DNA from: Escherichia phage vB_Eco_F26
Reading direction: 5' to 3' (one strand)
Length of the DNA stretch: 64,000 bases
Sequence record: OP870145.1
Part shown: positions 1 to 64,000 of the stretch, one piece after another
Layout of the letters: each line of letters starts with the position of its first letter
Position numbering within the stretch: position 1 is the stretch's first letter
Made by a program: the position numbers and the translations under genes
The notes under the pieces: model-generated
Database searches by the model: none
What the model was told of the DNA's origin: nothing
The model's input: the letters and a program-made list of their open reading frames with translations, nothing else

Positions 1-111
1 TCCTGCTGCTTTTGATGCCTCACGAATCTCATTGTTAATTTGACGAAACTCCGACTCAAAGTGACGACGAAGCTTATTTCGACGGATAAAAACTTCTGTA
101 TTGATAGTCAT
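1..111 (-). CDS. hypothetical protein, N-terminal part only (gene runs off window start)
   Basis: ATG at 111-109 preceded by GAGGAG Shine-Dalgarno; frame open to window edge (MTINTEVFIRRNKLRRHFESEF...). Confidence 0.4.
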   Translation of the reverse strand, partial: MTINTEVFIRRNKLRRHFESEFRQINNEIREASKAAG

Positions 112-170
112 GTTGTTCTCCTCTTGACTGATAGAAAAATTATACCACAGTCAAGAGGAAAAGTAAACAG

Positions 171-449
171 TTATTCTTTAAATCTAATCAATTTATTCAT
201 AGACTTTGAAACTTCTGCACGAACCTCATGTAGATTTTTGAGCTGTTCAAGACGCTGCTCATAGTAAGCAATTTCATCTTCTTCGAGACAGTCCTGTGAA
301 TCTTCTTTAAGATAGCGTGCATAGTCCTGGAAAGCGTTACGGACTACTTCCTGGAAATCATCAAGACTTTGAATTTTCTTAGGAGCAACAGATACACGAC
401 GAGGGGCAGTATAATACTCATAACCAAACCCTGCGCTTAATTGAGCCAT
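171..449 (-). CDS. hypothetical small protein (92 aa from ATG at 449)
   Basis: ORF track 171..491; internal ATG at 449 has GAGGAAA SD and overlaps upstream stop (TAATG). Confidence 0.5.
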
Positions 450-715
450 TAATATTTTTCCTCTGGTTGGAACACAGCACGACAAGCCCACATACTGGCT
501 TCTTTGAGTTTCGTTTTAGCAATAGTTAACTGATCGAGGCTTTCGGCATAATTCTTCGCGAATTCACAGTCTTCACAATTATCTAGTGCTTCCCAGAATT
601 CATCGTATAAAGCATCAAAGATAAGTCCTAAACGAACTTCAGCGTCTTTGATGGCATTCACTTTACCGATTTTCTTTTCAGTATGCGGCTTATAACCCTT
701 AATATCTTCAATCAT
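449..715 (-). CDS. hypothetical small protein (88 aa)
   Basis: ORF track 449..751; ATG at 715 preceded by GAGGAAG SD; tightly packed with neighbours. Confidence 0.45.
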
Positions 716-929
716 ATTTGACTTCCTCACCAGTACATAAATCATATTCAACTAAACGAATAGGTTCATGAATGCCATATCCCTGAACAGAAATTTCTGT
801 AGTAGGATAAATTCCATCAATATCACCCATGTTCCATGCTTCGTTAAATTGCTGTTCGCCTGAATTACTAAACCATTCGGCGAAAGCATTTAGCACATCT
901 TCAGAACCTTCAATAATTATCTTTGCCAT
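708..929 (-). CDS. hypothetical protein (73 aa)
   Basis: ORF; ATG overlaps stop of grcA-like gene (TAATG). Confidence 0.5.
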   Translation of the reverse strand: MAKIIIEGSEDVLNAFAEWFSNSGEQQFNEAWNMGDIDGIYPTTEISVQGYGIHEPIRLVEYDLCTGEEVKYD

Positions 930-1291
930 TACAAACTCTCGGTAAAGGTACGAGCAATAACGTCGCGTTGCTGTTCCGGAGTCAGAGAGTTAAAGCGAAC
1001 TGCATAACCGGATACACGGATGGTCAGCTGCGGATATTTTTCCGGATGCTTAACTGCATCTTCCAGAGTTTCACGACGCAGAACGTTAACGTTCAGGTGT
1101 TGACCACCTTCAATTTTAACTGTAGGCTGTTGCTCAATTTCAATTTCACGGGCATGCAAACCGTAGAAAATTTCTGGGTCTACAAAAGAGTCCTCTTTAA
1201 AGGTTTTAGAGACAATAATTCGTGCTTGAATACCATCTTCAAAATAAATAGTACCTTTATGTGTGCCTTCAAGAATTTGATATGCTTTCAT
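929..1291 (-). CDS. grcA: autonomous glycyl radical cofactor, GrcA/YfiD-like
   Basis: C-terminal 60 aa ([60 protein letters not shown]) matches E. coli GrcA as recalled, including the RVSGY glycyl radical motif; GAGG SD. Confidence 0.85.
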
Positions 1292-1298
1292 ATAAACC

Positions 1299-1628
1299 TC
1301 AATTAAAAAATAAATTTATCCAAGATTGTTCTTTAATTAAAAATGGCTCAGAATCATATGCCATTAAACTCTGTGTGATTAGTCCTTTAAAAGGCCCATC
1401 AATAAATTCCATGGTAAAATATGGAATTTTATTCATTAGCCGTGCATTAGGAGCAGTACATAAAACTCTGCATCCTTTGAATACACCCTTTTGTAATTTG
1501 TATTGCTTGGGATAAAATTCGCTCAAAATGTTATTATTCGCTAAAATTTCAAAATGATTCACCAATTTATTTTTAATAGTTTTTGGTGAAAAATAGAGAT
1601 ATTCGAAAAGCTGTGCGTCTGTCATCAT
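1299..1628 (-). CDS. hypothetical protein (109 aa), translationally coupled to upstream P-loop gene
   Basis: ORF track 1299..1679; ATGATG at 1628-1623 overlaps the TGA stop of the upstream gene (ATGA coupling). Confidence 0.5.
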
Positions 1629-2164
1629 TGCATTCCGATTACGAAAAACTGTGGACGAGTAATACCACCAATGCAACATTTACTATTGCAACAGTACTGT
1701 ACAGTGTCAATATGAGCATCATAAATCTTATCCATATCAGGAGATTTGACAGGCTCGTCAATTATATACAAAATTCGCGAAAGCGATAAACCTCTGAACT
1801 TGCTTCCTTTATTACCAATAAAACTGCGCACAGAATCAGTAAATAAACGAAAACGTATATCATCATTAGAATAACGCGAAAATTCCTTTTTAATGTCATC
1901 TGCGGAATTTTTAGCATAAACTGAAGTATTAGAAAGAACAATAACTGTTCCGCCATCATACAACCAGTTAGCAGCGAAGTTAGTCACAGCAATTGATTTA
2001 CCGGATTGACGTCCACCATCTATACGAAGTGTGCAATACTGCTTAAGTAAGTCTTCAAATGGCGGGATATATTCGTTTTTACAAATTTCTTCTACTCTAG
2101 CATCAGAATGGTGTGTAAAAGCATTCATCAGGGATAGATAAGGACCAGTTAAAAATGTTCTCAT
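1625..2164 (-). CDS. P-loop NTPase of unknown function (179 aa)
   Basis: Walker A GGRQSGKS near aa 50 and Walker B-like ILYIIDEP near aa 130 in the translated ORF. Confidence 0.6.
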   Translation of the reverse strand: MRTFLTGPYLSLMNAFTHHSDARVEEICKNEYIPPFEDLLKQYCTLRIDGGRQSGKSIAVTNFAANWLYDGGTVIVLSNTSVYAKNSADDIKKEFSRYSNDDIRFRLFTDSVRSFIGNKGSKFRGLSLSRILYIIDEPVKSPDMDKIYDAHIDTVQYCCNSKCCIGGITRPQFFVIGMQ

Positions 2165-2245
2165 TTAGTTTCTCTTTTAGGTTGGGCCATTCCTTGGCGC
2201 ATGAATTGTCCATTTCTGTATTTACCCCTCCAAGTAATTATGAAT

Positions 2246-2275
2246 ATACTATCACAATTCTAGGAGAAAGTAAAC
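2246..2275 (-). promoter_or_regulatory. T4 early-type promoter (minus strand GTTTAC -35, 18-nt spacer, TAGTAT -10)
   Basis: Motif read on minus strand upstream of the P-loop operon; near-identical copy at 2635..2664. Confidence 0.45.
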
Positions 2276-2277
2276 TG

Positions 2278-2580
2278 TTATTTACCTTTAATTACTTTAG
2301 CTGCTTCGATAGCCGCTTGCTGAAGGTCATCCATAGACATACCGAATTTAGAAGCAAAGTTATCAATTTTCTTTTCGACAGCATTCAAAGGCTTGGCCTG
2401 TTTACCTTCATTAGCGCCAGGAAGAGCGAGAATACGCTCTTTGTCAATATAAAGGCTTACAAGTTTCTTACGGTCTTTATCGGACAAATCATGAAATGAA
2501 TGGGCCTTTTTATTTATAGCGGCTTCTAATTTACCTGCACTCACTCGCGCTTCAGTAATAAATTCTTGATATGTTTTCAT
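2278..2580 (-). CDS. internal protein (IP) family, 100 aa, with capsid-targeting sequence
   Basis: N-terminus MKTYQEFITEA is the T-even IP capsid-targeting sequence ending in an I-x-E prohead-protease site; size and position next to e resemble T4 ipII. Confidence 0.75.
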   Translation of the reverse strand: MKTYQEFITEARVSAGKLEAAINKKAHSFHDLSDKDRKKLVSLYIDKERILALPGANEGKQAKPLNAVEKKIDNFASKFGMSMDDLQQAAIEAAKVIKGK

Positions 2581-2634
2581 ATGTTTCCTTTAAATATTTT
2601 AATTAATAATTTATCTATTCAAGTAACTGTGAAT

Positions 2635-2664
2635 ATACTATCACAATTCTAGGAGAAAGTAAAC
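2635..2664 (-). promoter_or_regulatory. T4 early-type promoter for IP gene (GTTTAC -35 / TAGTAT -10)
   Basis: Minus-strand motif about 55 nt upstream of ATG 2580. Confidence 0.45.
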
Positions 2665-2668
2665 AACT

Positions 2669-3199
<531 letters not shown>

Positions 3200-3655
3200 T
3201 TAAAAGAGGCTGTTCATTATTCGGTAAAGTGAAGGACCCATCACGTATTGCCACTGAGTACGAGGAATAAGAGCAAAAGCGTCCATCTCTGGAATCATAA
3301 CACCATCTTTATTTTCAAAATAAGACTCACAATAGCAATTTCTGAACATCTCATGCTCTACTGGAATCGTATAATAAAATAACTGTAAGTCTTTATTACT
3401 AGAATATTTAAATACACCTAGGTCTTCTAGAAGGTCTGGATTATAATTGCTAAAACCGGTCTCTTCTAAACATTCTCTTCGTGCTGCATCTAGTGCACTT
3501 AAATCAGAATTTTCTACACGGCCCTTTGGAATATCCCAGCGATGTGCCATCATTCCAGGCTTACGAGAACCAGTAACCCGACCCATAAATAAATCTTTAT
3601 CTTCTGTCATGAAGATAATACCAGCTGATAATGTTTTCATTTTAATTTCCTGCAA
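3200..3655 (-). CDS. nudE: Nudix hydrolase NudE (e.1)
   Basis: 151 aa; Nudix box-like GRVENSDLSALDAARRECLEETGF; position next to e as in T4. Confidence 0.85.
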   Translation of the reverse strand: MQEIKMKTLSAGIIFMTEDKDLFMGRVTGSRKPGMMAHRWDIPKGRVENSDLSALDAARRECLEETGFSNYNPDLLEDLGVFKYSSNKDLQLFYYTIPVEHEMFRNCYCESYFENKDGVMIPEMDAFALIPRTQWQYVMGPSLYRIMNSLF

Positions 3656-3999
3656 TCACTCACAAACTCTTTCATTGATTCATTTTCAATATAAGACATG
3701 TAGCTATTATATTCTTTTAATTGTATTTTGTAATCCTTTTTTCTTTGCCAATTTATTTTAAAATTATCATAATGAAAATATAGCATGGTACCAAAGAATG
3801 AAAATAATGAAATAATTTTAGTATAGCGAAGTTCACTCCAAACTTCTATTATATTTACTGTGCCGTCGATGTTTAAAATAAGACAGTCAATTAATAATCC
3901 AAAAAGACTACCCGCAAGAGCTGCAGCCAACGCCACAGCAAAAATTAAAAATGACTCAGGAAGCGAATATTTGACTTTATTTAGTTTTGGCTTTTGCAT
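3637..3999 (-). CDS. small membrane protein (120 aa)
   Basis: ORF with hydrophobic segment LIFAVALAAALAGSLFGLLIDCLIL. Confidence 0.55.
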   Translation of the reverse strand: MQKPKLNKVKYSLPESFLIFAVALAAALAGSLFGLLIDCLILNIDGTVNIIEVWSELRYTKIISLFSFFGTMLYFHYDNFKINWQRKKDYKIQLKEYNSYMSYIENESMKEFVSDCRKLK

Positions 4000-4394
4000 C
4001 GTGATTCCTTAACAAATTTCATAATTTCATCAAATTCATACGCAGCAAGTTTAAGCTGATGTTCCTTTTTAATCTTTTTACACTGTGCTTTCCAATCACG
4101 TACGCGTTTACGATAATGCCTTCCTTGATACCAGTATCCTACCCAATTTACAGGTACTAATAAAAGTGGAACTATTAATGGAAGAATTAGCATTAACACA
4201 AGTATTTCGCCAGAATCAATATCAGTCATAACATCTAAAACACCTCCAATAATCAATAGAATTACAAATGATATGAGTATAACAGGACCTATTAATACAT
4301 CAGTAGGAATTAGCTGGCGCTTTGATTCATACTTCAAAGGTTTACTTGGAAGGTATAGTGATGGCTTTGACATATTCTCTACATTCCTTAACAA
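3981..4394 (-). CDS. membrane protein (about 130 aa; start may be ATG at 4373)
   Basis: ORF with two hydrophobic helices (VLIGPVILISFVILLIIGGVL, ILVLMLILPLIVPLLLVPV). Confidence 0.55.
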   Translation of the reverse strand: MLRNVENMSKPSLYLPSKPLKYESKRQLIPTDVLIGPVILISFVILLIIGGVLDVMTDIDSGEILVLMLILPLIVPLLLVPVNWVGYWYQGRHYRKRVRDWKAQCKKIKKEHQLKLAAYEFDEIMKFVKESRCKSQN

Positions 4395-4950
4395 ATTTTT
4401 CTAGTAATAAATCACTTTCAAAATTAGGATTTTCCACTAATTTATCAAAAAGATCATCAACAATATTCAAGATATTTCTTTTACTAAGAATACGTTTATT
4501 TTCATGCTTCGTTTCAGAATCAACTATAAGAGTAAAGAAATATTTCTTTCCCTGAAATTTTACTGTAGTATCAATATAGAATAAATTTGACTTTTGTAAG
4601 TTACGTTTAAACCATGCGTCACTTAAACTATAAACACCGAGATAATCAAAATCGTCGTTTAAATAACAAACTGTCCATTCAGGAGAAATGAAATCAGTAA
4701 ATTCAACATCAAAATCACATGTCAATAAATGAATTGATTCAATATTGTTAATAAGTATTCCAGGACGTATTAAAGACTTTTTACCTCTGGAAAATCTTCC
4801 AGAAAGACTTTCATCAGTTTCATATGAAGAACCCCAATAATAATTACGTCCTTCTGCCATACGTTTAAGAGCATTTAGTAATTGATCTGGAACATCAACC
4901 TGTCTTTGGAACTCTTCAAACATTGAATTGAAATCACTTTGCATTTTCAT
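4342..4950 (-). CDS. hypothetical protein (202 aa)
   Basis: Long ORF in AT-rich DNA, protein-like composition. Confidence 0.6.
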   Translation of the reverse strand: MKMQSDFNSMFEEFQRQVDVPDQLLNALKRMAEGRNYYWGSSYETDESLSGRFSRGKKSLIRPGILINNIESIHLLTCDFDVEFTDFISPEWTVCYLNDDFDYLGVYSLSDAWFKRNLQKSNLFYIDTTVKFQGKKYFFTLIVDSETKHENKRILSKRNILNIVDDLFDKLVENPNFESDLLLEKFVKECREYVKAITIPSK

Positions 4951-4970
4951 TCCTATTTACTCCAAGTAAT

Positions 4971-4986
4971 AGGGGCCGAAGCCCCT
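4971..4986 (-). terminator. GC hairpin GGGGC-CGAA-GCCCC (tetraloop), putative terminator or processing signal
   Basis: Perfect 5-bp GC stem with CGAA loop directly after the stop of the 4992..5585 gene; identical hairpin at 48098..48111. Confidence 0.4.
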
Positions 4987-4991
4987 TATCA

Positions 4992-5585
4992 TTATTTCAG
5001 AGAATTAATGTATTCCTGAACATCGGCAGAAGTAGTTTCAACCCCAGAAATATTACCGTTAAAGGTTTCAACTCGAGCAAGGGTATCTTCAATATCAACC
5101 TTAGTCAGTGCTGCAATTTCAACTACATCATCAGCAGTACTAATTCCAAGGGCATTTGCTGCACGAGTTTCACGGATATATTCCAATTTAACTGCAAGTT
5201 CTTGGCGAGCATCATCCAATTCAACTACTTTCTTGGCGATTTCAATTCGCATTTCAGCATACCCATCAGCTTTAGTAGTCAACTGTTCAGCTGTTCGACG
5301 ATATAGCAAGCCGAGTTTAGCATGCATTGTTACATCTTGACCTTCGGAAAGAAGCTTGCGAATTTCACGCTCTTTTGATTCAGCCTGTTTATTCTTTTCA
5401 ATAACAAGTTCACGAATACGTTTTTCTTCATTAATAGATTTAACAGAAGCAGTTTTTAGGTCTTTAATTTTATCAAGTAATTTTGCTGCTGCAGCAGTGT
5501 ACTGTTCTTCAACAGATAGATTTTTAGCCATAGCAGAACCAAGTTTAGTGCGAATAAAATCAACAATTTTCTTCAGTGTGTTCAT
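4992..5585 (-). CDS. coiled-coil protein (197 aa), possibly PspA/IM30-like
   Basis: ORF; N-terminal amphipathic segment followed by heptad-rich helical sequence; family assignment is an unverified impression. Confidence 0.6.
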
Positions 5586-5629
5586 AGTATTTCCTTAGGT
5601 TAATTAAGATTTAAAATCCATGAGAGTAT

Positions 5630-5806
5630 TATACTCCGGATAGTTTGTAAACTATTTCAACATCGCCTTTTGCTGCTTTATAACCTTCAGCCCAAGATAC
5701 AACCGAGTTTTTATCTGAAGATTCAAATTCTGGCATTGGACTTTCATCAATGTTCACACAGTATGTTTCTTCATTTTCGTCAAACCAAATAGTTAAAGTA
5801 GTCATT
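5630..5806 (-). CDS. small hypothetical protein (58 aa), below ORF-track cutoff
   Basis: ATG at 5806 preceded by GGAGAAATAA SD; translates to MTTLTIWFDENEETYCVNIDESPMPEFESSDKNSVVSWAEGYKAAKGDVEIVYKLSGV. Confidence 0.4.
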
Positions 5807-5873
5807 TATTTCTCCGCTTCTGTGATTGTTTTGATAAGTCTATAATAACACCGTCCTTGGTGTTTGTACACAC

Positions 5874-6137
5874 TTATTTCATATTATTGAAATATTCTTC
5901 TGCGATTTCATCGTTATCGTGGTAAACTTTAGAAGACAGTTTAACATAACCTTCAGCAGTGAACATATTAATCACAACTTTTACAGTATACCACTGACCG
6001 TCTTCATTACCCATTACTGCGTAAGTTTCAAACATCGGATGGTCAGGACCGATAACTTTAATATCATTCACTGTACGACCGAAATCTTCTGAAACGCATT
6101 TCATAAAGAAGTTGAACAGTTCGCCGTAATTATCCAT
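5874..6137 (-). CDS. hypothetical small protein (87 aa from ATG; ORF track gives 5874..6149 from TTG)
   Basis: ATG at 6137 with GGAG SD 7 nt upstream; first 8 codons lie inside the 350-bp tandem repeat. Confidence 0.55.
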   Translation of the reverse strand: MDNYGELFNFFMKCVSEDFGRTVNDIKVIGPDHPMFETYAVMGNEDGQWYTVKVVINMFTAEGYVKLSSKVYHDNDEIAEEYFNNMK

Positions 6138-6180
6138 TTCATTCTCCAAGTTGTTTTCTGTATCAGTAGTTGATAGTTGT

Positions 6181-6210
6181 ATAGTACCACGGAAGAACAG
6201 AGATGTAAAC
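6181..6210 (-). promoter_or_regulatory. T4 early-type promoter (GTTTAC -35 / TACTAT -10 with A/T-rich upstream region), repeat copy 1
   Basis: Minus strand TTTTCACAAAACTGTTTACATCTCTGTTCTTCCGTGGTACTAT upstream of ATG 6137. Confidence 0.5.
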
Positions 6211-6341
6211 AGTTTTGTGAAAAATTTTTTAAAAAGTTTTAGGGAATTCTAGGGAAGGGAGGGGCAATTAAAGGATAGGATAATATATTATAAAGGGTAG
6301 AAACTAAATGATGCCTAGAGAGGTCCAGAAAGGCCTAGATG

Positions 6342-6368
6342 CCAAAAAGCCCTATCATTTAGATAGGG
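6342..6368 (-). terminator. intrinsic terminator (hairpin CCCTATC-taaat-GATAGGG + T-run), repeat copy 1
   Basis: Minus strand CCCTATCTAAATGATAGGGCTTTTTGG. Confidence 0.5.
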
Positions 6369-6530
6369 ATTTAAAATTATTTATCTAGTTTAGTTATTAT
6401 AGCTTCTACGGCAGCTTTTAGCTTAGATGCGGTGTTAATACGATTTTTAATTTCAGTATACGCGAACAGTTCGCCGTAATTATCCATTTCATTCTCCAAG
6501 TTGTTTTCTGTATCAGTAGTTGATAGTTGT

Positions 6531-6560
6531 ATAGTACCACGGAAGAACAGAGATGTAAAC
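6531..6560 (-). promoter_or_regulatory. T4 early-type promoter, repeat copy 2
   Basis: Duplicate of 6181..6210. Confidence 0.5.
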
Positions 6561-6691
6561 AGTTTTGTGAAAAATTTTTTAAAAAGTTTTAGGGAATTCT
6601 AGGGAAGGGAGGGGCAATTAAAGGATAGGATAATATATTATAAAGGGTAGAAACTAAATGATGCCTAGAGAGGTCCAGAAAGGCCTAGATG

Positions 6692-6718
6692 CCAAAAAGC
6701 CCTATCATTTAGATAGGG
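6692..6718 (-). terminator. intrinsic terminator, repeat copy 2, directly after IP gene stop
   Basis: Duplicate of 6342..6368; follows stop codon at 6727. Confidence 0.5.
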
Positions 6719-6726
6719 ATTTAAAA

Positions 6727-7290
6727 TTATTTATCTAGTTTAGTTATTATAGCTTCTACGGCAGCTTTTAGCTTAGATGCGGTGTTAATACGATTTTTAA
6801 TTTCAGTATACGCATCGCCAAGAACATCAAGGCTATCAGAATAAACACTTACACTATTGCGTTCGCTATTTGAAATAGAACCTTTAGTTTTACGATCAAA
6901 ATCGGTGTACACGTCTTGAAGATCACGCGCTGCCTTCTTTGCATCATCCAATGCATCAAGAGCTTTATTCAAAGCATTAACGTATTTTTTAGTGTCGAAC
7001 ATATTCTTAGAAATTTTAGCAGGTGCACGTTCAGGAGTAGCTAATACAGATTTAGGAACCTGAGCGCCAGATGCCAATTTCTTAGAAATTTTGAAAAACG
7101 CTTTATTGAATTTATTTTCTTGACTCATCGTAAAAGAACTATTATCGATGTTGTACATTTCAATAGCTTTAGCTTTCCACTTAAGAAAATCGCCGCGGTC
7201 TTTTGGGTCCAAGTGGAAAAATACTTTAGTAAGATCTGCTTCAGATGGTAATTTTGCTGCTTCGGTTAAAAATTCGGCATAGGTTTTCAT
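6727..7290 (-). CDS. internal protein (IP) family, 187 aa, with capsid-targeting sequence
   Basis: N-terminus MKTYAEFLTEA (CTS with L-x-E protease site); size similar to T4 IPIII. Confidence 0.7.
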   Translation of the reverse strand: MKTYAEFLTEAAKLPSEADLTKVFFHLDPKDRGDFLKWKAKAIEMYNIDNSSFTMSQENKFNKAFFKISKKLASGAQVPKSVLATPERAPAKISKNMFDTKKYVNALNKALDALDDAKKAARDLQDVYTDFDRKTKGSISNSERNSVSVYSDSLDVLGDAYTEIKNRINTASKLKAAVEAIITKLDK

Positions 7291-7380
7291 TTAAAATCCT
7301 TGAAATAATTTATCGGTTGGTTATTAATTATTTATTACTTTGTTATTATCCGTAACAGCATTCTCTATGTGATTCAAACT

Positions 7381-7405
7381 AAAAACCCCAACCTTTCGGT
7401 CGGGG
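7381..7405 (-). terminator. intrinsic terminator (CCCCGACC-GAAAGG-TTGGGG hairpin + T5)
   Basis: Minus strand GCCCCGACCGAAAGGTTGGGGTTTTT directly after the out-of-frame stop at 7415. Confidence 0.55.
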
Positions 7406-7551
7406 CTAAGAATGTTATTTGATTTGTTTAGCAGACCAAATGCGGTCTTTGATGATTTTTTGAATGTCTTCAACATACTCAAGAGAGTGAACATGTGGAT
7501 TATCTTTGAAACTATAAGCACGGGCTAACTTTTGGCCTTCGGTTTTGATTA

Positions 7552-7887
7552 CTAAAAGCTCTTTAAGGATAGCTTCATATTTAGCGATAATTCCTTTAAC
7601 GATATTTTTTCTTGTGCAGCTTTAGGATCTGCTTTAGGAGCAGGTTTACCCGAAGCCTTTGCAAAAGCAGCACCAGTAGCAACTAAACTTTTCCAGGCCA
7701 TACTAACCGCATTTCCTGTAAATCCTTCTGCTTTCATGTCGCGAGCAAACTGGAATCGTGATTCGTCAGAAGCATCTTTATAGGAATATTTACCCGCTGC
7801 AATGGCTGCTTTTGCGACAGCTTGAATTTCGGTGCTAGATGCTTCATTTAACACCGCTTCATTTAAAAATTGAGCATATGATTTCAT
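7552..7887 (-). CDS. internal protein (IP) family with CTS; reading frame as given ends early, likely frameshifted at T6 run 7605..7610
   Basis: N-terminus MKSYAQFLNEA; after the homopolymer a second frame stays open for 62 codons to a stop at 7415 that abuts the terminator. Confidence 0.6.
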   Translation of the reverse strand: MKSYAQFLNEAVLNEASSTEIQAVAKAAIAAGKYSYKDASDESRFQFARDMKAEGFTGNAVSMAWKSLVATGAAFAKASGKPAPKADPKAAQEKISLKELSLNMKLSLKSF

Positions 7888-7937
7888 CTTATTTCCTGTT
7901 TTAATTCGTGGATTTAATATACTACTATATTTATACT

Positions 7938-7964
7938 AAAAAGCCCCAACCTTTCGGTCGGGGC
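7938..7964 (-). terminator. intrinsic terminator (second copy of the CCCCGACC-GAAAGG-TTGGGGC hairpin + T5)
   Basis: Minus strand GCCCCGACCGAAAGGTTGGGGCTTTTT. Confidence 0.55.
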
Positions 7965-7968
7965 TAAG

Positions 7969-8276
7969 CCTTGCGGCAACCTTGTCGGGGTTCCACCTGC
8001 TAAGGCAAGTGTTTGTACGAAACGCCGGGATTCGAACCCGGTTATTAAGCAGTTGACGCTACTTAATATTTTTAAAAGGCCATATCTCGACCATATCCGA
8101 ACGTTCCGTCAAAAACGCTACTCGGCTTACGGCAAAGATATTTCCTCGAATCGATAATTCGGTGCGCCGTTTCTGCTGTGATGTAAGAGGGCATCAACAA
8201 ATCATAAAGATTTATTAACACAATTCCTTACCCAGGGAACATCAGTCCGACGACTTACCGGTAGCGACCCGGTTTC
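7969..8276 (-). ncRNA. putative stable small RNA region distal to the tRNA cluster
   Basis: About 300 nt with no ORF >=60 aa on the minus strand, GC-rich paired segments, a tRNA-like T-arm (CCGGGTTCGAATCCCGG) without a canonical acceptor stem, terminator immediately downstream; T4 has species 1/2 RNAs near its tRNAs. Confidence 0.25.
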
Positions 8277-8627
8277 TTAATATTCTTTTAAAGCATCAAT
8301 CTGTTCACGACGTTTACGCCATAAATCAATTGCTTCATACGCAGATTCAGCATTTCGAATTGGACGGCATTTATATAAAGACTTGTGATTTTGATATTGC
8401 GTAGATAACGGAATTTTATCTAAAAGGTCTTTACGTTCAAAGTATTCGTAACCATCTAAGCCAAATGAACGATTTTTGAGAAATTGCCAATGACCGTATT
8501 CGTTTTCGACATAAACATAATCTGCGTGCTGATAAAGCAAATTAATTACACGTTCAGAAATAACAGTGTCATTATGATTAAAATAGAATGTTAAATCATG
8601 AACTACTAAATAAACATTACCTTTCAT
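8277..8627 (-). CDS. hypothetical protein (116 aa)
   Basis: ORF between tRNA-Arg and the putative small RNA region. Confidence 0.55.
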   Translation of the reverse strand: MKGNVYLVVHDLTFYFNHNDTVISERVINLLYQHADYVYVENEYGHWQFLKNRSFGLDGYEYFERKDLLDKIPLSTQYQNHKSLYKCRPIRNAESAYEAIDLWRKRREQIDALKEY

Positions 8628-8643
8628 ATTTTCCTCACTTAAT

Positions 8644-8719
8644 TGGTCGAGACAGTAGGGATCGAACCTACGACCTAGGACTTAGAAGGTCCTTGCTCTT
8701 CCTTCTGAGCTATGCCCCG
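8644..8719 (-). tRNA. tRNA-Arg (anticodon TCT)
   Basis: Manual fold: acceptor CGGGGCA/TGTCTCG (2 G-U), anticodon loop CTTCTAA, T-arm GTAGG-TTCGATC-CCTAC, encoded CCA. Confidence 0.7.
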
Positions 8720-8723
8720 TAAT

Positions 8724-8799
8724 TGGGGTGACCGATGGGAGTCGAACCCATGACTACGAGAATCACAATCTCGAGTTCTACCAACTGAACTACGGCCAC
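8724..8799 (-). tRNA. tRNA-His (anticodon GTG)
   Basis: Manual fold: acceptor GTGGCCG/CGGTCAC, D-arm TAGTTCAGTTGGTAGAAC, anticodon loop TTGTGAT, T-loop TTCGACT, CCA. Confidence 0.7.
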
Positions 8800-8913
8800 A
8801 TTAATACCTACTCCAACAATCAAGATGTCTTCACACGAAATTAAGAGAAGAGTGATCAGTTCAACCCCTATAATCGCGTCAAGTAGATATTAATGTGACA
8901 GTTGTCACAAATT

Positions 8914-8988
8914 TGGCGGACGTGATAGGATTCGAACCTATAACCAATCGCTTAACAGGCGATCGCTCTGCCATTGAGCTACACATCC
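8914..8988 (-). tRNA. tRNA-Asn (anticodon GTT)
   Basis: Manual fold: acceptor GGATGTG/CACGTCC, anticodon stem ATCGC/GCGAT with loop CTGTTAA, T-loop TTCGAAT, CCA. Confidence 0.7.
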
Positions 8989-8992
8989 AAAT

Positions 8993-9079
8993 TGGTGGGG
9001 AGTGGTGGAGTCGAACCACCCGAGTCGCAATGACAATGGATTTACAGTCCACACCGCTACCTCTACGGGATAACTCCCC
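8993..9079 (-). tRNA. tRNA-Tyr (anticodon GTA), long variable arm
   Basis: Acceptor GGGGAGT/ACTCCCC, anticodon loop CTGTAAA, T-arm GGTGG-TTCGACT-CCACC, CCA; D-arm pairing not cleanly resolved by hand. Confidence 0.6.
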
Positions 9080-9088
9080 AAATTAATT

Positions 9089-9163
9089 TGGTGGCCCTGG
9101 GTGGAATTGAACCACCATCTGGCGATTATGAGTCGCTTGCTTGAACCTTCCAGCTACAGGGCC
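9089..9163 (-). tRNA. tRNA with CAT anticodon (Ile-lysidine type as in T4, or Met)
   Basis: Acceptor GGCCCTG/CAGGGCC, anticodon loop CTCATAA, T-arm GGTGG-TTCAATT-CCACC, CCA. Confidence 0.6.
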
Positions 9164-9171
9164 AAATTTTC

Positions 9172-9657
9172 TTATTTTATGTAATATTTATTTAAAAACT
9201 TTCTAGCTTGAGTATGGCTAACATTTATAGCGTTTGCATAATTTTTAATAAAACCTCGTTCATCCATATTAAAATTTTCTAATATTTTTAATCGTCTAGT
9301 TATCTCATCTTGGCTTAAGGTACTTGCATTATTTTTAGAAATTTTTTCTAAGGACTGTGCCGAGTGTTTTCGACCATTAAAATTAAAATTTTTAGATTTT
9401 GGAGGAAATCTATTATTTAGTCTCGCATCTTTTGTATTTTGATTATTAGTTGCGCAATATATGTTATTTAATGAATATGGTCCTTTATCGCCGAAACGGC
9501 ACATGCAGTATTCATGACCCTTTCTTCCACGCTTATCATATTTTCCCGTTGATTTCCACCAATGCAGCCATTCATCAAAAGTTAAATTCCATTCAATGTT
9601 TCTACGTATAGCAGAATTCCGCTGAGAAATATATTTTGCATAATCTTCTTTCATCAC
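9172..9657 (-). CDS. HNH-family homing endonuclease-like protein with NUMOD-type DNA-binding motifs, embedded in the tRNA cluster
   Basis: 161 aa; GHEYCMCRFGDKGPYSLNNIYCATNNQN (HNH_3-like), GRKHSAQSLEKI repeat, C-terminal helix-turn-helix-like segment; T4 has a GIY-YIG seg gene in the analogous region. Confidence 0.6.
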   Translation of the reverse strand: MMKEDYAKYISQRNSAIRRNIEWNLTFDEWLHWWKSTGKYDKRGRKGHEYCMCRFGDKGPYSLNNIYCATNNQNTKDARLNNRFPPKSKNFNFNGRKHSAQSLEKISKNNASTLSQDEITRRLKILENFNMDERGFIKNYANAINVSHTQARKFLNKYYIK

Positions 9658-9701
9658 AAATTTCTCTACTTATTCAATACACCAAGCTAAATCAGCAAAA
9701 C

Positions 9702-9791
9702 TGGCGGAGGCGATAGGATTTGAACCTATGAGTCGCCGGAGCGACTGCCGGTTTTCAAGACCGATGCATTAAACCACTCTGCCACGCCTCC
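9702..9791 (-). tRNA. tRNA-Ser (anticodon TGA), long variable arm
   Basis: Acceptor GGAGGCG/CGCCTCC, anticodon loop CTTGAAA, T-loop TTCAAAT, CCA; sits 2 nt after tRNA-Pro as in the T4 Pro-Ser dimeric precursor. Confidence 0.7.
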
Positions 9792-9793
9792 AG

Positions 9794-9867
9794 TCTCCGT
9801 GGCAGGATTTGAACCTACGACATTCTGCTCCCAAAGCAGACGCTCTACCAAACTGAGCTACACGGAG
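9794..9867 (-). tRNA. tRNA-Pro (anticodon TGG), CCA not encoded
   Basis: Acceptor CTCCGTG/CACGGAG, anticodon stem TCTGC/GCAGA with loop TTTGGGA, T-loop TTCAAAT. Confidence 0.7.
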
Positions 9868-9877
9868 TAAATTAAAT

Positions 9878-9951
<74 letters not shown>

Positions 9952-9956
9952 AAATT

Positions 9957-10043
9957 TGGTGCGAGAAGTGGGACTCGAACCCACAAGGAAATCATTCCGC
10001 AGCATTTTAAGTGCTGTGCCTTTACCAATTTGACCATTCTCGC
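9957..10043 (-). tRNA. tRNA-Leu (anticodon TAA), long variable arm
   Basis: Acceptor GCGAGAA/TTCTCGC, anticodon stem CAGCA/TGCTG with loop CTTAAAA, T-loop TTCGAGT, CCA. Confidence 0.7.
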
Positions 10044-10044
10044 G

Positions 10045-10117
10045 CTGGGAATAAAGGACTCGAACCTTTGCATCTAGCAGTCAAAGTGCTATGCCTTACC
10101 AACTTGGCTAATTCCCA
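10045..10117 (-). tRNA. tRNA-Gln (anticodon TTG), CCA not encoded
   Basis: Acceptor TGGGAAT/ATTCCCA, anticodon stem TAGCA/TGCTA with loop CTTTGAC, T-loop TTCGAGT; abuts tRNA-Leu as in the T4 Gln-Leu dimer. Confidence 0.7.
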
Positions 10118-10214
10118 ATTATTAACAAAGGCTCTCAAACAAGAACCCTTGATGATAGAGGGTATTAATCAGTGCGGTATGAGTTAATAATAACAAATAA
10201 TTCTTAAAGCATAT

Positions 10215-10508
10215 TTACCATTTATGATGATACATACTTACGATGCATTCAAGACCTAAAGGATTCTTGAAAATATCATATTCAAGAGGACCTTTTTCTG
10301 TTTCAATAAAGAAATCAAAATTTACTGTATTAAATTTACGGTCTTCCTTTACTAATTTAACTTGAGAAGATGAACGGTCAATGTAAACCTTTTCAACTTC
10401 AAAACACGTTAAAATGCCATAATCATCAATCAAGGCTTTAGCTGCTTCTTGATCATATTTATATCCATTTTCAATGGATGATACTTTAGCATAAAGAATC
10501 ATTATCAA
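10215..10508 (-). CDS. hypothetical protein (97 aa)
   Basis: ORF. Confidence 0.5.
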   Translation of the reverse strand: MIMILYAKVSSIENGYKYDQEAAKALIDDYGILTCFEVEKVYIDRSSSQVKLVKEDRKFNTVNFDFFIETEKGPLEYDIFKNPLGLECIVSMYHHKW

Positions 10509-10687
10509 CCTTTAGAAATTTTATCCATAACGATAGCAATTAAACCAATTAAAAATGCTACTACAAGTGAAAACACATTTTCTGCTGTAGTTAATAATCC
10601 ACATATAAATCCAACAAACATTGAAAAGCTAAATGCAGAAGCAGAAATTGCAATAGCAACATTTCGAATTAATTCACAACGTTTCAT
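10505..10687 (-). CDS. small membrane protein (60 aa)
   Basis: ORF with two hydrophobic stretches; early promoter upstream. Confidence 0.45.
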   Translation of the reverse strand: MKRCELIRNVAIAISASAFSFSMFVGFICGLLTTAENVFSLVVAFLIGLIAIVMDKISKG

Positions 10688-10715
10688 TTTATTCTCCTCG
10701 GTAGTTGATAGGGTA

Positions 10716-10745
10716 ATAGTATCACAACTAAAACCCTATGTAAAC
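10716..10745 (-). promoter_or_regulatory. T4 early-type promoter (GTTTAC -35, 18-nt spacer, TACTAT -10)
   Basis: Minus strand GATTTAAAATAATTTCACAAAGTTGTTTACAT...TACTAT; the 32-nt upstream block is identical to that at 11046..11100. Confidence 0.5.
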
Positions 10746-10757
10746 AACTTTGTGAAA

Positions 10758-11015
10758 TTATTTTAAATCTTCTAATCGTTTCTTCATCTTAGAACCATTT
10801 TTAGCGATTTCGCCTGCATCAGAGCATAATGCTAAAAGCGCTTTAACTTTAGTTTGGTCTCCTTTAAAAGATGAAGGATCGACTGCAGCAGCAAGTTCTT
10901 TAATACGAGAGAAAAGACGCTCAGCTTCAGCTAAAGCCATTCCAAGCTTTACTTCCATACCGTGTGAAGATTCAGTGATAGTAGTTTTTGTAGCAAACTC
11001 TTTGAAAGTTTTCAT
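10758..11015 (-). CDS. internal protein (IP) family, 85 aa, at the ipI position next to 57B
   Basis: N-terminus MKTFKEFATKTTITE (CTS-like, I-T-E protease site); early promoter upstream. Confidence 0.7.
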   Translation of the reverse strand: MKTFKEFATKTTITESSHGMEVKLGMALAEAERLFSRIKELAAAVDPSSFKGDQTKVKALLALCSDAGEIAKNGSKMKKRLEDLK

Positions 11016-11045
11016 TTTATTTTCCTAATTAATTTTGATGAGATA

Positions 11046-11075
11046 ATAGTATCACTACCTCATCAGCATGTAAAC
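11046..11075 (-). promoter_or_regulatory. T4 early-type promoter for the ipI-position gene
   Basis: Same architecture and identical upstream block as 10716..10745. Confidence 0.5.
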
Positions 11076-11087
11076 AACTTTGTGAAA

Positions 11088-11784
<697 letters not shown>

Positions 11785-11785
<1 letters not shown>

Positions 11786-12510
11786 TATAGTACCTTTAGT
11801 GTATTTTTAATTTTAGAAAAAAGTTCTTCAAGAGAACCATCGTTTGTAATTACTAAATCGCCATCACGAATTGGCAATCCAGCTTCTGTAATATGTGTAT
11901 CATTGGATTTTTGACCAGGACGAACTACATGAATTACTGTAGCACCCATCGCCCTAGCCGCATCCATTTCATGATCTTGACGAGTATCAGGAACGATATA
12001 ATAATCATAACCTGAGTTAAATTTATCAAGATAATCTAAAGCAAATAATTTTACCCAGTACATGCGATCGAAGTTATTAACAATCAAATCCGTACCTAGG
12101 GCTTGCATCAGACGACGGACTGACCATTGATCTTCAATATTATTTATAACGTCAATAATCTTGTTAAATGCTACGGAATTAACTGATTCTTGTCCTTCGT
12201 CATCAAAAACAAACACACCCTTAATTGGGCTTTTACCATCAAGATAGCAAAATGCTTGTTCCATAATCGTGATTACTTCTGATTTAGTCAGATTTAAATT
12301 AGTCTCACGATCATAGTCAATTCCTTCAAACTCTTTACGAGTTAAGCAAGGATAGTCAGTGTTTGCTGCAAATACGCCCCATGCATAAGCCAATGCATCC
12401 TTAATAGGACCAGCAAGTTGGTATTTAACTGCAGAATAATTGCTCATGATAAAATCAGCAGTAGTATCTTTTCCACTACGCTTTACACCGCTTAAAAAGA
12501 TTAGTTTCAT
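11785..12510 (-). CDS. 1: deoxynucleoside monophosphate kinase gp1
   Basis: P-loop GVKRSGKDT; 241 aa from ATG at 12510 (GAGGAG SD); ORF track start 12549 is upstream in-frame. Confidence 0.9.
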
Positions 12511-12559
12511 GTGTTTCTCCTCAAATTTAATTAAGATTATAACACACAAAACTGAAGCA

Positions 12560-13090
12560 TTAAACTTCTGCTATAATTTTTCCATCTTTTTCTACTTGAA
12601 AATAGGTGTAAGGAATCGTTGCAGTACATACTAAAGCTGGGTCTGAATCTTCCGTATAGCTAAATTCTACTTCAGATAGGTCAGAAACCCAAGGCTTATA
12701 AAAATTTATTGACATCACGATTTCAGTTTTGCTATTATCTAAAATGTAAAGCGTAATGTACTCAGGACCTGTTTTTTGGGCAGTATTTTCACCTGTAAGA
12801 TAGTTGCTAGTTCCTAGCATCCATTCATACATTCCTATCCACGACTTAAGTTCTTCATCAACTATAAATCTCACAATGAGTGGATCATACTCAAATGTAA
12901 CACCCGGTCGTTGTGCTCGACCTAGTCCAAACGGCCCAGTCACGGTATCAGTAACAGGTATTCTAATTCCTGGAATAGGAACTGACTGAGCATTTAAAGT
13001 AAAAGCAGATGTAGTATTACTGTGTGGTATTGATACTACAAAGTTAGTTGTATTTGCTTGGTTAAAAATTTGTTGCAGAGCTTGCGACAT
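12560..13090 (-). CDS. 3: tail completion protein gp3
   Basis: 176 aa from ATG at 13090 (GAGGAA SD); synteny 1-3-2-4. Confidence 0.8.
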   Translation of the reverse strand: MSQALQQIFNQANTTNFVVSIPHSNTTSAFTLNAQSVPIPGIRIPVTDTVTGPFGLGRAQRPGVTFEYDPLIVRFIVDEELKSWIGMYEWMLGTSNYLTGENTAQKTGPEYITLYILDNSKTEIVMSINFYKPWVSDLSEVEFSYTEDSDPALVCTATIPYTYFQVEKDGKIIAEV

Positions 13091-13196
13091 ATATTCCTCA
13101 TAATGCTTTATAATTGTTGGTGGTATAATGGGTCTAAGTCCCTTCCATTCAATTCCATTTAGAACAAACAACAGAAAAGAATGGAAGATAATAGAA

Positions 13197-14021
13197 TTAG
13201 ATATTTGACCAGACTTTGTTTGCAGAGAAACGTTTTCCTTTGGAGTAGAAGCTTTGAAGTGGCATTAACACAACGTTCGCCCAGTCTTTCGGGGCGATTT
13301 CAACAAGGCTACCCATAATATTACCAGGTATATATGCCTTAATCATTTGGTCTGCACCCCTAAATCCTTTCACTTGACTCCAATCAATTTTTAATTTCGT
13401 TTTATTAGTAATAGTAGGTGTATTTGCATATTGCTTTAAAAGCTCTTCTAGAAATTGCTGACGAGCTTTAGGTGGAATATAGTGCAAGTTTAATCCGTAC
13501 ATTAAATTATGCTTACCTAAACCAAGGTAAATTATCAAAGGAAATTTATCCCAGTAAGGAAGAGTTTCCTTGTGTTTAGCATCGTAAGCAAAAGCATATA
13601 TTCGTCCCGGCTGCGGGCGAACAACTTTATGTCCTTTTATCTGCTTAATAGTTTCAGCAAACCACTTTCTGGTTTTATTATTAATTGCTGCACCTTCATT
13701 ACGAATTTTATCACGCAATGTTTGTCTGAATGAATTTATCATAAGCAGTTGTCTTTCTTGCTTATTGAGTTTATTCATTGGTTTTGATTCAAGCTTTTGA
13801 ATCTTTTCAGCCGTTTTAATTCCTGAAGCATATTTTGACATTGCTGAAGTAAACGTAGAGTATTTAATTCCTCTTTCTTCAGCAAATTGCTTTCCTGTCA
13901 TTCCTTTTGCTTTGGCCTTTTTGTATTCAAGACCTATCTGAATCCATTTCTTTTCGTTTAATGATTGCTTAACCTTTGGAACTTGGGGAGTGCTTTCATT
14001 AATTATTTGAAAAATAGCCAT
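13197..14021 (-). CDS. 2: DNA end protector protein gp2
   Basis: 274 aa; synteny. Confidence 0.85.
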
Positions 14022-14473
14022 TATGCCCCCTTAAAGCCAAGAGCTCGTAATCCATCTTCTGTTAGAATTCTAAATTTTATTCCACGCTTTTCAGCTAAAG
14101 ATTGTGCTGCTTTCCATTTGTCAGTGTTCACAGACCAGGTATAAATTTCATTCATAAATCTTTTCTTCGCTGCAGTTGTTAGATGTGCTGGTTTAACTGG
14201 TGGTTGTGTTTCTTTTTTAGGTTTTATTTCAATAAAAAATTCTTGCCCAGAAGAATCTTTCATCCAAATATCCATGAAGTATCTACGTTTTTTCCCTTCT
14301 GCATTACAAAAATAAGGAATTACTGCTGTTTCACTACCCCATGCAATAATTTCTGGATTTTTATCTAACCATTCAAAAAAGAATTTTTCCCAATTTGATC
14401 TATACGTAATTTTTTTAGGGTCACCTCTATACTTTGATATATTTTTAGGAACCCATTTTCCAGAATATGCCAT
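14021..14473 (-). CDS. 4: head completion protein gp4
   Basis: 150 aa; synteny. Confidence 0.85.
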
Positions 14474-14484
14474 TGGATTCTCCT

Positions 14485-14507
14485 TATAAATAGATAATAT
14501 ATTTATA
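14485..14507. promoter_or_regulatory. divergent late promoters (TATAAATA on both strands) for gene 53 and gene 4
   Basis: Plus TATAAATA 14485..14492 (29 nt before ATG 14521); minus TATAAATA 14507..14500 (27 nt before ATG 14473). Confidence 0.6.
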
Positions 14508-14520
14508 AACAGGAGGGCCC

Positions 14521-15111
14521 ATGCTCTTTACATTTTTTGATCCGATTGAATATGCGGCCAAAACGGTGAATAAAAACGCGCCGACTATTCCTATGACAGA
14601 TATTTTTAGAAACTATAAAGACTATTTTAAACGTGCTCTTGCGGGATACCGCTTACGTACTTATTATATCAAAGGTTCACCACGCCCGGAAGAATTAGCA
14701 AATGCTATATATGGAAATCCACAGCTGTATTGGGTTTTATTGATGTGTAATGATAATTATGACCCGTATTATGGATGGATTACTTCACAAGAAGCTGCTT
14801 ATCAAGCATCTATACAAAAATACAAAAACGTAGGTGGAGACCAAATAGTATATCATGTGAATGAGAACGGTGAAAAATTTTATAATTTAATATCATACGA
14901 TGATAATCCATATGTTTGGTATGATAAAGGCGATAAAGCTAGAAAATATCCTCAATATGAAGGAGCACTTGCTGCGGTCGATACGTATGAAGCGGCTGTT
15001 CTTGAAAATGAAAAACTTCGTCAAATAAAAATAATAGCAAAATCAGACATCAATTCATTTATGAACGACCTTATACGTATAATGGAGAAATCTTATGGAA
15101 ATGATAAGTAA
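14521..15111 (+). CDS. 53: baseplate wedge protein gp53
   Basis: 196 aa; AGGAGG SD; synteny. Confidence 0.85.
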   Translation: MLFTFFDPIEYAAKTVNKNAPTIPMTDIFRNYKDYFKRALAGYRLRTYYIKGSPRPEELANAIYGNPQLYWVLLMCNDNYDPYYGWITSQEAAYQASIQKYKNVGGDQIVYHVNENGEKFYNLISYDDNPYVWYDKGDKARKYPQYEGALAAVDTYEAAVLENEKLRQIKIIAKSDINSFMNDLIRIMEKSYGNDK

Positions 15112-16867
15112 TAACCTCAACTGGTTTGTTGGTGTTGTTGAAGATAGAATGGACCCATTAAAATTAGGTCGTGTTCGTGTTCGTGTGGTTGGTCTGCATC
15201 CACCTCAAAGAGCGCAAGGCGACGTAATGGGTATTCCAACTGAAAAATTACCATGGATGTCAGTTATTCAACCTATAACTTCTGCAGCAATGTCTGGAAT
15301 TGGAGGTTCTGTTACTGGACCGGTAGAAGGAACTAGAGTTTATGGTCATTTTTTGGACAAATGGAAAACTAACGGAATTGTCCTTGGCACGTATGGCGGA
15401 ATAGTTCGCGAAAAACCGAATAGACTTGAAGGATTTTCTGACCCAACTGGGCAATATCCTAGACGTTTAGGAAATGATACTAACGTACTAAACCAAGGCG
15501 GAGAAGTAGGATATGATTCGTCTTCTAATATTATCCAAGATAGTAACTTAGACACCGCAATAAATCCCGATGATAGACCGTTATCAGAAATTCCAACCGA
15601 TGATAATCCAAATATGTCAATGGCTGAAATGCTTCGCCGTGATGAAGGATTAAGACTAAAAGTTTATTGGGATACCGAAGGATATCCGACAATTGGTATT
15701 GGTCATCTTATCATGAAGCAGCCAGTTCGTGATATGGCTCAAATTAATAAAGTTTTATCGAAACAAGTTGGTCGTGAAATTACAGGAAATCCAGGTTCTA
15801 TTACAATGGAAGAGGCGACGACTTTATTTGAGCGTGATTTGGCTGATATGCAACGTGACATTAAATCACATTCTAAAGTAGGACCAGTCTGGCAAGCTGT
15901 CAACCGTTCTCGCCAAATGGCATTAGAAAATATGGCATTTCAGATGGGTGTTGGCGGTGTAGCTAAATTTAACACAATGTTAACTGCTATGTTAGCAGGA
16001 GATTGGGAAAAAGCATATAAAGCCGGTCGTGATTCATTGTGGTATCAACAGACAAAAGGCCGTGCATCCCGTGTTACTATGATTATTCTTACGGGAAATT
16101 TGGAATCATATGGTGTTGAAGTGAAAACCCCAGCTAGGTCTCTATCAGCAATGGCTGCTACTGTAGCTAAATCTTCTGACCCTGCTGATCCTCCTATTCC
16201 AAATGACTCGAGAATTTTATTCAAAGAACCAGTTTCTTCATATAAAGGCGAATATCCTTATGTGCATACAATGGAAACTGAAAGCGGACATATTCAGGAA
16301 TTTGATGATACCCCTGGGCAAGAACGATACAGATTAGTTCATCCGACTGGAACATATGAGGAAGTATCACCGTCAGGAAGAAGAACAAGAAAAACTGTTG
16401 ATAATTTGTATGATATAACAAATGCTGATGGTAATTTTTTGGTAGCCGGTGATAAAAAGACTAACGTCGGTGGATCAGAAATTTATTACAACATGGACAA
16501 TCGTCTTCACCAAATAGATGGAAGCAATACAATATTTGTGCGCGGCGATGAAACTAAGACGGTTGAAGGTAATGGAACTATCCTAGTTAAAGGTAATGTT
16601 AAAGTAGTTATTCAAGGAACAGCAGATATAACTGTTGAACAGGAAGCATACATAACTGTTGAAAAAGACACGACTGTTAATGTTAACCAAAACGCAGACA
16701 TAAGTGTTAAAAATAAAGCAACTGTTAATGCTGAAAATATGGATGTCAACGTTGAGCAAGATTTAAATTTTTCAGCGACAAATATTAATTTAAGTGCATC
16801 TAATACTGTTCATATGGATGGCGGGGTTCTTTCTAAAGTATCAGGTGGAAACGTACAGGTTGGTTAA
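15095..16867 (+). CDS. 5: baseplate hub and tail lysozyme gp5 (cell-puncturing spike), variant C-terminal beta-helix
   Basis: N-terminus MEMISNNLNWFVGVVEDRMDPLKLGRVRVRVVGLHPPQ and internal lysozyme domain (MAEMLRRDEGLRLKVYWDTEGYPTIGIGH) match T4 gp5 as recalled; 590 aa vs 575; last ~90 aa differ. Confidence 0.92.
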   Translation: MEMISNNLNWFVGVVEDRMDPLKLGRVRVRVVGLHPPQRAQGDVMGIPTEKLPWMSVIQPITSAAMSGIGGSVTGPVEGTRVYGHFLDKWKTNGIVLGTYGGIVREKPNRLEGFSDPTGQYPRRLGNDTNVLNQGGEVGYDSSSNIIQDSNLDTAINPDDRPLSEIPTDDNPNMSMAEMLRRDEGLRLKVYWDTEGYPTIGIGHLIMKQPVRDMAQINKVLSKQVGREITGNPGSITMEEATTLFERDLADMQRDIKSHSKVGPVWQAVNRSRQMALENMAFQMGVGGVAKFNTMLTAMLAGDWEKAYKAGRDSLWYQQTKGRASRVTMIILTGNLESYGVEVKTPARSLSAMAATVAKSSDPADPPIPNDSRILFKEPVSSYKGEYPYVHTMETESGHIQEFDDTPGQERYRLVHPTGTYEEVSPSGRRTRKTVDNLYDITNADGNFLVAGDKKTNVGGSEIYYNMDNRLHQIDGSNTIFVRGDETKTVEGNGTILVKGNVKVVIQGTADITVEQEAYITVEKDTTVNVNQNADISVKNKATVNAENMDVNVEQDLNFSATNINLSASNTVHMDGGVLSKVSGGNVQVG

Positions 16868-16868
16868 T

Positions 16869-18905
16869 ATGAATTATAACGAAATTGTTGATGAATTAGT
16901 TGATACCATACAATCAGCTTGTTCAATTATTCCCGAAGGTTATTATAGACGAGTTAAATGGGAATTATACAATCCCAATAAAGAAATGATTCAACCCGAT
17001 AATGGGGTTGAATGGGACACTGAAATTATTAAATTAGATACCCATCTTTACACTGAAAATCCATTTGGTCATTCTTCTGATACATTTACTGAATCATCTG
17101 ATGGAGAAACCCAAACTGGTGTTTTTTGTCATAAAATCGGCGTGTATTTTCCAACTCAAACTGCGTTAGAAGATTACGTTGAACAAATTGGTGCAACTTT
17201 ACTTCCGGGTAATACTTGGTATGGTGCTGATTTATCGAAACGTGAATTTTTTAAAACTGAAATTGAATATGATATGTATCGCATTGAAAATCGCGGAGGT
17301 ACATGGCATCATACGGGTCCTAGAATAGATGCTAGGACAATGATCGGTGTTAACAATGACTATACAATGTATGTTAACTTTAACGGTTTAGGAGATTATC
17401 GAAGAGCATATTTAAAATATTATGAAGATAAACCATGTACATATGTCGGTTTAACACTAAATTTAAATATAGATACATCAATTCCCGGTATTCCTTATTC
17501 ACCTCCATCAATTATTGGAGAGCTTCCACTTAATGCAATTTCATGCGTTAATTTTACTGCCCAATTTCCATACAATGGCTTAACATCTGCAATTATTGAG
17601 GCTTGGAACACCTCAAGAGATTCATTTAAACTATATTGGGATATGTTGCCTGGTATGCCGGCAATTAGCGGAAGTGATTTCGAAAAATATTTTAATTCGG
17701 CATATACACATTTATCTGTAGCAATGGAAGAGCTTGGAAATTCGGCAATTGCTATGTGTCAATATGTTCAGCAACAAGCCTTTATGGTTTTTAAAAATTC
17801 TGTTTCACAAGTTCTAAATATTGTCGGTGGCGGATGGGATTTATTAAAAAGTTTTTTACCTAAAATAACAATAATGGGCATATCTATTGATATTGAAGAT
17901 TTATGTACATCAACAGATGGTGTTCAAAAATTGAAGGAAACCTTTGAAAATTTTAATCTGGAAGATACTATTAGTTCAATTTATTCTGCAATGGGTTCTG
18001 CATATGACTATTCTATAGAACGCGTTAAAATGTATTCGCGGGATTTAGTTGATGCAATAACAGATTTATATGATTGGGCCTGGTCAAAATTAATGATGGC
18101 TGGTGTCGCTTTATCAAAATTATGTGTTGATTTAGCACAAATCTGGAGCATGCCACCAATTATTCCAAATCCAGTGTGGTCTGTTATCACTTTAGTGAAG
18201 GAAATGATGAAACAAATTCCTCCATTAGATATGATTATGTCAGGTAATTTTCCTGGATTTACTGCTTCTGATGTATATCAGATGGTTATGTCTATTGTAT
18301 CTGAAAAAATTAAACAAGTTTATACTGAAATAGAATCATTAAAAACCCAAGCATTGGATGTATGGAATGAAATTAAACTAAAAACACAGGAATATAAAAA
18401 GCAAACGATTGAATTTAAACAATATTTATCAGGAATGGCTGAAAAGGTTGAAGATGAAATAACTATAGCAAAAGAGAAAGCATTACAAGAAGCTGAATCC
18501 GCTTTAAATGTTTTAAAGGATAAATATAACAGTATTAAAGACTTAATAAAAAATAAGCAGATTTCTGTGTCTGATGTATTAGATTTAGCTTTGACTGAAT
18601 TTCGAAAAATTCCATTAATTTCACAAATGGAATCATTATTATCTTTAGCTGGAGCATCTATCGATGATATAATGAAAGTATATGAAAATAGCGTTACTAA
18701 AGCAAAATCATTATATCACGAATTCACCGATGGCGCTCGGTCAATGAAAGATCTATGCAAATCATTATACAATCAAATTTCGACTTTATGTTTGAGTAAG
18801 GTTGTGCAATGGATTAATAAAATGCTTGGAATATTTGGATTAAGTATTACATTTCCAACAGTATCAATATGCATTCCATGCTTAAAAACTCCTATGAGGA
18901 ATTAA
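16869..18905 (+). CDS. large uncharacterised protein (678 aa) between genes 5 and 6
   Basis: Uninterrupted 2037-nt frame in AT-rich DNA; ATG 1 nt after the gp5 stop; predicted coiled coil plus hydrophobic segments; no counterpart recalled in T4. Confidence 0.7.
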   Translation: MNYNEIVDELVDTIQSACSIIPEGYYRRVKWELYNPNKEMIQPDNGVEWDTEIIKLDTHLYTENPFGHSSDTFTESSDGETQTGVFCHKIGVYFPTQTALEDYVEQIGATLLPGNTWYGADLSKREFFKTEIEYDMYRIENRGGTWHHTGPRIDARTMIGVNNDYTMYVNFNGLGDYRRAYLKYYEDKPCTYVGLTLNLNIDTSIPGIPYSPPSIIGELPLNAISCVNFTAQFPYNGLTSAIIEAWNTSRDSFKLYWDMLPGMPAISGSDFEKYFNSAYTHLSVAMEELGNSAIAMCQYVQQQAFMVFKNSVSQVLNIVGGGWDLLKSFLPKITIMGISIDIEDLCTSTDGVQKLKETFENFNLEDTISSIYSAMGSAYDYSIERVKMYSRDLVDAITDLYDWAWSKLMMAGVALSKLCVDLAQIWSMPPIIPNPVWSVITLVKEMMKQIPPLDMIMSGNFPGFTASDVYQMVMSIVSEKIKQVYTEIESLKTQALDVWNEIKLKTQEYKKQTIEFKQYLSGMAEKVEDEITIAKEKALQEAESALNVLKDKYNSIKDLIKNKQISVSDVLDLALTEFRKIPLISQMESLLSLAGASIDDIMKVYENSVTKAKSLYHEFTDGARSMKDLCKSLYNQISTLCLSKVVQWINKMLGIFGLSITFPTVSICIPCLKTPMRN

Positions 18906-18906
18906 A

Positions 18907-20886
18907 ATGACAACCCCTGTAAATTATCAATTAACAAGAACAGCAAATGCTATTCCCGAGATATTCGTCGGGGGTACGTTTGCTGAAATAAAACAAAACC
19001 TCATTGAATGGCTTAATGGCCAAAATGAATTTTTGGATTATGATTTTGAAGGCTCAAGATTAAACGTTCTGTGTGACCTTTTGGCTTATAATACGCTGTA
19101 CATTCAACAGTTTGGTAATGCTGCTGTGTATGAAAGCTTTATGCGTACTGCTAACTTACGAAGTTCAGTTGTTCAAGCTGCACAAGATAACGGATATTTA
19201 CCTACTTCAAAATCCGCTGCGCAGACCGAAATTATGTTAACATGCACCGACGCATTGAATAGGAATTACATTACTATTCCTCGCGGAACTCGCTTTTTAG
19301 CATATGCAAAAGATACTTCTGTTAATCCATATAACTTCGTTTCTACCGAAGACGTTATTGCCATTCGTGATAAAAATAACCAATATTTTCCACGTTTAAA
19401 ATTGGCCCAGGGACGTATAGTAAGAACTGAAATCATTTATGATAAATTAACACCTATTATCATTTATGATAAAAATATTGATAGAAACCAGGTTAAATTA
19501 TATGTTGATGGAGCGGAATGGATTAACTGGACGAGAAAGTCAATGGTTCATGCTGGTTCAACATCAACGATTTATTATATGCGTGAAACTATTGATGGAA
19601 ACACTGAATTCTATTTTGGTGAAGGTGAAATTTCTGTTAATGCTTCTGAAGGAGCTTTGACCGCTAATTATATCGGAGGTCTTAAACCTACTCAGAACTC
19701 TACGATTGTTATTGAGTACATCAGTACTAATGGTGCTGACGCGAACGGAGCAGTCGGATTTTCATACGCAGATACATTAACAAATATAACTGTCATCAAT
19801 ATTAATGAAAATCCAAACGATGACCCAGATTTTGTTGGTGCAGATGGCGGCGGTGATCCAGAAGATATTGAGCGTATTCGCGAATTGGGTACTATTAAAC
19901 GCGAAACCCAGCAACGCTGCGTAACTGCAACTGACTATGATACATTCGTTTCAGAAAGATTTGGTTCTATTATTCAAGCAGTTCAGACTTTCACTGATTC
20001 TACTAAACCTGGTTATGCATTTATTGCTGCTAAACCTAAATCAGGTCTGTATTTAACTACTGTACAGCGCGAAGATATTAAAAATTATCTCAAAGACTAT
20101 AATTTAGCTCCTATTACGCCATCAATTATTTCTCCTAATTATCTTTTTATTAAGACTAATTTAAAAGTCACATATGCTTTAAATAAACTGCAAGAATCCG
20201 AACAGTGGCTCGAAGGTCAAATAATTGATAAAATTGATCGTTATTATACCGAAGATGTAGAAATTTTTAACTCGTCTTTCGCTAAATCTAAGATGTTAAC
20301 TTATGTAGATGATGCAGATCATTCTATCATTGGTTCATCAGCGACAATTCAAATTGTTCGTGAAGTACAAAACTTCTATAAAACGCCTGAAGCAGGTATT
20401 AAATACAATAATCAAATAAAAGATCGTTCTATGGAATCTAATACGTTTTCATTTAATTCTGGACGAAAGGTTGTAAATCCTGATACTGGTTTAGAAGAAG
20501 ATGTATTATATGACGTTCGCATAGTATCAACAGACCGAGATTCTAAAGGAATTGGTAAAGTTATTATTGGTCCATTTGCTTCTGGCGATGTTACAGAAAA
20601 TGAAAACATTCAGCCGTATACAGGCAATGATTTTAATAAATTAGCAAATTCTGATGGACGTGACAAATATTATATTATCGGTGAAATAAATTATCCAGCT
20701 GACATGATTTATTGGAATATCGCTAAAATTAATTTAACATCTGAAAAATTTGAAGTTCAGACCATTGAATTATATTCTGACCCAACCGATGATGTTATCT
20801 TTACTCGCGATGGTTCACTGATTGTATTTGAAAATGACTTACGTCCACAATACTTAACTATCGATTTGGAGCCTATATCACAATGA
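18907..20886 (+). CDS. 6: baseplate wedge protein gp6
   Basis: 659 aa; synteny and size match T4 gp6. Confidence 0.9.
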   Translation: MTTPVNYQLTRTANAIPEIFVGGTFAEIKQNLIEWLNGQNEFLDYDFEGSRLNVLCDLLAYNTLYIQQFGNAAVYESFMRTANLRSSVVQAAQDNGYLPTSKSAAQTEIMLTCTDALNRNYITIPRGTRFLAYAKDTSVNPYNFVSTEDVIAIRDKNNQYFPRLKLAQGRIVRTEIIYDKLTPIIIYDKNIDRNQVKLYVDGAEWINWTRKSMVHAGSTSTIYYMRETIDGNTEFYFGEGEISVNASEGALTANYIGGLKPTQNSTIVIEYISTNGADANGAVGFSYADTLTNITVININENPNDDPDFVGADGGGDPEDIERIRELGTIKRETQQRCVTATDYDTFVSERFGSIIQAVQTFTDSTKPGYAFIAAKPKSGLYLTTVQREDIKNYLKDYNLAPITPSIISPNYLFIKTNLKVTYALNKLQESEQWLEGQIIDKIDRYYTEDVEIFNSSFAKSKMLTYVDDADHSIIGSSATIQIVREVQNFYKTPEAGIKYNNQIKDRSMESNTFSFNSGRKVVNPDTGLEEDVLYDVRIVSTDRDSKGIGKVIIGPFASGDVTENENIQPYTGNDFNKLANSDGRDKYYIIGEINYPADMIYWNIAKINLTSEKFEVQTIELYSDPTDDVIFTRDGSLIVFENDLRPQYLTIDLEPISQ

Positions 20887-23800
20887 CAGTAAAAGCACCT
20901 TCAGTCACTAGTCTCAGAATTTCCAAGTTATCCGCAAATCAGGTGCAAGTACGCTGGGATGACGTTGGTGCTAATTTCTACTATTTTGTAGAAATCGCTG
21001 AGACAAAAACAAACTCGGGGGAAAAACTCCCGAGTGATCAATATCGTTGGATTAATTTAGGATATACAGCAAATAATAGTTTCTTTTTTGATGATGCTGA
21101 TCCATTAACAACATACATTATTAGAGTAGCTACGGCGGCGCAAGATTTTGAGCAGTCTGATTGGATTTATACCGAAGAGTTTGAAACTTTTGCTACAAAT
21201 GCTTATACATTTCAAAACATGATTGAAATGCAATTAGCTAATAAATTCATTCAGGAAAAATTTACTCTTAATAATTCTGATTATGTTAATTTTAATAATG
21301 ACACTATAATGGCTGCATTGATGAATGAATCATTTCAATTCAGCCCATCATATGTTGATGTTTCATCAATCAGTAATTTTATTATTGGTGAAAATGAGTA
21401 TCATGAAATACAAGGTTCTATTCAGCAAGTATGTAAGGATATTAACCGAGTTTATTTGATGGAATCAGAAGGGATTCTATATCTTTTTGAGCGTTATCAA
21501 CCTGTAGTTAAAGTATCTAATGATAAAGGACAAACCTGGAAAGCTGTAAAGCTCTTCAATGACCGCGTAGGATATCCTTTATCTAAGACTGTATATTACC
21601 AATCTGCAAACACAACATACGTTCTAGGATACGACAAGGTCTTCTATGGCCGTAAATCGACTGACGTTAGATGGTCAGCCGATGATGTCAGATTTAGTTC
21701 TCAGGATATAACATTTGCTAAATTAGGAGACCAACTTCATTTAGGATTCGATGTTGAAATCTTCGCTACTTATGCTACTTTACCAGCGAATGTATACCGT
21801 ATAGCTGAGGCTATTACTTGCACGGATGATTATATCTATGTTGTTGCCAGAGATAAAGTTAGATACATAAAAACGAGTAATGCACCTATAGATTCTGACC
21901 CATTATCTCCAACATATTCGGAAAGACTTTTTGAACCTGACACAATGACTATAACCGGAAATCCTAAAGCAGTATGCTATAAAATGGATTCTGTTGGTGA
22001 TAAAGTTTTTGCTCTTATTATTGGTGAAGTTGAAACATTAAATGCCAATCCGAGAACTTCAAAAATAATTGATTCCTCTGATAAAGGAATATATGTTTTA
22101 AATCATGACACAAAAACGTGGAAAAGAGTTTTTGGTAATACCGAAGAAGAAAGAAGACGTATTCAACCCGGATATGCGAATATGTCAACTGATGGTAAAT
22201 TAGTTTCTCTGTCTTCGAGTAATTTTAAATTTTTAAGCGATAATGTTGTTAATGACCCTGAAACTGTGGTGAAATATCAGTTAATCGGTGCTGTTAAATA
22301 TGAATTTCCTCGTGAATGGTTAGCTGATAAGCATTATCATATGATGGCATTTATAGCGGATGAAAAATCTGATTGGGAGACTTTTACTCCTCAACCAATG
22401 AAATACTACGCAGAACCATTCTTTAACTGGTCTAAAAAATCTAACACACGTTGTTGGATAAACAACTCCGATAGGGTTGTAGTAGTTTATGCTGATTTAA
22501 AATACACCAAAGTTATAGAAAATATTCCGGAAACATCACCAGATAGATTAGTTCATGAATACTGGGATGATGGTGATTGCACTATAGTAATGCCAAATGT
22601 TAAATTCACTGGATTTAAAAAATACGCATCAGGAATGCTTTTCTACAAAGCCTCCGGTGAAATAATTTCTTACTATGATTTTAACTATCGTGTGAGAGAT
22701 ACAGTAGAAATTATTTGGAAACCTACTGAAGTATTTTTGAAAGCATTTTTACAAAACCAAGAGCATGAGACTCCTTGGTCACCAGAAGAAGAGCGTGGAC
22801 TAGCTGACCCCGATTTAAGACCATTAATTGGCACAATGATGCCTGATTCTTATTTGCTACAGGATTCGAATTTTGAAGCATTTTGCGAAGCATATATTCA
22901 GTATCTTTCTGATGGATATGGAACTCAATACAATAATTTACGAAATTTAATTCGTAACAAATATCCACGAGAAGAGCATGCATGGGAATATTTGTGGTCA
23001 GAGATATATAAAAGAAACATTTATTTAAATGCTGATAAACGCGATGCTGTTGCGAGATTCTTTGAATCACGTAGCTACGATTTTTATTCTACTAAAGGAA
23101 TTGAAGCATCATACAAGTTTCTTTTTAAAGTTCTTTATAATGAAGAAGTTGAAATTGAAATTGAATCTGGGGCTGGTACTGAATATGATATAATCGTTCA
23201 ATCTGATTCTTTGACTGAAGATTTAGTAGGACAAACGATTTATACAGCTACAGGAAGATGTAATGTTACTTATATAGAAAGAAGCTATTCTAATGGTAAA
23301 TTGCAATGGACCGTAACTATTCATAATCTTTTGGGACGATTAATTGCTGGTCAAGAAGTTAAAGCAGAAAGACTCCCTAGTTTTGAAGGCGAAATTATTC
23401 GTGGCGTTAAAGGAAAGGATTTGCTTCAAAACAATATAGACTATATTAATAGAAGTAGATCATACTATGTAATGAAAATTAAATCCAATTTACCTTCTTC
23501 CCGCTGGAAATCTGACGTTATTCGTTTTGTTCATCCAGTAGGATTTGGATTTATAGCAATTACCCTTTTAACAATGTTTATTAATGTTGGTTTAACTCTT
23601 AAACATACAGAGACTATAATTAATAAATACAAAAACTATAAATGGGATTCTGGATTGCCTACTGAATACGCTGGTAGAGTAGCTAAATTAACTCCAGCTG
23701 GTGAAATTGAACATGATCCAGTAACAGGCGAAGCAATTTATGAACCTGGTCCAAAGGCTGGTGTAAAATATCCTCTTCCTGATGACTATAATGCTGAAAA

Positions 23801-23981
23801 TAATAATTCAATATTTCAAGGTCAATTGCCGTCTGAACGACGTAAATTAATGAGTCCTTTATTTGATGCATCTGGAACAACATTTGCGCAATTTAGGGAT
23901 TTAGTTAATAAACGTCTAAAAGATAATATAGGAAATCCAAGAGACCCTGAAAATCCAACACAGGTTAAAATAGATGAATGA
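20883..23981 (+). CDS. 7: baseplate wedge protein gp7
   Basis: 1032 aa, same length as T4 gp7; synteny. Confidence 0.9.
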   Translation: MTVKAPSVTSLRISKLSANQVQVRWDDVGANFYYFVEIAETKTNSGEKLPSDQYRWINLGYTANNSFFFDDADPLTTYIIRVATAAQDFEQSDWIYTEEFETFATNAYTFQNMIEMQLANKFIQEKFTLNNSDYVNFNNDTIMAALMNESFQFSPSYVDVSSISNFIIGENEYHEIQGSIQQVCKDINRVYLMESEGILYLFERYQPVVKVSNDKGQTWKAVKLFNDRVGYPLSKTVYYQSANTTYVLGYDKVFYGRKSTDVRWSADDVRFSSQDITFAKLGDQLHLGFDVEIFATYATLPANVYRIAEAITCTDDYIYVVARDKVRYIKTSNAPIDSDPLSPTYSERLFEPDTMTITGNPKAVCYKMDSVGDKVFALIIGEVETLNANPRTSKIIDSSDKGIYVLNHDTKTWKRVFGNTEEERRRIQPGYANMSTDGKLVSLSSSNFKFLSDNVVNDPETVVKYQLIGAVKYEFPREWLADKHYHMMAFIADEKSDWETFTPQPMKYYAEPFFNWSKKSNTRCWINNSDRVVVVYADLKYTKVIENIPETSPDRLVHEYWDDGDCTIVMPNVKFTGFKKYASGMLFYKASGEIISYYDFNYRVRDTVEIIWKPTEVFLKAFLQNQEHETPWSPEEERGLADPDLRPLIGTMMPDSYLLQDSNFEAFCEAYIQYLSDGYGTQYNNLRNLIRNKYPREEHAWEYLWSEIYKRNIYLNADKRDAVARFFESRSYDFYSTKGIEASYKFLFKVLYNEEVEIEIESGAGTEYDIIVQSDSLTEDLVGQTIYTATGRCNVTYIERSYSNGKLQWTVTIHNLLGRLIAGQEVKAERLPSFEGEIIRGVKGKDLLQNNIDYINRSRSYYVMKIKSNLPSSRWKSDVIRFVHPVGFGFIAITLLTMFINVGLTLKHTETIINKYKNYKWDSGLPTEYAGRVAKLTPAGEIEHDPVTGEAIYEPGPKAGVKYPLPDDYNAENNNSIFQGQLPSERRKLMSPLFDASGTTFAQFRDLVNKRLKDNIGNPRDPENPTQVKIDE

Positions 23982-24978
23982 TTCAAGTGTTATCTATCGT
24001 GCGATAGTTACTTCAAAATTTAGAACAGAAAAAATGTTGAATTTTTATAATTCAATTGGAAGTGGTCCGGATAAAAACACTATCTTTATCACATTTGGAA
24101 GATCAGAACCGTGGTCATCAAATGAAAATGAGGTGGGCTTTGCCCCACCTTATCCAACCGATTCTGTATTAGGCGTAACTGACATGTGGACGCATATGAT
24201 GGGAACAGTAAAAGTTCTTCCATCAATGCTTGATGCAGTTATTCCTCGTAGAGATTGGGGAGATACTCGATATCCTGATCCATACACATTTAGAATTAAT
24301 GACATTGTAGTGTGTAACTCAGCTCCTTACAACGCTACTGAATCCGGCGCAGGCTGGTTAGTATATCGTTGTTTAGACGTTCCTGATACTGGAATGTGCT
24401 CAATAGCATCTTTAACTGATAAGGATGAATGCCTTAAATTAGGCGGAAAATGGACACCTTCTGTTAGATCAATGACTCCTCCTGAAGGTCGAGGAGATGC
24501 TGAAGGAACAATTGAACCCGGAGACGGGTATGTGTGGGAATATCTATTTGAGATTCCGCCTGATGTATCTATAAATAGATGCACAAATGAATATATCGTA
24601 GTTCCTTGGCCAGAGGAATTAAAAGAAGACCCGACTAGATGGGGATATGAAGATAATCTCACTTGGCAACAAGATGATTTTGGATTAATTTATCGCGTTA
24701 AGGCAAATACTATCCGGTTTAAAGCATATTTAGATTCAGTTTATTTTCCTGAAGCTGCATTGCCGGGAAATAAAGGATTTAGACAAATATCAATAATCAC
24801 GAATCCTCTTGAAGCTAAAGCTAATCCAAATGACCCAAACGTTAAAGCTGAAAAGGATTATTATGATCCGGAAGATTTAATGAGACATTCGGGCGAAATG
24901 ATTTATATGGAAAATAGGCCACCTATTATCATGGCAATGGATCAAACAGAAGAAATCAATATTCTGTTTACATTTTAA
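23974..24978 (+). CDS. 8: baseplate wedge protein gp8
   Basis: 334 aa; synteny. Confidence 0.9.
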   Translation: MNDSSVIYRAIVTSKFRTEKMLNFYNSIGSGPDKNTIFITFGRSEPWSSNENEVGFAPPYPTDSVLGVTDMWTHMMGTVKVLPSMLDAVIPRRDWGDTRYPDPYTFRINDIVVCNSAPYNATESGAGWLVYRCLDVPDTGMCSIASLTDKDECLKLGGKWTPSVRSMTPPEGRGDAEGTIEPGDGYVWEYLFEIPPDVSINRCTNEYIVVPWPEELKEDPTRWGYEDNLTWQQDDFGLIYRVKANTIRFKAYLDSVYFPEAALPGNKGFRQISIITNPLEAKANPNDPNVKAEKDYYDPEDLMRHSGEMIYMENRPPIIMAMDQTEEINILFTF

Positions 24979-24983
24979 CTTAA

Positions 24984-25007
24984 GGGAGCCCATGGGCTCC
25001 CTTTTTC
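24984..25007 (+). terminator. intrinsic terminator after gene 8 (GGGAGCCC-ATG-GGCTCCC + T5)
   Basis: Perfect inverted repeat followed by TTTTTC. Confidence 0.6.
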
Positions 25008-25009
25008 TT

Positions 25010-25017
25010 TATAAATA
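25010..25017 (+). promoter_or_regulatory. late promoter TATAAATA for gene 9
   Basis: Exact T4 late promoter octamer 25 nt upstream of ATG 25042. Confidence 0.6.
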
Positions 25018-25041
25018 CTATAAACTCATAAGGAAACCGCT

Positions 25042-25908
25042 ATGTTCATTCAAGAACCAAAGAAATTGATTGATACCGGCGAAATTGGTAACGCTTCTAC
25101 TGGTGATATCTTATTCGACGGTGGTAATAAAATTAATAGTGATTTTAACGCAATTTATAATGCGTTTGGCGATCAACGTAAAATGGCAGTAGCAAATGGC
25201 ACTGGAGCAGATGGTCAAATTATCCATGCTACTGGATATTATCAAAAACACTCTATTATAGAGTACGCAACTCCAGTAAAAGTTGGCACTAGACATGATA
25301 TTGATACCTCTACTGTAGGTGTTAAAGTTATCATTGAAAGAGGCGAACTCGGCGATTGTGTTGAATTCATTAACTCTAATGGATCAATATCAGTTACTAA
25401 TCCTTTGACAATTCAAGCTATTGATTCAATTAAAGGTGTTTCAGGTAATTTAGTAGTAACTAGCCCATATAGTAAAGTAACTTTACGCTGTATTTCATCT
25501 GATAATTCTACTTCGGTTTGGAATTATTCTATTGAAAGTATGTTTGGACAAAAGGAATCACCAGCTGAAGGTACATGGAATATTTCTACATCTGGATCAG
25601 TTGACATTCCATTATTTCATCGCACTGAATACAATATGGCTAAATTGCTCGTTACGTGCCAATCGGTAGATGGAAGAAAAATTAAAACAGCAGAAATAAA
25701 TATTCTTGTGGATACTGTTAATTCAGAGGTAATTTCTTCTGAATATGCTGTCATGCGAGTTGGGAATGAAACCGAAGAAGACGAAATCGCTAATATTGCA
25801 TTTAGTATTAAAGAAAATTATGTAACGGCGACTATAAGTTCTTCAACTGTCGGTATGAGAGCAGCAGTTAAAGTTATCGCTACGCAGAAAATCGGGGTGG
25901 CTCAATAA
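25042..25908 (+). CDS. 9: baseplate wedge / long tail fiber attachment protein gp9
   Basis: 288 aa; synteny. Confidence 0.9.
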   Translation: MFIQEPKKLIDTGEIGNASTGDILFDGGNKINSDFNAIYNAFGDQRKMAVANGTGADGQIIHATGYYQKHSIIEYATPVKVGTRHDIDTSTVGVKVIIERGELGDCVEFINSNGSISVTNPLTIQAIDSIKGVSGNLVVTSPYSKVTLRCISSDNSTSVWNYSIESMFGQKESPAEGTWNISTSGSVDIPLFHRTEYNMAKLLVTCQSVDGRKIKTAEINILVDTVNSEVISSEYAVMRVGNETEEDEIANIAFSIKENYVTATISSSTVGMRAAVKVIATQKIGVAQ

Positions 25909-27716
25909 TGAAACAAAATATTAATATCGGTAATGTTGTAGATGATGGTACCGGTGACTACCTGCGTAAAGGTGGTATAAAAATAAATGAAAACTTTGAT
26001 GAGCTTTATTATGAACTTGGTGATGGTGATGTTCCATATTCAGCCGGTGCCTGGAAAACTTATAATGCTTCATCAGGACAAACATTAACAGCAGAATGGG
26101 GAAAATCATACGCTATTAATACATCTTCTGGAAGAGTGACTATAAATCTTCCAAAGGGCACAGTTAATGATTACAACAAGGTAATTAGAGCTAGAGACGT
26201 ATTTGCTACATGGAACGTCAACCCAGTTACACTAGTAGCTGCTTCCGGCGATACGATTAAAGGGTCTGCAGTACCAGTTGAAATTAATGTTCAATTCAGC
26301 GATTTAGAACTAGTGTATTGTGCCCCAGGACGTTGGGAATATGTCAAAAATAAACAAATTGACAAAATTACCAGTTCAGACATTAGTAATGTAGCTCGTA
26401 AAGAATTTTTAGTTGAAGTTCAAGGACAAACAGACTTTTTAGATGTTTTCCGTGGAACTAGTTATAATGTAAATAACATCAGAGTAAAACATCGTGGTAA
26501 CGAATTGTATTACGGTGATGTATTTAGCGAAAACAGCGATTTTGGCTCTCCGGGCGAAAATGAAGGAGAACTAGTTCCTCTTGATGGATTTAATATTCGA
26601 TTAAGACAGCCTTGTAATATTGGTGACACTGTTCAAATTGAAACATTTATGGATGGTGTATCGCAGTGGAGAAGTTCATATACAAGACGTCAAATTAGAT
26701 TGTTAGATTCAAAATTAACGTCAAAAACTTCTTTAGAAGGAAGCATTTACGTTACTGATTTATCAACAATGAAATCAATTCCATTTTCTGCTTTTGGATT
26801 AATTCCAGGAGAACCTATTAATCCTAACTCTCTTGAGGTTCGTTTTAACGGGATTTTGCAGGAATTGGCTGGCACAGTTGGAATGCCATTATTTCATTGT
26901 GTTGGTGCCGATTCAGACGATGAAGTAGAATGCTCTGTTTTAGGTGGAACTTGGGAACAATCTCATACCGATTATTCAATTGAAACTGATGAAAACGGCA
27001 TACCGGAAATTTTACATTTCGATAGAGTATTTGAGCATGGTGACATTATCAATATCACCTGGTTTAATAATGATTTGGGTACATTATTAACAAAAGACGA
27101 GATTATTGATGAAACTGATAATCTCTATGTATCGCAAGGGCCGGGAGTAGATATTTCTGGCGATGTAAATTTAACAGACTTCGATAAAATTGGTTGGCCA
27201 AATGTAGAAGCAGTTCAATCTTATCAACGCGAATTTAATGCTGTTTCAAATATCTTTGATACGATTTATCCTATTGGAACTATATATGAAAACGCTGTTA
27301 ATCCAAACAACCCTGTTACATATATGGGATTCGGCTCATGGAAATTATTTGGGCAAGGAAAAGTTTTAGTTGGATGGAATGAAGATATTTCGGATCCGAA
27401 TTTCGCTCTAAATAACAACGATTTAGATTCTGGTGGAAGTCCTTCGCATACTGCAGGTGGAACAGGTGGTTCTACTTCGGTTACATTGGAAAATGCTAAT
27501 CTTCCTGCAACTGAAACAGATGAAGAAGTTCTAATAGTTGATGAAAATGGATCAGTCATTGTTGGTGGGTGTCAATACGATCCAGATGAATCCGGTCCAA
27601 TTTACACTAAATACCGTGAAGCTAAAGCATCTACTAACTCTACTCACACTCCGCCAACATCAATAACTAACATTCAACCATATATTACAGTTTATCGTTG
27701 GATAAGGATTGCATAA
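25908..27716 (+). CDS. 10: baseplate wedge protein gp10
   Basis: 602 aa; synteny. Confidence 0.9.
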
Positions 27717-28375
27717 TGAGTTTACTTAATAATAAAGCGGGAGTTATTTCCCGCTTAGCCGATTTTCTTGGTTTTAGACCTAAAGCTGGTAATATAGATG
27801 TAATGAATCGTCAATCAGTTGGGTCAGTGACAATTTCTCAATTAGCGAAAGGATTTTATGAACCAAACGTAGAATCAGCTATTAATGACGTTCATAATTT
27901 TTCTATAAAAGACGTTGGTACAATTATTACTAATAAAACTGGTGTTTCTCCTGAGGGTGTTTCTCAAACCGATTATTGGGCATTTTCTGGAACTGTAACA
28001 GACGATTCTCTTCCTCCGGGTTCTCCTGTTACGGTATTAGTATTTGGTCTTCCAGTTTCAGCAACAACCGGAATGACGGCAATTGAGTTTGTTGCAAAAG
28101 TTCGTGTTGCCCTTCAAGAAGCTATTGCGTCATTTACTGCTATCAACTCATATAAAGACCATCCAACAGATGGTAGTAAATTAGAAGTTACTTATTTAGA
28201 TAATCAAAAACATGTATTAAGCACATATTCTACATATGGAATAACTATTTCGCAGGAAATTATTTCTGAGTCTAAACCTGGCTACGGTACATGGAATTTA
28301 TTAGGCGCACAAACGGTAACTTTAGATAATCAGCAGACTCCTACAGTATTTTATCATTTTGAGAGAACAGCATGA
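27716..28375 (+). CDS. 11: baseplate wedge protein gp11 (short tail fiber attachment)
   Basis: 219 aa from ATG 27716 (TAATG overlap with gene 10); [19 protein letters not shown]... Confidence 0.9.
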
Positions 28376-29955
28376 GTAATAATACATATCAACACGTTTC
28401 TAATGAATCTCGTTATGTAAAATTTGATCCTACCGATACGAATTTTCCACCAGAGATTACTGATGTTCAGGCTGCTATAGCAGCCATTTCTCCTGCTGGC
28501 GTAAATGGAGTTCCTGATGCATCGTCAACAACAAAGGGAATTTTATTTCTTGCCACTGAACAGGAAGTTATAGATGGAACTAATAATACCAAAGCAGTTA
28601 CACCAGCAACGTTGGCAACAAGATTATCTTATCCAAATGCGACTGAAACTGTTTACGGATTAACAAGATATTCAACCAATGATGAAGCCATTGCCGGAGT
28701 TAATAACGAATCTTCTATAACTCCAGCTAAATTTACTGTTGCTCTTAATAATGCGTTTGAAACTCGTGTTTCAACTGAATCCTCGAATGGTGTTATTAAA
28801 ATTTCATCTCTACCGCAAGCATTAGCTGGTGCAGATGATACTACTGCAATGACTCCGTTAAAAACTCAACAGTTAGCTATTAAACTAATTGCGCAAATTG
28901 CTCCTTCTGAAACTGCAGCTACCGAATCGGCCCAAGGCGTTGTTCAATTAGCAACAGTAGCACAGGTTCGTCAAGGAACTTTAAGAGAAGGTTATGCAAT
29001 TTCTCCTTATACGTTTATGAATTCTACTGCTACTGAAGAGTATAAAGGTGTAATTAAATTAGGAACACAGTCAGAAGTTAACTCAAATAATGCTTCTGTT
29101 GCTGTTACTGGTGCAACTCTTAATGGTCGTGGTTCTACAACGTCAATGAGAGGCGTAGTTAAATTAACTACAACCGCCGGCTCACAGAGTGGAGGTGATG
29201 CTTCATCAGCATTAGCTTGGAATGCTGATGTTATCCACCAAAGAGGTGGTCAAACTATTAATGGAACACTCCGCATTAATAACACGCTTACAATAGCTTC
29301 AGGTGGAGCAAATATTACCGGAACAGTTAACATGACCGGTGGTTATATTCAAGGTAAGCGTGTCGTAACACAAAATGAAATTGATAGAACTATTCCTGTC
29401 GGAGCTATTATGATGTGGGCCGCTGATAGTCTTCCTAGTGATGCTTGGCGTTTTTGTCACGGTGGAACTGTTTCAGCGTCAGATTGTCCATTATATGCTT
29501 CTAGAATTGGAACAAGATACGGCGGAAGCTCATCAAATCCTGGATTGCCTGACATGCGTGGTCTTTTTGTTCGTGGCTCTGGTCGTGGCTCTCACTTAAC
29601 AAATCCAAATGTTAATGGTAATGACCAATTCGGCAAGCCTAGATTAGGCGTAGGTTGTACTGGTGGGTATGTTGGCGAAGTACAAAAACAGCAGATGTCT
29701 TATCATAAACACGCTGGCGGATTTGGTGAGCATGATGATTCTGGAGCATTCGGTAATACCCGTAGATCAAATTTTGTTGGTACACGTAAAGGACTTGACT
29801 GGGATAACCGTTCATACTTCACCAATGATGGATATGAAATTGACCCAGCATCACAGCGAAATTCCAAATATACATTAAATCGTCCCGAATTAATTGGAAA
29901 TGAAACACGTCCATGGAACATTTCTTTAAACTACATAATTAAGGTAAAAGAATGA
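28372..29955 (+). CDS. 12: short tail fiber protein gp12
   Basis: 527 aa; synteny; repetitive fibre-like sequence. Confidence 0.9.
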
Positions 29956-31415
29956 CAGATATTGTACTGAATGACTTACCATTCGTTGACGGCCCTCCTG
30001 CAAAGGGCCAGAGCCGCATTTCCTGGATTAAAAACGGCGAAGAAATATTAGGAGCTGACACACAGTATGGAAGTGAAGGCTCAATGAATAGACCTACGGT
30101 TTCTGTACTAAGAAATGTTGAAGTTCTTGATAAAAACATTGGAATACTTAAAACATCTTTAGAAACCGCAAATAGTGATATTAAAACCATCCAGGGCATC
30201 TTAGATGTATCTGGTGATATAGAAGCTTTAGCACAAATAAGTATCAATAAAAAGGATATTTCTGATCTCAAAACGCTAACCAGTGAACATACAGAAATAT
30301 TAAATGGAACTAATAGTACTGTTGACAGCATTCTTGCTGATATTGGTCCATTTAACTCCGAGGCCAACTCTGTATACAGAACGATCAGAAATGATTTACT
30401 GTGGATAAAGCGTGAACTTGGACAATACACTGGTCAAGATATTAATGGTCTTCCTGTTGTAGGAAATCCTAGTAGTGGAATGAAGCATCGCATTATTAAT
30501 AATACTGATGTCATTACTTCACAGGGAATACGTTTAAGTGAATTAGAAACAAAATTTATTGAATCTGATGTAGGTTCTTTGACCATTGAAGTTGGTAATC
30601 TTCGCGAAGAGCTTGGACCGAAACCACCGTCTTTTTCACAAAACATTTACAGCCGCTTAAATGAAATTGACACTAAACAGACAACAGTTGAGTCTGACAT
30701 TAGTGCTATTAAGACCTCAATAGGATATCCAGGAAATAATTCGATTATTACGAGTGTTAATACAAACACTGATAATATTGCATCTATTAATTTAGAGCTA
30801 AATCAAAGTGGAGGTATTAAACAGCGTTTAACAGTTATTGAAACTTCCATTGGTTCAGATGATATTCCTTCGAGTATTAAAGGTCAAATCAAAGATAATA
30901 CAACTTCAATCGAATCTCTAAATGGAATCGTCGGTGAAAACACTTCATCTGGTTTAAGAGCGAATGTTTCATGGTTAAACCAAATTGTTGGAACTGATTC
31001 TAGCGGTGGACAACCTTCTCCTCCTGGGTCTCTTTTAAACCGAGTTTCTACAATTGAAACTTCTGTTTCAGGCTTGAATAATGATGTTCAAAACCTACAA
31101 GTAGAGATTGGTAATAACAGCACAGGAATTAAAGGGCAAGTTGTAGCGTTAAATACTTTAGTAAATGGAACTAATCCAAACGGTTCAACTGTCGAAGAGC
31201 GCGGATTAACCAATTCAATAAAAGCTAACGAAACCAACATTGCATCAGTTACACAAGAAGTGAATACAGCTAAAGGCAATATATCTTCTTTACAAGGCGA
31301 TGTTCAAGCTCTCCAAGAAGCTGGTTATATTCCTGAAGCGCCAAGAGATGGGCAAGCTTACGTTCGTAAAGACGGCGAATGGGTATTGCTTTCTACCTTT
31401 TTATCACCAGCATAA
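29952..31415 (+). CDS. wac: fibritin (whisker antigen control), wac
   Basis: 487 aa; heptad-rich coiled coil; C-terminal foldon [27 protein letters not shown]. Confidence 0.95.
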
Positions 31416-31444
31416 CATGGGCCGCAAGGCCCAAAGGATTTTAA

Positions 31445-33955
<2,511 letters not shown>

Positions 33956-33996
33956 TAAATATTATAAACTAATTAAAGCCCAGATTAGGAGAAATC

Positions 33997-37137
<3,141 letters not shown>

Positions 37138-37165
37138 TATTAAAGCATATTAAAGAGGATTAAAA

Positions 37166-39145
37166 ATGACTTTATTATCTCCGGGCATTGAGCTCAAAGA
37201 AACTACGGTTCAAAGCGCCGTGGTTAATAACTCTACTGGTACAGCAGCTTTGGCCGGTAAATTCCAGTGGGGTCCTGCTTTTCAGATTAAACAGGTTACA
37301 AATGAAGTAGATTTAGTTAATACTTTTGGTCAACCAACCGCTGAAACTGCTGACTATTTTATGTCTGCGATGAATTTCTTGCAGTACGGAAATGACTTAC
37401 GAGTAGTTCGTGCTGTTGATAGAGATACCGCTAAAAACTCATCACCAATTGCTGGTAATATTGAATACACAATTTCTACCCCAGGTAGTAACTACGCGGT
37501 TGGAGATAAAATCACGGTCAAATATGTTTCAGACGATATTGAAACTGAAGGTAAAATTACTGAAGTAGACGCAGATGGAAAAATTAAGAAAATTAATATT
37601 CCTACTGCAAAAATTATCGCTAAAGCAAAAGAAGTCGGTGAATATCCAACATTAGGTTCTAACTGGACTGCGGAAATTTCTTCATCTTCCTCTGGTTTAG
37701 CTGCAGTAATAACTCTTGGAAAAATTATTACTGATTCTGGTATTTTATTAGCTGAAATTGAAAATGCTGAAGCTGCTATGACAGCGGTTGACTTTCAAGC
37801 AAATCTTAAAAAATACGGAATTCCAGGAGTAGTAGCGCTTTATCCAGGCGAATTAGGCGATAAAATTGAAATTGAAATCGTATCTAAAGCTGACTATGCA
37901 AAAGGAGCTTCTGCATTACTCCCAATTTATCCAGGTGGTGGTACTCGTGCATCTACTGCCAAAGCAGTGTTTGGATATGGACCACAAACTGATTCACAAT
38001 ACGCTATTATAGTTCGTCGCAATGATGCTATTGTTCAAAGCATTGTTCTTTCAACTAAGCGCGGTGAAAAAGATATTTACGATAGTAACATCTATATCGA
38101 TGACTTTTTCGCAAAAGGTGGTTCAGAATATATTTTTGCAACTGCACAAAACTGGCCAGAAGGCTTCTCTGGAATTTTAACTCTGTCTGGTGGATTATCA
38201 TCAAATGCTGAAGTATCAGCAGGAGATTTGATGGAAGCTTGGGACTTCTTTGCTGACCGTGAATCCGTTGATGTTCAACTGTTTATTGCGGGTTCTTGTG
38301 CCGGTGAATCTTTAGAAACAGCATCTACTGTCCAAAAACACGTCGTTTCAATTGGGGATGCTCGCCAAGATTGCTTAGTATTGTGCTCTCCTCCGCGTGA
38401 AACTGTAGTTGGAATTCCTGTAACTCGTGCTGTTGATAACTTAGTCAATTGGAGAACCGCAACAGGTTCATACACTGATAATAACTTTAATATCAGTTCA
38501 ACCTACGCAGCAATTGATGGTAACTACAAGTATCAGTATGACAAATATAATGATGTGAATCGTTGGGTTCCATTAGCAGCTGATATTGCTGGTTTATGCG
38601 CAAGAACTGATAACGTATCTCAGACTTGGATGTCTCCAGCTGGTTATAATCGTGGTCAGATTCTTAACGTTATTAAACTGGCTATTGAAACTCGCCAGGC
38701 TCAGCGCGACCGTTTATACCAAGAAGCTATCAACCCAGTAACTGGTACAGGTGGCGATGGTTACGTATTGTATGGTGATAAAACAGCTACTTCTGTTCCT
38801 TCTCCATTTGATCGTATTAACGTTCGTCGTCTGTTTAATATGTTGAAAACGAATATCGGACGTAGTTCAAAATATCGTTTGTTCGAATTAAACAACGCGT
38901 TTACTCGTTCATCATTCCGCACAGAAACTGCCCAATACTTGCAGGGAATTAAAGCTCTCGGTGGAATTTATGAATATCGTGTAGTTTGCGATACAACAAA
39001 TAATACTCCGTCAGTAATTGATAGAAATGAGTTTGTTGCAACATTCTACATCCAACCGGCTAGAAGCATTAACTACATTACCTTAAACTTCGTAGCAACT
39101 GCTACTGGTGCAGATTTCGATGAGTTAACTGGTCTTGCTGGTTAA
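37166..39145 (+). CDS. 18: tail sheath protein gp18
   Basis: 659 aa; synteny. Confidence 0.93.
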   Translation: MTLLSPGIELKETTVQSAVVNNSTGTAALAGKFQWGPAFQIKQVTNEVDLVNTFGQPTAETADYFMSAMNFLQYGNDLRVVRAVDRDTAKNSSPIAGNIEYTISTPGSNYAVGDKITVKYVSDDIETEGKITEVDADGKIKKINIPTAKIIAKAKEVGEYPTLGSNWTAEISSSSSGLAAVITLGKIITDSGILLAEIENAEAAMTAVDFQANLKKYGIPGVVALYPGELGDKIEIEIVSKADYAKGASALLPIYPGGGTRASTAKAVFGYGPQTDSQYAIIVRRNDAIVQSIVLSTKRGEKDIYDSNIYIDDFFAKGGSEYIFATAQNWPEGFSGILTLSGGLSSNAEVSAGDLMEAWDFFADRESVDVQLFIAGSCAGESLETASTVQKHVVSIGDARQDCLVLCSPPRETVVGIPVTRAVDNLVNWRTATGSYTDNNFNISSTYAAIDGNYKYQYDKYNDVNRWVPLAADIAGLCARTDNVSQTWMSPAGYNRGQILNVIKLAIETRQAQRDRLYQEAINPVTGTGGDGYVLYGDKTATSVPSPFDRINVRRLFNMLKTNIGRSSKYRLFELNNAFTRSSFRTETAQYLQGIKALGGIYEYRVVCDTTNNTPSVIDRNEFVATFYIQPARSINYITLNFVATATGADFDELTGLAG

Positions 39146-39180
39146 TACGGTGCATTCTAAAGGCCTGTTTCGGCAGGCCA

Positions 39181-39247
39181 TATAAATACACTATATCCTT
39201 AATTTTTTAATTCTATATGCCCTAGGTTAAACATAGGGATATAAATA
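39181..39247 (+). promoter_or_regulatory. two late promoters (TATAAATA at 39181..39188 and 39240..39247) for gene 19
   Basis: Exact octamers; the second is 14 nt before ATG 39262. Confidence 0.55.
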
Positions 39248-39261
39248 CTACAGAGGCTAAT

Positions 39262-39753
39262 ATGTTTGTAGATGATGTAACACGAGCGTTTGAATCTGGT
39301 GATTTTGCTCGACCTAACTTATTCCAAGTAGAAATTTCTTATCTTGGACAAAATTTTACGTTTCAATGTAAAGCCACTGCTTTACCAGCTGGTATTGTAG
39401 AAAAAATTCCAGTCGGATTTATGAACCGTAAAATTAACGTAGCAGGCGATCGTACATTTGATGACTGGACTGTTACAGTAATGAACGATGAAGCTCATGA
39501 TGCTCGTCAGAAGTTCGTTGATTGGCAAAGCATTGCTGCGGGACAAGGAAACGAAATTACTGGTGGAAAACCTGCAGAGTATAAAAAGAGCGCTATCGTT
39601 CGTCAATATGCTCGTGACGCTAAAACAGTAACAAAAGAAATTGAAATTAAAGGTCTGTGGCCTACTAACGTGGGTGAACTTCAATTAGATTGGGATTCAA
39701 ACAATGAAATCCAAACCTTTGAAGTAACTCTTGCTCTCGATTATTGGGAATAA
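39262..39753 (+). CDS. 19: tail tube protein gp19
   Basis: 163 aa; synteny. Confidence 0.93.
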   Translation: MFVDDVTRAFESGDFARPNLFQVEISYLGQNFTFQCKATALPAGIVEKIPVGFMNRKINVAGDRTFDDWTVTVMNDEAHDARQKFVDWQSIAAGQGNEITGGKPAEYKKSAIVRQYARDAKTVTKEIEIKGLWPTNVGELQLDWDSNNEIQTFEVTLALDYWE

Positions 39754-39785
39754 AATGAATGGGGAGAAATCCCCATCCTGCTTAA

Positions 39786-41410
<1,625 letters not shown>

Positions 41411-41411
<1 letters not shown>

Positions 41412-41650
41412 TGGAAGGTTTAATTGAAGCTATTAAATCAAACGACCTCGTAGCCGCTCGTAAATTATTTGCTGAAGCCATGGCTGCAAGAACGATTGAT
41501 TTAATTAAAGAAGAAAAAATCGCTATCGCTCGTAATTTCTTAATCGAAGGTGAAGAACCTGAAGACGAGGATGAAGATGATGACGAAGATAGTGATGATA
41601 AAGACGACAAAAAAGACAAAGACTCTGACGAAGACGAGGATGATGAATAA
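41411..41650 (+). CDS. 67: prohead core protein gp67
   Basis: 79 aa with acidic C-terminal tail ([16 protein letters not shown]...). Confidence 0.85.
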
Positions 41651-42075
41651 TGCTTCTGATCCCTGAAACTCATGAATTAGTTCTCGAGAATGTCGAAGCA
41701 CTTATTCCTGAAGCACAGGGTCGCTTTGACGAATTGTCTTCCGCTTTAAATAAAGACGATATAAATACAATTGTCGAGAATATGCTTGATGATGAAACTG
41801 ATTTAGCGGTTGCATTAGCTTCTATTAATGAAAATATGCCGTTAAATGAATTTATCGTTAAACATGTTTCTGCCCGTGGTGAAATTACTCGCACTAAAGA
41901 TCGCAAAACCCGCGAACGTAATGCATTTCAAACTACCGGGTTGTCTAAAGCAAAACGTAGACAAATTGCTCGTAAAGCTACCAAAACGAAGATTGCCAAT
42001 CCAGCAGGTCAATCTCGTGCTCAGCGTAAGCGTAAAAAAGCTCTTAAACGCCGTAAAGCATTAGGATTAAGCTAA
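41650..42075 (+). CDS. 68: prohead core protein gp68
   Basis: 141 aa; synteny. Confidence 0.85.
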
Positions 42076-42713
42076 TGAATGAACCCCAATTACTAATTGA
42101 AACTTGGGGTCAACCTGGCGAAATTATTGATGGCGTACCAATGCTTGAATCTCATGATGGAAAAGACTTAGGTTTAAAACCGGGTTTATACATCGAAGGA
42201 ATATTCATGCAAGCGGAAGTCGTCAATAGAAATAAACGTCTTTATCCAAAACGTATATTAGAAAAAGCGGTAAAAGACTATATTAATGAGCAAGTTTTAA
42301 CTAAACAAGCTCTCGGAGAATTAAATCATCCTCCACGCGCTAATGTTGACCCGATGCAAGCCGCTATCATTATAGAAGATATGTGGTGGAAAGGAAATGA
42401 CGTATACGGACGAGCTCGTGTTATTGAAGGTGACCACGGTCCTGGAGATAAATTAGCAGCTAATATTCGTGCCGGATGGATTCCAGGAGTTTCTTCTCGT
42501 GGATTAGGTTCATTGACTGACACAAATAAAGGTTATCGTATCGTAAACGAAGGATTCAAATTAACTGTAGGTGTTGATGCAGTATGGGGTCCAAGTGCTC
42601 CAGATGCATGGGTAACTCCTAAGGAAATTACCGAATCACAGACGGCGGAAGCCGATACAAGTGCCGATGACGCCTATATGGCTCTCGCAGAGGCCATGAA
42701 AAAAGCGTTATAA
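42075..42713 (+). CDS. 21: prohead core scaffold protein and protease gp21
   Basis: 212 aa; synteny. Confidence 0.9.
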   Translation: MNEPQLLIETWGQPGEIIDGVPMLESHDGKDLGLKPGLYIEGIFMQAEVVNRNKRLYPKRILEKAVKDYINEQVLTKQALGELNHPPRANVDPMQAAIIIEDMWWKGNDVYGRARVIEGDHGPGDKLAANIRAGWIPGVSSRGLGSLTDTNKGYRIVNEGFKLTVGVDAVWGPSAPDAWVTPKEITESQTAEADTSADDAYMALAEAMKKAL

Positions 42714-42743
42714 ATATTATTATCTAAACAACAGGACTACAAA

Positions 42744-43553
42744 ATGCTTAAAGAACAACTGATTGCCGAAGCGCAGAAAATTGATGCTTCCGTTGCTCTT
42801 GATAGTATTTTCGAATCAGTTAATATTTCTCCGGAAGCAAAAGAAACTTTCGGCACTGTATTCGAAGCTACCGTCAAGCAGCACGCCGTTAAATTAGCTG
42901 AATCTCATATCGCTAAAATTGCTGAAAAAGCAGAAGAAGAAGTAGAAAAAAATAAAGAAGAAGCAGAAGAAAAAGCTGAGAAGAAAATCGCTGAGCAAGC
43001 TTCTAAATTCATTGACCATCTTGCAAAAGAATGGCTCGCTGAAAATAAATTAGCAGTTGATAAAGGCATCAAAGCCGAACTGTTTGAATCCATGCTTGGT
43101 GGATTAAAAGAGCTCTTTGTTGAACACAACGTTGTTGTTCCAGAAGAATCAGTTGATATTGTAGCTGAAATGGAAGAAGAGCTGCAAGAACATAAAGAAG
43201 AATCAGCTCGTCTGTTCGAAGAACTCAATAAGCGTGACGCATATATCAATTATGTGCAGCGTGAAGTGGCATTGAGCGAAAGTACTAAAGATCTGACTGA
43301 GTCTCAAAAAGAAAAAGTCTCTGCTCTGGTCGAAGGTATGGGTTATTCAGATGCATTCTCAAGTAAATTGAGTGCAATCGTAGAAATGGTGAAGAAATCT
43401 AATAAAGATGAAAGCACTATTACTGAGAGTATAAATACTCCTGATACTGAAGCAGCCGGACTGAATTTCGTCACTGAAGCTGTAGAAGATAAAGCTGCAC
43501 AGGGTGCAGAAGATATTGTAAGTGTATATGCGAAAGTCGCATCTCGTTTCTAA
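42744..43553 (+). CDS. 22: prohead core scaffold protein gp22
   Basis: 269 aa; highly charged helical; synteny. Confidence 0.9.
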   Translation: MLKEQLIAEAQKIDASVALDSIFESVNISPEAKETFGTVFEATVKQHAVKLAESHIAKIAEKAEEEVEKNKEEAEEKAEKKIAEQASKFIDHLAKEWLAENKLAVDKGIKAELFESMLGGLKELFVEHNVVVPEESVDIVAEMEEELQEHKEESARLFEELNKRDAYINYVQREVALSESTKDLTESQKEKVSALVEGMGYSDAFSSKLSAIVEMVKKSNKDESTITESINTPDTEAAGLNFVTEAVEDKAAQGAEDIVSVYAKVASRF

Positions 43554-43571
43554 TTTTAAAGGTTAACACAA

Positions 43572-45137
43572 ATGACTATCAAAACTAAAGCTGAACTTTT
43601 GAACAAATGGAAGCCATTACTGGAAGGTGAAGGTTTACCGGAAATTGCTAATAGCAAACAAGCGATTATCGCTAAAATCTTTGAAAACCAGGAAAAAGAT
43701 TTCCAGACAGCTCCAGAGTACAAAGACGAAAAAATCGCTCAGGCGTTCGGTTCTTTCTTAACAGAAGCTGAAATTGGTGGTGACCACGGTTACAATGCTA
43801 CCAACATCGCTGCAGGTCAGACTTCTGGCGCAGTAACCCAGATTGGCCCGGCTGTTATGGGTATGGTACGTCGTGCTATTCCTAACCTGATTGCTTTCGA
43901 TATTTGCGGTGTTCAGCCGATGAACAGCCCGACTGGTCAGGTATTCGCACTGCGCGCAGTATATGGTAAAGACCCAATCGCTTCCGGCGCTAAAGAAGCA
44001 TTCCACCCAATGTATGGTCCAGATGCAATGTTCTCTGGTCAGGGTGCTGCTAAGAAATTCGCTGCTTTGAAAGCAAATGATACTCTTGAAGTCGGAACTA
44101 TTTACACCCACTTCTTCCAGGACACTGGTACTGTGTATCTGCAAGCTACAGAAGTTAAGCAAATTGACACTAGTGCAACTGACGCAGCTAAATTAGATGC
44201 TGAAATTAAGAAACAAATGGAAGCTGGTGTACTGGTAGAAATCGCTGAAGGTATGGCTACTTCTATCGCTGAACTCCAGGAAGGTTTCAATGGTTCTACC
44301 GATAACTCATGGAATGAAATGGGCTTCCGTATCGATAAACAAGTTATCGAAGCTAAATCTCGTCAGCTGAAAGCTGCTTACTCTATTGAATTAGCACAAG
44401 ACCTTCGCGCTGTTCACGGTATGGATGCTGATGCTGAACTGTCCGGTATTCTGGCTACCGAAATTATGCTGGAAATCAACCGCGAAGTTGTTGATTGGAT
44501 TAACTACTCAGCTCAGGTTGGTAAATCTGGTATGACCCTGACTCCGGGTTCTAAAGCTGGTGTATTTGACTTCCAGGATCCGATTGATATTCGTGGTGCT
44601 CGCTGGGCGGGTGAATCCTTTAAAGCTCTGTTGTTCCAGATTGACAAAGAAGCAGTTGAAATTGCTCGTCAGACCGGTCGTGGTGAAGGTAACTTCATTA
44701 TCGCTTCCCGTAACGTAGTTAACGTTCTGGCTTCAGTTGATACCGGCATTTCTTATGCTGCACAAGGTCTGGCTACCGGCTTTAACACTGATACTACCAA
44801 GTCAGTATTTGCTGGTGTTCTGGGTGGTAAATACCGTGTATATATCGACCAGTATGCTAAACAGGATTATTTCACTGTAGGTTATAAAGGTCCGAACGAA
44901 ATGGATGCTGGTATTTACTATGCTCCATATGTAGCTCTGACTCCGCTGCGTGGTTCCGATCCGAAGAACTTCCAACCAGTAATGGGATTCAAAACTCGTT
45001 ACGGTATCGGTATCAACCCATTTGCAGAATCCGCTGCTCAGGCTCCGGCTTCTCGCATTCAGAGCGGTATGCCTTCTATTCTGAATAGCCTTGGTAAAAA
45101 CGCTTACTTTAGACGTGTATATGTTAAAGGTATCTAA
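43572..45137 (+). CDS. 23: major capsid protein gp23
   Basis: 521 aa; MTIKTKAELLNKWKPLLEGEG... recalled as T4 gp23. Confidence 0.97.
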   Translation: MTIKTKAELLNKWKPLLEGEGLPEIANSKQAIIAKIFENQEKDFQTAPEYKDEKIAQAFGSFLTEAEIGGDHGYNATNIAAGQTSGAVTQIGPAVMGMVRRAIPNLIAFDICGVQPMNSPTGQVFALRAVYGKDPIASGAKEAFHPMYGPDAMFSGQGAAKKFAALKANDTLEVGTIYTHFFQDTGTVYLQATEVKQIDTSATDAAKLDAEIKKQMEAGVLVEIAEGMATSIAELQEGFNGSTDNSWNEMGFRIDKQVIEAKSRQLKAAYSIELAQDLRAVHGMDADAELSGILATEIMLEINREVVDWINYSAQVGKSGMTLTPGSKAGVFDFQDPIDIRGARWAGESFKALLFQIDKEAVEIARQTGRGEGNFIIASRNVVNVLASVDTGISYAAQGLATGFNTDTTKSVFAGVLGGKYRVYIDQYAKQDYFTVGYKGPNEMDAGIYYAPYVALTPLRGSDPKNFQPVMGFKTRYGIGINPFAESAAQAPASRIQSGMPSILNSLGKNAYFRRVYVKGI

Positions 45138-45150
45138 TCTTTGACGATTT

Positions 45151-45181
45151 AAGGGACCTTCGGGTCCCTTTAGTTGTTTTT
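45151..45181 (+). terminator. intrinsic terminator after gene 23 (AAGGGACC-TTCG-GGTCCCTT + T-rich)
   Basis: Perfect 8-bp stem, TTCG tetraloop, followed by TAGTTGTTTTT. Confidence 0.6.
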
Positions 45182-45185
45182 ATGG

Positions 45186-45193
45186 TATAAATA
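45186..45193 (+). promoter_or_regulatory. late promoter TATAAATA for gene 24
   Basis: Octamer 27 nt upstream of ATG 45221. Confidence 0.6.
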
Positions 45194-45220
45194 AATCATA
45201 TAAACCAAAAGGAAAGCGCA

Positions 45221-46504
45221 ATGGCTAAAATCAACGAACTTCTGCGCGAATCAACCACAACGAATAGCAACTCAATCGGTCGCCCAAATCTCGTTGCTTT
45301 GACTCGCGCTACCACTAAATTAATATATTCTGACATTGTAGCAACGCAGAGAACTAATCAACCTGTTGCTGCTTTTTATGGTATCAAATACCTTAACCCA
45401 GACAATGAATTTACATTTAAAACTGGTGCTACTTATGCTGGCGAAGCTGGATATGTAGACCGAGAACAAATCACAGAATTAACAGAAGAGTCTAAATTAA
45501 CTCTCAATAAAGGCGATTTATTCAAATATAATAATATCGTTTATAAAGTATTAGAAGATACACCATTTGCTGATATTGAAGAAAGTGATTTAGAATTAGC
45601 TCTTCAGATTGCAATTGTTCTTTTAAAGGTTCGTCTATTTTCTGATGCTGCAGTAACAAGCAAATTTGAAAGCTCTGATAGTGAAATTGCGGATGCTAGA
45701 TTCCAGATTAATAAATGGCAAACCGCAGTTAAATCTCGCAAACTTAAAACTGGTATCACAGTTGAATTAGCACAAGATTTAGAAGCAAATGGATTCGATG
45801 CTCCTAATTTCTTGGAAGATTTGCTTGCAACTGAAATGGCAGATGAAATCAATAAAGATATTCTGCAATCTTTGATCACAGTGTCAAAACGCTATAAAGT
45901 TACAGGAATTACTGATAGTGGATTCATCGATTTGAGTTATGCATCTGCACCTGAAGCTGGTCGTTCATTATACCGAATGGTATGTGAAATGGTTTCACAT
46001 ATCCAAAAAGAATCAACTTATACAGCAACGTTCTGTGTTGCTTCAGCTCGTGCTGCTGCGATTCTTGCTGCATCAGGTTGGTTAAAACATAAACCGGAAG
46101 ATGATAAATATCTTTCACAAAATGCCTACGGGTTCTTAGCTAATGGTTTACCGCTTTATTGCGATACTAACAGCCCATTAGATTATGTAATCGTTGGTGT
46201 AGTAGAAAATATCGGTGAAAAAGAAATTGTTGGATCAATTTTCTATGCTCCGTATACAGAAGGTCTCGACTTAGATGACCCTGAACATGTAGGTGCGTTT
46301 AAAGTTGTTGTTGATCCAGAAAGCTTACAGCCGTCTATCGGTTTATTAGTTAGATATGCTTTATCAGCAAATCCTTATACCGTAGCAAAAGATGAAAAAG
46401 AAGCAAGAGTAATTGATGGTGGAGACATGGATAAAATGGCGGGTCGTTCAGATTTGTCTGTTTTATTAGGTGTTAAGCTACCAAAAATTATCATTGATGA
46501 ATAA
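45221..46504 (+). CDS. 24: capsid vertex protein gp24
   Basis: 427 aa; gp23-like fold expected; synteny; no segD between 23 and 24 here. Confidence 0.93.
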   Translation: MAKINELLRESTTTNSNSIGRPNLVALTRATTKLIYSDIVATQRTNQPVAAFYGIKYLNPDNEFTFKTGATYAGEAGYVDREQITELTEESKLTLNKGDLFKYNNIVYKVLEDTPFADIEESDLELALQIAIVLLKVRLFSDAAVTSKFESSDSEIADARFQINKWQTAVKSRKLKTGITVELAQDLEANGFDAPNFLEDLLATEMADEINKDILQSLITVSKRYKVTGITDSGFIDLSYASAPEAGRSLYRMVCEMVSHIQKESTYTATFCVASARAAAILAASGWLKHKPEDDKYLSQNAYGFLANGLPLYCDTNSPLDYVIVGVVENIGEKEIVGSIFYAPYTEGLDLDDPEHVGAFKVVVDPESLQPSIGLLVRYALSANPYTVAKDEKEARVIDGGDMDKMAGRSDLSVLLGVKLPKIIIDE

Positions 46505-46507
46505 AAC

Positions 46508-46532
46508 AAAGGGACCTTTCGGTCCCTTTTTA
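46508..46532. terminator. bidirectional intrinsic terminator between gene 24 and rnlB
   Basis: AAAGGGACC-TTTC-GGTCCCTTT flanked by A-run and T-run. Confidence 0.6.
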
Positions 46533-46533
46533 T

Positions 46534-47538
46534 TTAACTTACCAATTCAATCCAAGCCGGACGAAGTACATCTTGTACCATTTTAACTAATTCCTTTTTA
46601 ATCAAAGAAGGATTATCCGCTTGAGTTAGAGTAATACCTTCACGAGAAGTTTCTTCCAAAATATCTTGAACAGTTAGCCCCATCACCTTTCCAAAATCCT
46701 TTGGACCAATTTCGCCAATTTTAGAAATAACGTTATTTACTCGGTTCAGTGTAACGTAACAAGCTAAAATCCCCACCAATTTGTTATCAGCTTCTGACAG
46801 TTCAACTTTAGCTTTAATAGGCTTATCAGACTTTTTCTTTTCACTAAATTTGGAATTCTTGCATTTAATCGCTACACGATTGCGATTAGGCAGCCAAGAA
46901 GGATAACAAGGTTTCAATACATATCCTTCAGCAGTAAATACTTCGCCTTTTGCTTCGGCATTCCAGACGCATTTATTTGCATCAACTAACCCAGCATGGT
47001 CTACTGTAAAATTATAATCTTGGACGACAGAATCTAAATCATTTGGCAATTTAATAAGATCTTCAAATTTACCACGACCCAAAAGTGGAGCGATTTTAAA
47101 CCCAAATGAATTACAAAACGATTCCATCATGTAATCATCAACATAAGTTACATCACCACTTTCTGTAGTGACAATAATGTCAAATACATAAAAATCTTTA
47201 TCGCCATAATCGACATTCTTCTGAATGCCAGGTCCAGCGAATTCGCCAAAGACTTGATAAGATACAACCGCTGAGGTTTCCATAATATCTTGTACTGCTT
47301 TAATAGAATCTTCGTAATTCTTTAGAATAATTTCATACCCAAAGAAATCTTCAGCAGGAAGAATTGGTCCAGTACGTTTAGCGCAAGTTACTTTATCACG
47401 CTCAATAATCAATGAGAAATTTGTGCCGTGAATCTTTTCACGAGCTACCCACTCCCCACCAGTCAATCCCAAGCTATAAAGTTTTTCAATAAATTTAGAG
47501 TTGTAATGATTTTCAAGACTGCTATACTTTTTAAACAT
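46534..47538 (-). CDS. rnlB: RNA ligase 2 (RnlB)
   Basis: 334 aa; nucleotidyltransferase lysine motif EKIHGTN; synteny. Confidence 0.9.
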
Positions 47539-47547
47539 AATTAATCC

Positions 47548-47826
47548 TCAAAATGTAATTTCTAACCAATCACCATCACGCTGATCACTATTGACTTTAA
47601 AGCTGAATCCTTCTTTTCTCAGCCAATCACCAATTTCTTCAGTAATCAATTTATCACGAGCAATACAATAATAATTAAAATGTGTTTTACCTTGTTCAGC
47701 TGCTTTATTAGCAAGTTCCGAAAAATCTTTAATAAAACACTCTAGCTTAAACTGTTTACTTTTTAATGCTTTTTCGCGCAATTGATTAGCAAAAGATTCA
47801 TTTTCATAAAGATCATACTGTTCCAT
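47548..47826 (-). CDS. hypothetical protein (24.2 position)
   Basis: 92 aa ORF. Confidence 0.6.
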   Translation of the reverse strand: MEQYDLYENESFANQLREKALKSKQFKLECFIKDFSELANKAAEQGKTHFNYYCIARDKLITEEIGDWLRKEGFSFKVNSDQRDGDWLEITF

Positions 47827-48028
47827 TTTTCACCTTTTTATTGATATGTCTTTTTCTATAGACAACTTTTTCTCGAGTCTCAAATTTATTCTTAGCAGTC
47901 ATAGCTCGAGCCCATAATACAGCCACTTCTTTTGCCTGTAAGTTCAATTCACGAGCAATTTCAATGAATGACTTTCCAGACTCATGAAGCGTAAACACCA
48001 CAACCTCAGTTCTCATAATTAATCTCAT
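47813..48028 (-). CDS. hypothetical protein (24.3 position)
   Basis: 71 aa ORF. Confidence 0.55.
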   Translation of the reverse strand: MRLIMRTEVVVFTLHESGKSFIEIARELNLQAKEVAVLWARAMTAKNKFETREKVVYRKRHINKKVKNGTV

Positions 48029-48097
48029 GTTATCGAGTTGGTGCCATTATATACATCATTTTCTGATTGTGTTTTGCGTGCTTTCAAAATGAAGAAA

Positions 48098-48111
48098 GGG
48101 GCCGAAGCCCC
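48098..48111 (-). terminator. GC hairpin GGGGC-CGAA-GCCCC after hoc
   Basis: Identical to the hairpin at 4972..4985. Confidence 0.4.
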
Positions 48112-48117
48112 TTATGA

Positions 48118-49533
48118 TTATGGATAGGTATAGATGATACCAGTTTCTAAAGCAGTTTTATGAATGATGTATCCATTACGCGATTCTTGGACATCAACTT
48201 CTGGATAGTCTTTAATCATCTTCTGAAGAGTGTAACGATGCAGGTAGTATTTACTATCTGGGTCGTCAGTTTTCCAATCTTTACCTTCTTCGGTCATTTT
48301 TTGGATTTCATCCATAACCCACCAACCGCACCAGATATAAGCTGAAGTACGATGTGGAAGAGGATGAACATAAGGTAGTTCACCTTCTGGTTCAATTGGA
48401 GTCCGTTCAGCAATAACAACTTCAGCTGTTGAACTAATTGTCTTTGAAGTGTAATTATCTTTAGTTAATACTGCTTCAACTTTAATTGTATGAGTACCCG
48501 CTGAGGAGGTATCAATACTATAAGTATTAGTAGAATTACTTTCTGCTACGTTGTCTTTCTTCCAAGAGTACACAATATTAGTATCACCAGGAGCACCAGT
48601 AACAGATGCTGTTAAAGTTGCAGTTCCACCAACAGTAGTATTAACTGATGGCGGAGATAAAGAAATGGTGGCACTATTAAATGTCGCATTATTAGTTACT
48701 ACTGTTGCTTCTGCTGAAATTTCTTTTGTAACATAATTTGTTGCAGAAACAGATGCGGTGCATTTAAGAGTTTTACTTCCGACTTCGGTCGGAGTGAATT
48801 TATACGTAGCAGAAGTTGCATCCGGAATATTACTGTCATCCATTGACCATTGGAATGTTATAGTAGCACCTGAAGGTGCACTAGAGACATTTGCAGTTAA
48901 AGTAATAGGAACACCAAAGACTGTAGTCGGAGACTCGGGTGTAATTTTTAGCGTCGAAGAATTAGCCTTTTTATTTACAGTCAAAGAAACCGCTGATGAT
49001 TCTACTGTTTTATCAACGTAATCAGTTGCAGTCACTGTGACAGAGCAAGTTATAGACTTAGTTCCTTCAGTTGTTGGTGTATATTCAAAGGTTGATTGCT
49101 TTTGACCGTCAACATCGACCCCGTCAACTTTCCATGTATAATCAATAGCAGCACCAATAGGTTGATTGCTTACATTAGCAGTGAATGTTGTTGCTGTTCC
49201 AATTTCTACTGCCGCAGGAGAAGCCGGAGTAACAGTGATAGTGGAATTATTTTCTTTCTTATTAACAGTGATAGTTGTTGATGCTTCAGCTATTTCCGGA
49301 TCTCCTGCGGAAAGTGTATTAGTTGCAACCACTTTAATTTTTTTTGTTCCTGCTGGAGAAGCAAGAGTATAATCCATTGTAGCAGCCGTAGAGCCCTGTG
49401 TTATATCATCTACAGTCCAGACGTATGTAATAGTACCGTCTGGGGTTTCACCTGCAGGTGTAGCAGTGAATGTTTGTGAACCTCCAATAACCCCTGTAGG
49501 AGTTAGAGGAGATAACGTGACAGTGAATGCCAT
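48118..49533 (-). CDS. hoc: highly immunogenic outer capsid protein Hoc, 4 Ig-like domains
   Basis: 471 aa; four ~90-aa Ig-like repeats plus conserved C-terminal capsid-binding region; T4 Hoc recalled as 376 aa with three. Confidence 0.85.
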   Translation of the reverse strand: MAFTVTLSPLTPTGVIGGSQTFTATPAGETPDGTITYVWTVDDITQGSTAATMDYTLASPAGTKKIKVVATNTLSAGDPEIAEASTTITVNKKENNSTITVTPASPAAVEIGTATTFTANVSNQPIGAAIDYTWKVDGVDVDGQKQSTFEYTPTTEGTKSITCSVTVTATDYVDKTVESSAVSLTVNKKANSSTLKITPESPTTVFGVPITLTANVSSAPSGATITFQWSMDDSNIPDATSATYKFTPTEVGSKTLKCTASVSATNYVTKEISAEATVVTNNATFNSATISLSPPSVNTTVGGTATLTASVTGAPGDTNIVYSWKKDNVAESNSTNTYSIDTSSAGTHTIKVEAVLTKDNYTSKTISSTAEVVIAERTPIEPEGELPYVHPLPHRTSAYIWCGWWVMDEIQKMTEEGKDWKTDDPDSKYYLHRYTLQKMIKDYPEVDVQESRNGYIIHKTALETGIIYTYP

Positions 49534-49542
49534 AAGTTATCC

Positions 49543-50223
49543 TTATTTTAATGTTATGAAAGAAGAATTACGAGTTTCGCGAATTAGAACTGATCCATCG
49601 CGATTAATATAATAAATTAAGCTAAATAATGTTTGGTGTGCTGACGCATGTTCAAAACTAGTTGGGTGAGATTTCCAATCCGGAGTTTCAGCAATCCATT
49701 GATAAATCCACCAAGGAACAGTGCAGAATCCTGGATTTTTTCCAATCAGTTGAAGATTCGGACTAAAGTTTTCCGGAAGAGTAAATACAGACGGCTTTTC
49801 AGATTCAATAATCTCAGCTACAGCTTGTTCAAACTTTTCTTCAACAAACGGAGTGTCTTCAATCAAAACTGAGGTATTTTCAGGAATTTTATCCGTTTCT
49901 ACTACTTCAATTTTAATGTCAGATTTAACCGGAGAATCAATCAAAAGTGCTGCTTCTGGATTGACTTCTTCATCGTCATATTTTAATCCCTCTGCGGCAT
50001 CAGCAGCATCAATTAAGTCTTTAATAGATAACCCATCAGTCTCCGGCATAGGTTCACTAGCGAGCTTCTGGAGGGCTTCTTCAATATCAACAACGATATT
50101 ATCAAAAGATTTATTCTTTTTGACTTTTATACCAAACTGTTCAGCATATTCAGCTAATTTAGCTTTAGCTTCTTTATTATCATCAAGAGCCTTCAGCTCT
50201 GCAATATAATCTTTATCTATCAT
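49543..50223 (-). CDS. inh: inhibitor of prohead protease Inh
   Basis: 226 aa; synteny. Confidence 0.8.
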   Translation of the reverse strand: MIDKDYIAELKALDDNKEAKAKLAEYAEQFGIKVKKNKSFDNIVVDIEEALQKLASEPMPETDGLSIKDLIDAADAAEGLKYDDEEVNPEAALLIDSPVKSDIKIEVVETDKIPENTSVLIEDTPFVEEKFEQAVAEIIESEKPSVFTLPENFSPNLQLIGKNPGFCTVPWWIYQWIAETPDWKSHPTSFEHASAHQTLFSLIYYINRDGSVLIRETRNSSFITLK

Positions 50224-50236
50224 AATATTTCCTCAG

Positions 50237-50244
50237 TATAAATA
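50237..50244 (+). promoter_or_regulatory. late promoter TATAAATA upstream of uvsW
   Basis: Octamer 29 nt upstream of ATG 50274. Confidence 0.55.
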
Positions 50245-50273
50245 TAGATATATTTATTACATGGTATTTAGAC

Positions 50274-51785
50274 ATGACTGACATTAAAGTACATTTTTAT
50301 GATTTTAGTCACGTGAGAATTGATTGTGAAGAAAGCACATTTCATGAACTCCGTGATTTCTTTAGCTTTGAAGCTGATGGGTATCGTTTTAACCCTCGCT
50401 TCAGATATGGCAACTGGGATGGACGAATCCGTCTTTTAGATTATAATCGTCTTCTTCCATTCGGTTTAGTCGGGCAAATTAAAAAGTTCTGTGATAACTT
50501 TGGCTATAAAGCCTGGATTGACCCACAGATTAACGAAAAAGAAGAATTATCAAGAAAAGATTTTGATGAATGGCTTTCTAAATTAGAAATCTATTCAGGA
50601 AATAAAAGAATTGAACCACACTGGTATCAAAAAGATGCAGTGTTCGAAGGATTAGTTAATCGTCGTAGAATTCTTAATCTTCCAACATCTGCAGGTAAAT
50701 CGTTAATTCAAGCTCTGCTTGCTCGGTATTATTTGGAAAATTATGAAGGTAAAATTCTTATCATTGTTCCAACAACTGCTCTAACAACTCAGATGGCTGA
50801 TGACTTCGTTGACTATCGTTTATTCAGTCATGCAATGATAAAGAAAATTGGTGGCGGAGCATCAAAAGATGATAAATATAAAAATGATGCACCAGTCGTT
50901 GTTGGTACATGGCAAACTGTAGTAAAACAACCGAAAGAATGGTTCTCACAGTTTGGAATGATGATGAATGATGAATGCCATCTTGCTACAGGAAAAAGTA
51001 TTTCATCTATCATATCAGGTTTAAATAACTGCATGTTTAAATTTGGTCTATCAGGTTCATTACGTGACGGCAAAGCCAATATCATGCAGTATGTTGGAAT
51101 GTTTGGTGAAATATTTAAGCCAGTAACGACCTCTAAATTAATGGAAGATGGACAAGTAACTGAGTTAAAAATTAATAGTATTTTTCTTCGCTATCCCGAT
51201 GAGTTCACTACTAAATTAAAGGGAAAAACTTACCAAGAAGAAATAAAAATTATTACTGGGCTCAGTAAAAGAAATAAATGGATCGCTAAATTAGCTATTA
51301 AGCTTGCACAAAAAGATGAAAACGCTTTTGTCATGTTTAAACATGTATCGCATGGTAAAGCTATTTTCGATTTAATTAAAAATGAATACGATAAAGTTTA
51401 TTACGTATCAGGGGAAGTTGATACCGAAACCCGCAACGTAATGAAAACCTTAGCTGAAAATGGTAAAGGAATAATTATAGTAGCTAGTTATGGTGTATTT
51501 TCTACTGGTATTTCAGTTAAAAATCTGCATCATGTTGTTTTAGCGCACGGCGTTAAATCAAAAATCATTGTATTACAAACAATCGGTCGTGTATTACGTA
51601 AGCATGGTTCTAAGACAATCGCAACTGTCTGGGACCTCATAGATGACGCGGGCGTGGTTTCTAAATCAAAAACATCTTCTAAAAAATACTCGCATTTAAA
51701 CTATCTTTTAAAACATGGACTTGATCGTATTCAGCGTTATGCTGATGAAAAGTTTAATTATGTGATGAAAGAGGTTAAACTTTGA
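50274..51785 (+). CDS. uvsW: RNA-DNA and DNA-DNA helicase UvsW
   Basis: 503 aa; SF2 helicase motifs (Walker A PTSAGKS, DEAH-like MMNDECH). Confidence 0.92.
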   Translation: MTDIKVHFYDFSHVRIDCEESTFHELRDFFSFEADGYRFNPRFRYGNWDGRIRLLDYNRLLPFGLVGQIKKFCDNFGYKAWIDPQINEKEELSRKDFDEWLSKLEIYSGNKRIEPHWYQKDAVFEGLVNRRRILNLPTSAGKSLIQALLARYYLENYEGKILIIVPTTALTTQMADDFVDYRLFSHAMIKKIGGGASKDDKYKNDAPVVVGTWQTVVKQPKEWFSQFGMMMNDECHLATGKSISSIISGLNNCMFKFGLSGSLRDGKANIMQYVGMFGEIFKPVTTSKLMEDGQVTELKINSIFLRYPDEFTTKLKGKTYQEEIKIITGLSKRNKWIAKLAIKLAQKDENAFVMFKHVSHGKAIFDLIKNEYDKVYYVSGEVDTETRNVMKTLAENGKGIIIVASYGVFSTGISVKNLHHVVLAHGVKSKIIVLQTIGRVLRKHGSKTIATVWDLIDDAGVVSKSKTSSKKYSHLNYLLKHGLDRIQRYADEKFNYVMKEVKL

Positions 51786-52474
51786 ATTATAAATTAATAT
51801 ATGATAATTTAATTAATAGAGCCCAGAATCGGGCTCGCCTTAATGGATACACTGAAACACATCATATAATTCCTAGATGTATGGGTGGTACAAATGATAA
51901 GTGTAATTTAGTAGAACTAACGGCTGAAGAACATTTTATAGCCCATAAACTTTTAGCTAAAATTCATCCAAATCATTACGGTATAATTAAAGCCGTTATA
52001 TGTATGGGAATGAACTCAAAGACTCATGAAAGACACGTTAATAAATCTTACGCGTGGGAACGTCGTAAAATGGCAGAACTTCAATCCGGCGAAGGTAATC
52101 CATTTTACGGAAAACACCATACGGAAGAACATAAACAATATATGTCAAAACTCATGAAAAGTCGTCCAATTACATGGGGAAATAAAATTAGTAAAACTAA
52201 AAGAATGAACCCAACGAAATGGACTGAAGAAGCTAAAAGATTACATTCAATCAATCAATCGGGTAAAAATAACGGCATGTATGGAAGGAAACATTCCGCT
52301 AAATCTATTCAGAAAATTAAAGATAACATGCCAGATAATTCAGGAGCTAATAACCCAGCTGCTAAACCTATAGAAGTAAATGGTGTTAAATATAAATGTA
52401 TGAAAGATGCTTCTAAAGCTACTGGATTATCAATGTACAAACTAAGAATACTTAGAAAAACAGTTAATTTATAA
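51782..52474 (+). CDS. freestanding HNH homing endonuclease with NUMOD3-like repeats, inserted between uvsW and uvsW.1
   Basis: HNH motif ETHHIIPRCMGGTNDKCNLVELTAEEHFIAH; GKHHTEEHKQYMSK / GRKHSAKSIQKI repeats; TTG start overlapping uvsW stop; paralogue of 32371..33183. Confidence 0.75.
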   Translation: MNYKLIYDNLINRAQNRARLNGYTETHHIIPRCMGGTNDKCNLVELTAEEHFIAHKLLAKIHPNHYGIIKAVICMGMNSKTHERHVNKSYAWERRKMAELQSGEGNPFYGKHHTEEHKQYMSKLMKSRPITWGNKISKTKRMNPTKWTEEAKRLHSINQSGKNNGMYGRKHSAKSIQKIKDNMPDNSGANNPAAKPIEVNGVKYKCMKDASKATGLSMYKLRILRKTVNL

Positions 52475-52499
52475 GGGCTTCGGCCCTTTGGAGAAAAAG

Positions 52500-52730
52500 A
52501 TGTTACTAGGATTTAAACAATTTCTTTATGAAGCTTCTATTGATGAATTTATGGGTAAAATTGCCTCTTGTCAAACATTAGAAGGTTTAGAAGAACTTGA
52601 AGCTTATTATAAGAAAAGAGTCAAAGAAACTGAATTAAAAGATACTGATGACATCTCTGTAAGAGATGCTTTGGCAGGAAAAAGAGCTGAATTAGAAGAT
52701 TCAGACGATGAAGTAGAAGAAAGCTTTTAA
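52500..52730 (+). CDS. uvsW.1: UvsW.1-like small acidic protein (76 aa)
   Basis: ATG at 52500 with GGAG SD; size and position as T4 uvsW.1. Confidence 0.65.
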   Translation: MLLGFKQFLYEASIDEFMGKIASCQTLEGLEELEAYYKKRVKETELKDTDDISVRDALAGKRAELEDSDDEVEESF

Positions 52731-52785
52731 ATTAAAAAAGGCCCAACCAAAAAGGAAGGGCCAAAACTATAGACTAAAGGTCACA

Positions 52786-52953
52786 CTATAGCAAAAGTTG
52801 TGTTTCATTTAATTGTTCTTCCGAACTTTCTGAAACTGGTAGTTCTTTAATGTAATTATAGCAAGGCCCAGGATGTACAGGACCTTTGTCTGTTTCAACA
52901 ACCAATGCAGAATCGATTGGAGTTTTACAGACAACACAAATCTTATCTGACAT
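52786..52953 (-). CDS. small Cys-containing protein (55 aa; uvsY.-2 position)
   Basis: ATG at 52953 with AAGGAGA SD; CVVC...C motif; ORF track gives 52786..53016. Confidence 0.5.
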   Translation of the reverse strand: MSDKICVVCKTPIDSALVVETDKGPVHPGPCYNYIKELPVSESSEEQLNETQLLL

Positions 52954-53076
52954 GATTGTCTCCTTTTGAATATAGTAATATTTATAAACCCATTTTAATC
53001 CGCATTTCTTGTACACGGATTAAGCAGGCTTCCATCTCTGCTAATAGTCGAAATACTTCTTTATAATCTGTCATAT

Positions 53077-53304
53077 TTACCCCATATCTCTCATATGCAT
53101 ATCAATGCCCATATCTTTAGAATAAAAATATTCATCAAGATATCCGGCAAATTTTCCTTTAATATAAAGGACATCTTCACCACATGGGTGGTCGGCCAGG
53201 ATACGAATATCCTGACGCTTAAGATTATGCTTTTTCATTAAGAATTGAATTTCCGTTTCAAATTCTTCTTCATAATTAAAAGCATCATCAATGTTATATC
53301 TCAT
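53077..53304 (-). CDS. hypothetical protein (uvsY.-1 position)
   Basis: 75 aa ORF. Confidence 0.6.
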   Translation of the reverse strand: MRYNIDDAFNYEEEFETEIQFLMKKHNLKRQDIRILADHPCGEDVLYIKGKFAGYLDEYFYSKDMGIDMHMRDMG

Positions 53305-53717
53305 TATTTTCCAGCCTCAAATGCTCGCATGTCTTGAATATGCTTAATAGCAAATCCACGCGATTTAATAGCATCAAGAGCTCCGCTACAGAAATCTAAT
53401 AAAATTCCCCAATATTGTAATGAAGTATCAACCTTTAAAACATCCTTATCAGCTGATAGAACTGTTTTCATTTCTGATTTCTCGTAACGATCCATACTAA
53501 ATTCATCACCATCTCCTCGTCCCGAGTAGTAGTCTAATTTAGCTTTAAGAGCAACTTTTTTCTGTGCATCAATTCTAAGCATTTCCTTTTTAATACTTGA
53601 ATGCTTATTGAGCCATTTACTATATAACATCACATTATTAGCTGCTTCATACTGTAATTTAGTCGAATCTATAAACACATCTTTCTTCAATTCTTCTTGA
53701 AGATCTTCTAATCTCAT
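53304..53717 (-). CDS. uvsY: recombination mediator protein UvsY
   Basis: 137 aa; recalled as T4 UvsY. Confidence 0.92.
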   Translation of the reverse strand: MRLEDLQEELKKDVFIDSTKLQYEAANNVMLYSKWLNKHSSIKKEMLRIDAQKKVALKAKLDYYSGRGDGDEFSMDRYEKSEMKTVLSADKDVLKVDTSLQYWGILLDFCSGALDAIKSRGFAIKHIQDMRAFEAGK

Positions 53718-53783
53718 ATTGTTCTCTATTCAATTGTTATTGGATGGACTTAGATTCATTATACCACGTTTTAACGTGAAGCA

Positions 53784-54182
53784 TTATACTCTATTACTGG
53801 AAGCCAGCTGCAGTTTTATCTGCTCAATATCATCAGGGTTATCGATGACCGAAAAGCGTATTTCTACTATCAGAGTATAATCATCATAAACTGGTATCAC
53901 ATTAACTGATAATTTATCAATACGTGGCTCATAGTTTCTTACTGCGCTTTCAATATTGCGCTCAACTGTGTCAGCAGTAAGAGGAGTCATATTTTCAAAA
54001 AGCTGGTCTGATAAATCACATCCAAATTCAGGGTCAAACGGTCTTGAACCTTTTCTTGTTGTAATAATTCCCAAAAGACTGTTTTTAATTGACCTTAATC
54101 CAAGTGATCTGGAAACATCTTTGTTCCAATCCATTTTCATTTCCGGGTCAATATCAGAATAAAGCTTATTAATATTTGCCAT
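53784..54182 (-). CDS. 25: baseplate wedge protein gp25
   Basis: 132 aa; synteny. Confidence 0.9.
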   Translation of the reverse strand: MANINKLYSDIDPEMKMDWNKDVSRSLGLRSIKNSLLGIITTRKGSRPFDPEFGCDLSDQLFENMTPLTADTVERNIESAVRNYEPRIDKLSVNVIPVYDDYTLIVEIRFSVIDNPDDIEQIKLQLASSNRV

Positions 54183-54808
54183 TATAGTAACTCAAAGAAC
54201 TCTTTGAGGCCTCTTATTACGTGAGCATGGGTTTTTCCACACTCTGGACACTTAATTGGAACAGCCAAATAAACGGTAGGTTTTAAAAGCATATCTTTTA
54301 TAGCTACAATATCTGACTCTGTGATGATAGAATATAAATCTTCTAGTTCCTTTTCATTTAAGTCTTCAACTGGAATGCTTTCCCCGTTAGCATGAATCGT
54401 TTCTATACATGATACTATCATGTGGGCTATATTTTTATCATCAAAAATTTTAGGGTAATGGAATTTAATTTTAATGTCACCCAGTGTATACCAGAGGTCT
54501 TCTGGTGCATCTATTTGTGTATGTAATAGATTTATATGGGTTGGTATTTCAGTTCCACAGGTGCACTTCCAGGAGTTTTCGTGATTAACTTCACCAAGAG
54601 AATGTGCCCATAAATGAATCAACAATAGTTCTGATTCTTGGCGGTTTAAATCTTTTGCATTTGTGCAGTCTTTGATTAGCTTTTTAACAATTACTTCTAC
54701 AGAACCATTATTTTTGGCAGTAATAAGTTCTAGATATTCTTTAAGCGTGAATGCGCGACAATTGATTATTTTAGAACCAACTCTCACATCAAATTTGTAT
54801 TCATACAT
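54182..54808 (-). CDS. 26: baseplate hub protein gp26
   Basis: 208 aa; synteny. Confidence 0.88.
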
Positions 54809-54829
54809 ATTTAGCTCCTTTATTTATCA

Positions 54830-54841
54830 TATTTATAAATA
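54830..54841. promoter_or_regulatory. overlapping divergent late promoters for gene 26/25 (minus) and gene 51 (plus)
   Basis: Plus TATAAATA 54834..54841 and minus TATAAATA 54837..54830. Confidence 0.6.
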
Positions 54842-54858
54842 GAATAAAAGGAGCATCT

Positions 54859-55608
54859 ATGGCAAACATTATTCGTTGTAAATTACCAGATGGTGTTCAT
54901 CGTTTTAAACCATTTACGGTAGAAGATTATCGAGATTTTTTGTTAGTTCGAAACGATATAGAACATCGGTCACCACAAGAACAAAAAGAAATAATTACTG
55001 ATTTAATTGATGATTATTTTGGAGACTATCCGAAGACTTGGCAACCATTTATATTTTTGCAGGTATTTGTAGGGTCAATAGGTAAAACAAAAGTACCAGT
55101 CACATTCGTATGTCCAAAATGTAAAAAAGAAAAGACAGTTCCATTTGAAATATATCAAAAAGAATTAAAGGAACCTGTTTTTGATGTAGCTAATGTTAAA
55201 ATTAAATTAAAGTTTCCTTCTGAGTTTTATGAAAATAAAGCAAAGATGATTACTGAAAATATTCATTCTGTTCAAGTAGATGAAATATGGTATGATTGGA
55301 AGGAAATTAGCGAATCAAGTCAAATAGAACTTGTTGATGCCATCGAGATAGAAACATTAGAAAAAATTCTCGATGCAATGAATCCTATTAATTTAACTCT
55401 ACATATGTCATGCTGTAATAAGTACATTAAAAAATACACTGATATAGTAGACGTGTTTAAGCTATTAGTTAACCCAGATGAAATATTTACTTTTTATCAA
55501 ATTAATCACACACTCGTAAAAAGTAATTATAGCTTAAATTCAATAATGAAAATGATTCCTGCTGAGCGCGGATTCGTATTAAAACTGATTGAGAAGGATA
55601 AACAATAA
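54859..55608 (+). CDS. 51: baseplate hub assembly protein gp51
   Basis: 249 aa; synteny. Confidence 0.88.
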
Positions 55609-56783
55609 TGAGTATGTTGCAACGCCCAGGATATCCAAATCTCAGCGTTAAATTATTTGATAGCTACGACGCTTGGAGTAATAATAGATTTGTTGAATTA
55701 GCTGCTACTATTACAACATTAACTATGCGGGATTCTCTTTATGGCCGAAATGAAGGAATGCTGCAGTTTTATGATTCTAAAAACATCCATACAAAAATGG
55801 ATGGAAATGAAATAATTCAGATTTCTGTAGCTAATGCAAATGATATTAATAATGTTAAAACACGAATTTATGGATGTAAGCATTTTTCCGTGTCAGTAGA
55901 TTCAAAAGGTGATAACATCATTGCTATTGAATTGGGAACTATTCATTCTATAGAAAATCTTAAATTTGGTAGACCATTTTTCCCTGATGCAGGTGAATCT
56001 ATAAAAGAAATGCTTGGCGTCATTTATCAAGACCGTACATTATTAACTCCAGCGATAAATGCTATAAATGCTTATGTTCCTGATATTCCATGGACTAGCA
56101 CATTTGAAAACTATTTGTCATATGTAAGAGAAGTTGCTCTAGCTGTAGGAAGCGACAAATTTGTATTTGTGTGGCAAGACATCATGGGAGTTAACATGAT
56201 GGACTATGATATGATGATAAATCAAGAACCATATCCAATGATTGTCGGTGAGCCATCTTTAATAGGTCAATTCATCCAAGAATTAAAATATCCATTAGCA
56301 TATGATTTCGTTTGGTTGACTAAATCGAATCCTCATAAACGCGACCCAATGAAAAACGCTACTATCTATGCTCATTCATTTTTAGATTCTTCATTGCCAA
56401 TGATTACTACAGGAAAGGGAGAAAACTCTATTGTAGTGTCAAGGTCAGGTGCTTATTCTGAAATGACTTATAGGAATGGATATGAAGAAGCTATTCGTCT
56501 TCAAACTATGGCACAATATGACGGCTATGCTAAATGTTCTACTGTCGGTAATTTTAACTTGACTCCTGGTGTTAAAATTATATTTAATGATAGTAAAAAC
56601 CAATTTAAAACAGAATTTTACGTTGATGAAGTTATCCATGAATTATCCAATAATAATTCAGTAACTCATCTATATATGTTCACTAATGCAACGAAACTGG
56701 AAACAATAGACCCAGTTAAGGTTAAAAATGAATTTAAATCTGATACTACCACTGAAGAAAGTAGTTCTTCCAATAAGCAATAA
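55608..56783 (+). CDS. 27: baseplate hub protein gp27
   Basis: 391 aa; synteny. Confidence 0.9.
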
Positions 56784-57261
56784 AGAAGTTTCTATTCCTA
56801 AAATGGGTCTTAAACATTATAACATTTTAAAGGATGTTAAAGGTCCTGATGAAAATTTAAAACTTCTTATTGATTCTATTTGTCCGAATTTATCACCGGC
56901 AGAAGTTGATTTCGTTTCTATTCATTTATTAGAATTTAATGGAAAGATTAAATCTCGTAAAGAAATAGATGGCTATACTTATGACATTAATGATGTCTAT
57001 GTATGCCAAAGATTAGAATTTCAATACCAAGGAAATACATTTTATTTTAGACCTCCTGGAAAATTTGAACAATTTTTAACGGTGAGCGATATGTTATCTA
57101 AATGCTTGCTTAAGGTCAATGATGAAGTTAAAGAAATTAATTTTCTTGAGATGCCAGCATTCGTTTTAAAATGGGCAAATGATATTTTTACAACTTTAGC
57201 AATTCCTGGCCCTAATGGTCCAATAACTGGAATTGGCAATATTATTGGATTATTTGAATGA
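56728..57261 (+). CDS. 28: baseplate hub distal protein gp28
   Basis: 177 aa; overlaps gene 27 end in another frame. Confidence 0.85.
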
Positions 57262-59030
57262 AAAAGCCACAAGAAATGCAAACGATGCGTAGAAAAGTTA
57301 TTTCAGATAATAAACCAACACAGGAAGCGGCTAAATCCGCTTCTAATACTTTATCTGGACTTAATGATATATCTACGAAATTGGATGATGCTCAAGCTGC
57401 CTCTGAATTAATAGCTCAAACTGTCGAAGAAAAATCGAATGAAATAATTGGAGCAATTGATAACGTAGAAAGCGCAGTGAGTGATACTACTGCCGGTTCT
57501 GAGTTAATTGCTGAAACTGTCGAAATTGGCAACAATATTAATAAAGAAATTGGTGAATCACTCGGAAGCAAATTAGATAAATTAACGAGTTTATTAGAAC
57601 AAAAAATTCAGACAGCTGGAATTCAACAGACTGGGACTAGTTTAGCCACAGTTGAAAGCGCTATTCCTGTTAAAGTCGTTGAGGATGATACTGCTGAATC
57701 TGTGGGTCCTTTATTACCAGCTCCCGAAGCAGTTAATAATGATCCTGACGCTGATTTTTTCCCTGCCCCTCAACCAGTTGAACCCAAACAAGAATCACCA
57801 GAAGAAAAACAGAAAAAAGAAGCATTTAACTTAAAATTATCTCAAGCTTTAGATAAATTAACAAAGACAGTTGATTTTGGATTTAAGAAATCCATTTCAA
57901 TTACTGATAAAATATCAAGCATGCTATTTAAGTACACCGTCAGTGCTGCTATTGAAGCTGCTAAAATGACTGCAATGATATTGGCTGTTGTTGTTGGAAT
58001 AGACCTTTTGATGGTTCACTTTAAATATTGGTCAGATAAATTTTCGCAGGCTTGGGATTTGTTTAGTACAGACTTTACTAAATTCTCTAGCGAAACCGGA
58101 ACATGGGGTCCTTTATTACAGAGCATCTTTAGTTCTATTGATGAAATTAAAAAGTTCTGGGAAGCGGGAGATTGGGGTGGATTAACAGTAGCTATTGTTG
58201 AAGGGCTTGGAAAGGTTCTTTTTAATTTAGGTGAACTTATTCAGCTTGGAATGGCTAAATTATCTGCTGCAATTCTTCGAGTCATTCCTGGCATGAAGGA
58301 TACTGCTGATGAAGTAGAAGGAAGAGCACTAGAAAATTTCCAAAATTCTACTGGAGCATCTCTCAATAAAGAAGACCAGGAAAAAGTTGCAAATTATCAA
58401 GATAAACGAATGAATGGAGACCTTGGTCCGATAGCAAAAGGATTAGATAAAATTGCTAATTGGAAAACTCGTGCATCTAATTGGATTCGTGGGGTTGATA
58501 ATAAAGAAGCACTGACTACCGACGAAGAACGTGCAGCAGAAGAAGAAAAATTAAAGCAACTTTCACCTGAAGAAAGAAAAAATGCTTTAATGAAGGCTAA
58601 TGAAGCCCGTGCCGCAATGATTCGCTTTGAAAAATATGCTGATTCAGCTGATATGAGTAAAGACTCAACGGTTAAATCAGTTGAATCTGCCTATGAAGAC
58701 CTTAAAAAACGGATGGATGACCCGGATTTAAACAATTCACCGGCAGTTAAAAAAGAACTTGCTGCTCGATTTTCTAAAATTGATGCTACTTATCAAGAGC
58801 TCAAGAAAAATCAGCCTAATGCCAAACCTGAAACTTCTGCTAAATCGCCAGAAGCGAAACAGGTCCAGGTTATTGAAAAGAACAAAGCACAGCAAGCTCC
58901 CGTTCAGCAAGCATCTCCTTCAATCAATAATACTAATAATGTTATTAAGAAAAATACTGTCGTTCATAATATGACACCCGTAACGAGCACAACTGCTCCT
59001 GGTGTATTTGATGCGACTGGAGTTAATTAA
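57258..59030 (+). CDS. 29: baseplate hub / tail length determinator gp29
   Basis: 590 aa; synteny. Confidence 0.9.
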   Translation: MKKPQEMQTMRRKVISDNKPTQEAAKSASNTLSGLNDISTKLDDAQAASELIAQTVEEKSNEIIGAIDNVESAVSDTTAGSELIAETVEIGNNINKEIGESLGSKLDKLTSLLEQKIQTAGIQQTGTSLATVESAIPVKVVEDDTAESVGPLLPAPEAVNNDPDADFFPAPQPVEPKQESPEEKQKKEAFNLKLSQALDKLTKTVDFGFKKSISITDKISSMLFKYTVSAAIEAAKMTAMILAVVVGIDLLMVHFKYWSDKFSQAWDLFSTDFTKFSSETGTWGPLLQSIFSSIDEIKKFWEAGDWGGLTVAIVEGLGKVLFNLGELIQLGMAKLSAAILRVIPGMKDTADEVEGRALENFQNSTGASLNKEDQEKVANYQDKRMNGDLGPIAKGLDKIANWKTRASNWIRGVDNKEALTTDEERAAEEEKLKQLSPEERKNALMKANEARAAMIRFEKYADSADMSKDSTVKSVESAYEDLKKRMDDPDLNNSPAVKKELAARFSKIDATYQELKKNQPNAKPETSAKSPEAKQVQVIEKNKAQQAPVQQASPSINNTNNVIKKNTVVHNMTPVTSTTAPGVFDATGVN

Positions 59031-59038
59031 GGAATAAT

Positions 59039-60133
59039 ATGGCAATTGTTAAAGAAATAACTACTGATTTAATTAAAAAGTCCGGTGAGAAAATTTCAGC
59101 CGGACAGAGCACTAAATCAGAAGTAGTAACTAAAACATATACTGCCCAGTTTCCAACTGGGCGTGCTAGTGGTAATGACACTACAGGGGACTTCCAGGTA
59201 ACAGATCTATATAAGAATGGATTATTATTTACTGCATACAATATGTCATCTAGGGATTCTGGAAGTCTTAGATCGATGAGATCTAACTACTCTTCTTCAT
59301 CTTCGAGTATTTTACGTACAGCTAAAAACACTATTAGTAGTACAGTATCAAAACTATCAAATGGATTAATATCAAATAATAATTCAGGAACAATAAGTAA
59401 AGCTCCTGTCGCAAATATTCTTTTACCGAGATCTAAATCTGATGTTGATACATCATCACATAGATTTAATGATGTTCAAGAAAGTCTTATCAGTAGAGGT
59501 GGAGGCACTGCTACCGGTGTGCTAAGTAATGTTGCTTCAACTGCAGTATTTGGGGCGCTGGAAAGTATAACACAAGGTATAATGGCTGATAATAATGAAC
59601 AGATTTATACGACAGCCAGAAGTATGTATGGTGGTGCTGAAAATAGAACTAAAGTGTTTACATGGGATTTGACTCCGCGTTCAACAGAAGATTTAATGGC
59701 TATTATTAATATCTATCAATATTTTAACTATTTTTCTTATGGTGAAACGGGTAAATCTCAATATGCTGCTGAAATAAAGGGGTATTTAGATGATTGGTAT
59801 CGTTCTACGTTAATTGAACCTTTATCTCCGGAAGACGCAGCTAAAAATAAAACACTATTTGAGAAAATGACAGCAAGTTTAACGAACGTTCTAGTAGTTT
59901 CAAACCCGACAGTTTGGATGGTGAAAAACTTTGGCGCAACATCTAAGTTTGATGGAAAAACGGAAATATTTGGTCCATGCCAAATACAGAGCATTAGATT
60001 TGATAAAACACCTAATGGTAACTTTAACGGATTAGCTATTGCTCCAAACCTCCCTAGTACATTTACTCTCGAGATTACTATGAGAGAAATTATCACGTTA
60101 AACCGTGCTTCTTTATATGCGGGGACTTTTTAA
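59039..60133 (+). CDS. 48: baseplate tail tube cap gp48
   Basis: 364 aa; synteny. Confidence 0.9.
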   Translation: MAIVKEITTDLIKKSGEKISAGQSTKSEVVTKTYTAQFPTGRASGNDTTGDFQVTDLYKNGLLFTAYNMSSRDSGSLRSMRSNYSSSSSSILRTAKNTISSTVSKLSNGLISNNNSGTISKAPVANILLPRSKSDVDTSSHRFNDVQESLISRGGGTATGVLSNVASTAVFGALESITQGIMADNNEQIYTTARSMYGGAENRTKVFTWDLTPRSTEDLMAIINIYQYFNYFSYGETGKSQYAAEIKGYLDDWYRSTLIEPLSPEDAAKNKTLFEKMTASLTNVLVVSNPTVWMVKNFGATSKFDGKTEIFGPCQIQSIRFDKTPNGNFNGLAIAPNLPSTFTLEITMREIITLNRASLYAGTF

Positions 60134-61056
60134 TGTATTCTTTAGAGGAATTTAATAATCAAGCAATAAACGCAGATTTCCAACGTAATAATATGTTTAG
60201 CTGCGTTTTTGCAACAACTCCATCAACTAAAAGCTCTTCGTTGATAAGTTCAATTAGCAACTTTTCTTATAATAACTTGGGCCTAAATTCAAATTGGTTA
60301 GGATTAACTCAAGGTGATATTAATCAGGGAATTACCACGCTAATTACAGCTGGCACACAAAAACTGATAAGAAAATCAGGGGTTAGTAAATATCTTATTG
60401 GTGCCATGAGTCAACGTACAGTTCAAAGTTTATTAGGCTCATTTACAGTTGGTACATATTTAATTGACTTCTTTAACATGGCATATAACTCATCTGGATT
60501 GATGATATATTCTGTAAAAATGCCAGAGAATAGATTATCCTATGAAACTGACTGGAACTATAATTCTCCTAATATTCGTATAACTGGAAGAGAATTAGAC
60601 CCTTTGGTTATTTCATTTAGAATGGATTCAGAAGCTTGTAACTATCGTGCAATGCAAGACTGGGTTAACGCTGTTCAAGACCCAGTAACTGGACTGCGTG
60701 CTTTGCCACAAGATGTCGAGGCAGATATTCAGGTTAATCTTCATTCTCGTAATGGATTGCCTCATACTGCGGTGATGTTCACCGGATGCATTCCAATATC
60801 AGTGAGCGGTCCTGAGTTATCATATGATGGAGATAACCAAATAACTACATTTGATGTTACTTTTGCGTATAGAGTGATGCAGGCTGGAGCGGTTGATAGA
60901 CAAGCTGCGCTTGAATGGCTTGAATCTGCTGCTATAAATGGTATTCAAAGCGTTCTCGGAAATAGTGGAGGTGTTACTGGACTATCTAATTCGCTTTCAC
61001 GACTCAGTAGATTAGGGGGAACCTCAGGAAGCATTTCAAATATTAGTATACTATGA
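60133..61056 (+). CDS. 54: baseplate tail tube initiator gp54
   Basis: 307 aa; synteny. Confidence 0.88.
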   Translation: MYSLEEFNNQAINADFQRNNMFSCVFATTPSTKSSSLISSISNFSYNNLGLNSNWLGLTQGDINQGITTLITAGTQKLIRKSGVSKYLIGAMSQRTVQSLLGSFTVGTYLIDFFNMAYNSSGLMIYSVKMPENRLSYETDWNYNSPNIRITGRELDPLVISFRMDSEACNYRAMQDWVNAVQDPVTGLRALPQDVEADIQVNLHSRNGLPHTAVMFTGCIPISVSGPELSYDGDNQITTFDVTFAYRVMQAGAVDRQAALEWLESAAINGIQSVLGNSGGVTGLSNSLSRLSRLGGTSGSISNISIL

Positions 61057-61104
61057 CAGGGATTGTCAATTCGCAGAGTAAAATATTAGGAGCAATATAA
61101 CAAT

Positions 61105-61130
61105 GGGGACCTTTCGGTCCCCATATTTTT
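61105..61130. terminator. intrinsic terminator between gene 54 and the alt region (GGGGACC-TTTC-GGTCCCC + T-run)
   Basis: Perfect 7-bp stem with tetraloop, followed by ATATTTTTATTT. Confidence 0.6.
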
Positions 61131-61419
61131 ATTTACGGAATGAAATGAAAGCAGAAACTGAAGCAACTAAACTGTCTTCAATATAAACTTCAATTTTTAC
61201 CGGAGCTTCTGACTCAAATTTACCTGTTACTACACCCTGAAAAATACTTTCAGTCTGTTCTGGCTTTGAAAAATTTTCAGAAGGAAAAATTCCAAACTTT
61301 TTATCTGTTCCGAAAATTTTGATAAATTCATCATAAACTGCTTCATTAAAAGCATTATCAGCAGGAATAACGCCTTCAACTACAAGTTCTTGACCTAAAA
61401 AGCGTAAAGAAGATTTCAT
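61129..61419 (-). CDS. hypothetical protein (96 aa; alt.-3 position)
   Basis: ORF. Confidence 0.55.
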   Translation of the reverse strand: MKSSLRFLGQELVVEGVIPADNAFNEAVYDEFIKIFGTDKKFGIFPSENFSKPEQTESIFQGVVTGKFESEAPVKIEVYIEDSLVASVSAFISFRK

Positions 61420-61451
61420 TTTGTGTTCCTCATGTTATGTCAGTAAGAATA

Positions 61452-61837
61452 CTATAACACAACATGAGGGACTTGTAAACTACATTTTGAACTTTTTAGT
61501 ACGCGTAATAGGCATGCGTCGATTTTATACTGTTTCATTGTTTGAAGAGCAGTATCAAAAACAGCATTAATGACACCAATTGGATTTCCACCCAAGTTTT
61601 TAAGCTTAACTAATGATAGTTTCTCATTAACACCTATCATTACGATATGCATCATTTTGTCGCCTGGTTTAACGTTTTATCTGTATCACCGCCAGAGGTG
61701 TATGTACAAAATCTAAATCCAGGAAGCACGCTTTCTTCGCCGGTTTGAATAGCAAAAATTTGTGGTATTTTATGCTTAGGATTTAAGTTAACAACCGGCG
61801 CCGAAGCGCCGTCAAATAATTATGTAATAAGTTCCAT
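61452..61837 (-). pseudogene. degenerate duplicate of the alt 5-prime end (codons ~1-125), interrupted by a stop at codon 6
   Basis: Minus strand reads MELIT*-LFDGASAPVVNLNPKHKIPQIFAIQTGEESVLPGFRFCTYTSGGD...MMHIVMIGVNEKLSLVKLKNLGGNPIGVINAVFDTALQTMKQYKIDAC, parallel to the Alt N-terminus; ORF track 61452..61655 is its 3-prime part. Confidence 0.6.
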
Positions 61838-61840
61838 GAT

Positions 61841-63937
61841 TTATCCTTGAACGAACTTGTAAGGCATGTTTGCAATATCTATGCAAGACGCAATAATTCC
61901 AAGAGATGATTCTACTTTCTGTTTAACATTTGATGAAACAAATGATGCAAAGTCAACTCTGTCTTCTATTTCAATATCACCTGTCATTGCAACTACTTCG
62001 CCAGTTTCCATTAGACGGTCACCGTCATAAATTACTGATTCGGTGAGTTCTTCCGTAGTCATAACTTCAGCTTGAATGAGTTTTGTATTATTAGATGTTG
62101 TTCCGTCATTATTAGAAGCATCAGTTATTTTATTAACTTTGACCATCAATCCGCGCGGTAGAATAACTTCAGCTTCTGTTGCTATTCCGAGACTTCCTGG
62201 ATATACAACATTAACTTTATGAGCTCCATCAATTGCCCATCCTATTTGAACTTTAACGTATTCAGGATTTTCTTTATACGCTCTTATTTCGTTTGGATTA
62301 ATAGTTATTCCTTCTTCATTTTTATCAACTGTTAATTCATTGCGAGCTTCTGGTTCTAAAAGACCGATACCAGCATGTGTAATTCCAAAACGTCCAAAAA
62401 TGATAGGAGTTAAAGAAGTAGATACAAAATTTCTGAAATAGAACACTTTATTTTTAACTAGTGCTTCGTATATAGGAGCAGTCATGCTTTGAGCACGATA
62501 AACTGTAATGCCTTCTGGTATACGGTCACCATTTTCAAAAGCTGAATCTAAATTATTTATCGCAGATTCAATTTCTTTTTCACTCATTACATCATATCGT
62601 TCTGGATTGTAGCGGCCTAAAAGAAGATTATTGATGTCAGTATATCCTGATCCACAATATTCTCTAATGCCGCGCTTTTGTGATGGAGTATATTTAGAAC
62701 CATCACGGGCAATAGTAATATCAATCATTGGACCTGCACCAATTCCAGAAAAACTATAAATCATTCGTTTGAGGAATTTAGTTTTTGCTGCGTTCCAGGA
62801 ATTTTTAGTTATTTCTTCCCAGACTTCATCTGGCTGTCCTTTACGGGTTTTATTATGTTTATCAAGCCAATTATCTTTATATTCTTCAAAGAATTTATTA
62901 ACAGCTGCTGCGTATTTCTCTAAACATTTTATTGAAGTAGTTGGTTCATTTTTAATCGCATTAAGAATTACATCTTTAATTTTTTCAGAAACTTCATCAA
63001 CCTCACTTTTTGAAAAGAATTTATAGTCATAGTGAAGTTCATTTGCAGTTCCTTCAGCAATAATTTTTGCTGCCTTAGTTTTAGAAGCTAATGAATTAAT
63101 TCCAAGCTTCATTTCTTCTGCTTCGGGAATTAAAGGAGCGGTAGCAGGTTTATTAAAATTAGCTGCGGTAGATTCATACTTCTGGAATAATTCACTTTCA
63201 AATCTAGAAGATTCTAATGATTGACTTTGCGCAATTGCTCTACGGGAAATTTTAACTTTAACAATAACAGCTTGGTCAGAACGTTTATCATTTTCTTGTG
63301 CAATAGATGCTGCAATTGCCTCATTTTTAGTTACTTGAGCTCCGGTATCTTTATTGATATAAACATCGCCGACCTTCGATTCAACTTTAGTAAAGAGCTC
63401 GGTACTAATTTCCGGAACTCCTGGAATGTCTTCTAGTGATACATTTTTGCGATGTATAAGAATATATGCATACTTTTTATCATAATCCCAGAGTTCCTTA
63501 AGAAGGACGTATCTGCCGCCTGAACGACTACGGATAAGTCTATCAGCAATAACTTGAATTTGTCGAGCTTGACCAGCAGTTTTAGACTTAAGAATACGAA
63601 GCATACAGGCATCAATTTTATACTGACGCATTGTTTGCATTGCAACAGTAAAAACTGAATTGATGTAATTAATTGGGCTTGGACCGAGACCTTTTAATTT
63701 AGCAATTGAACCTTTAGCAGTTAGTGTAAAAGGAACAATGTGCATCATTTTATCGCCCATCTTTAAATCACGGTTAGTATCACCTCCAGATGTATAGGTA
63801 CATAAACGAAAGCCTGGTTGTTCAATTGCGTCATCAACATGAACTGAAAAAATTTGCGGTATTTTCTTCTTTGGATTTAAGTTTGTAATCGGAAGAGTAG
63901 TATCTTCGTCAAATAATTCTGTAATTAGTTCCATCAT
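61841..63937 (-). CDS. alt: ADP-ribosyltransferase Alt (virion-packaged)
   Basis: 698 aa ORF (T4 Alt recalled as 682 aa); synteny after gene 54. Confidence 0.88.
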   Translation of the reverse strand: MMELITELFDEDTTLPITNLNPKKKIPQIFSVHVDDAIEQPGFRLCTYTSGGDTNRDLKMGDKMMHIVPFTLTAKGSIAKLKGLGPSPINYINSVFTVAMQTMRQYKIDACMLRILKSKTAGQARQIQVIADRLIRSRSGGRYVLLKELWDYDKKYAYILIHRKNVSLEDIPGVPEISTELFTKVESKVGDVYINKDTGAQVTKNEAIAASIAQENDKRSDQAVIVKVKISRRAIAQSQSLESSRFESELFQKYESTAANFNKPATAPLIPEAEEMKLGINSLASKTKAAKIIAEGTANELHYDYKFFSKSEVDEVSEKIKDVILNAIKNEPTTSIKCLEKYAAAVNKFFEEYKDNWLDKHNKTRKGQPDEVWEEITKNSWNAAKTKFLKRMIYSFSGIGAGPMIDITIARDGSKYTPSQKRGIREYCGSGYTDINNLLLGRYNPERYDVMSEKEIESAINNLDSAFENGDRIPEGITVYRAQSMTAPIYEALVKNKVFYFRNFVSTSLTPIIFGRFGITHAGIGLLEPEARNELTVDKNEEGITINPNEIRAYKENPEYVKVQIGWAIDGAHKVNVVYPGSLGIATEAEVILPRGLMVKVNKITDASNNDGTTSNNTKLIQAEVMTTEELTESVIYDGDRLMETGEVVAMTGDIEIEDRVDFASFVSSNVKQKVESSLGIIASCIDIANMPYKFVQG

Positions 63938-63957
63938 ATCCTCTCTAGTGTTTATTC

Positions 63958-63965
63958 TATTTATA
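63958..63965 (-). promoter_or_regulatory. late promoter TATAAATA for alt
   Basis: Minus-strand octamer 21 nt upstream of ATG 63937. Confidence 0.55.
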
Positions 63966-64000
63966 AAATTAAAGGCCCGAAGGCCTTTAGTAATCTAGTG

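Follow-up and report, generated by a model that had tools for sequence, protein, structure and literature searches.

The window analysed here is a 64,000-nucleotide stretch of Escherichia phage vB_Eco_F26 (sequence record OP870145.1) and represents a segment of a Tequatrovirus (T4-like) genome. Matches to its first 4 kb were found in 896 phage records; the collinear genome of Salmonella phage Manna ranked first (96.6% identity), and T4 was at 95.3–95.6%. On the minus strand, an open reading frame of 120 codons runs from an ATG at 1289–1291 to a TAA at 929–931, exactly as delimited in the first-pass annotation. This gene (929..1291) is the orthologue of T4 vs.6, the product of which we take to be the protein known as Y06I, an assignment that fits vs.6 being the ~14-kDa glycyl-radical ORF of T4. 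Its neighbours on the same strand are the orthologues of vs.5 downstream (708..929; PHROG 1986) and of vs.7 upstream (1299..1628; PHROG 2049), the latter being preceded by a vs.8 orthologue (1625..2164) with an N-terminus 40 amino acids shorter than that of T4 vs.8. The stop codon of vs.6 overlaps the start codon of vs.5 (TAATG). A putative Shine-Dalgarno sequence (GAGG; 1297..1300, minus strand), identified by sequence inspection, lies 5 nt 5′ of the vs.6 ATG and overlaps the TGA stop codon of vs.7.

Pairwise BLAST showed that window positions 1–2227 are collinear with positions 1501–3733 of the T4 locus, from regB through vs.8, at 95.7% identity, and collinearity with phage Manna, which has the same layout as the window, extends over 4.2 kb. 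Within the vs.3–vs.8 block, which is collinear with T4, vs.6 is located between vs.5 and vs.7 in the canonical vs.5/vs.6/vs.7/vs.8 order. The distance between vs.6 and the lysozyme gene e (2669..3163) is 1,378 bp in the window, close to the 1.4 kb originally estimated, vs 2,584 bp in T4. Relative to T4, a ~520-bp denV segment and a ~560-bp ipIII segment are missing and ipII is kept (pairwise BLAST), and the absence of denV and ipIII accounts for the shorter distance; e.2, located beyond nudE, is also missing. The first-pass annotation had taken the short distance to imply a rearranged or reduced accessory region. The region is indeed reduced compared with T4, yet vs.6 has not been displaced. 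Two copies of a 56-nt direct repeat, 89% identical to each other, coincide with both junctions: one (2220..2275) precedes vs.8 on the minus strand and marks the site occupied by denV in T4, and the other (2609..2664) lies 5′ of ipII, at the site of ipIII in T4. In T4, copies of the same repeat flank ipII and ipIII. In a consensus promoter scan, sites were no more numerous than in shuffled sequences, and the repeated promoter-like element located 5′ of vs.8 and ipII was missed.

The deduced protein matches PHROG 1209 over its full length (E 5.7e-63, positions 1–120 of 121) and the Pfam family Gly_radical (PF01228; E 2.5e-18; bit score 67, cut-off 22.2). Among the solved structures searched, the top match was E. 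coli GrcA (6OWR, E 9.3e-42; the phmmer alignment spans residues 22–120 of the query), followed by PflB. The glycyl-radical loop RVSGYAVRF, encoded at 992..1018 on the minus strand (residues 92–100), is the same as that of E. coli GrcA, and the codon of the radical glycine, Gly95 (1007–1009), is equivalent to those of G102 in E. coli GrcA and G734 in PflB. Residues 61–120, including the loop, are 100% identical to residues 68–127 of E. coli GrcA, and 18 of the 60 N-terminal residues are invariant between the two proteins, as anticipated in the first-pass annotation, which had described a GrcA-like C-terminal part of ~60 residues joined to a divergent N-terminal half. The divergence of this half explains why the score against the NCBIfam GrcA equivalog TIGR04365 (154.9 bits) falls below the cut-off of 170. 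A GrcA-type N-terminal region, characteristic of the GrcA/YfiD family (TIGR04365, IPR011140), was recognized by profile–profile comparison: the N-terminal regions of the phage proteins and those of bacterial GrcA were aligned end to end by hhalign (probability 95.5%, E 1.5e-8, 60 columns, 28% identity). This end-to-end match argues that the phage gene as a whole is an ancient homologue of grcA and not a fragment of a pyruvate formate-lyase (PFL) gene. Its size and position, as a 120-amino-acid ORF between vs.7 and vs.5, also agree with the small (~14 kDa) standalone proteins of this family. Taken together, these matches identify the predicted product as a GrcA-type autonomous glycyl-radical cofactor and a member of the phage vs.6/PHROG 1209 family.

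E. coli GrcA/YfiD (P68066; NMR structure 6OWR) is likewise a small standalone protein sharing the radical glycine, the loop and a homologous N-terminal region, but the phage protein is 7 residues shorter, its first 60 amino acids are only 28–30% identical, and its gene, carried by a lytic phage, is controlled by phage expression signals. The C-terminal glycyl-radical domain of PflB and TdcE belongs to the same Pfam family (PF01228), and residues 697–759 of PflB align with residues 58–120 of the phage protein (E 5e-26); in the phage protein, however, the catalytic barrel and Cys418/Cys419 are missing. The profile of PFL proper (TIGR01255), an enzyme of ~750 amino acids with catalytic cysteines, was matched only at positions 680–744 of 744, with 89 bits against a cut-off of 994, and this identification was rejected. 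Since the barrel and both cysteines are absent, the label ‘pyruvate formate-lyase’ attached to vs.6 in some phage records is a misnomer, and the label ‘ribonucleotide reductase subunit’ is also wrong. In many other records the gene already bears the name ‘autonomous glycyl radical cofactor’.

The gene is thus an already known one, vs.6/Y06I, in a relative of T4, and is in itself nothing new. Its product is 98% identical to that of T4 vs.6 (AAD42676.1) across all 120 residues, in line with the earlier statement that T4 encodes a homologue, and the T4 reference differs at two amino acids (Q54/P and R73/H). Both genes have the same strand, the same neighbours (vs.5, vs.7 and vs.8) and an E. coli-like 3′ half; T4 differs in having denV, ipIII and e.2 in the surrounding region, all three of which the window lacks. 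Two papers (PMC8683613, PMC12338860) list no biochemically validated ‘spare part’ proteins for PFL other than Y06I and E. coli YfiD/GrcA. According to Wagner et al. (2001), as cited in the same papers (PMC8683613, PMC12338860), PflA puts the glycyl radical on Y06I/YfiD, and these proteins bind oxygen-cleaved PflB, so that activity is restored; the T4 function mentioned in the first-pass annotation, restoration of oxygen-damaged PFL, is therefore on record for Y06I. By analogy with T4 Y06I, the vs.6 orthologue may have the same PFL-rescue role.

At the nucleotide level, vs.6 is a mosaic of two parts that differ sharply in ancestry and composition. Its 5′ part (‘head’; 1114..1291, minus strand; codons 1–59/60) is homologous to E. 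coli grcA and shares ~40% of its nucleotides. The 3′ 185 nt, by contrast, are 96.8% identical to grcA in every one of the 5,426 complete genomes of E. coli compared (E 2e-80). When the entire 64-kb window was compared with these 5,426 genomes by megablast, only positions 925..1113 matched chromosomes; an additional tRNA-Tyr-like match was found on one plasmid record. A maximum chi-square scan against E. coli grcA placed a single breakpoint after alignment column 199, at the codon before EGGQHL, where identity jumps from 0.40 on the left to 0.97 on the right; none of 2000 permutations reached the observed value. Composition also differs between the two parts: GC3 increases from 0.22 in the head to 0.41 in the 183-nt 3′ part (‘tail’), the value for the E. 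coli grcA tail being 0.43, and the GC content reaches a local maximum of 0.51 at 961–1080 vs ~0.33 around it.

The host-derived tract (approximately 942..1113, minus strand; codons 60/61 to ~117) covers the whole glycyl-radical domain. Of the 170 bases of the tract interior, 168 are the same in the window and in E. coli grcA; the number is 169 for the T4 reference, and the agreement is complete (170/170) in T2, a further T4 record, Yersinia phage fPS-90 and three IMG/VR contigs. The tail of the window differs from that of E. coli at six positions, all synonymous, four of which fall within the last four codons. Two of these four differences are present in most of the phages compared, a third in about half of them, and the fourth in one other phage. 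Because the differences cluster at this end and are common to phages, the last four codons and the stop (ACC GAG AGT TTG TAA; 929..941, minus strand), which hold the overlap with the vs.5 start, are regarded as phage sequence outside the tract, and the tract probably ends ~12 nt before the stop codon. Beyond the stop codon no similarity was found, the downstream 100 nt being 26% identical to the corresponding E. coli flank. The first-pass annotation had proposed recent acquisition of the gene from the host, together with a nucleotide-level comparison with host grcA and BLAST searches against host and phage proteins. These comparisons support recent E. coli origin for the 3′ ~172 nt and not for the whole gene, the 5′ half of which belongs to an old phage lineage.

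The donor was examined with a host panel of one genome per species; the K. pneumoniae reference was taken from a chromosome filed as ‘plasmid’ in PLSDB, and the K. aerogenes record, a second Klebsiella reference, was left out owing to a frameshift in grcA. Tail identity to E. coli is 96.7% in the window and 98.4% in T4, and the phage tails are 89.6–91.3 and 82.0–82.5% identical to those of Citrobacter amalonaticus and Salmonella, respectively. The dS of the tail relative to E. coli is 0.147 in the window, with no nonsynonymous change, and 0.046 in T4. Among the hosts themselves, the grcA tails of Citrobacter, K. pneumoniae and Salmonella have dS values of 0.36, 0.56 and 1.02 from E. coli, respectively. 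Host genes that encode an identical or almost identical stretch of 60 residues have thus diverged strongly at synonymous sites, and protein-level constraint cannot account for the identity of the phage tail. In a neighbour-joining (NJ) tree of the 158-nt interior, the tails of T-even phages and Mosigvirus cluster with Escherichia (bootstrap 73%). Between E. coli and Citrobacter, grcA is 88.1% identical in the head and 92.9% in the tail and shows no head/tail discontinuity, and 12 of the 18 phage-specific changes are from GC to AT. The direction from host to phage is indicated because E. coli grcA lacks a discontinuity, the tail has a host-like composition, and the later changes are biased from GC to AT. 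Judged from these comparisons, the donor is E. coli grcA. The grcA paralogue tdcE, another candidate, is 77% identical to the window gene and was rejected. For the tail of Klebsiella phage KP179, the sole one compared with pflB, identity was 83.5% to pflB vs 91.3% to grcA.

Homologues of vs.6 were found in 1,588 phage records, including members of Tequatrovirus, Mosigvirus, Jiaodavirus, Karamvirus and Slopekvirus, T4-like phages of Aeromonas and Vibrio, T5-like Demerecviridae and a Yersinia jumbo phage. The genes of the T5-like phages, Karamvirus, Slopekvirus and the Aeromonas and Vibrio phages belong to the same family, with the same architecture (120–145 aa) and the same conserved C-terminal motifs, but lack a recent host patch: their tails are 74–84% identical to any host sampled. 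The T5-like, Aeromonas and Vibrio copies, in addition, have similar GC3 values in head and tail.

The phage records were screened with the 170-nt interior of grcA as the query, Salmonella grcA serving as the control. With E. coli grcA, 365 records had at least 99% identity, 277 had 95–99%, 3 had 90–95%, 333 had 80–90% and 529 had 60–80%. The distribution is thus bimodal, with 642 records at 95% or higher, 3 at 90–95% and 862 at 60–90%. With K. pneumoniae grcA, the corresponding numbers in the same five classes were 0, 95, 45, 824 and 522, and with Salmonella grcA they were 0, 0, 2, 948 and 545, i.e. no phage record reached 95% in the control. Between the Tequatrovirus and Mosigvirus types of vs.6, 13 of 37 synonymous sites differ in the head and 0 of 43 in the tail (Fisher p 1e-5), and the flanks of the two loci are ~78% identical. 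Since heads and flanks have diverged but tails are identical at synonymous sites, the E. coli tract is younger than the Tequatrovirus/Mosigvirus split.

A parallel case was found in Klebsiella phages. The interior of the Jiaodavirus KPV15 agrees with K. pneumoniae grcA at 157 of 158 bases, the other differences being clustered at the 3′ end, and KPV15 groups with K. pneumoniae in the NJ tree with a bootstrap value of 100%. The 95 records with at least 95% identity to K. pneumoniae grcA are all from Klebsiella phages, and in KP179 GC3 rises from 0.20 in the head to 0.54 in the tail. These comparisons show that the same segment was replaced from the host at least twice independently, once from E. 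coli and once from K. pneumoniae. Two residues distinguish the E. coli type of the domain (ETLEDAVKH) from the Klebsiella/Salmonella/Enterobacter type (ETLLDAVEH), and these track the host in T-even phages, Jiaodavirus and some Slopekvirus phages, which hints at possible selection for matching.

We consider it highly probable that the gene is a T4 vs.6 orthologue serving as a phage spare part for PFL, with an old phage 5′ half and a tail overwritten by homologous patch recombination with E. coli grcA, and that a parallel event took place in Klebsiella phages. An assembly chimera or contamination by host DNA might be suspected, given that host DNA is abundant in phage lysates and that a 185-nt tract matches the host chromosome at 96.8%, and the first-pass annotation would have favoured this explanation had the flanks proved host-like. 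They are not (26% downstream, 40% for the upstream half), and the tract lies in frame inside a phage ORF with phage DNA on both sides; moreover, the T4 references, T2, IMG/VR contigs and 642 phage records all have this junction, and the window copy has its own substitutions, no E. coli genome exceeding 96.8%. The probability of such an artefact is accordingly negligible. Equally negligible is the idea that no transfer occurred and that purifying selection or codon constraint maintains the identity to E. coli grcA. The 60-residue domain is almost invariant across Enterobacterales GrcA, but the DNA of host orthologues that encode an identical or almost identical protein diverges by 7–17%, with the dS values given above for Citrobacter and Salmonella; other phage lineages with the same motifs remain at 74–84%, and the Salmonella control yielded no phage at 95% or higher. 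Recent capture of the complete gene from E. coli, followed by very fast divergence of its N-terminal half while selection froze the radical domain, is only marginally more credible and still very improbable. Very strong protein-level constraint on the C-terminal domain in all phages and hosts and the faster evolution of the head (dN 0.05–0.35 between phage genera) would fit such a history. It does not explain, however, why the tail is nearly identical even at synonymous sites while the head has a GC3 of 0.22 and ~40% nucleotide identity, with the step at one column. The head is, furthermore, conserved in Tequatrovirus, Mosigvirus, Jiaodavirus, Karamvirus and Slopekvirus and recognizable in T5-like phages, and so predates the tail by far, and the same head type is found in phages with unconverted tails (74–84% identical to any host). 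A different function also has to be considered. T4-like phages carry nrdD/nrdG, and the protein might serve the phage anaerobic ribonucleotide reductase NrdD, itself a glycyl-radical enzyme, instead of host PFL. Nolan et al. (2006), who found a Gly_radical match in six of six T4-like genomes, suggested a role in phage nucleotide metabolism (PMC1524935). The domain is, however, identical to that of host GrcA and closest to that of PflB, no NrdD chain appeared within the E-value limit among the solved structures, reconstitution of cleaved PFL has been reported for T4 Y06I (Wagner et al. 2001, as cited in PMC8683613, PMC12338860), and the tail tracks host grcA, not a phage gene; an NrdD-related function is thus improbable.

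Within the preferred reading, in which the tail was overwritten by host grcA, the number of conversions in the E. coli phages is a separate matter, and the divergences on which it depends are small (0–7 differences per 170 nt). A single conversion from E. coli to a phage, followed by phage–phage spread among T-even phages and Mosigvirus during co-infections, is possible although not the likelier course. T-even phages recombine freely, which would favour such spread, and the phage tails have one 5′ boundary as well as the 3′ differences at tail positions 174 and 177 in common. The tail of the window and that of T4 differ at five nucleotides, four of them synonymous and specific to the window and the fifth being the T4 change R73H. 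The star-like, additive pattern of differences around the E. coli sequence fits both single and repeated conversion. On the other hand, several phages agree with E. coli at 170 of 170 bases, whereas up to seven changes are found in close relatives whose heads are almost the same: in the Mosigvirus type, EP32a has seven interior differences from E. coli and L101 none, their heads differing by four. The Klebsiella case indicates, in addition, that host-to-phage conversion into the same slot recurs. In a broader form of repeated replacement, the radical-domain half of vs.6 in Tevenvirinae would be re-copied again and again from grcA of the current host (E. coli in Tequatrovirus and Mosigvirus, K. 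pneumoniae in Jiaodavirus), ongoing gene conversion keeping the spare part matched to host PflB/PflA, with E77/K81 vs L/E as the selected sites. The chances for and against this broader proposal appear to us evenly balanced.

The steps by which such a tract would arise and act can be outlined as follows. By analogy with the proteins of T4 and E. coli, Gly95 would receive a radical from the host activase PflA, and residues 61–120 would dock into a host PFL that has lost its own C-terminal radical domain through cleavage by oxygen. Docking would restore the conversion of pyruvate to acetyl-CoA and formate in the infected cell, which, after T4 host shut-off, is no longer able to make its own GrcA. 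T4-like phages are strictly lytic and degrade host DNA. The donor was presumably grcA fragments available during infection and acted on by the phage recombination system, and an ancestral phage tail (~75–85% identical) may have recombined with host grcA, with which it had long identical blocks such as GAAGGTGGTCAACACCTGAACGTTAACGT in common. The patch starts at a universally conserved block encoding 10 residues and ends a few codons before the stop. The exchanged piece would be exactly the domain that has to be recognized by host PflA and to fit host PflB. A selective advantage of a host-matching domain is conceivable.

In cyanophage psbA, intragenic recombination between host and phage has produced segments of a host-type metabolic gene with discordant host and phage ancestry. 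The vs.6 gene resembles this case in being a host-type metabolic gene of mixed ancestry in a T4-like phage, but differs in gene, hosts and ecology, and its patch, limited to one domain, has identical boundaries in both independent events. The searchable literature yielded no account of the DNA-level mosaic or of recurrent re-copying of vs.6, although older papers may mention it.

The mosaic and its parallel in Klebsiella phages represent a modestly interesting evolutionary observation: in a lytic T4-type phage, a tract of ~170 nt that is confined to one domain matches a chromosomal gene of the host perfectly or almost perfectly. In practical terms, such host-like tracts should not be mistaken for contamination. 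If confirmed as recurrent, the replacement would provide a clean and experimentally tractable case of gene conversion from a host to a virulent phage, and would also illustrate how an auxiliary metabolic gene can track the partner proteins of its host.

Within the radical domain of vs.6, amino acids 77–81 (window positions 1046–1060) include two residues that separate the host groups, the pattern being E..K in E. coli, Citrobacter, and Yersinia and L..E in Klebsiella, Salmonella, and Enterobacter. Across the loci compared (L084, L086, and L107–L113), these residues in the phage vs.6 genes track the phage's own host, some Slopekvirus phages included. The Slopekvirus vs.6 DNA is only ~83% identical to that of any host, yet its residues are host-matched, which suggests either older conversions that have since decayed or else convergent selection.

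Several of the compared records require individual comment. Host grcA of Klebsiella was taken from two PLSDB records, L094 (CP125156.1) and L095 (LR134122.1), which are 5.37 and 0.57 Mb in size, respectively, and are really Klebsiella chromosomal sequence despite their 'plasmid' label; the K. aerogenes grcA copy is frameshifted. L124, a 19-kb IMG/VR contig, contains a full bacterial-type grcA with a host-like N-terminus and a tail 91% identical to that of Yersinia, and is probably host DNA inside a viral-labelled contig rather than a phage vs.6. In the IMG/VR copy of Klebsiella phage KPV15 (L121), the vs.6 match at 601–959 spans 359 nt instead of 360, with a break in the reading frame; either a frameshift or an error in sequencing may be responsible. 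Under this match, a gene is annotated in the GenBank entries for KPV15, and NC_055715.1 calls it GrcA.

Two genes downstream of vs.6 lies the vs.4 orthologue (449–751, minus strand), which carries an Acb2/Tad1 hairpin domain (PF24729, E = 5e-19), i.e. that of an anti-CBASS nucleotide sponge. The vs.8 orthologue (1625–2164, minus strand) has an N-terminus 40 amino acids shorter than that of T4 vs.8 and exhibits weak P-loop/terminase-large-subunit-like similarity (PHROG 2, E = 1.4e-6; AAA_14, E = 0.0086). Further along, 10 tRNA genes (Arg, His, Asn, Tyr, Met(CAT), Ser, Pro, Gly, Leu, and Gln) are clustered at 8644–10117 on the minus strand; T4 carries eight tRNAs, which make up a different set. 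Part of an E. coli plasmid record (NZ_CP077546.1) matches the tRNA-Tyr region at 89.5%.

Three T4 genes, namely denV (encoding endonuclease V), ipIII, and e.2, are missing from this phage, with junctions relative to T4 at ~2227–2245, ~2695, and ~3666, and Salmonella phage Manna shares this layout. Two copies of a 56-nt direct repeat, sharing 89% identity, are located just upstream of vs.8 (2220–2275) and ipII (2609–2664), both read on the minus strand. In that orientation the repeat includes GTTTAC...TAGTAT, which, judged by its sequence, we read as resembling a T4 early promoter; this element is not among the sites listed by a consensus promoter scan. In T4, ipII and ipIII are likewise flanked by copies of the repeat. 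Because the points at which denV and ipIII are absent coincide with the 56-nt repeats, these data suggest that gene cassettes have been gained or lost via the repeats.

Follow-up and report, generated by a model that had tools for sequence, protein, structure and literature searches.

The paired genes at the start of the window, which here means the whole 64,000-nucleotide stretch of Escherichia phage vB_Eco_F26 (OP870145.1) that was analysed, are by sequence and gene order the orthologues of T4 vs.8 and vs.7. They are known genes, and this is an ordinary instance of them. The product of the first, Vs.8, is to all appearances a single RecA-like ATPase domain descended from the ATPase core of a T4-type large terminase, and not a terminase itself. 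Both the terminase relationship and the toxicity of vs.8 in the presence of the immune sensor EcAvs2 were already known (Evans et al., Nat Commun 2026, PMC13601566). The interest that is left lies in the function of a widespread pair, in the overlooked partner Vs.7 and in a structured leader RNA upstream of vs.8.

The window comes from a Tequatrovirus that is ~96% identical to JEP6 and T4 across the first 3.2 kb, and every gene in its first 5 kb is on the minus strand. The vs.8 orthologue, an ORF of 179 codons, occupies 1625..2164 (-) and the vs.7 orthologue, of 109 codons, occupies 1299..1628 (-), so that the span given to the pair in an earlier note on this DNA coincides exactly with the two genes. 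The length of 109 aa counts from the ATG that overlaps the vs.8 stop; the mechanically called ORF has 126 aa. That note had recognised neither protein from T4. This does not hold: against T4 Vs.8 (NP_049732, residues 41-219) the 179-aa protein shows 95% identity, with 9/179 residues different, and against T4 Vs.7 (NP_049731) the 109-aa protein shows 97%. Vs.8 matches PHROG 1488 (E 1.1e-78, residues 3-179 against profile positions 2-177 of 177) and Vs.7 matches PHROG 2049 over its full length (E 1.8e-53). Both PHROGs are annotated as function unknown, and NCBIfam and PADLOC gave no meaningful match for either protein. The earlier note would have given way to clear homology with a T4 gene of established function. 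The homology is clear, but the T4 genes concerned have no established function.

In the T4 reference the order is e, ipIII, ipII, denV, vs.8, vs.7, vs.6 (GrcA-like), vs.5, vs.4, vs.3 and regB, whereas in the window it is e-ipII-vs.8-vs.7-vs.6. The location of vs.8 between the IP/denV cluster and vs.7-vs.6-regB is the same in T4, JEP6 and other relatives. The earlier note took the pair to be a T4-foreign module standing in place of ipIII and denV, and it is true that neither of these genes is present in the window, so that the pair abuts an IP gene. However, T4 encodes both proteins and holds them directly after denV; therefore the pair is not a replacement for ipIII/denV, which are merely absent in the window, and this reading can be given almost no credence. 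JEP6 likewise lacks both genes. The ipII orthologue (2278..2580 (-), 94% identical to T4 IPII over 86 aligned residues) adjoins vs.8 because ipIII and denV have been lost. Downstream, the operon runs as the earlier note described, into a GrcA-like gene and then small ORFs. These are vs.6, encoding a GrcA-like glycyl-radical cofactor (929..1291 (-); PF01228, E 2.5e-18, with T4 synteny), a vs.5-like gene, vs.4 and vs.3. The last of these (171..449 (-), 99% identical to T4 Vs.3) corresponds to TadIV-1, which is proven to counter type IV Thoeris by sponging up its signal (PMC13243611).

Both ipIII and denV, and most of the leader RNA, have evidently gone from the lineage of the window, and a repeated promoter cassette is the likely substrate for the loss of the two genes. 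Copies of a 56-nt direct repeat, an IP-type early-promoter cassette, are found 60-110 nt upstream of vs.8 (2220..2275 (-)) and upstream of ipII (2609..2664 (-)). They are 89% identical and share an exact 35-mer, GTTTACTTTCTCCTAGAATTGTGATAGTATATTCA, at 2241-2275 before vs.8 and 2630-2664 before the IP gene, for which the chance expectation is zero; an early-type promoter common to the IP gene and the pair, as claimed earlier, is thus present. The cassette can be parsed as TTTACT, 17 nt and TAGTAT with a TG upstream. In this form it is similar to the PST/T4 PeSL consensus, TTTACW-N17-TAYWAT (PMC4122927), as far as the promoter half of a PeSL goes. PeSLs of T4-type phages are also repeated early-promoter cassettes that flank a variable gene in a hyperplastic region, as in the window, and have been proposed to mediate modular shuffling in such regions (PMC2839356). 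A generic sigma-70 scan (cut-off 9/12) did not list the cassette, which scores 8/12 against the plain consensus in a hand count. Therefore, the timing is read from the type of promoter, and an IP-type early promoter suggests that vs.8 and vs.7 are expressed early. Consistent with this, the "promoter of vs.8" drives genes in uninfected E. coli (PMC13243611).

The P-loop NTPase signature reported in the earlier note is present in Vs.8. The Walker A motif GGRQSGKS (aa 50-57) is encoded at 1994..2017 (-) and the Walker B segment ILYIIDEP (aa 131-138, including D136 and E137), which is preceded by FRGLSLSR and is invariant in close relatives, at 1751..1774 (-). In an alignment of 27 family members that extends to 21% identity, six residues (G51, G55, K56, A59, R113 and P171) never vary, and conservation reaches at least 90% at R52, Q53 and E137. 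The Walker residues are therefore conserved in homologues, as the earlier note required of its NTPase. Vs.8 retains the residues for binding and hydrolysing ATP and is probably an active ATPase. The invariant R113 (codon 1826..1828 (-)) has no counterpart in the alignment with gp17, and might serve as an arginine finger or a sensor. The stand-alone family is narrow, with 41 representatives among 1.84 billion proteins in an exhaustive profile search. Those listed are mostly ~165-185 aa, and at least one of the longer entries, P0037, owes its length to an ORF call extended through the leader. By tblastn, vs.8 occurs in 1011 phage records, from phages of Escherichia, Klebsiella, Shigella, Enterobacter, Yersinia, Salmonella, Citrobacter and Serratia, and vs.7 in 929. 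With such numbers, the two ORFs are not there by chance.

The link between Vs.8 and the large terminase draws on several observations, although every terminase-related sequence score is below curated thresholds. The second PHROG match of Vs.8 is PHROG 2, the terminase large subunit (E 1.4e-6). In Pfam its matches, AAA_14 and Terminase_6N, both stay below threshold, the latter with 13.3 bits where 22 are required. Weak Terminase_6N matches reappear in 5/10 of the distant members scanned, and relatives score 14.6-18.9 bits, still under 22. PSI-BLAST connects vs.8 to T4-like terminases. The window has its own gp17, the identity of which was confirmed (ORF at 35302-37134), and hhalign aligns residues 34-145 of Vs.8 with residues 144-264 of this protein (E 4.9e-5, probability 68%). 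The alignment spans Walker A to Walker B and ends at gp17 residue 264. Within it GRQSGKS lies opposite the gp17 sequence SRQLGKT, both of the form xRQxGK[ST], and FRGLSLSRILYIIDE lies opposite the gp17 Walker B segment, with RG-x-S followed by hhhhDE. These two blocks are the hallmark of large-terminase ATPases. In a PDB search with a deeper profile, gp17 chains rise to the top at E 0.075-0.15, which is not significant. Homology between vs.8 and the T4 terminase ATPase has been published independently, with the Walker A and B motifs and a structural likeness noted (Evans et al., Nat Commun 2026, PMC13601566).

What Vs.8 lacks is as telling as what it has. It ends at a conserved strand, FFVIGMQ, 42 residues past E137, and therefore has no room for the lid subdomain, the TTT coupling motif (C-motif) or the C-terminal RNase H-like nuclease domain, none of which was found in it. 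Having lost these, Vs.8 cannot package DNA. A helicase or kinase identity was also considered. It was rejected because Vs.8 has a single RecA-like domain rather than the two tandem RecA-like domains with helicase motifs of SF1/SF2 helicases, and because the AAA, helicase and kinase matches are weak and sub-threshold. PDB sequence searches gave nothing significant, and the RNase A matches (E ~0.1-0.6) are spurious. Some GenBank records label vs.7 and vs.8 as "endoribonuclease" or "RegB domain". An identity with RegB was rejected for both genes, as hhalign gives it a probability below 1% in both cases (vs.7 family 0.8%, vs.8 family 0.1%).

The 109-aa partner is predicted with high confidence to form two N-terminal helices and a small barrel, which may be of the five-stranded SH3/KOW-like kind. 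The resemblance to SH3 folds is weak (Z <=4.6). The conserved core, aa 43-92 (1353..1502 (-)), has GVFKG (DGPFKG in the family consensus) followed by DGPFKG, and is the sole part of Vs.7 retained in the short homologues of Moon-type phages. The N-terminal 40 residues are variable and are missing in these phages. Homologues carry Pfam PF26834; the window Vs.7 had no match in a copy of Pfam that does not contain this entry. Could Vs.7 belong to a split terminase, as the lid or subdomain II that Vs.8 lacks? This idea was rejected, as Vs.7 has no similarity to gp17.

The coupling of the two genes, like the NTPase motifs, was described correctly in the earlier note. At the ATGATGA junction (1622..1628 (-)) the vs.7 ATG, 1626-1628, overlaps the vs.8 TGA, 1625-1627. 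The junction GGAATGCAATGATGA is identical in the T4, RB69-like, Dhaka-like, CC31, Klebsiella Mexia and Moon loci, and it is kept even where protein identity is only 35-50%. In every locus fetched that has both genes, vs.7 begins at the vs.8 stop, either overlapping it or abutting it. In phiR1-RT the annotation shows a gap after vs.8, but a divergent unannotated vs.7 (MVDGPFKK...) begins at the stop codon. The adjacency of vs.8 and vs.7 thus extends across the phages of different genera, with the exception of one lineage. In the four loci of that lineage (L012, L013, L032 and L040) vs.8 is present without vs.7 and a vs.5-like gene follows directly. Because the vs.7 start codon overlaps the vs.8 stop, a stoichiometric partnership is to be expected, and there is a strong case that Vs.8 and Vs.7 form a stoichiometric complex. 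Such a complex would not be universal, since the lineage with vs.8 alone indicates that the partner is not strictly obligatory.

Another conserved feature of the locus is not a protein. In most relatives a covarying structured RNA of ~145 nt is located directly upstream of vs.8. In T4 this includes 120 nt that count as codons 1-40 of vs.8 in the RefSeq annotation but belong to a conserved non-coding element. The equivalent element is found in Dhaka-, PM2-, CC31-, Mexia-, Moon-, phiR1-RT- and CHI14-type phages, and by eye its core, CCTGTAATAAGGTCGAGCCCAAGTGCGGTAA, is conserved far above the neighbouring proteins. Only the last ~45 nt are kept in the window, the remainder having been replaced by the promoter cassette. 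This remnant (2184..2228 (-)) is the 3' third, with an AUGGAC box and the hairpin GCCA-AGGAA-UGGC. It matches the 3' end only of the covariance model R1, with 26 bits, whereas full copies in other phages score 77-170 bits; the model found no further copy within the 64 kb. JEP6 also lacks two thirds of the RNA and, like the window, has intact genes.

Evidence for the structure comes from 21 long-form copies, all non-redundant, in an unbiased alignment made with MAFFT. Pairing in hand-drawn helices reaches 90.5%, compared with 23-47% when the partners are slid. Both sides have changed in 8 pairs, whereas the slid controls have 0-3 such pairs and shuffles have 4.8 ± 1.0. Independently, RNAalifold finds a long-range helix that covaries at 4/4 pairs and is formed by at least six different sequences (CGC/GCG, CCG/CGG, ACCA/UGGU, CCUG/CAGG, ACAC/GUGU and CUCGA/UCGAG). 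A first RNAalifold run with 9 sequences had given a poor consensus, and a better alignment and manual helices were required. The alignment made with the covariance model has 91% pairing and 15/30 pairs changed on both sides, but it is one that was fitted to the model. G·U cells are compatible with the vs.8-sense strand alone. A central strand can pair with either the 5' or the 3' AAAGG/AAAGC segment. Both pairings covary, which argues for a pseudoknot or for two alternative conformers.

Wherever a T4-type locus has enough sequence, the model finds the element before vs.8, as a single copy except in L045 and L050, which have two copies in tandem. The core is 92-143 nt from the vs.8 start in most loci and ~500 nt from it in four, apparently because an IP gene has been inserted in between. 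One match of 24.9 bits is in an unrelated 128-kb contig (L019) with no vs.8 nearby. In some phages the conserved leader contains TTTACA, with no consistent -10 element after it by eye. Rfam gave no match at E up to 1 for nine loci that carry the element, but large automated catalogues of viral RNA candidates (PMC10690425) may already include it.

There is also a 36-aa ORF upstream of vs.8 in the window (MDNSCAKEWP..., 2103..2213 (-)), which overlaps the vs.8 start out of frame. It is probably not a gene. Neither it nor the N-terminal extension of T4 Vs.8 was accepted as coding, since the leader element has no reading frame that is conserved among relatives. In some phages the upstream frame is fused in frame to vs.8; Mexia has a stop two codons in, the Moon copy is frameshifted and the PM2-type locus lacks an ATG for it. 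In the window, the 40 extra residues of the T4 protein are out of frame because of a 7-bp indel. With the leader RNA located upstream of vs.8, the T4 reference start is probably 40 codons too far upstream. The position of the start matters for cloning and for guide design. The vs.8 guides listed for the T4 CRISPRi knock-down, at 64,887-64,937, target the region of the annotated start, ~120 nt upstream of the conserved Met (T4 position ~64,792).

In laboratory T4 screens vs.8 and vs.7 are a conserved but non-essential accessory module. CRISPRi-ART scored both genes as "Not Fit", with no fitness defect (PMC11879866 supplement), a score that for vs.8 is qualified by the upstream position of its guides, and engineered T4-like phages tolerate a deletion of ~7 kb from pin to vs.7. 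The neighbours of the pair, internal protein genes and TadIV-1, make up a context of phage-host conflict, together with an encounter with host immunity. An AlphaFold 3 screen against EcAvs2 picked out T4 vs.8, predicted in the sensor pocket with a bridging ATP, and co-expression of the two is toxic (PMC13601566). That study left the role of vs.8 open, suggesting that it might be an anti-defence protein that Avs2 learned to recognise. Its main text mentions neither the coupling to Vs.7 nor the conserved leader RNA. In a separate study that took Vs.3 to Vs.8 one by one, Vs.3 alone was reported to impair immunity by type IV Thoeris (PMC13243611).

What, then, might the pair do? One proposal is that Vs.8 and Vs.7 form an ATP-dependent complex in which Vs.7 would supply a target-binding surface to the ATPase, and that in phage-host conflict this complex would have an early target in the host or its defences. 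The ATP-loaded, terminase-like face of Vs.8 would then be a side-effect liability that Avs2-type sensors exploit. The conflict context favours this, with internal proteins and TadIV-1 nearby and vs.8 toxic together with EcAvs2. However, that toxicity is the sole functional datum and makes Vs.8 a trigger rather than an inhibitor (PMC13601566), and among Vs.3-Vs.8 it is not Vs.8 that blunts Thoeris type IV (PMC13243611). In addition, one lineage does without vs.7, and the conservation of the genes in phages that infect seven host genera would suit a housekeeping-type role no less than one in defence. As a whole the proposal has a little less than an even chance of being right, and a role in phage-host conflict, taken alone, is a tentative suggestion that is rather more likely to be wrong than right. 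Perhaps Vs.8 is instead a passive decoy, made early only to occupy sensors of the terminase fold (Avs1-3, Upx and the like) and so blunt the response before the real terminase appears, with Vs.7 modulating or masking the binding of Vs.8 to the sensor. A terminase-like fold with an ATP site, an early-type promoter, and a protein that is predicted in the EcAvs2 pocket and engages EcAvs2 in cells are what a decoy might look like. Against this, binding, where tested, activates EcAvs2, which would harm the phage earlier in infection. Moreover, the near-invariant catalytic Glu137 and the invariant Arg113 would have no obvious use, and the conserved partner and the leader RNA would go unexplained. 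Overall the decoy explanation is unlikely.

Vs.8 and Vs.7 might alternatively work on the nucleic acids of the phage itself, binding or remodelling its transcripts or DNA in an ATP-dependent manner, and they may bind their own leader RNA, either for autoregulation or as an RNA cofactor. This is doubtful, although it deserves somewhat more credence than the decoy. A single RecA-like domain with no recognisable nucleic-acid-binding motifs is an unpromising basis for such an enzyme, and the weak likeness of Vs.7 to SH3 folds adds little. The phage of the window and JEP6 have lost most of the RNA while keeping the genes, and knock-down in the laboratory is without consequence for fitness. A related but distinctly less probable thought is that the leader RNA, Vs.8 and Vs.7 make up one RNA-protein device of an undescribed kind. 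One possibility would be a terminase-like ATPase for which its own RNA serves as gate, loading platform or regulator, and that acts against the host early. If true, this would account for the retention of a terminase look-alike through which phages become visible to Avs2. Finally, the homology of Vs.8 to the gp17 ATPase core, including the PSI-BLAST link, might mean that it mixes or competes with gp17, or with the small terminase gp16, and so sets the timing of packaging or of the nuclease, or holds them back. The absence of subdomain II and of other regions past the ATPase core argues against this, as does the dispensability of vs.8. T4 terminase is a late gene, whereas vs.8 has an early-type promoter. 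Modulation of packaging is therefore very improbable.

The early-acting ATPase-adaptor complex is the favoured reading, but not decisively, given the single RecA-like domain, the weak SH3 resemblance and the lack of any phenotype. The two proteins occur in roughly a thousand sequenced T4-type phages, and no phage has been studied better than T4. That an early terminase look-alike is kept despite setting off Avs2 is a puzzle, and the coupled partner Vs.7 may alter how Avs2 sees Vs.8.

The closest known counterparts are the T4 genes themselves. T4 vs.8 is in the same place upstream of vs.7 and vs.6 and has the same stop/start overlap, and T4 Vs.7 has the same length and coupling with no material difference. 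However, the RefSeq model of T4 Vs.8 has 219 aa, with 40 extra N-terminal residues, instead of 179, and the upstream neighbour in T4 is denV together with a full leader RNA, whereas in the window it is ipII and the promoter cassette. The core of Vs.7, if it is the five-stranded barrel that is predicted, would be like other small beta-barrels of the SH3/KOW type, such as the KOW domains of Spt5/NusG, the SH3-like tandem of KIN17 and the SH3 inserts of SF1B helicases, and its GPFKG motifs are reminiscent of the G-x-x-G pattern of KOW. Vs.8 is like gp17 in its Walker A, in the RG-x-S, hydrophobic strand and DE that make up its Walker B region, in its RecA-like fold and in an ATP-site geometry that is good enough to trigger EcAvs2. 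In contrast, gp17 has 610 aa, with the subdomain II/lid, TTT C-motif and nuclease that the much smaller Vs.8 does without, and Vs.8 is further set apart by its early-type promoter, by being dispensable and by scoring under the Terminase_6N threshold. Proteins of a comparable kind are Ksap1 and Ksap2, which activate Avs2 without being terminases (PMC13601566). Likened to Vs.8 by description, these come from other phage groups (Dhillonvirus and Stephanstirmvirinae) and are, like it, small, lineage-restricted activators of Avs2 of unknown function with a sheet that resembles the terminase ATPase.

Across Tevenvirinae genera, vs.8, the gene for the small terminase-like ATPase, is directly preceded by a conserved, structured leader RNA of approximately 145 nt. 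Rfam contains no family for this element. Several of its helices covary, including a long-range helix represented by at least six different sequences. The central strand has two alternative partners, both of which covary, and this part of the leader is either a pseudoknot or a switch. Full copies are present, for example, in T4 (locus L001, 2690-2812, minus strand) and in the phage loci L009 (3835-3978, plus strand) and L014 (1729-1890, plus strand). Only a remnant persists in the window (2184-2228, minus strand), where the 3' third is all that is left of the leader, and the same is true of the related T4-type phage JEP6. Two tandem copies precede vs.8 in two phage contigs of approximately 172-178 kb (L045, 5051-5306, minus strand; L050, 8965-9220, plus strand). 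By sequence inspection, a further locus, L049, also appears to have a second, shorter related copy.

The leader bears on where vs.8 begins. The T4 reference model (219 aa) probably places the start 40 codons too far upstream. The resulting N-terminal extension (L001 2664-2783, equivalent to T4 64,793-64,912, minus strand) falls within the structured leader, and its frame is not kept in relatives; in the window, a 7-bp indel puts the T4-type extension out of frame. In the T4 CRISPRi-ART guide list, those for vs.8 (64,887-64,937) sit at the annotated, upstream start. In the window, a 36-aa ORF (2103-2213, minus strand) with a strong GGAGG upstream runs across the start of vs.8 in a different frame. 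Its T4 counterpart has 19 codons, and its end and the start of vs.8 share the sequence ATGA. However, the frame is not conserved elsewhere, and the ORF was therefore set aside as a gene and treated as part of the RNA leader.

The labels given to vs.8 and to vs.7, the gene for its SH3-like partner, vary between records. Several deposited genomes, among them OK274152, KR233165 and OR122689, call vs.7/vs.8 'endoribonuclease' or 'RegB domain-containing'. These labels look like propagated errors, because a profile comparison with T4 RegB gave a probability below 1%. In other records vs.8 is named 'terminase large subunit' or 'helicase-like'. In P0061 and P0063, the vs.8-like proteins most remote from the rest (E ~1e-4), the Walker A Lys is replaced by His (SARRSGHS, GPRQTGHT). 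These two may have lost activity, or may be false positives. An unannotated 99-aa ORF in Yersinia phage phiR1-RT (NC_019909; L017 3031-3330, plus strand) is a divergent vs.7. Its start coincides with the vs.8 stop, and it has the vs.7 hallmark MVDGPFKK; tblastn with the window Vs.7 protein missed it.

In a 158-kb relative, the lysozyme gene e is preceded, at a distance of approximately 2.4 kb, by a tRNA gene (L012 44-117, plus strand; 69 bits). In the window, vs.3 (171-449, minus strand) shares 99% identity with its T4 counterpart Vs.3, now known as TadIV-1, a sponge that blocks type IV Thoeris. Judged from this identity, the window phage very probably carries the same counter-defence.

Compared with T4, the window lacks ipIII and denV, and the internal-protein gene ipII is flanked by two copies of a 56-nt early-promoter cassette (2220-2275 and 2609-2664, both minus strand). 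From BLAST results inspected by eye, only a minority of records seem to share the window's contiguous junction, among them G2469, JEP6 and probably phage Manna. The duplicated cassette and the absence of ipIII and denV are consistent with PeSL-type cassette recombination in this hyperplastic region.

Follow-up and report, generated by a model that had tools for sequence, protein, structure and literature searches.

The phage shock protein PspA takes its name from its induction by phage infection, and the junction between its helices α0 and α1 (EDP, Pro25) matters for control of PspF. ESCRT-III proteins have no PspA-type α0 at the corresponding position and work with Vps4-type ATPases. A phage-borne relative of PspA was described in 2022 for one Kuttervirus, in which Gp_125 of Salmonella phage SeF3a, a member of phrog_1203, was identified as a PspA homologue by HHpred and proposed as an anti-Abi factor (PMC9409062). 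That report treated the Ackermannviridae gene as something peculiar to a single isolate, and membership of T4 e.6 in the family was not mentioned. Literature searches under the names of T4 e.6, e.5 and related genes yielded nothing pertinent and no paper naming T4 e.6 as a PspA homologue, and a paper on PSP evolution contained no phage analysis in its text.

The window analysed here, a 64,000-nucleotide stretch of Escherichia phage vB_Eco_F26 (OP870145.1), belongs to a Tequatrovirus and is 98.4% identical to phage vB_EcoM_G50. All four minus-strand ORFs that an earlier note had placed between 3637 and 5585 were present, and the T4 reference annotation and blastp identified them as orthologues of T4 e.3, e.4, e.5 and e.6 (Table 1). 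The note had called the block e.2-e.8; it is e.3-e.6, T4 e.2 being absent from the window by comparison with the T4 reference annotation. The start of e.4, previously put at a TTG at 4394, is more likely the ATG at 4373, which gives the length of T4 e.4 and has AAGGA 11 nt upstream. The block had also been described as downstream of nudE. Since these minus-strand genes lie at higher coordinates, they are transcribed before nudE, and the block is therefore upstream of it. The neighbours of e.6 within the window are e.5, e.4, e.3, nudE, a 58-aa ORF and e.8; the e.3 stop codon overlaps an in-frame ATG of nudE (ATGA). dN/dS between window and T4 was 0.07 for e.6, 0.35 for e.5, 0.50 for e.4 and 0.30 for e.3, and the published proteome of T4 infection (PMC9697503, Suppl. 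S2/S4) sorts all four T4 proteins by when they appear. On this support, all four ORFs are genuine genes. The hairpin between e.6 and e.5 had a minimum free energy of -13.1 kcal/mol, with a z-score of only -1.6.

Table 1. Coordinates of genes, protein segments, repeats and RNA hairpin at the e.3-e.6 locus.
Feature	Position	Strand	Description
e.6 orthologue	4992..5585	minus	197 aa; 98.5% identity to T4 e.6 (blastp); phrog_1203, E = 2.8e-87
e.6 α0 equivalent, residues 2-22	5520..5582	minus	amphipathic, net-basic, putative membrane-binding helix; aligns to Vipp1/PspA α0
e.6 helical hairpin, residues 25-145	5151..5513	minus	α1 25-80, turn 81-85, α2/3 86-145; predicted ESCRT-III-type core
e.6 C-terminal short helices, residues 146-197	4995..5150	minus	tentative shortened α4/α5
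GGGGC-UUCG-GCCCC hairpin	4971..4986	minus	intercistronic RNA hairpin in 41-nt e.6/e.5 spacer
e.5 orthologue	4342..4950	minus	202 aa; 97% identity to T4 e.5; phrog_2607
16-nt exact direct repeat, copy 1 (family D7)	4383..4398	minus	AAATTTGTTAAGGAAT; encodes KFVKE of e.5, includes e.4 Shine-Dalgarno
e.4 orthologue	3981..4373	minus	130 aa, ATG at 4373; 89% identity to T4 e.4 (blastp); phrog_2604
16-nt exact direct repeat, copy 2 (family D7)	4004..4019	minus	encodes KFVKE of e.4, includes e.3 Shine-Dalgarno
e.3 orthologue	3637..3999	minus	120 aa; 89% identity to T4 e.3 (blastp); phrog_2330

Direct searches with the window e.6 protein gave no match in Pfam at E ≤ 1 beyond weak coiled-coil noise, and PF04012 (PspA_IM30) was absent even at E ≤ 10. 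A phmmer search of the PDB and a PADLOC search gave no match, and NCBIfam returned sll1863 at 13.9 bits only. Because T4-type e.6 has no significant direct match in Pfam or the PDB, its assignment hangs on intermediates. Two profiles were used, one of Straboviridae e.6 proteins only (A1) and one of the broad family (A2). Against 1.8 billion proteins, A1 picked up the Ackermannviridae-type proteins P0077, P0079 and P0080 over their full length (E = 1e-19 to 4e-21); E was 3.6e-21 for P0077 and 1.4e-19 for P0080, both members of phrog_1203. Against PF04012, P0080 scored 39.0 bits (E = 8.9e-10), P0077 35.1 and P0079 22.3, placing the first two above the Pfam gathering threshold of 33.9 bits, and residues 6-146 of the Ackermannviridae-type members aligned onto model positions 2-143. 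The T4-type members of phrog_1203 are further diverged from PspA than these. The A1 search of 1.8 billion representatives returned 45 clusters, all of ~200 aa and phage-type, with no bacterial PspA among them; there is thus no continuous HMMER-level bridge from the Straboviridae-only profile to PspA. The intermediate P0080 gave no phmmer match in the PDB, and the link requires profiles.

Profile comparisons placed the family with Vipp1 and PspA. Among 177,635 PDB sequences, ranks 1-8 for A2 were all Vipp1/PspA chains (E = 8.5e-5 to 1.1e-3), in a collinear, N-terminus-anchored alignment of 1-146 onto 1-147. A1 gave four PDB matches, with Vipp1 at ranks 2-4 in the same register, at values that are not significant (E = 1-2). 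Alignment of A2 with E. coli PspA by hhalign scored 33.2 (E = 1.4e-4) over 169 columns from residue 1, whereas 60 templates with shuffled columns gave 12.9 ± 1.8, none above 16.6, and a reversed template gave 12.5. The hhalign probability was only 52.8%, with a PspA alignment that is shallow (Neff 1.3) because the PspA homologue search gave only relatives at least 86% identical. Sequence identity between e.6 and E. coli PspA is ~15%. The earlier note had likened the 197-aa protein to the PspA/IM30/Vipp1 family as an impression from its heptad pattern. The two relatives above the Pfam threshold, the Vipp1 chains at the top of the PDB profile and structure rankings, and the hhalign score far above its shuffles bear this out. 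The likeness is supported as homology, detectable via profiles and intermediates and extending beyond the heptad pattern. The outcome that the note had named as refuting, no PspA profile signal together with confident matches to unrelated T4 proteins, did not appear.

The predicted structure was consistent with this assignment. The AF2 model of e.6 (pLDDT 75.5) is nearly all helical, with helices at residues 3-22, 25-80 and 86-145 followed by short helices, in agreement with the earlier description of an almost wholly helical protein after an amphipathic N-terminus. The α0 helix has a hydrophobic moment (μH) of 0.78 and a net charge of +3, compared with μH 0.57 for α0 of E. coli PspA. Its hydrophobic face comprises L4, I7, V8, I11, L15, A18 and M19, and its basic residues are K5, K6, R12 and K14. 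The long α1/α2-3 hairpin core, as in PspA/IM30/Vipp1 and the ESCRT-III superfamily, is present in the model with pLDDT 83-96 over residues 31-100. In a Foldseek search of the PDB, ranks 1-9 were all Vipp1 (probability 0.98-1.00, E = 2.6e-3 to 5e-2), with archaeal CdvB2 next and no match at E ≤ 1e-3. The model superposed on 6zvs_A with 3.2 Å over 123 columns; full-length RMSDs were huge because the conformations differ. The C-terminal part is less clear. In PspA/IM30/Vipp1 proteins, polymer contacts are made by α4 and α5, which bear conserved FERME-like and ELxxLK-like motifs. Global hhalign pairs ARVETF of e.6 with ARFESF of PspA, and EYINSLK with EQLAQLK, across a gap of ~21 residues, where model pLDDT is 41-70. 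AF2 confidence is low for residues 150-180, and G147, T174, F175, Y192, L196 and K197 are conserved family columns. Assignment of residues 146-197 to α4/α5 is tentative. The E-D-P-(E/Q)-K motif at the α0/α1 junction does not occur in e.6, which has K-N-L-S-V-E-E-Q and lacks Pro25; the phrog_1203 consensus is likewise proline-free (KN.S.E.QY), compared with AEDPQK in PspA and AEDPEK in Vipp1. From these sequence and model comparisons, e.6 very probably belongs to the PspA/IM30/Vipp1 branch of the ESCRT-III superfamily, as a compact and strongly diverged representative that T4-like (Straboviridae) and Vi1-like (Ackermannviridae) phages have retained.

The best profile and Foldseek match of e.6 is Vipp1/IM30 of cyanobacteria and chloroplasts (Synechocystis sll0617; PDB 7o3w, 6zvr, 8qfv). 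The two share an amphipathic N-terminal α0 and an α1/α2-3 hairpin, and their registers coincide from residue 1. At 197 aa, however, e.6 is shorter than Vipp1 (~267 aa), lacks the α6 extension and the EDPEK junction motif, and has a shortened α4/α5 region and ~15% identity. Unlike Vipp1, it is carried by a virulent phage and belongs to early infection; it is known here from its sequence and a predicted monomer. E. coli PspA (PDB 4whe; PF04012) is of the same superfamily as e.6, and the host inner membrane is a likely common target. As a match it ranked only 46th in Foldseek, with E = 3 in the profile search; e.6 is ~25 residues shorter and lacks its Pro25. In contrast to the E. coli psp operon, no PspF, PspB or PspC families were found by Pfam and NCBIfam among the neighbours of e.6. 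ESCRT-III, CdvB and CHMP proteins showed no sequence-level signal with e.6, and the Vps4-type ATPases that ESCRT-III uses are absent from the locus. SeF3a Gp_125 and e.6 share a PHROG, and for both the PspA homology comes from profile comparison and the function is putative. The occurrence of the e.6 family in > 1000 Straboviridae genomes likewise goes unmentioned in the SeF3a report.

The e.6 family is widespread and its genomic setting is partly conserved. phrog_1203 was found in 1106 phage records from Straboviridae and Ackermannviridae, in which it is either labelled 'hypothetical protein' or misannotated as 'host specificity protein' or 'tail completion protein'. The detectable spread of e.3, e.4 and e.5 is narrower (605-643 records), indicating that e.6 is not dependent on them. 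Klebsiella phage PWKp16 and Serratia phage X20 both have an e.5-family gene (phrog_2607, E = 8.6e-16 and 3.5e-6) next after e.6, with a two-TM protein after that, and in an Ackermannviridae phage membrane proteins come after e.6. Across genera, even where e.6 is only 56-64% identical, the e.6-e.5-e.4 order is kept, as is a shared F[VI]xxCR motif at the C-terminus. In T4, e.6 is classed as 'early RNA, middle protein' (PMC9697503, Suppl. S2/S4), and the minus strand of the window is free of late promoter motifs from 3198 to 7927. The e.6 gene is thus shown to be transcribed early, with its protein building up in the middle period of infection. Directly downstream of it lie e.5, e.4 and e.3, in the same early transcription direction.

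Two of these neighbours appear to be membrane proteins. Both e.3 and e.4 have two hydrophobic segments, with 19-residue Kyte-Doolittle maxima of 2.47 and 3.04 respectively, as expected from the transmembrane-like helices noted earlier in these two ORFs; e.5 (0.97) and e.6 (1.05) have no hydrophobic segments. For e.4, a two-TM hairpin with both termini inside is predicted (TM 31-49 and 57-75, Kyte-Doolittle 2.85 and 3.04), followed by a very basic, predicted cytoplasmic tail of ~45 aa terminating in FVKESR. Of the two hydrophobic segments in e.3, one is strong and the other weaker, and a basic C-terminal tail terminates in FVSDCRKLK. From sequence, e.3 and e.4 are both predicted to sit in the inner membrane as small two-helix hairpins, with the two termini and the basic tails on the cytoplasmic side. 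Their weak full-length similarity in blastp (21% over 127 aa, E = 0.015-0.06) makes e.3 a probable distant paralogue of e.4. The 202-aa e.5 is a soluble α/β protein whose C-terminal helix bears FVKECR, with Pfam Phage_T4_Y06P in precomputed data. Its alignment is shallow, its AF2 model mediocre (pLDDT 63.4), and searches gave no informative match. Across the 31,907 ORF residues of the window, the strict F[VI]xxCR-type motif turned up nowhere outside this locus. In T4-type phages, KFVKE overlaps the Shine-Dalgarno sequence of the following gene. A mere Shine-Dalgarno constraint was partly rejected, since in X20 and PWKp16 the motif is conserved even though 20-25 nt separate it from the following start.

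The overall explanation towards which we lean is that e.6 is a diverged PspA/Vipp1-type protein that would protect the membrane after host shut-off. T4 turns off host transcription. Under this shut-off the host would be unable to induce the σ54/PspF-dependent psp operon, and so the phage itself would supply the psp effector. The α0 helix would dock on the cytoplasmic face of the inner membrane and the hairpin would polymerise into a supporting coat. Such a coat would curb proton leakage and sustain the proton-motive force to programmed lysis. Candidate insults are genome injection, superinfection, the build-up of phage membrane proteins or holin, and membrane-targeting abortive-infection effectors. 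The membrane-binding, membrane-stabilising function itself, read from the sequence, can be assigned only tentatively. As e.6 is a diverged PspA/Vipp1 relative, the phage probably comes with a 'phage shock protein' of its own.

Other readings of e.6 were considered. A generic long coiled-coil or BAR-like scaffold or adaptor, resembling PspA through heptad composition, is highly improbable, given that PspA_IM30 was the only above-threshold Pfam family reached by any phrog_1203 member tested and that four independent comparisons were collinear from residue 1 over ~145-170 residues. Composition-preserving hhalign controls, by column shuffling and reversal, scored 12-17 against 33, the first eight PDB ranks were Vipp1, above every other coiled coil, and an amphipathic α0 stands at the expected position. 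The same PspA homology would also suit a mimic that titrates or decoys PspF, PspB/PspC or PspA-linked defence components and so silences a stress or immune signal. Mimicry of host factors is common among phage proteins, and PspA is tied to anti-phage immunity, since in Bacillus a CBASS cyclase has host PspA as a conjugation target (PMC11153139). That link, however, comes from Bacillus and not from hosts of the phages considered here. The low identity to E. coli PspA and the unconserved EDP/Pro25 junction also argue against mimicry, and PspF-dependent control would be largely irrelevant because T4 shuts off host transcription. We consider this reading very unlikely.

For the membrane neighbours, several arrangements were weighed. 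A functional complex of e.6 with e.3, e.4 and e.5 seems unlikely, and its 'partnering' with the membrane proteins is a conjecture from the conserved order of the genes and a motif in common. A more specific proposal, by analogy, is that the four proteins would form a phage-borne Psp-like system in which the C-terminal F[VI]xxCR helices of e.3, e.4 and e.5 recruit or regulate an e.6 polymer at the inner membrane, much as PspB/PspC recruit PspA, replacing the silenced host Psp and countering depolarising abortive-infection effectors or premature holin triggering; this we regard as quite unlikely. The chance is also small that e.3 and e.4 have no connection with e.6 and act on their own in superinfection exclusion, lysis timing or anti-defence, within a hyperplastic array of accessory genes that are neighbours by chance. 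They evolve faster than e.6 (89% compared with 98.5% identity to T4; dN/dS 0.30-0.50 compared with 0.07), repeat-mediated gain or loss of the adjoining membrane-protein gene e.2 is seen at the locus, with a decayed paralogue in T4, and many phages have e.6 without detectable e.3/e.4. However, neither protein resembles Imm, Sp, RI, RIII or holins, or matches Pfam, PADLOC or NCBIfam families; their PHROGs, 2330 and 2604, are labelled 'unknown function'. Their RNA in T4 is early, not late (PMC9697503), and the order of e.6, e.5 and a two-TM protein with its F[VI]xxCR tail persists in phages with strongly diverged e.6. The earlier suggestion of superinfection-exclusion or lysis-timing factors thus gained no backing.

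The assignment would allow phrog_1203 and T4 e.6 to be re-annotated as 'PspA/Vipp1-like protein' and would add a viral branch to the ESCRT-III superfamily, of which e.6 would be a minimal natural version that could serve structural work. If the four-protein Psp-like system were true, an unrecognised ESCRT-III-type machine would exist in a model phage studied for 80 years. The protective role favoured here would offer a testable handle on the old question of how a virulent phage, having abolished host gene expression, can maintain an energised inner membrane up to lysis, including during lysis inhibition and superinfection. With a diverged PspA/Vipp1-type gene of their own, T4 and > 1000 sequenced relatives would reverse the picture in which the phage induces the PspA of its host.

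The window belongs to a Tequatrovirus. Over region 3200-6200, identity is 98.4% to phage vB_EcoM_G50 and ~96.5% to T2. Genes on the minus strand run in the order e.8, a 58-aa ORF, e.6, e.5, e.4, e.3, nudE and lysozyme e; e.2 of T4 is missing. The earlier note had picked out the four ORFs now assigned to e.3-e.6, and these were confirmed by their T4 matches, purifying selection and published T4 expression data. They had been described as downstream of nudE, but in the direction of transcription they lie upstream of it. For e.4, given there as 3981-4394, the ORF exists, but the start at that position is an upstream TTG. The ATG at 4373 is preceded by AAGGA 11 nt upstream and is the start found in T4.

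Features of the e.3-e.6 locus; identities are to T4, from the T4 reference annotation and blastp
Feature	Coordinates	Strand	Description
e.8	5874-6137	minus	
58-aa ORF	5629-5805	minus	acidic, phrog_5461
e.6 orthologue	4992-5585	minus	197 aa, 98.5% identity
e.5 orthologue	4342-4950	minus	202 aa, 97% identity
e.4 orthologue	3981-4373	minus	130 aa, 89% identity
e.3 orthologue	3637-3999	minus	120 aa, 89% identity
nudE	3200-3655	minus	
lysozyme e	2669-3163	minus	
Imperfect ~18-nt direct repeat, T4 NC_000866	about 2476-2496 and 2958-2978		
Same repeat, window	3636-3660		single copy

Comparison of the window with T4 shows purifying selection on all four genes, with dN/dS of 0.30 (e.3), 0.50 (e.4), 0.35 (e.5) and 0.07 (e.6), compared with 0.14 for lysozyme. 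The T4 late-promoter motif (TATAAATA) was not found on the minus strand at 3198-7927. In T4 multi-omics data, RNA for all four genes is early, and the proteins are classed as early (e.4, e.5), middle (e.6) and late (e.3) (PMC9697503, Suppl. Tables S2/S4).

The e.6 protein, for which a faint PspA/IM30 resemblance had been proposed, is very probably a diverged PspA/Vipp1 homologue. It is a member of phrog_1203, and its relatives, about 195-209 aa long, always come from phages. The gene was found by tblastn in 1106 phage records, the majority Straboviridae; a second group occurs in Ackermannviridae, e.g. Klebsiella phage May. Among the 65 matches listed from two tblastn searches, gene labels were 'hypothetical protein', 'host specificity protein' and 'tail completion protein'. 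The latter two labels, carried by homologues such as those in OL870316, PV102577 and MN478483, found no support in this analysis.

With e.6 alone as query, direct searches (Pfam; phmmer against PDB) gave no link to PspA/Vipp1, and e.6 itself scored above the threshold of no family. A profile from Straboviridae e.6 proteins only (A1) retrieved three Ackermannviridae-type members of phrog_1203 (P0077, P0079 and P0080) at full length, with E = 1e-19 to 4e-21 among 1.8 billion proteins, which indicates end-to-end homology of the two groups. Members of a broad family alignment including Ackermannviridae-type proteins (A2) were then each scanned against Pfam, and 5 of 41 matched PF04012 (PspA_IM30), the only family found above threshold. 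P0080 (39.0 bits, E = 8.9e-10) and P0077 (35.1 bits) exceeded the curated threshold of 33.9 bits, their residues 6-146 covering model positions 2-143. When the A2 profile was searched against all PDB sequences, ranks 1-8 were Vipp1/PspA-family chains (E = 8.5e-5 to 1.1e-3), aligned 1-146 to 1-147. With A1, Vipp1 took ranks 2-4 of four matches in the same register, at non-significant E = 1-2. Using hhalign, A2 matched an enterobacterial PspA alignment over 167-169 columns from residue 1 (E = 1.4e-4, probability 52.8%).

The AF2 model of e.6 (pLDDT 75.5) comprises helices at 3-22 and 25-80, a turn, a helix at 86-145 and then short helices, a predicted arrangement that corresponds to alpha0, alpha1 and alpha2-3 of PspA and Vipp1. 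In a Foldseek search of PDB, ranks 1-9 were Vipp1 (probability 0.98-1.00, E = 2.6e-3 to 5.4e-2), followed by archaeal ESCRT-III CdvB2, with zero matches at E <= 1e-3. Vipp1 chain 6zvs_A fitted the model at 3.2 A over 123 columns. The N-terminal helix is basic and strongly amphipathic (muH 0.78, compared with 0.57 for PspA alpha0). Global profile alignment paired e.6 ARVETF with PspA ARFESF, and EYINSLK with EQLAQLK, a pairing that suggests, tentatively, a shortened alpha4/alpha5. However, e.6 is ~25 residues shorter than PspA and lacks the EDP(E/Q)K junction motif conserved in PspA/Vipp1.

Induction of psp in the host requires sigma54/PspF transcription, and host transcription is abolished by T4. 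A phage-encoded effector from early transcripts would replace the induction lost during infection. With such a protein, the inner membrane would stay energised through injection damage or superinfection, as phage membrane proteins and holin accumulate, and under attack by membrane-targeting abortive-infection effectors. It is established for this family that PspA and Vipp1 bind stressed membranes via alpha0, and that polymerisation through the hairpin and alpha5 yields coats that limit proton leakage (PMC8281802, PMC11746142, PMC4556811). By analogy, e.6 is a putative membrane-binding, membrane-protecting effector, a role that we put forward tentatively, at somewhat less than even chances. An anti-Abi role has been put forward for the Kuttervirus homologue (PMC9409062).

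Alternatively, e.6 could be a coiled-coil protein unrelated to PspA. Coiled-coil composition does not explain the match, since the real hhalign score of 33.2 was far above those for 60 column-shuffled PspA alignments (12.9 ± 1.8, maximum 16.6) and for the reversed alignment (12.5). Another possibility is that e.6 acts as a partner-binding mimic or decoy, in line with the targeting of host PspA by CBASS conjugation in Bacillus (PMC11153139).

A functional module of the four genes is an unlikely conjecture; e.3 and e.4 could be independent accessory factors. In favour of a module, Klebsiella phage PWKp16 and Serratia phage X20, with e.6 identities of only 64% and 56%, carry an e.5-family gene (phrog_2607; E = 8.6e-16 and 3.5e-6) next after e.6, and behind it the gene for a two-TM protein (121-124 aa). 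A 263-aa protein with an FVDYCR end follows e.6 in Aeromonas phage 31, and two membrane proteins do so in Ackermannviridae. The e.5-like, e.4-like and e.3 proteins have a common C-terminal motif (FVKECR, FVKESR, FVSDCR, FVKMCR, FIKECR, FIKHCR, FVDYCR), whose strict form, F[VI]xxCR, is found only twice across the window's 31,907 ORF residues, each time at this locus. Against a module, e.3, e.4 and e.5 are detectable in 605-643 records, compared with 1106 for e.6, and the T4-type motif codons, a 16-nt exact repeat (4004-4019 and 4383-4398), double as the next gene's Shine-Dalgarno sequence.

Both hydrophobic segments of e.4 are strong (residues 31-49, KD 2.85; 57-75, KD 3.04). They flank an acidic 9-residue loop, and the N-terminus is basic and the ~45-residue C-terminal tail very basic, so that the positive-inside rule predicts an N-in/C-in hairpin. 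Charges in e.3 are laid out in the same way; its one strong segment has KD 2.47, and a weaker one lies at about residues 62-77. Similarity between the two proteins is weak but spans their whole length (21% identity across 127 aa; E = 0.015-0.06, from a tiny database), and they are probably old paralogues. Neither matched a family in Pfam, NCBIfam or PADLOC, and their PHROGs, 2330 and 2604, are labelled 'unknown function'. The e.5 protein is without a hydrophobic segment and belongs, in precomputed Pfam, to PF26876 (Phage_T4_Y06P), a family named for the T4 protein itself. Its mediocre AF2 model (pLDDT 63.4, pTM 0.63) is alpha/beta with two terminal helices.

In T4 (NC_000866), e.2 and a 161-nt spacer lie between the two copies of the imperfect direct repeat, TGCAGGAAA(A)TTAAA(A)TGA. 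The window, with its single copy and no e.2, differs by a clean repeat-mediated insertion or deletion, and in consequence its e.3 stop overlaps an in-frame nudE ATG (ATGA). This overlap suggests e.3-nudE translational coupling and a 146-aa nudE. The T4 e.2-nudE 'spacer' (about 2492-2660, minus) encodes a frameshifted remnant of a further e.3/e.4-like small membrane protein, MDRIGDWILLTILVNIFTAAVLSRDMAYVH to a stop and then, in another frame, ...WRLRRQQKIFDEKKYAQNLNNFITECRKLK to a stop; the locus is an array of decaying, recombining paralogues. The 58-aa ORF occupies the slot of T4 e.7 (111 aa), to which it is unrelated, a gene replacement.

A perfect 300-nt direct repeat (6114-6413 and 6464-6763, 350-nt spacing), a tandem duplication, covers the e.8 5′ end and the 3′ end of a 187-aa ORF. 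The result is a chimeric 40-aa ORF (6377-6499) and two copies of a terminator-like hairpin (6350-6368, 6700-6718). The duplication may have arisen recently or may be an artefact of assembly. Minus-strand ORFs 2278-2580, 6727-7290 and 7552-7887 start with MKTYQEFITEA, MKTYAEFLTEA and MKSYAQFLNEA, which we take to resemble the sequence that targets T4 internal proteins to the capsid. Two of the three occupy the stretch from e.8 to the tRNA region, in which T4 carries no such gene; they are probably polymorphic internal-protein genes. The e.6/e.5 spacer holds a stable GGGGC-UUCG-GCCCC tetraloop hairpin (4971-4986, -13.1 kcal/mol), not unusual against shuffles in this short context (z-score -1.6).

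A resemblance of phrog_1203 to PspA was reported from HHpred for Salmonella phage SeF3a and treated as a peculiarity of that Kuttervirus (PMC9409062, 2022); our literature search found no paper tying T4 e.6 to PspA. Judged by its sequence, e.6 would be a new and widespread viral member of a known superfamily, rather than a new kind of system.

What the first reader, a model, noticed from the sequence alone, without database searches (positions are those of the whole stretch)
6114..6813. Perfect 350-bp tandem duplication spanning a gene junction, creating an in-frame chimeric mini-ORF and duplicating a terminator-promoter cassette
6114..6463 and 6464..6813 are identical base for base. The unit contains the last 29 codons of the 187-aa internal-protein gene, an intrinsic terminator, an early promoter (GTTTAC -35 / TACTAT -10) and the first 8 codons (MDNYGELF) of the downstream 87-aa gene. 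At the copy junction the downstream gene start is fused in frame to the IP gene tail, giving a promoter-driven 36-codon chimeric ORF (MDNYGELF-AYTEIKNRINTASKLKAAVEAIITKLDK). A perfect tandem duplication of this size is recombinationally unstable, so it is either very recent, selected (for example doubling early promoter dosage), or an assembly artefact. No microhomology is evident at the boundaries.
Basis: seen in the sequence. Interest (0 to 1): 0.6.

Follow-up and report, generated by a model that had tools for sequence, protein, structure and literature searches.

The report
Assembly-made 350-bp duplication in phage genome
The perfect 350-base tandem duplication is really in the deposited sequence, but it is almost certainly a leftover of genome assembly and re-opening (an untrimmed contig-end overlap) and not a feature of the phage, because every T4-like genome of the same submission carries one such duplication at an unrelated place.

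Summary
Window 6114-6463 and 6464-6813 are identical, with no shared bases at the boundaries.

The biological readings do not hold up.
- About 600 related Tequatrovirus records, including G50 (99.9% identical here), have one copy.
- The junction is absent from 50,697 phage records and from IMG/VR.
- Exact protein look-ups identify the source as Escherichia phage vB_Eco_F26 (OP870145).
- The neighbouring accessions I scanned whole, F25, F27 and F31, each carry exactly one perfect tandem duplication, of 318, 343 and 347 bp. They lie at unrelated loci (rIIA/rIIB, gene 61, gene 8) with 0-1 nt of junction homology.
- The F25 duplication straddles the arbitrary start of its record.
- The next-longest exact repeat in these genomes is 60 nt or less. 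In the control genome G50 the longest is 35 nt.

Confidence about 0.9. The finding matters only for database curation.

The parts
6114..6463 (.). Copy 1 of the 350-bp unit, promoter-proximal to the intact e.8 homologue.
   Evidence: Identical to copy 2.
6464..6813 (.). Copy 2 of the 350-bp unit, contiguous with the intact 187-aa gene. The novel junction lies at 6463/6464 (TTCAGTATACGC|GAACAGTTCGCC).
   Evidence: A 40-mer across the junction is absent from 50,697 phage records, and a 28-mer is absent from IMG/VR. Alignment to G50 and two other relatives breaks exactly at 6463/6464, with 350 nt aligned twice.
6727..7290 (-). Intact 187-aa gene, internal-protein-like, with an N-terminal capsid-targeting-type sequence MKTYAEFLTEA. 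Its last 28 codons plus stop lie in the unit.
   Evidence: ORF list. PHROG 2280, E 8e-53. N-terminus compared with T4 IPIII and IPII. The identical protein occurs in G50 and in one metagenome contig, both single-copy loci.
5874..6137 (-). Intact 87-aa homologue of T4 e.8. Its first 8 codons lie in the unit.
   Evidence: ORF list. PHROG 2678, E 3e-56. Annotated e.8 in RB14, Shfl2 and RB69. PF26879 on the G50 orthologue.
6377..6487 (-). Chimeric 36-aa ORF created by the junction: 8 codons of e.8 fused in frame to 28 codons of the 187-aa gene tail.
   Evidence: This exact product is not on record anywhere in the gene-position collection.
6700..6718 (-). Predicted intrinsic terminator of the 187-aa gene, in copy 2.
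   Evidence: Consensus scan. The same site is annotated as a putative terminator in G50.
6350..6368 (-). Duplicate of the terminator, in copy 1, downstream of the chimeric ORF.
6531..6559 (-). Early-promoter-like site (G)TTTACA-17-TACTAT with TG, in copy 2. It would drive the chimeric ORF.
   Evidence: Consensus scan. A consensus match only.
6181..6209 (-). The same promoter-like site in copy 1, upstream of the intact e.8 homologue.

Best explanation
The duplication is an artefact of how the genome record was built. It is not a feature of the phage DNA.

T4-like genomes are circularly permuted, so a de novo contig closes on itself and its two ends overlap. In this submission the overlap was about 320-350 bp. 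When the linear contig was re-opened at the conventional T4 origin (the rIIA/rIIB junction), the old ends were joined without trimming the overlap. That leaves a perfect head-to-tail duplication at the old contig ends.

In F26 the old ends happened to lie in the tail of the 187-aa internal-protein-like gene and the start of e.8. The true locus is therefore single-copy: 187-aa gene, terminator, early promoter, e.8. The 36-aa chimeric ORF and the second terminator-promoter cassette do not exist in the phage.

Shown: the duplication, its uniqueness to this record, and the submission-wide pattern. Inferred: the exact software step that produced it.
For: 1. The source was identified by exact protein look-ups as Escherichia phage vB_Eco_F26, a 172,940-bp record. 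The accession is OP870145, and it is the largest of 421 Tequatrovirus genomes (PMC13353012).
2. I scanned three T4-like genomes with adjacent accession numbers in full, circularised. Each holds exactly one long perfect repeat, and it is always tandem.
   - F25 (OP870144): 318 bp.
   - F27 (OP870146): 343 bp at 17692, in the 5' end of the DNA primase gene.
   - F31 (OP870147): 347 bp at 89199, in the 3' end of gene 8.
   - The next-longest exact repeat in these genomes is 60 nt or less.
   - With F26's 350 bp, the four sizes give a mean of 339.5 and an sd of 14.6.
3. The F25 duplication straddles the record's own start. The first copy is the last 156 nt plus the first 162 nt of the record. That coordinate is a human convention, and a biological event has no reason to sit on it.
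4. The control genome G50, from another laboratory, scanned the same way, has a longest exact repeat of 35 nt.
5. Each junction is private to its own record.
   - The F26 junction is absent from the phage collection and from IMG/VR.
   - The F25 and F27 junction 40-mers hit only their own records.
   - F31 lacks F27's duplication.
   - F25 is single-copy at the F26 locus.
   - About 600 relatives are single-copy at the F26 locus.
6. Junction microhomology is 0, 1, 0 and 0 nt, as expected for arbitrary cut points.
7. The F25, F27 and F31 records all begin at the T4 origin, so they were re-opened after assembly. The window's offset from T4's e.8 (70360 against 5874) fits F26 being opened there too.
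8. Published guidance warns that phage contigs may extend beyond 100% of genome length, and that T4-likes are re-opened after rIIB (PMC8785237).
9. In F31 the duplication removes the stop codon of the baseplate gene 8 and adds 10 residues. Such an alteration is more readily explained as an artefact than as a tolerated change.
Against: - No reads were available, so the junction was not tested directly in F26.
- The assembler and the finishing steps of this submission are not documented in any paper I could find.
- Only 64 kb of F26 was visible, so 'exactly one per genome' is unverified for F26 itself.
- An overlap of 318-350 bp is not a standard k-mer overlap, so the producing step is inferred.
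- In F25 the old contig ends would have to lie at the T4 origin. That implies a slightly different order of steps (re-opening, then end extension, then re-opening), which I cannot confirm.
- The non-T4 genome of the same accession run, F22 (N4-like), does not show the signature. This fits the artefact being tied to circularly permuted genomes, but it also means the pattern is not universal in the submission.
- Real tandem duplications without junction homology are possible in T4.
Confidence: 0.9

Rival explanations
1. A genuine, very recent spontaneous tandem duplication in the F26 stock. It would have arisen by illegitimate recombination without homology and been caught before T4's efficient homologous recombination collapsed it. 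It would be neutral or nearly so.
For: - Zero divergence between the copies fits a very recent event.
- Both flanking genes remain intact, so the event would be tolerated.
- T4 does form tandem duplications and amplifications readily (PMC9391042).
Against:
- One of the four sits exactly on the arbitrary record origin.
- Documented T4 amplifications form at 2-10 bp microhomologies, have variable unit sizes and usually more than two copies. Here the microhomology is 0 nt.
Confidence: 0.06
2. A selected duplication. The extra terminator-promoter cassette or the 36-aa chimeric peptide would give an advantage, for example more early transcription of e.8.
For: - The unit carries a promoter-like site and a ribosome-accessible in-frame ORF.
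- Selected amplifications of promoter-plus-gene units are known in T4.
Against: - The unit contains no complete gene.
- The added promoter is followed by the added terminator before e.8, so read-through gain is doubtful.
- The chimeric peptide lacks the N-terminal targeting sequence and has no homologue on record.
- No relative carries the duplication.
- The submission-wide pattern at unrelated loci has no common selective logic.
Confidence: 0.02
3. A minority structural variant in a mixed phage population that the assembler wrote into the consensus.
For: Tandem duplications segregate in T4 stocks, so mixed populations are plausible (established T4 genetics).
Against: It does not explain the shared size class, the one-per-genome pattern, or the position on the F25 record origin.
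Confidence: 0.02

Closest known systems
Untrimmed terminal overlap of a contig from a circularly permuted phage genome (assembly extended beyond 100% of genome length), made internal by re-opening the record
   Same: - Perfect identity between the copies and exactly two copies.
- Arbitrary boundaries inside genes, with no junction homology.
- In F25 it lies on the record origin.
- The guidance paper describes the problem (PMC8785237).
   Different: The overlap length (318-350 bp) is larger than the k-mer overlaps I know from common de Bruijn assemblers (own knowledge). The software step is not documented for this submission.
Genuine T4 segmental amplifications (dmd-tifA amplification under toxIN selection; Hp17 gene 16-18 amplifications; rII duplications)
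   Same: Head-to-tail repeats in a T4-type genome that can include a promoter (PMC9391042).
   Different: The genuine cases:
- form at 2-10 bp microhomologies;
- contain a complete selected gene;
- vary in unit size between isolates;
- reach several to about ten copies;
- are balanced by deletions elsewhere.

Here there is 0 nt of homology, no complete gene, exactly two copies, and one size class across unrelated loci.
PeSL cassettes (promoter-early stem-loop: terminator hairpin plus early promoter) of T4-type phages
   Same: The real single-copy intergenic region has this architecture, a terminator hairpin followed by an early-type promoter. Neighbouring internal-protein-like genes end in near-identical hairpins at 7381-7410 and 7939-7968. 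PeSLs are described in PMC2839356 and PMC4122927 (titles and abstracts only).
   Different: PeSL-mediated shuffling recombines at the cassettes themselves. Here the duplication boundaries lie in coding sequence on either side of the cassette, not within it.
T4 internal proteins IPII and IPIII (capsid-targeting sequence, cleaved by the prohead protease)
   Same: The 187-aa and 111-aa proteins start MKTYAEFLTEA and MKSYAQFLNEA. T4 IPII and IPIII start MKTYQEFIAEA.
   Different: There is no detectable similarity beyond the N-terminus in the family searches. The locus lies between the tRNA cluster and e.8, not at the T4 ipII/ipIII position. Packaging into heads is untested.

Membership tests
Assembly or circularisation artefact (untrimmed contig-end overlap) | The copies are 100% identical, number exactly two, and lie head to tail. 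| tested here: met
   350/350 identical, 2.0 copies.
Assembly or circularisation artefact (untrimmed contig-end overlap) | The junction is private to the record and absent from close relatives. | tested here: met
   No match for the junction 40-mer in 50,697 phage records or for the 28-mer in IMG/VR. The method is validated by the self-only hits for the F25 and F27 junctions. Relatives are single-copy.
Assembly or circularisation artefact (untrimmed contig-end overlap) | The same signature recurs in other genomes processed by the same submitter, at unrelated positions, one per genome. | tested here: met
   F25 318 bp, F27 343 bp and F31 347 bp, each the only long exact repeat in its whole genome. 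The control G50 has none above 35 nt.
Assembly or circularisation artefact (untrimmed contig-end overlap) | The record was re-opened or rotated after assembly. | tested here: inconclusive
   F25, F27 and F31 all start at the rIIA/rIIB junction as T4 does. For F26 this is only inferred from the window's offset relative to T4 e.8. The start of the F26 record was not visible.
Assembly or circularisation artefact (untrimmed contig-end overlap) | No reads span the novel junction, and depth is even on a single-copy reference. | not testable with these tools
   No read data were available. Neither chimeric ORF product is on record in the gene-position collection, which includes Logan assemblies. The contigs carrying neighbouring proteins come from other phages.
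Genuine T4 tandem duplication or amplification | The junction formed at a short (2-10 bp) homology. | tested here: not met
   0 nt at the F26 junction; 0, 1 and 0 nt in the other three genomes. The criterion comes from PMC9391042.
Genuine T4 tandem duplication or amplification | The unit contains a complete gene whose dosage could be selected. | tested here: not met
   The unit holds only 28 codons of one gene and 8 codons of another, plus the intergenic cassette.
Genuine T4 tandem duplication or amplification | Physical presence in phage DNA (ladder or divergent-primer PCR product, raised read depth). | not testable with these tools
   This needs the phage stock or its reads.
PeSL-mediated rearrangement | The rearrangement end points lie within the terminator-promoter cassettes. 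| tested here: not met
   The boundaries at 6114 and 6813 lie in coding sequence. The cassette elements lie at 6181-6209 and 6350-6368 inside the unit.
T4 internal proteins (for the 187-aa gene) | An N-terminal capsid-targeting sequence with the L-x-E protease site. | tested here: met
   MKTYAEFLTE|A against T4 MKTYQEFIAE|A; 8 of 11 residues identical.
T4 internal proteins (for the 187-aa gene) | Presence in the phage head and injection with the DNA. | not testable with these tools
   This needs virion proteomics.

The most novel reading that the evidence does not exclude
The duplication is physically present in the F26 phage. It would be a homology-independent tandem duplication a few infection cycles old, which has just created a promoter-driven, terminator-bounded 36-aa fusion ORF from pieces of two genes. 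That would be a snapshot of de novo micro-gene birth in a hyperplastic region of a T4-type genome.
Probability: 0.07. Interest if true: 0.35.

Novelty: not a real feature. Interest (0 to 1): 0.07.

Why it matters
Biologically it does not matter. The locus is an ordinary single-copy internal-protein-like gene, terminator, early promoter and e.8 arrangement, as found in hundreds of Tequatroviruses.

It does matter for data quality. Four public T4-like genome records (OP870144 to OP870147) appear to carry 318-350 bp of spurious sequence each.
- The duplications produce annotated phantom genes:
  - in F25, an rIIA fragment and an rIIB N-terminal ORF;
  - in F27, a DNA primase fragment;
  - in F31, a gene 8 product lengthened by 10 residues plus a gene 8 fragment;
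  - in F26, an unannotated 36-aa chimera.
- They add 318-350 bp to each reported genome size. F26 is cited as the largest Tequatrovirus.
- Scans that flag perfect tandem duplications in phage records should first check other genomes from the same submitter.

Tried and rejected
- I looked for the chimeric ORF as a called gene anywhere in public assemblies. That could have given independent read-level support, but neither the 36-aa nor the 40-aa form is on record.
- I looked for assemblies of F26's own reads through neighbouring proteins. The contigs found come from other phages, 93-99% identical, and are single-copy or end inside the region. They are uninformative about F26's reads.
- gp6 of F26 is unique to that record, but it is not in the gene-position index, and the record is not in the phage collection. 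The record coordinates of the window could therefore not be read directly.
- RB69 first looked as if it might share the duplication, because its match spans 1767 nt. The extra length is an unrelated inserted ORF.
- An Rfam scan of the region found only tRNAs and sub-threshold noise in the intergenic spacer, so there is no hidden RNA gene that could motivate selection.
- No paper describes how the F-series phages were sequenced or assembled.
- F22, an N4-like phage with an adjacent accession number, was scanned as a further test and lacks the signature.
- I rejected the idea that the repeats are short fixed terminal repeats of the virion DNA. Their positions differ between close relatives and fall inside essential genes (primase, gene 8).

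Full report
**1. The observation**

Window 6114-6463 and 6464-6813 are identical at all 350 positions. The repeat cannot be extended by one base on either side, so there is no microhomology at the boundaries. Tandem Repeats Finder reports period 350, 2.0 copies, 100% matches and score 1400. It is the only long exact repeat in the 64-kb window; the next longest is 35 nt.

**2. Anatomy of the locus**

All genes here are on the minus strand. In the direction of transcription the order is:
- An intact 187-aa ORF at 7290-6727.
- A terminator-like hairpin at 6718-6700 (CCCTATC-TAAAT-GATAGGG followed by CTTTTT).
- A promoter-like site at 6559-6531, (G)TTTACA-17-TACTAT preceded by TG.
- The chimeric ORF at 6487-6377: MDNYGELF from the downstream gene fused in frame to the last 28 residues of the 187-aa protein.
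- The second terminator copy at 6368-6350 and the second promoter copy at 6209-6181.
- The intact 87-aa gene at 6137-5874.

The 87-aa gene is the homologue of T4 e.8. It matches PHROG 2678, is annotated e.8 in RB14, Shfl2 and RB69, and the G50 orthologue carries PF26879.

The 187-aa protein and the neighbouring 111-aa protein (7887-7552) both fall in PHROG 2280, of unknown function. They begin MKTYAEFLTEA and MKSYAQFLNEA, close to the capsid-targeting sequence MKTYQEFIAEA of T4 IPII and IPIII. 'Internal-protein gene' is therefore a fair inference, not a tested fact.

The terminator is also annotated at the same place in phage G50. Rfam finds nothing in the spacer above noise.

**3. Comparison with relatives**

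- A 1.8-kb query around the site matches 626 phage records. The best is Escherichia phage vB_EcoM_G50 at 99.9% identity, and it spans 1451 nt in the record, which is the query length minus 350.
- BLAST of the window against G50, a metagenome contig and other loci breaks exactly at 6463/6464, with 350 nt of the subject aligned twice.
- A 40-mer centred on the junction has no match in 50,697 phage records, and a 28-mer has none in IMG/VR.
- The same 40-mer test detects the analogous junctions of F25 and F27 in their own records only, so the negative result is meaningful.
- RB69's longer match is an unrelated inserted ORF.

**4. Source of the window**

Exact look-ups of ten large proteins identify the source as Escherichia phage vB_Eco_F26, a 172,940-bp record. 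The accession is OP870145, cited as the largest of 421 Tequatrovirus genomes (PMC13353012). The record itself is not in the searchable phage collection, and I found no paper describing its assembly.

T4's e.8 lies at 70360 and the window's at 5874. That fits a window taken from about base 64,001 of a record opened at the T4 origin.

**5. The decisive comparison: genomes with adjacent accession numbers**

OP870144 (F25, Tequatrovirus), OP870146 (F27, Mosigvirus) and OP870147 (F31, Mosigvirus) are T4-like genomes of the same series. All three are opened at the rIIA/rIIB junction. I fetched all three in full and searched each, circularised, for exact repeats.

| Genome | Tandem duplication | Position | Consequence in the annotation |
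|---|---|---|---|
| F25 | 318 bp | First copy is the last 156 nt plus the first 162 nt of the record; second copy is 163-480 | An rIIA fragment CDS and a 54-aa ORF that is the rIIB N-terminus |
| F27 | 343 bp | 17692-18377, over the 5' end of the primase gene | A 'DNA primase' fragment CDS |
| F31 | 347 bp | 89199-89892, inside the 3' end of gene 8 | The gene 8 stop codon is lost, 10 residues are added, and a 97-aa gene 8 fragment follows |
| F26 (this window) | 350 bp | Window 6114-6813 | The 36-aa chimeric ORF |

- In each of the three genomes this is the only long perfect repeat. The next-longest exact repeat is 60 nt or less.
- The control genome G50, from another laboratory, has a longest exact repeat of 35 nt.
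- The four unit sizes (318, 343, 347, 350) have a mean of 339.5 and an sd of 14.6. Junction homology is 0, 1, 0 and 0 nt.
- The duplications are not shared among the F phages. F31 has a single primase locus, and F25 is single-copy at the e.8 locus.

**6. Interpretation**

All four fall in one narrow size class and lie at unrelated positions that cut through genes. One of them straddles the human-chosen origin of its record. None is seen in hundreds of relatives or in a control genome. This is what an untrimmed overlap of contig ends looks like after a circularly permuted genome has been closed and re-opened.

A published annotation guide warns that phage contigs may be extended beyond 100% of genome length, and recommends opening T4-like genomes after rIIB (PMC8785237).

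Genuine T4 amplifications look different. They form at 2-10 bp microhomologies, contain the selected gene with a promoter, differ in unit size between isolates, reach many copies, and are balanced by deletions (PMC9391042).

The 'doubled promoter dosage' idea is also weak on anatomy. The extra promoter is followed by the extra terminator before e.8, and the unit contains no complete gene.

I put the artefact explanation at about 0.9. The remainder is split between a real recent neutral duplication, a selected one, and a minority variant.

**7. What remains uncertain**

- I had no reads, so the F26 junction itself is untested.
- Neither chimeric ORF product is on record in the gene-position collection, which includes Logan assemblies. 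The contigs found through neighbouring proteins belong to other phages.
- Only 64 kb of F26 was visible.
- The software step that yields 318-350-bp overlaps is inferred.
- The F25 case implies that its contig ends lay at the T4 origin. That points to end extension after a first re-opening, which I cannot confirm.
- The N4-like F22, with an adjacent accession number, lacks the signature. This is consistent with the artefact being tied to circularly permuted genomes.

**8. Verdict**

Biologically this is not a real feature. The true locus is the ordinary single-copy arrangement seen in G50 and about 600 other records. The practical value is curation: four public records carry spurious duplications and phantom ORFs.

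Noticed in passing
L011:1-480 with L012 end (OP870144, vB_Eco_F25 record 166819-166974 plus 1-480): A perfect 318-bp tandem duplication straddles the record origin at the rIIA/rIIB junction. It produces an annotated 40-aa 'rIIA' fragment (10-129) and a 54-aa ORF that is the rIIB N-terminus (152-316).
   Followed up: yes
L013:17692-18377 (OP870146, vB_Eco_F27): A perfect 343-bp tandem duplication lies over the 5' end of the DNA primase gene, giving an annotated 'DNA primase' fragment CDS at 18023-18202. In addition, the F27 record is opened inside the 3' end of rIIA, so the intact 740-aa rIIA ORF runs across the record ends and is not annotated.
   Followed up: yes
L020:39699-40392 (OP870147, vB_Eco_F31 record 89199-89892): A perfect 347-bp tandem duplication lies inside the 3' end of baseplate gene 8. 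The first copy loses its stop codon and gains 10 residues (…ILFMFSQPVGDMKIT), and a 97-aa gene 8 fragment is annotated after it.
   Followed up: yes
window 16602-18905: The C-terminal part of gp5 diverges from relatives. The usual 5.1-5.4 block, including the PAAR gene, is replaced by one large ORF (678 aa from the ATG at 16869) with no Pfam hit. It is 99.9% identical to a hypothetical protein of Salmonella phage SG1, occurs in only 9 records at 99% or more, and is about 41% identical to proteins at the same position in Klebsiella and Enterobacter T4-like phages. It may be an alternative spike-tip module.
   Followed up: partly
window 9172-9657 (-): A 161-aa ORF sits between tRNA-Met and tRNA-Ser, where G50 has tRNA-Thr. 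The window has 10 tRNA genes and no tRNA-Thr. There is no Pfam hit. It may be a mobile endonuclease-type insertion in the tRNA cluster.
   Followed up: no
window 7381-7410 and 7939-7968: Two nearly identical (97%) strong terminator hairpins follow an unexamined stretch and the 111-aa internal-protein-like gene. With the weaker hairpin after the 187-aa gene, this forms a run of terminator-bounded gene cassettes resembling the PeSL organisation of T4-type hyperplastic regions.
   Followed up: partly
L025/L026 (OP870143, vB_Eco_F22, record 64202-65084 and record ends): This N4-like genome with an adjacent accession number has an in-frame 441-bp tandem repeat with a single mismatch inside its tail-fibre gene. 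It also has an approximately 230-nt near-identical stretch close to both record ends. I could not tell whether these are real.
   Followed up: partly
window 32371-33183: A 270-aa ORF lies between genes 13 and 14. The corresponding ORF in a related metagenome contig has a faint HNH_4 hit, so it may be a homing-endonuclease insertion.
   Followed up: no

Follow-up and report, generated by a model that had tools for sequence, protein, structure and literature searches.

A probable single-base deletion at a recurrently variable A-run truncates a putative internal head protein gene in Escherichia phage vB_Eco_F26

A gene of the accessory T-even family phrog_2280 (7887..7415, minus strand) has six A's in Escherichia phage vB_Eco_F26 where intact alleles have a run of seven, and past this deletion it is read in the wrong frame. 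The gene lies in the 64,000-nt stretch of the phage genome analyzed here (OP870145.1; the whole stretch is called the window), and its product would be an internal (injected) head protein. The loss is probably real and recent, a slippage frameshift in a dispensable gene at a hot spot where such mutations recur. The A would most likely have been lost from A7 by replication slippage on the homopolymer. The ribosome is predicted to leave the native frame after K94, add 17 unrelated residues, and stop, so that the truncated product would keep its targeting signal and N-domain and lose a C-terminal hairpin. The same run appears to have slipped independently, and in both directions, in other phages, and the shifted alleles would be young and probably transient.

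In the window the mRNA carries A6 (T6 on the plus strand) in the context GCACAAG AAAAAA TATCG, and the zero-frame codons across the run are GCT GCA CAA GAA AAA ATA TCG. Translation from the ATG at 7887 gives the 111-aa product found in the ORF list, MKSYAQFLNEA...QEKISLKELSLNMKLSLKSF, which continues after AAQEK with the tail ISLKELSLNMKLSLKSF and ends 17 codons past GAA AAA at a TAG (7554..7552), just where a preliminary description of this DNA had placed the end of the short ORF. Read one base back from the run, the sequence gives NIVKGIIAKYEAILKELLVIKTEGQKLARAYSFKDNPHVHSLEYVEDIQKIIKDRIWSAKQIK up to a TAA at 7417..7415. This −1 frame (NIVKGIIAKYEAIL...WSAKQIK) is uninterrupted as far as the stop at 7415, as first described, and holds 63 codons starting from the AAT at 7606..7604, not the 62 originally counted. 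On the 5′ side of the run the −1 frame is open for only about five codons, with many stops before them. We rejected the idea that the downstream frame has a start of its own: neither the ORF list nor the six-frame translation offers an ATG, GTG or TTG in frame, in agreement with the preliminary description, and stops lie immediately upstream. The features of the gene and its surroundings are collected in Table 1.

Table 1. Features of the frameshifted gene and its cassette in the window.
Feature	Position	Strand	Description
Upstream terminator-like hairpin AGCCCCGACCGAAAGGTTGGGGCT with T-tract	7942..7965	-	10 pairs, 7 GC; closes the upstream unit and forms the 5′ edge of the cassette
Late-promoter motif TATAAATA	7928..7935	-	About 40 nt upstream of the ATG; matches the T4 late-promoter consensus
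Shine-Dalgarno-like AGGA	7894..7897	-	6 nt before the ATG; sequence aacAGGAaataagATG
Capsid-targeting-like N-terminus, codons 1-10, MKSYAQFLNE	7858..7887	-	Putative prohead-protease site L-N-E/A (L8-N9-E10/A11)
Present ORF	7552..7887	-	94 native residues and a 17-residue out-of-frame tail; identical to WBF80172.1 (F26_0136)
A6 run	7605..7610	-	A7 in intact relatives (GAA AAA AAT); the window is short of one A
Displaced C-terminal coding segment	7415..7606	-	63 codons (N95-K157 of the intact protein) and TAA; predicted helical hairpin
Terminator-like hairpin	7384..7407	-	10 pairs, GC-rich, T-tract; closes the cassette, with 7 nt between it and the true stop
Intact paralogue F26_0135	6727..7290	-	187 aa, MKTYAEFLTE/A, phrog_2280 (E = 8e−53)

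A search of the region against phage records resulted in 402 matches with 80–99% identity. The four close relatives that were fetched (PBM-1, ESh16, P8, and JB75) each have A7 and one 474-nt CDS, and the sole indel within the gene in the alignment to them is the window's missing A. The gene is therefore interrupted at the homopolymer, as the preliminary description had proposed. When one A is added, the window encodes a 157-aa protein identical to AEK12394.1/AXC34087.1 (ime09, JB75), and residues 1–157 of this restored protein match positions 1–172 of the 178 of phrog_2280 (E = 1.7e−60). An exact database protein and a phrog_2280 match on adding a single A mean that the frame is not open by chance. 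The C-terminus of the protein is truly encoded in the shifted frame, which the preliminary description had also claimed. No relatives of the restored protein were found in Pfam or NCBIfam, and the database entries of the phrog_2280 family are all named "hypothetical protein."

We gathered 26 distinct alleles of the gene from isolates, IMG/VR, metagenomes, ENA, and Logan. With the run set to A7, every one of them translates end to end. The pN/pS of the 62 codons after the run is 0.08 in the restored frame, compared with 1.5 and 2.0 in the other two frames, so the downstream frame is a real coding sequence under purifying selection. Set against its homologues, then, the longer reading is the one that holds, with a single full-length CDS in the relatives. 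Between the window and the intact allele nearest to it, that of PBM-1, there are seven substitutions (three upstream and four downstream of the run), all of which are synonymous in the restored frame. Either selection acted on the frame up to very recent times, or the A6 is an artifact. Judged from these sequences, the F26 frameshift appears to be evolutionarily recent.

The run also varies in length in other phages. A6 was found in at least five allele backgrounds: the window; the Logan assembly of ERR4993045 (L012); Shigella phage SfPhi01 with its DRR175055 Logan contig and also Escherichia phage 235Ecol030PP (L013 with L014/L015); a divergent 154-aa-type allele present in a 172.7-kb ENA contig with a MEGAHIT-style k141 name and in a Logan contig (L016/L017); and a G8-type allele in a metagenome contig (L036). 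A8 was found in at least two backgrounds (L018 and L037), in vB_EcoM-G28 (L037), ECO07P3, and another ENA contig (L018). In a neighbor-joining tree of the alleles the shifted ones are separate tips, each beside an A7 allele. The ERR4993045 allele is 99.9% identical to PBM-1 over 2.86 kb (two SNPs and the run) and 97.3% identical to the window; lying near the former and far from the latter, its A6 is independent of the window's A6. Counted conservatively, the sequences require a minimum of five separate −1 and two +1 events, spread over at least four allele backgrounds. The downstream frame (63 codons) is still open in every shifted allele, and the distance from a shifted allele to the nearest sampled intact one is 1–28 nt (12 nt or less in five of seven). 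Given this recurrent and independent gain and loss of an A, the run is a natural mutation hot spot, and its variation is probably neither sequencing error nor programmed recoding.

In the phage collection, run length was read from the alignment span and the identity band with A6-containing 35-mers, seeded beside the run. Four flank-specific queries covered 237 of about 400 gene-bearing records, and among these 237 binned rows the verified non-A7 cases, checked row by row, are two A6 and three A8, with no more than 14 records not A7; G28 is counted twice among the A8 rows (GenBank and RefSeq), as duplicates occur in the collection. Exact-pattern scans of IMG/VR and protein-guided retrieval from IMG/VR and the JGI metagenomes gave 5, 10, and 8 loci, too few for frequencies. 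These loci added one A6 allele (L036) and one allele (L032) in which the run is interrupted by a synonymous GAG (GAG AAA AAT). For P0019 and P0022 the support comes from protein sequence. The run is thus intact in 25/26 distinct alleles, with ~30–40% divergence elsewhere. A preference for AT-rich codons alone would give GAA AAA AAT.

The other reading of the F26 allele is that the deposited consensus miscounted the homopolymer and that the phage really has A7. A single-base homopolymer difference is the classic type of sequencing error, an error would also leave the remaining differences from the intact alleles all synonymous, and we found no sequencing platform in the literature for F26 (nor for T4_ev240). 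Set against this is the rest of the assembly. Over ~55 kb that align to G8 with ~97% identity, and which include many essential structural genes, no homopolymer gap in a long ORF is left uncompensated except the one at the focal run; other odd-length gaps are intergenic or occur as compensated pairs in divergent stretches. With no further homopolymer frameshift in a long ORF, the assembly is not error-ridden. The miscounting of A7 runs is also rare in the collection as a whole. Only four coding A/T runs of at least 7 nt exist in the window's ~58 kb of coding sequence, and none besides the focal run lies in the same ~3-kb loci, so a control from within the locus is powerless. The A7 run at 14410–14416 in gene 4, which is essential, served as a control. 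All 500 phage records checked there, with a query designed so that A6 variants would show up, have A7. The difference between at least 5 verified non-A7 of 237 at the focal run and 0 of 500 in gene 4 (Fisher p = 0.003) controls for sequencing error, not for the underlying mutation rate, since gene 4 is essential, and does not show the focal run mutating faster than other A7 runs in dispensable genes. Finally, A6 and A8 at the focal run are repeated in independent assemblies, some of them apparently short-read, and the contig names of shifted alleles (Logan; MEGAHIT-style k141) suggest a short-read origin. A sequencing error in F26 therefore seems unlikely, and of the three explanations offered in the preliminary description (error, recent inactivation, and phase-variable slippage) a recent real frameshift is favored.

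An intact protein could also be produced if the full-length product were still made from A6 by −1 ribosomal frameshifting or transcriptional slippage, leaving the gene functionally intact. The frame needed is indeed −1, and an AAA in the P-site can re-pair with an AAA if it moves back by one base. In dnaX and IS elements, A-runs are known to cause slippage of Lys-tRNA and stuttering of RNA polymerase, and the F26 gene resembles these systems in that an A-run joins two overlapping frames coding for one conserved protein. It differs from them in that the two-frame arrangement is exceptional, most of the relatives examined being in frame, including the four closest, and in that there is no in-phase X XXY YYZ heptamer or stimulatory structure. 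With GAA AAA ATA in the zero frame, only the P-site tRNA could re-pair, while the A-site tRNA cannot. No stable RNA fold was found in the 100 nt downstream of the run (−11.2 kcal/mol, z = +0.78, equaled or bettered by 151 of 200 shuffled sequences), and no Shine-Dalgarno-like stimulator is present in the sequence upstream of it. A6 is moreover shorter than the run length required for efficient transcriptional slippage. We therefore regard recoding that keeps the gene functional as highly improbable. A trace of full-length product from A6 by background slippage is plausible.

The motif MK[ST][YF]xx[FL]xxE occurs three times in the six-frame translation of the window, each time at the start of an ORF and each time followed by A: in the frameshifted gene (MKSYAQFLNE), in its paralogue (MKTYAEFLTE), and in an Ip2-like gene (MKTYQEFITE; 2580..2278, minus strand) that matches phrog_7857, "internal virion protein." The frameshifted ORF thus does begin with the capsid-targeting type of N-terminus ascribed to it at the outset. 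The prohead protease (gp21) cuts at (L/I)-x-E followed by a small residue. T4 Ip1, Ip2, and Ip3 and the T-even ip genes share an MK(T/S)Y..F..E signal followed by a small residue, and there are further likenesses to this group: small genes in variable regions beside the e gene and the tRNA cluster, terminator hairpins on both sides of the cassette, a late-promoter motif, and multiple unrelated or paralogous copies per genome (PMC3012670, PMC12373910, PMC4122927). The probable identification of the product as an internal (injected) head protein draws on two features, its N-terminal motif and the context of a late-promoter match. T-even internal proteins are packaged by means of the N-terminal signal and enter the host together with the phage DNA; the GmrSD type IV restriction enzymes that Ip1, Ip2, and Ip3 inhibit are different in each case (PMC3012670, PMC12373910). 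Packaging, injection, and an anti-defense role would be expected of the phrog_2280 protein by the same token.

Past the first ~10 residues, however, it has no sequence or fold similarity to Ip1–3, from which it is also separated by PHROG family (2280 vs. 7857 and 3499) and by having no Pfam family. Beyond the signal we found no similarity to a named Ip, a Pfam or NCBIfam family, or a PDB fold, and fold searches against PDB and BFVD gave no functional lead. The AlphaFold model is of moderate confidence (pLDDT 73, pTM 0.45). It predicts a disordered signal (residues 1–15), a helical N-domain (18–74), a low-confidence Pro/Lys linker (75–87), and a helical hairpin (88–154) made of helices 88–125 and 132–154. 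The run corresponds to codons 93–95 (GAA AAA AAT), just after the linker, so that the hairpin would be missing from the products of the A6 and A8 alleles, with the signal and the N-domain retained.

The gene sits between e.8-like genes and the tRNA cluster, in a variable region of T-even genomes. The motif TATAAATA, which we take to match the T4 late-promoter consensus, occurs only once on the minus strand between 5500 and 8700. The terminator-like hairpin after the gene has an annotated terminator in the same position in JB75. It does stand close to the stop, as the preliminary description had it, although with 7 nt between them and at 7407..7384 rather than 7381..7405. The upstream hairpin is a 97% copy of the one at 7381–7410. 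The hairpin AGCCCCGACCGAAAGGTTGGGG therefore flanks the frameshifted gene on both sides (7942–7965 and 7384–7407), and weaker relatives at 6345–6374 and 6695–6724 flank the next cassettes. Promoter-terminator modules have been proposed to shuffle genes in the hyperplastic regions of T4-type phages (PMC4122927), and the layout of the cassette, with TATAAATA and flanking hairpins, looks like such a module.

Two other sequences in this neighborhood stand out. At ~7980–8060 on the minus strand, between a 116-aa gene and the cassette, is a sequence (GGTTCGAATCCCGG...) that resembles the 3′ half of a tRNA. Neither ARAGORN nor Rfam at the gathering threshold makes a call for it; it may be a remnant or a T-even small stable RNA. 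The segments 6114–6413 and 6464–6763 form a perfect tandem duplication with a period of 350 bp (300 nt at 100% identity), which creates a chimeric ORF (6377..6499, minus strand) with an e.8-like N-terminus (MENEMDNYGELF) and the C-terminus of the 187-aa paralogue. The duplication could be a real recent event or an assembly artifact.

The vB_Eco_F26 genome (OP870145, 172,940 bp) is the longest known in Tequatrovirus (PMC13353012), and the window differs from G8 and other close relatives at several further points. A single Ip2-like gene (2580..2278, phrog_7857) is found at 2227–2680, where G8 has three internal-protein genes, and at 10758–11015, the ipI locus beside 57B, there is a different internal head protein (phrog_3499, MKTFKEFATK...). 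With these differences at the Ip2-like and ipI loci, the repertoire of injected proteins is unlike that of close relatives at all three loci. Between the fibritin and gene 13 regions the window has an insertion that G8 lacks, an ORF of 813 nt (32371–33183, plus strand) with an HNH endonuclease motif, and it holds one of the four coding A/T runs of at least 7 nt (32761–32767). Among the coding homopolymers of the window the longest is T8 (A8 in the mRNA), at 49338–49345 in a hoc-like non-essential gene (ORF 48118..49533, minus strand). Two 1-nt deletions relative to G8, at 31419 (G4 to G3) and 31430 (C4 to C3), fall on the two arms of an intergenic GC hairpin. They are thus a compensated change, and the stem stays paired.

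T-even internal proteins are non-essential (PMC12373910), and an intact paralogue adjoins the frameshifted gene; on these two grounds we consider the gene dispensable. As a mechanism, homopolymer slippage in a gene of this kind is ordinary. The A-run hot spots of the Streisinger type in T4 rII and e are similar in that single bases are gained or lost in replication, the same site is hit recurrently, and the change is tolerated because the phage can do without the gene in the growth conditions concerned. Those hot spots were found in laboratory mutant spectra, whereas here there is a natural polymorphism of A6, A7, and A8 between isolates, seen in deposited genomes and metagenomes.

The preliminary description had suggested that the gene is prone to slippage and might be phase-variable. 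The first part is borne out by the A6, A7, and A8 runs that several independent events have left in different phages; phase-variable use is a candidate. As a contingency switch, the A7 would be kept because reversible +1/−1 slippage toggles the injected protein between full-length and truncated forms, and populations would keep a standing mix of the full-length (A7) and truncated (A6/A8) effector. Such a tract lies within a coding sequence and varies in length both ways among close relatives, as is the case here. The Campylobacter phage receptor-binding poly-G contingency loci likewise have a coding homopolymer whose length differs between close genomes and turns a frame on or off. Those tracts are hypermutable, whereas this one is 7 nt only, is A/T and not G/C, and is a putative switch; A7 is short for a classical contingency tract. 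That both directions are represented, by at least seven independent events in at least four allele backgrounds, would fit a switch, as would the conserved downstream frame that remains intact in every shifted allele, expected of OFF states that revert or are short-lived. Mutation-selection balance in a weakly selected gene fits the same pattern. The retention of the run in 25/26 alleles in spite of their divergence, in a window with just four coding A/T runs of this length, could likewise point to a maintained tract, but it is also predicted by AT-rich codon usage for E-K-N, and the synonymous GAG in L032 breaks the run with no obvious consequence. Also in favor of a switch is the arms race in which type IV restriction enzymes and related injected proteins are engaged (PMC12373910). 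Taken together, we find both a contingency switch and a standing mix of forms quite unlikely. If the switch were real, selection would favor OFF or truncated forms on hosts whose immunity detects the full-length protein or that lack its target, and the gene would be regained by reversion. An anti-defense cargo protein would then be subject to phase variation through a homopolymer, in the best-studied group of phages.

A recent frameshift at a natural hot spot, which we prefer, changes how the locus should be read. F26_0136 would be a frameshifted allele of a conserved 157-aa gene, rather than a gene of 111 aa with 190 nt of non-coding DNA behind it, and the same annotation problem exists in G28, SfPhi01, 235Ecol030PP, and ECO07P3. 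Several deposited genomes have only the truncated ORF of 97 or 111 aa annotated (G28, NC_054916.1, L037; 235Ecol030PP and SfPhi01, L013/L014), and ~190 nt of conserved coding sequence are left unannotated between the called stop and the terminator (5585–5774 in G28). The phrog_2280 family is an uncharacterized candidate that would bear a packaging signal like that of the type IV restriction inhibitors. Its repeated knockout at a hot spot, together with strong purifying selection, suggests a benefit that depends on the host. Natural isogenic ON/OFF pairs, such as PBM-1 and the phage of ERR4993045, may help in finding its target.
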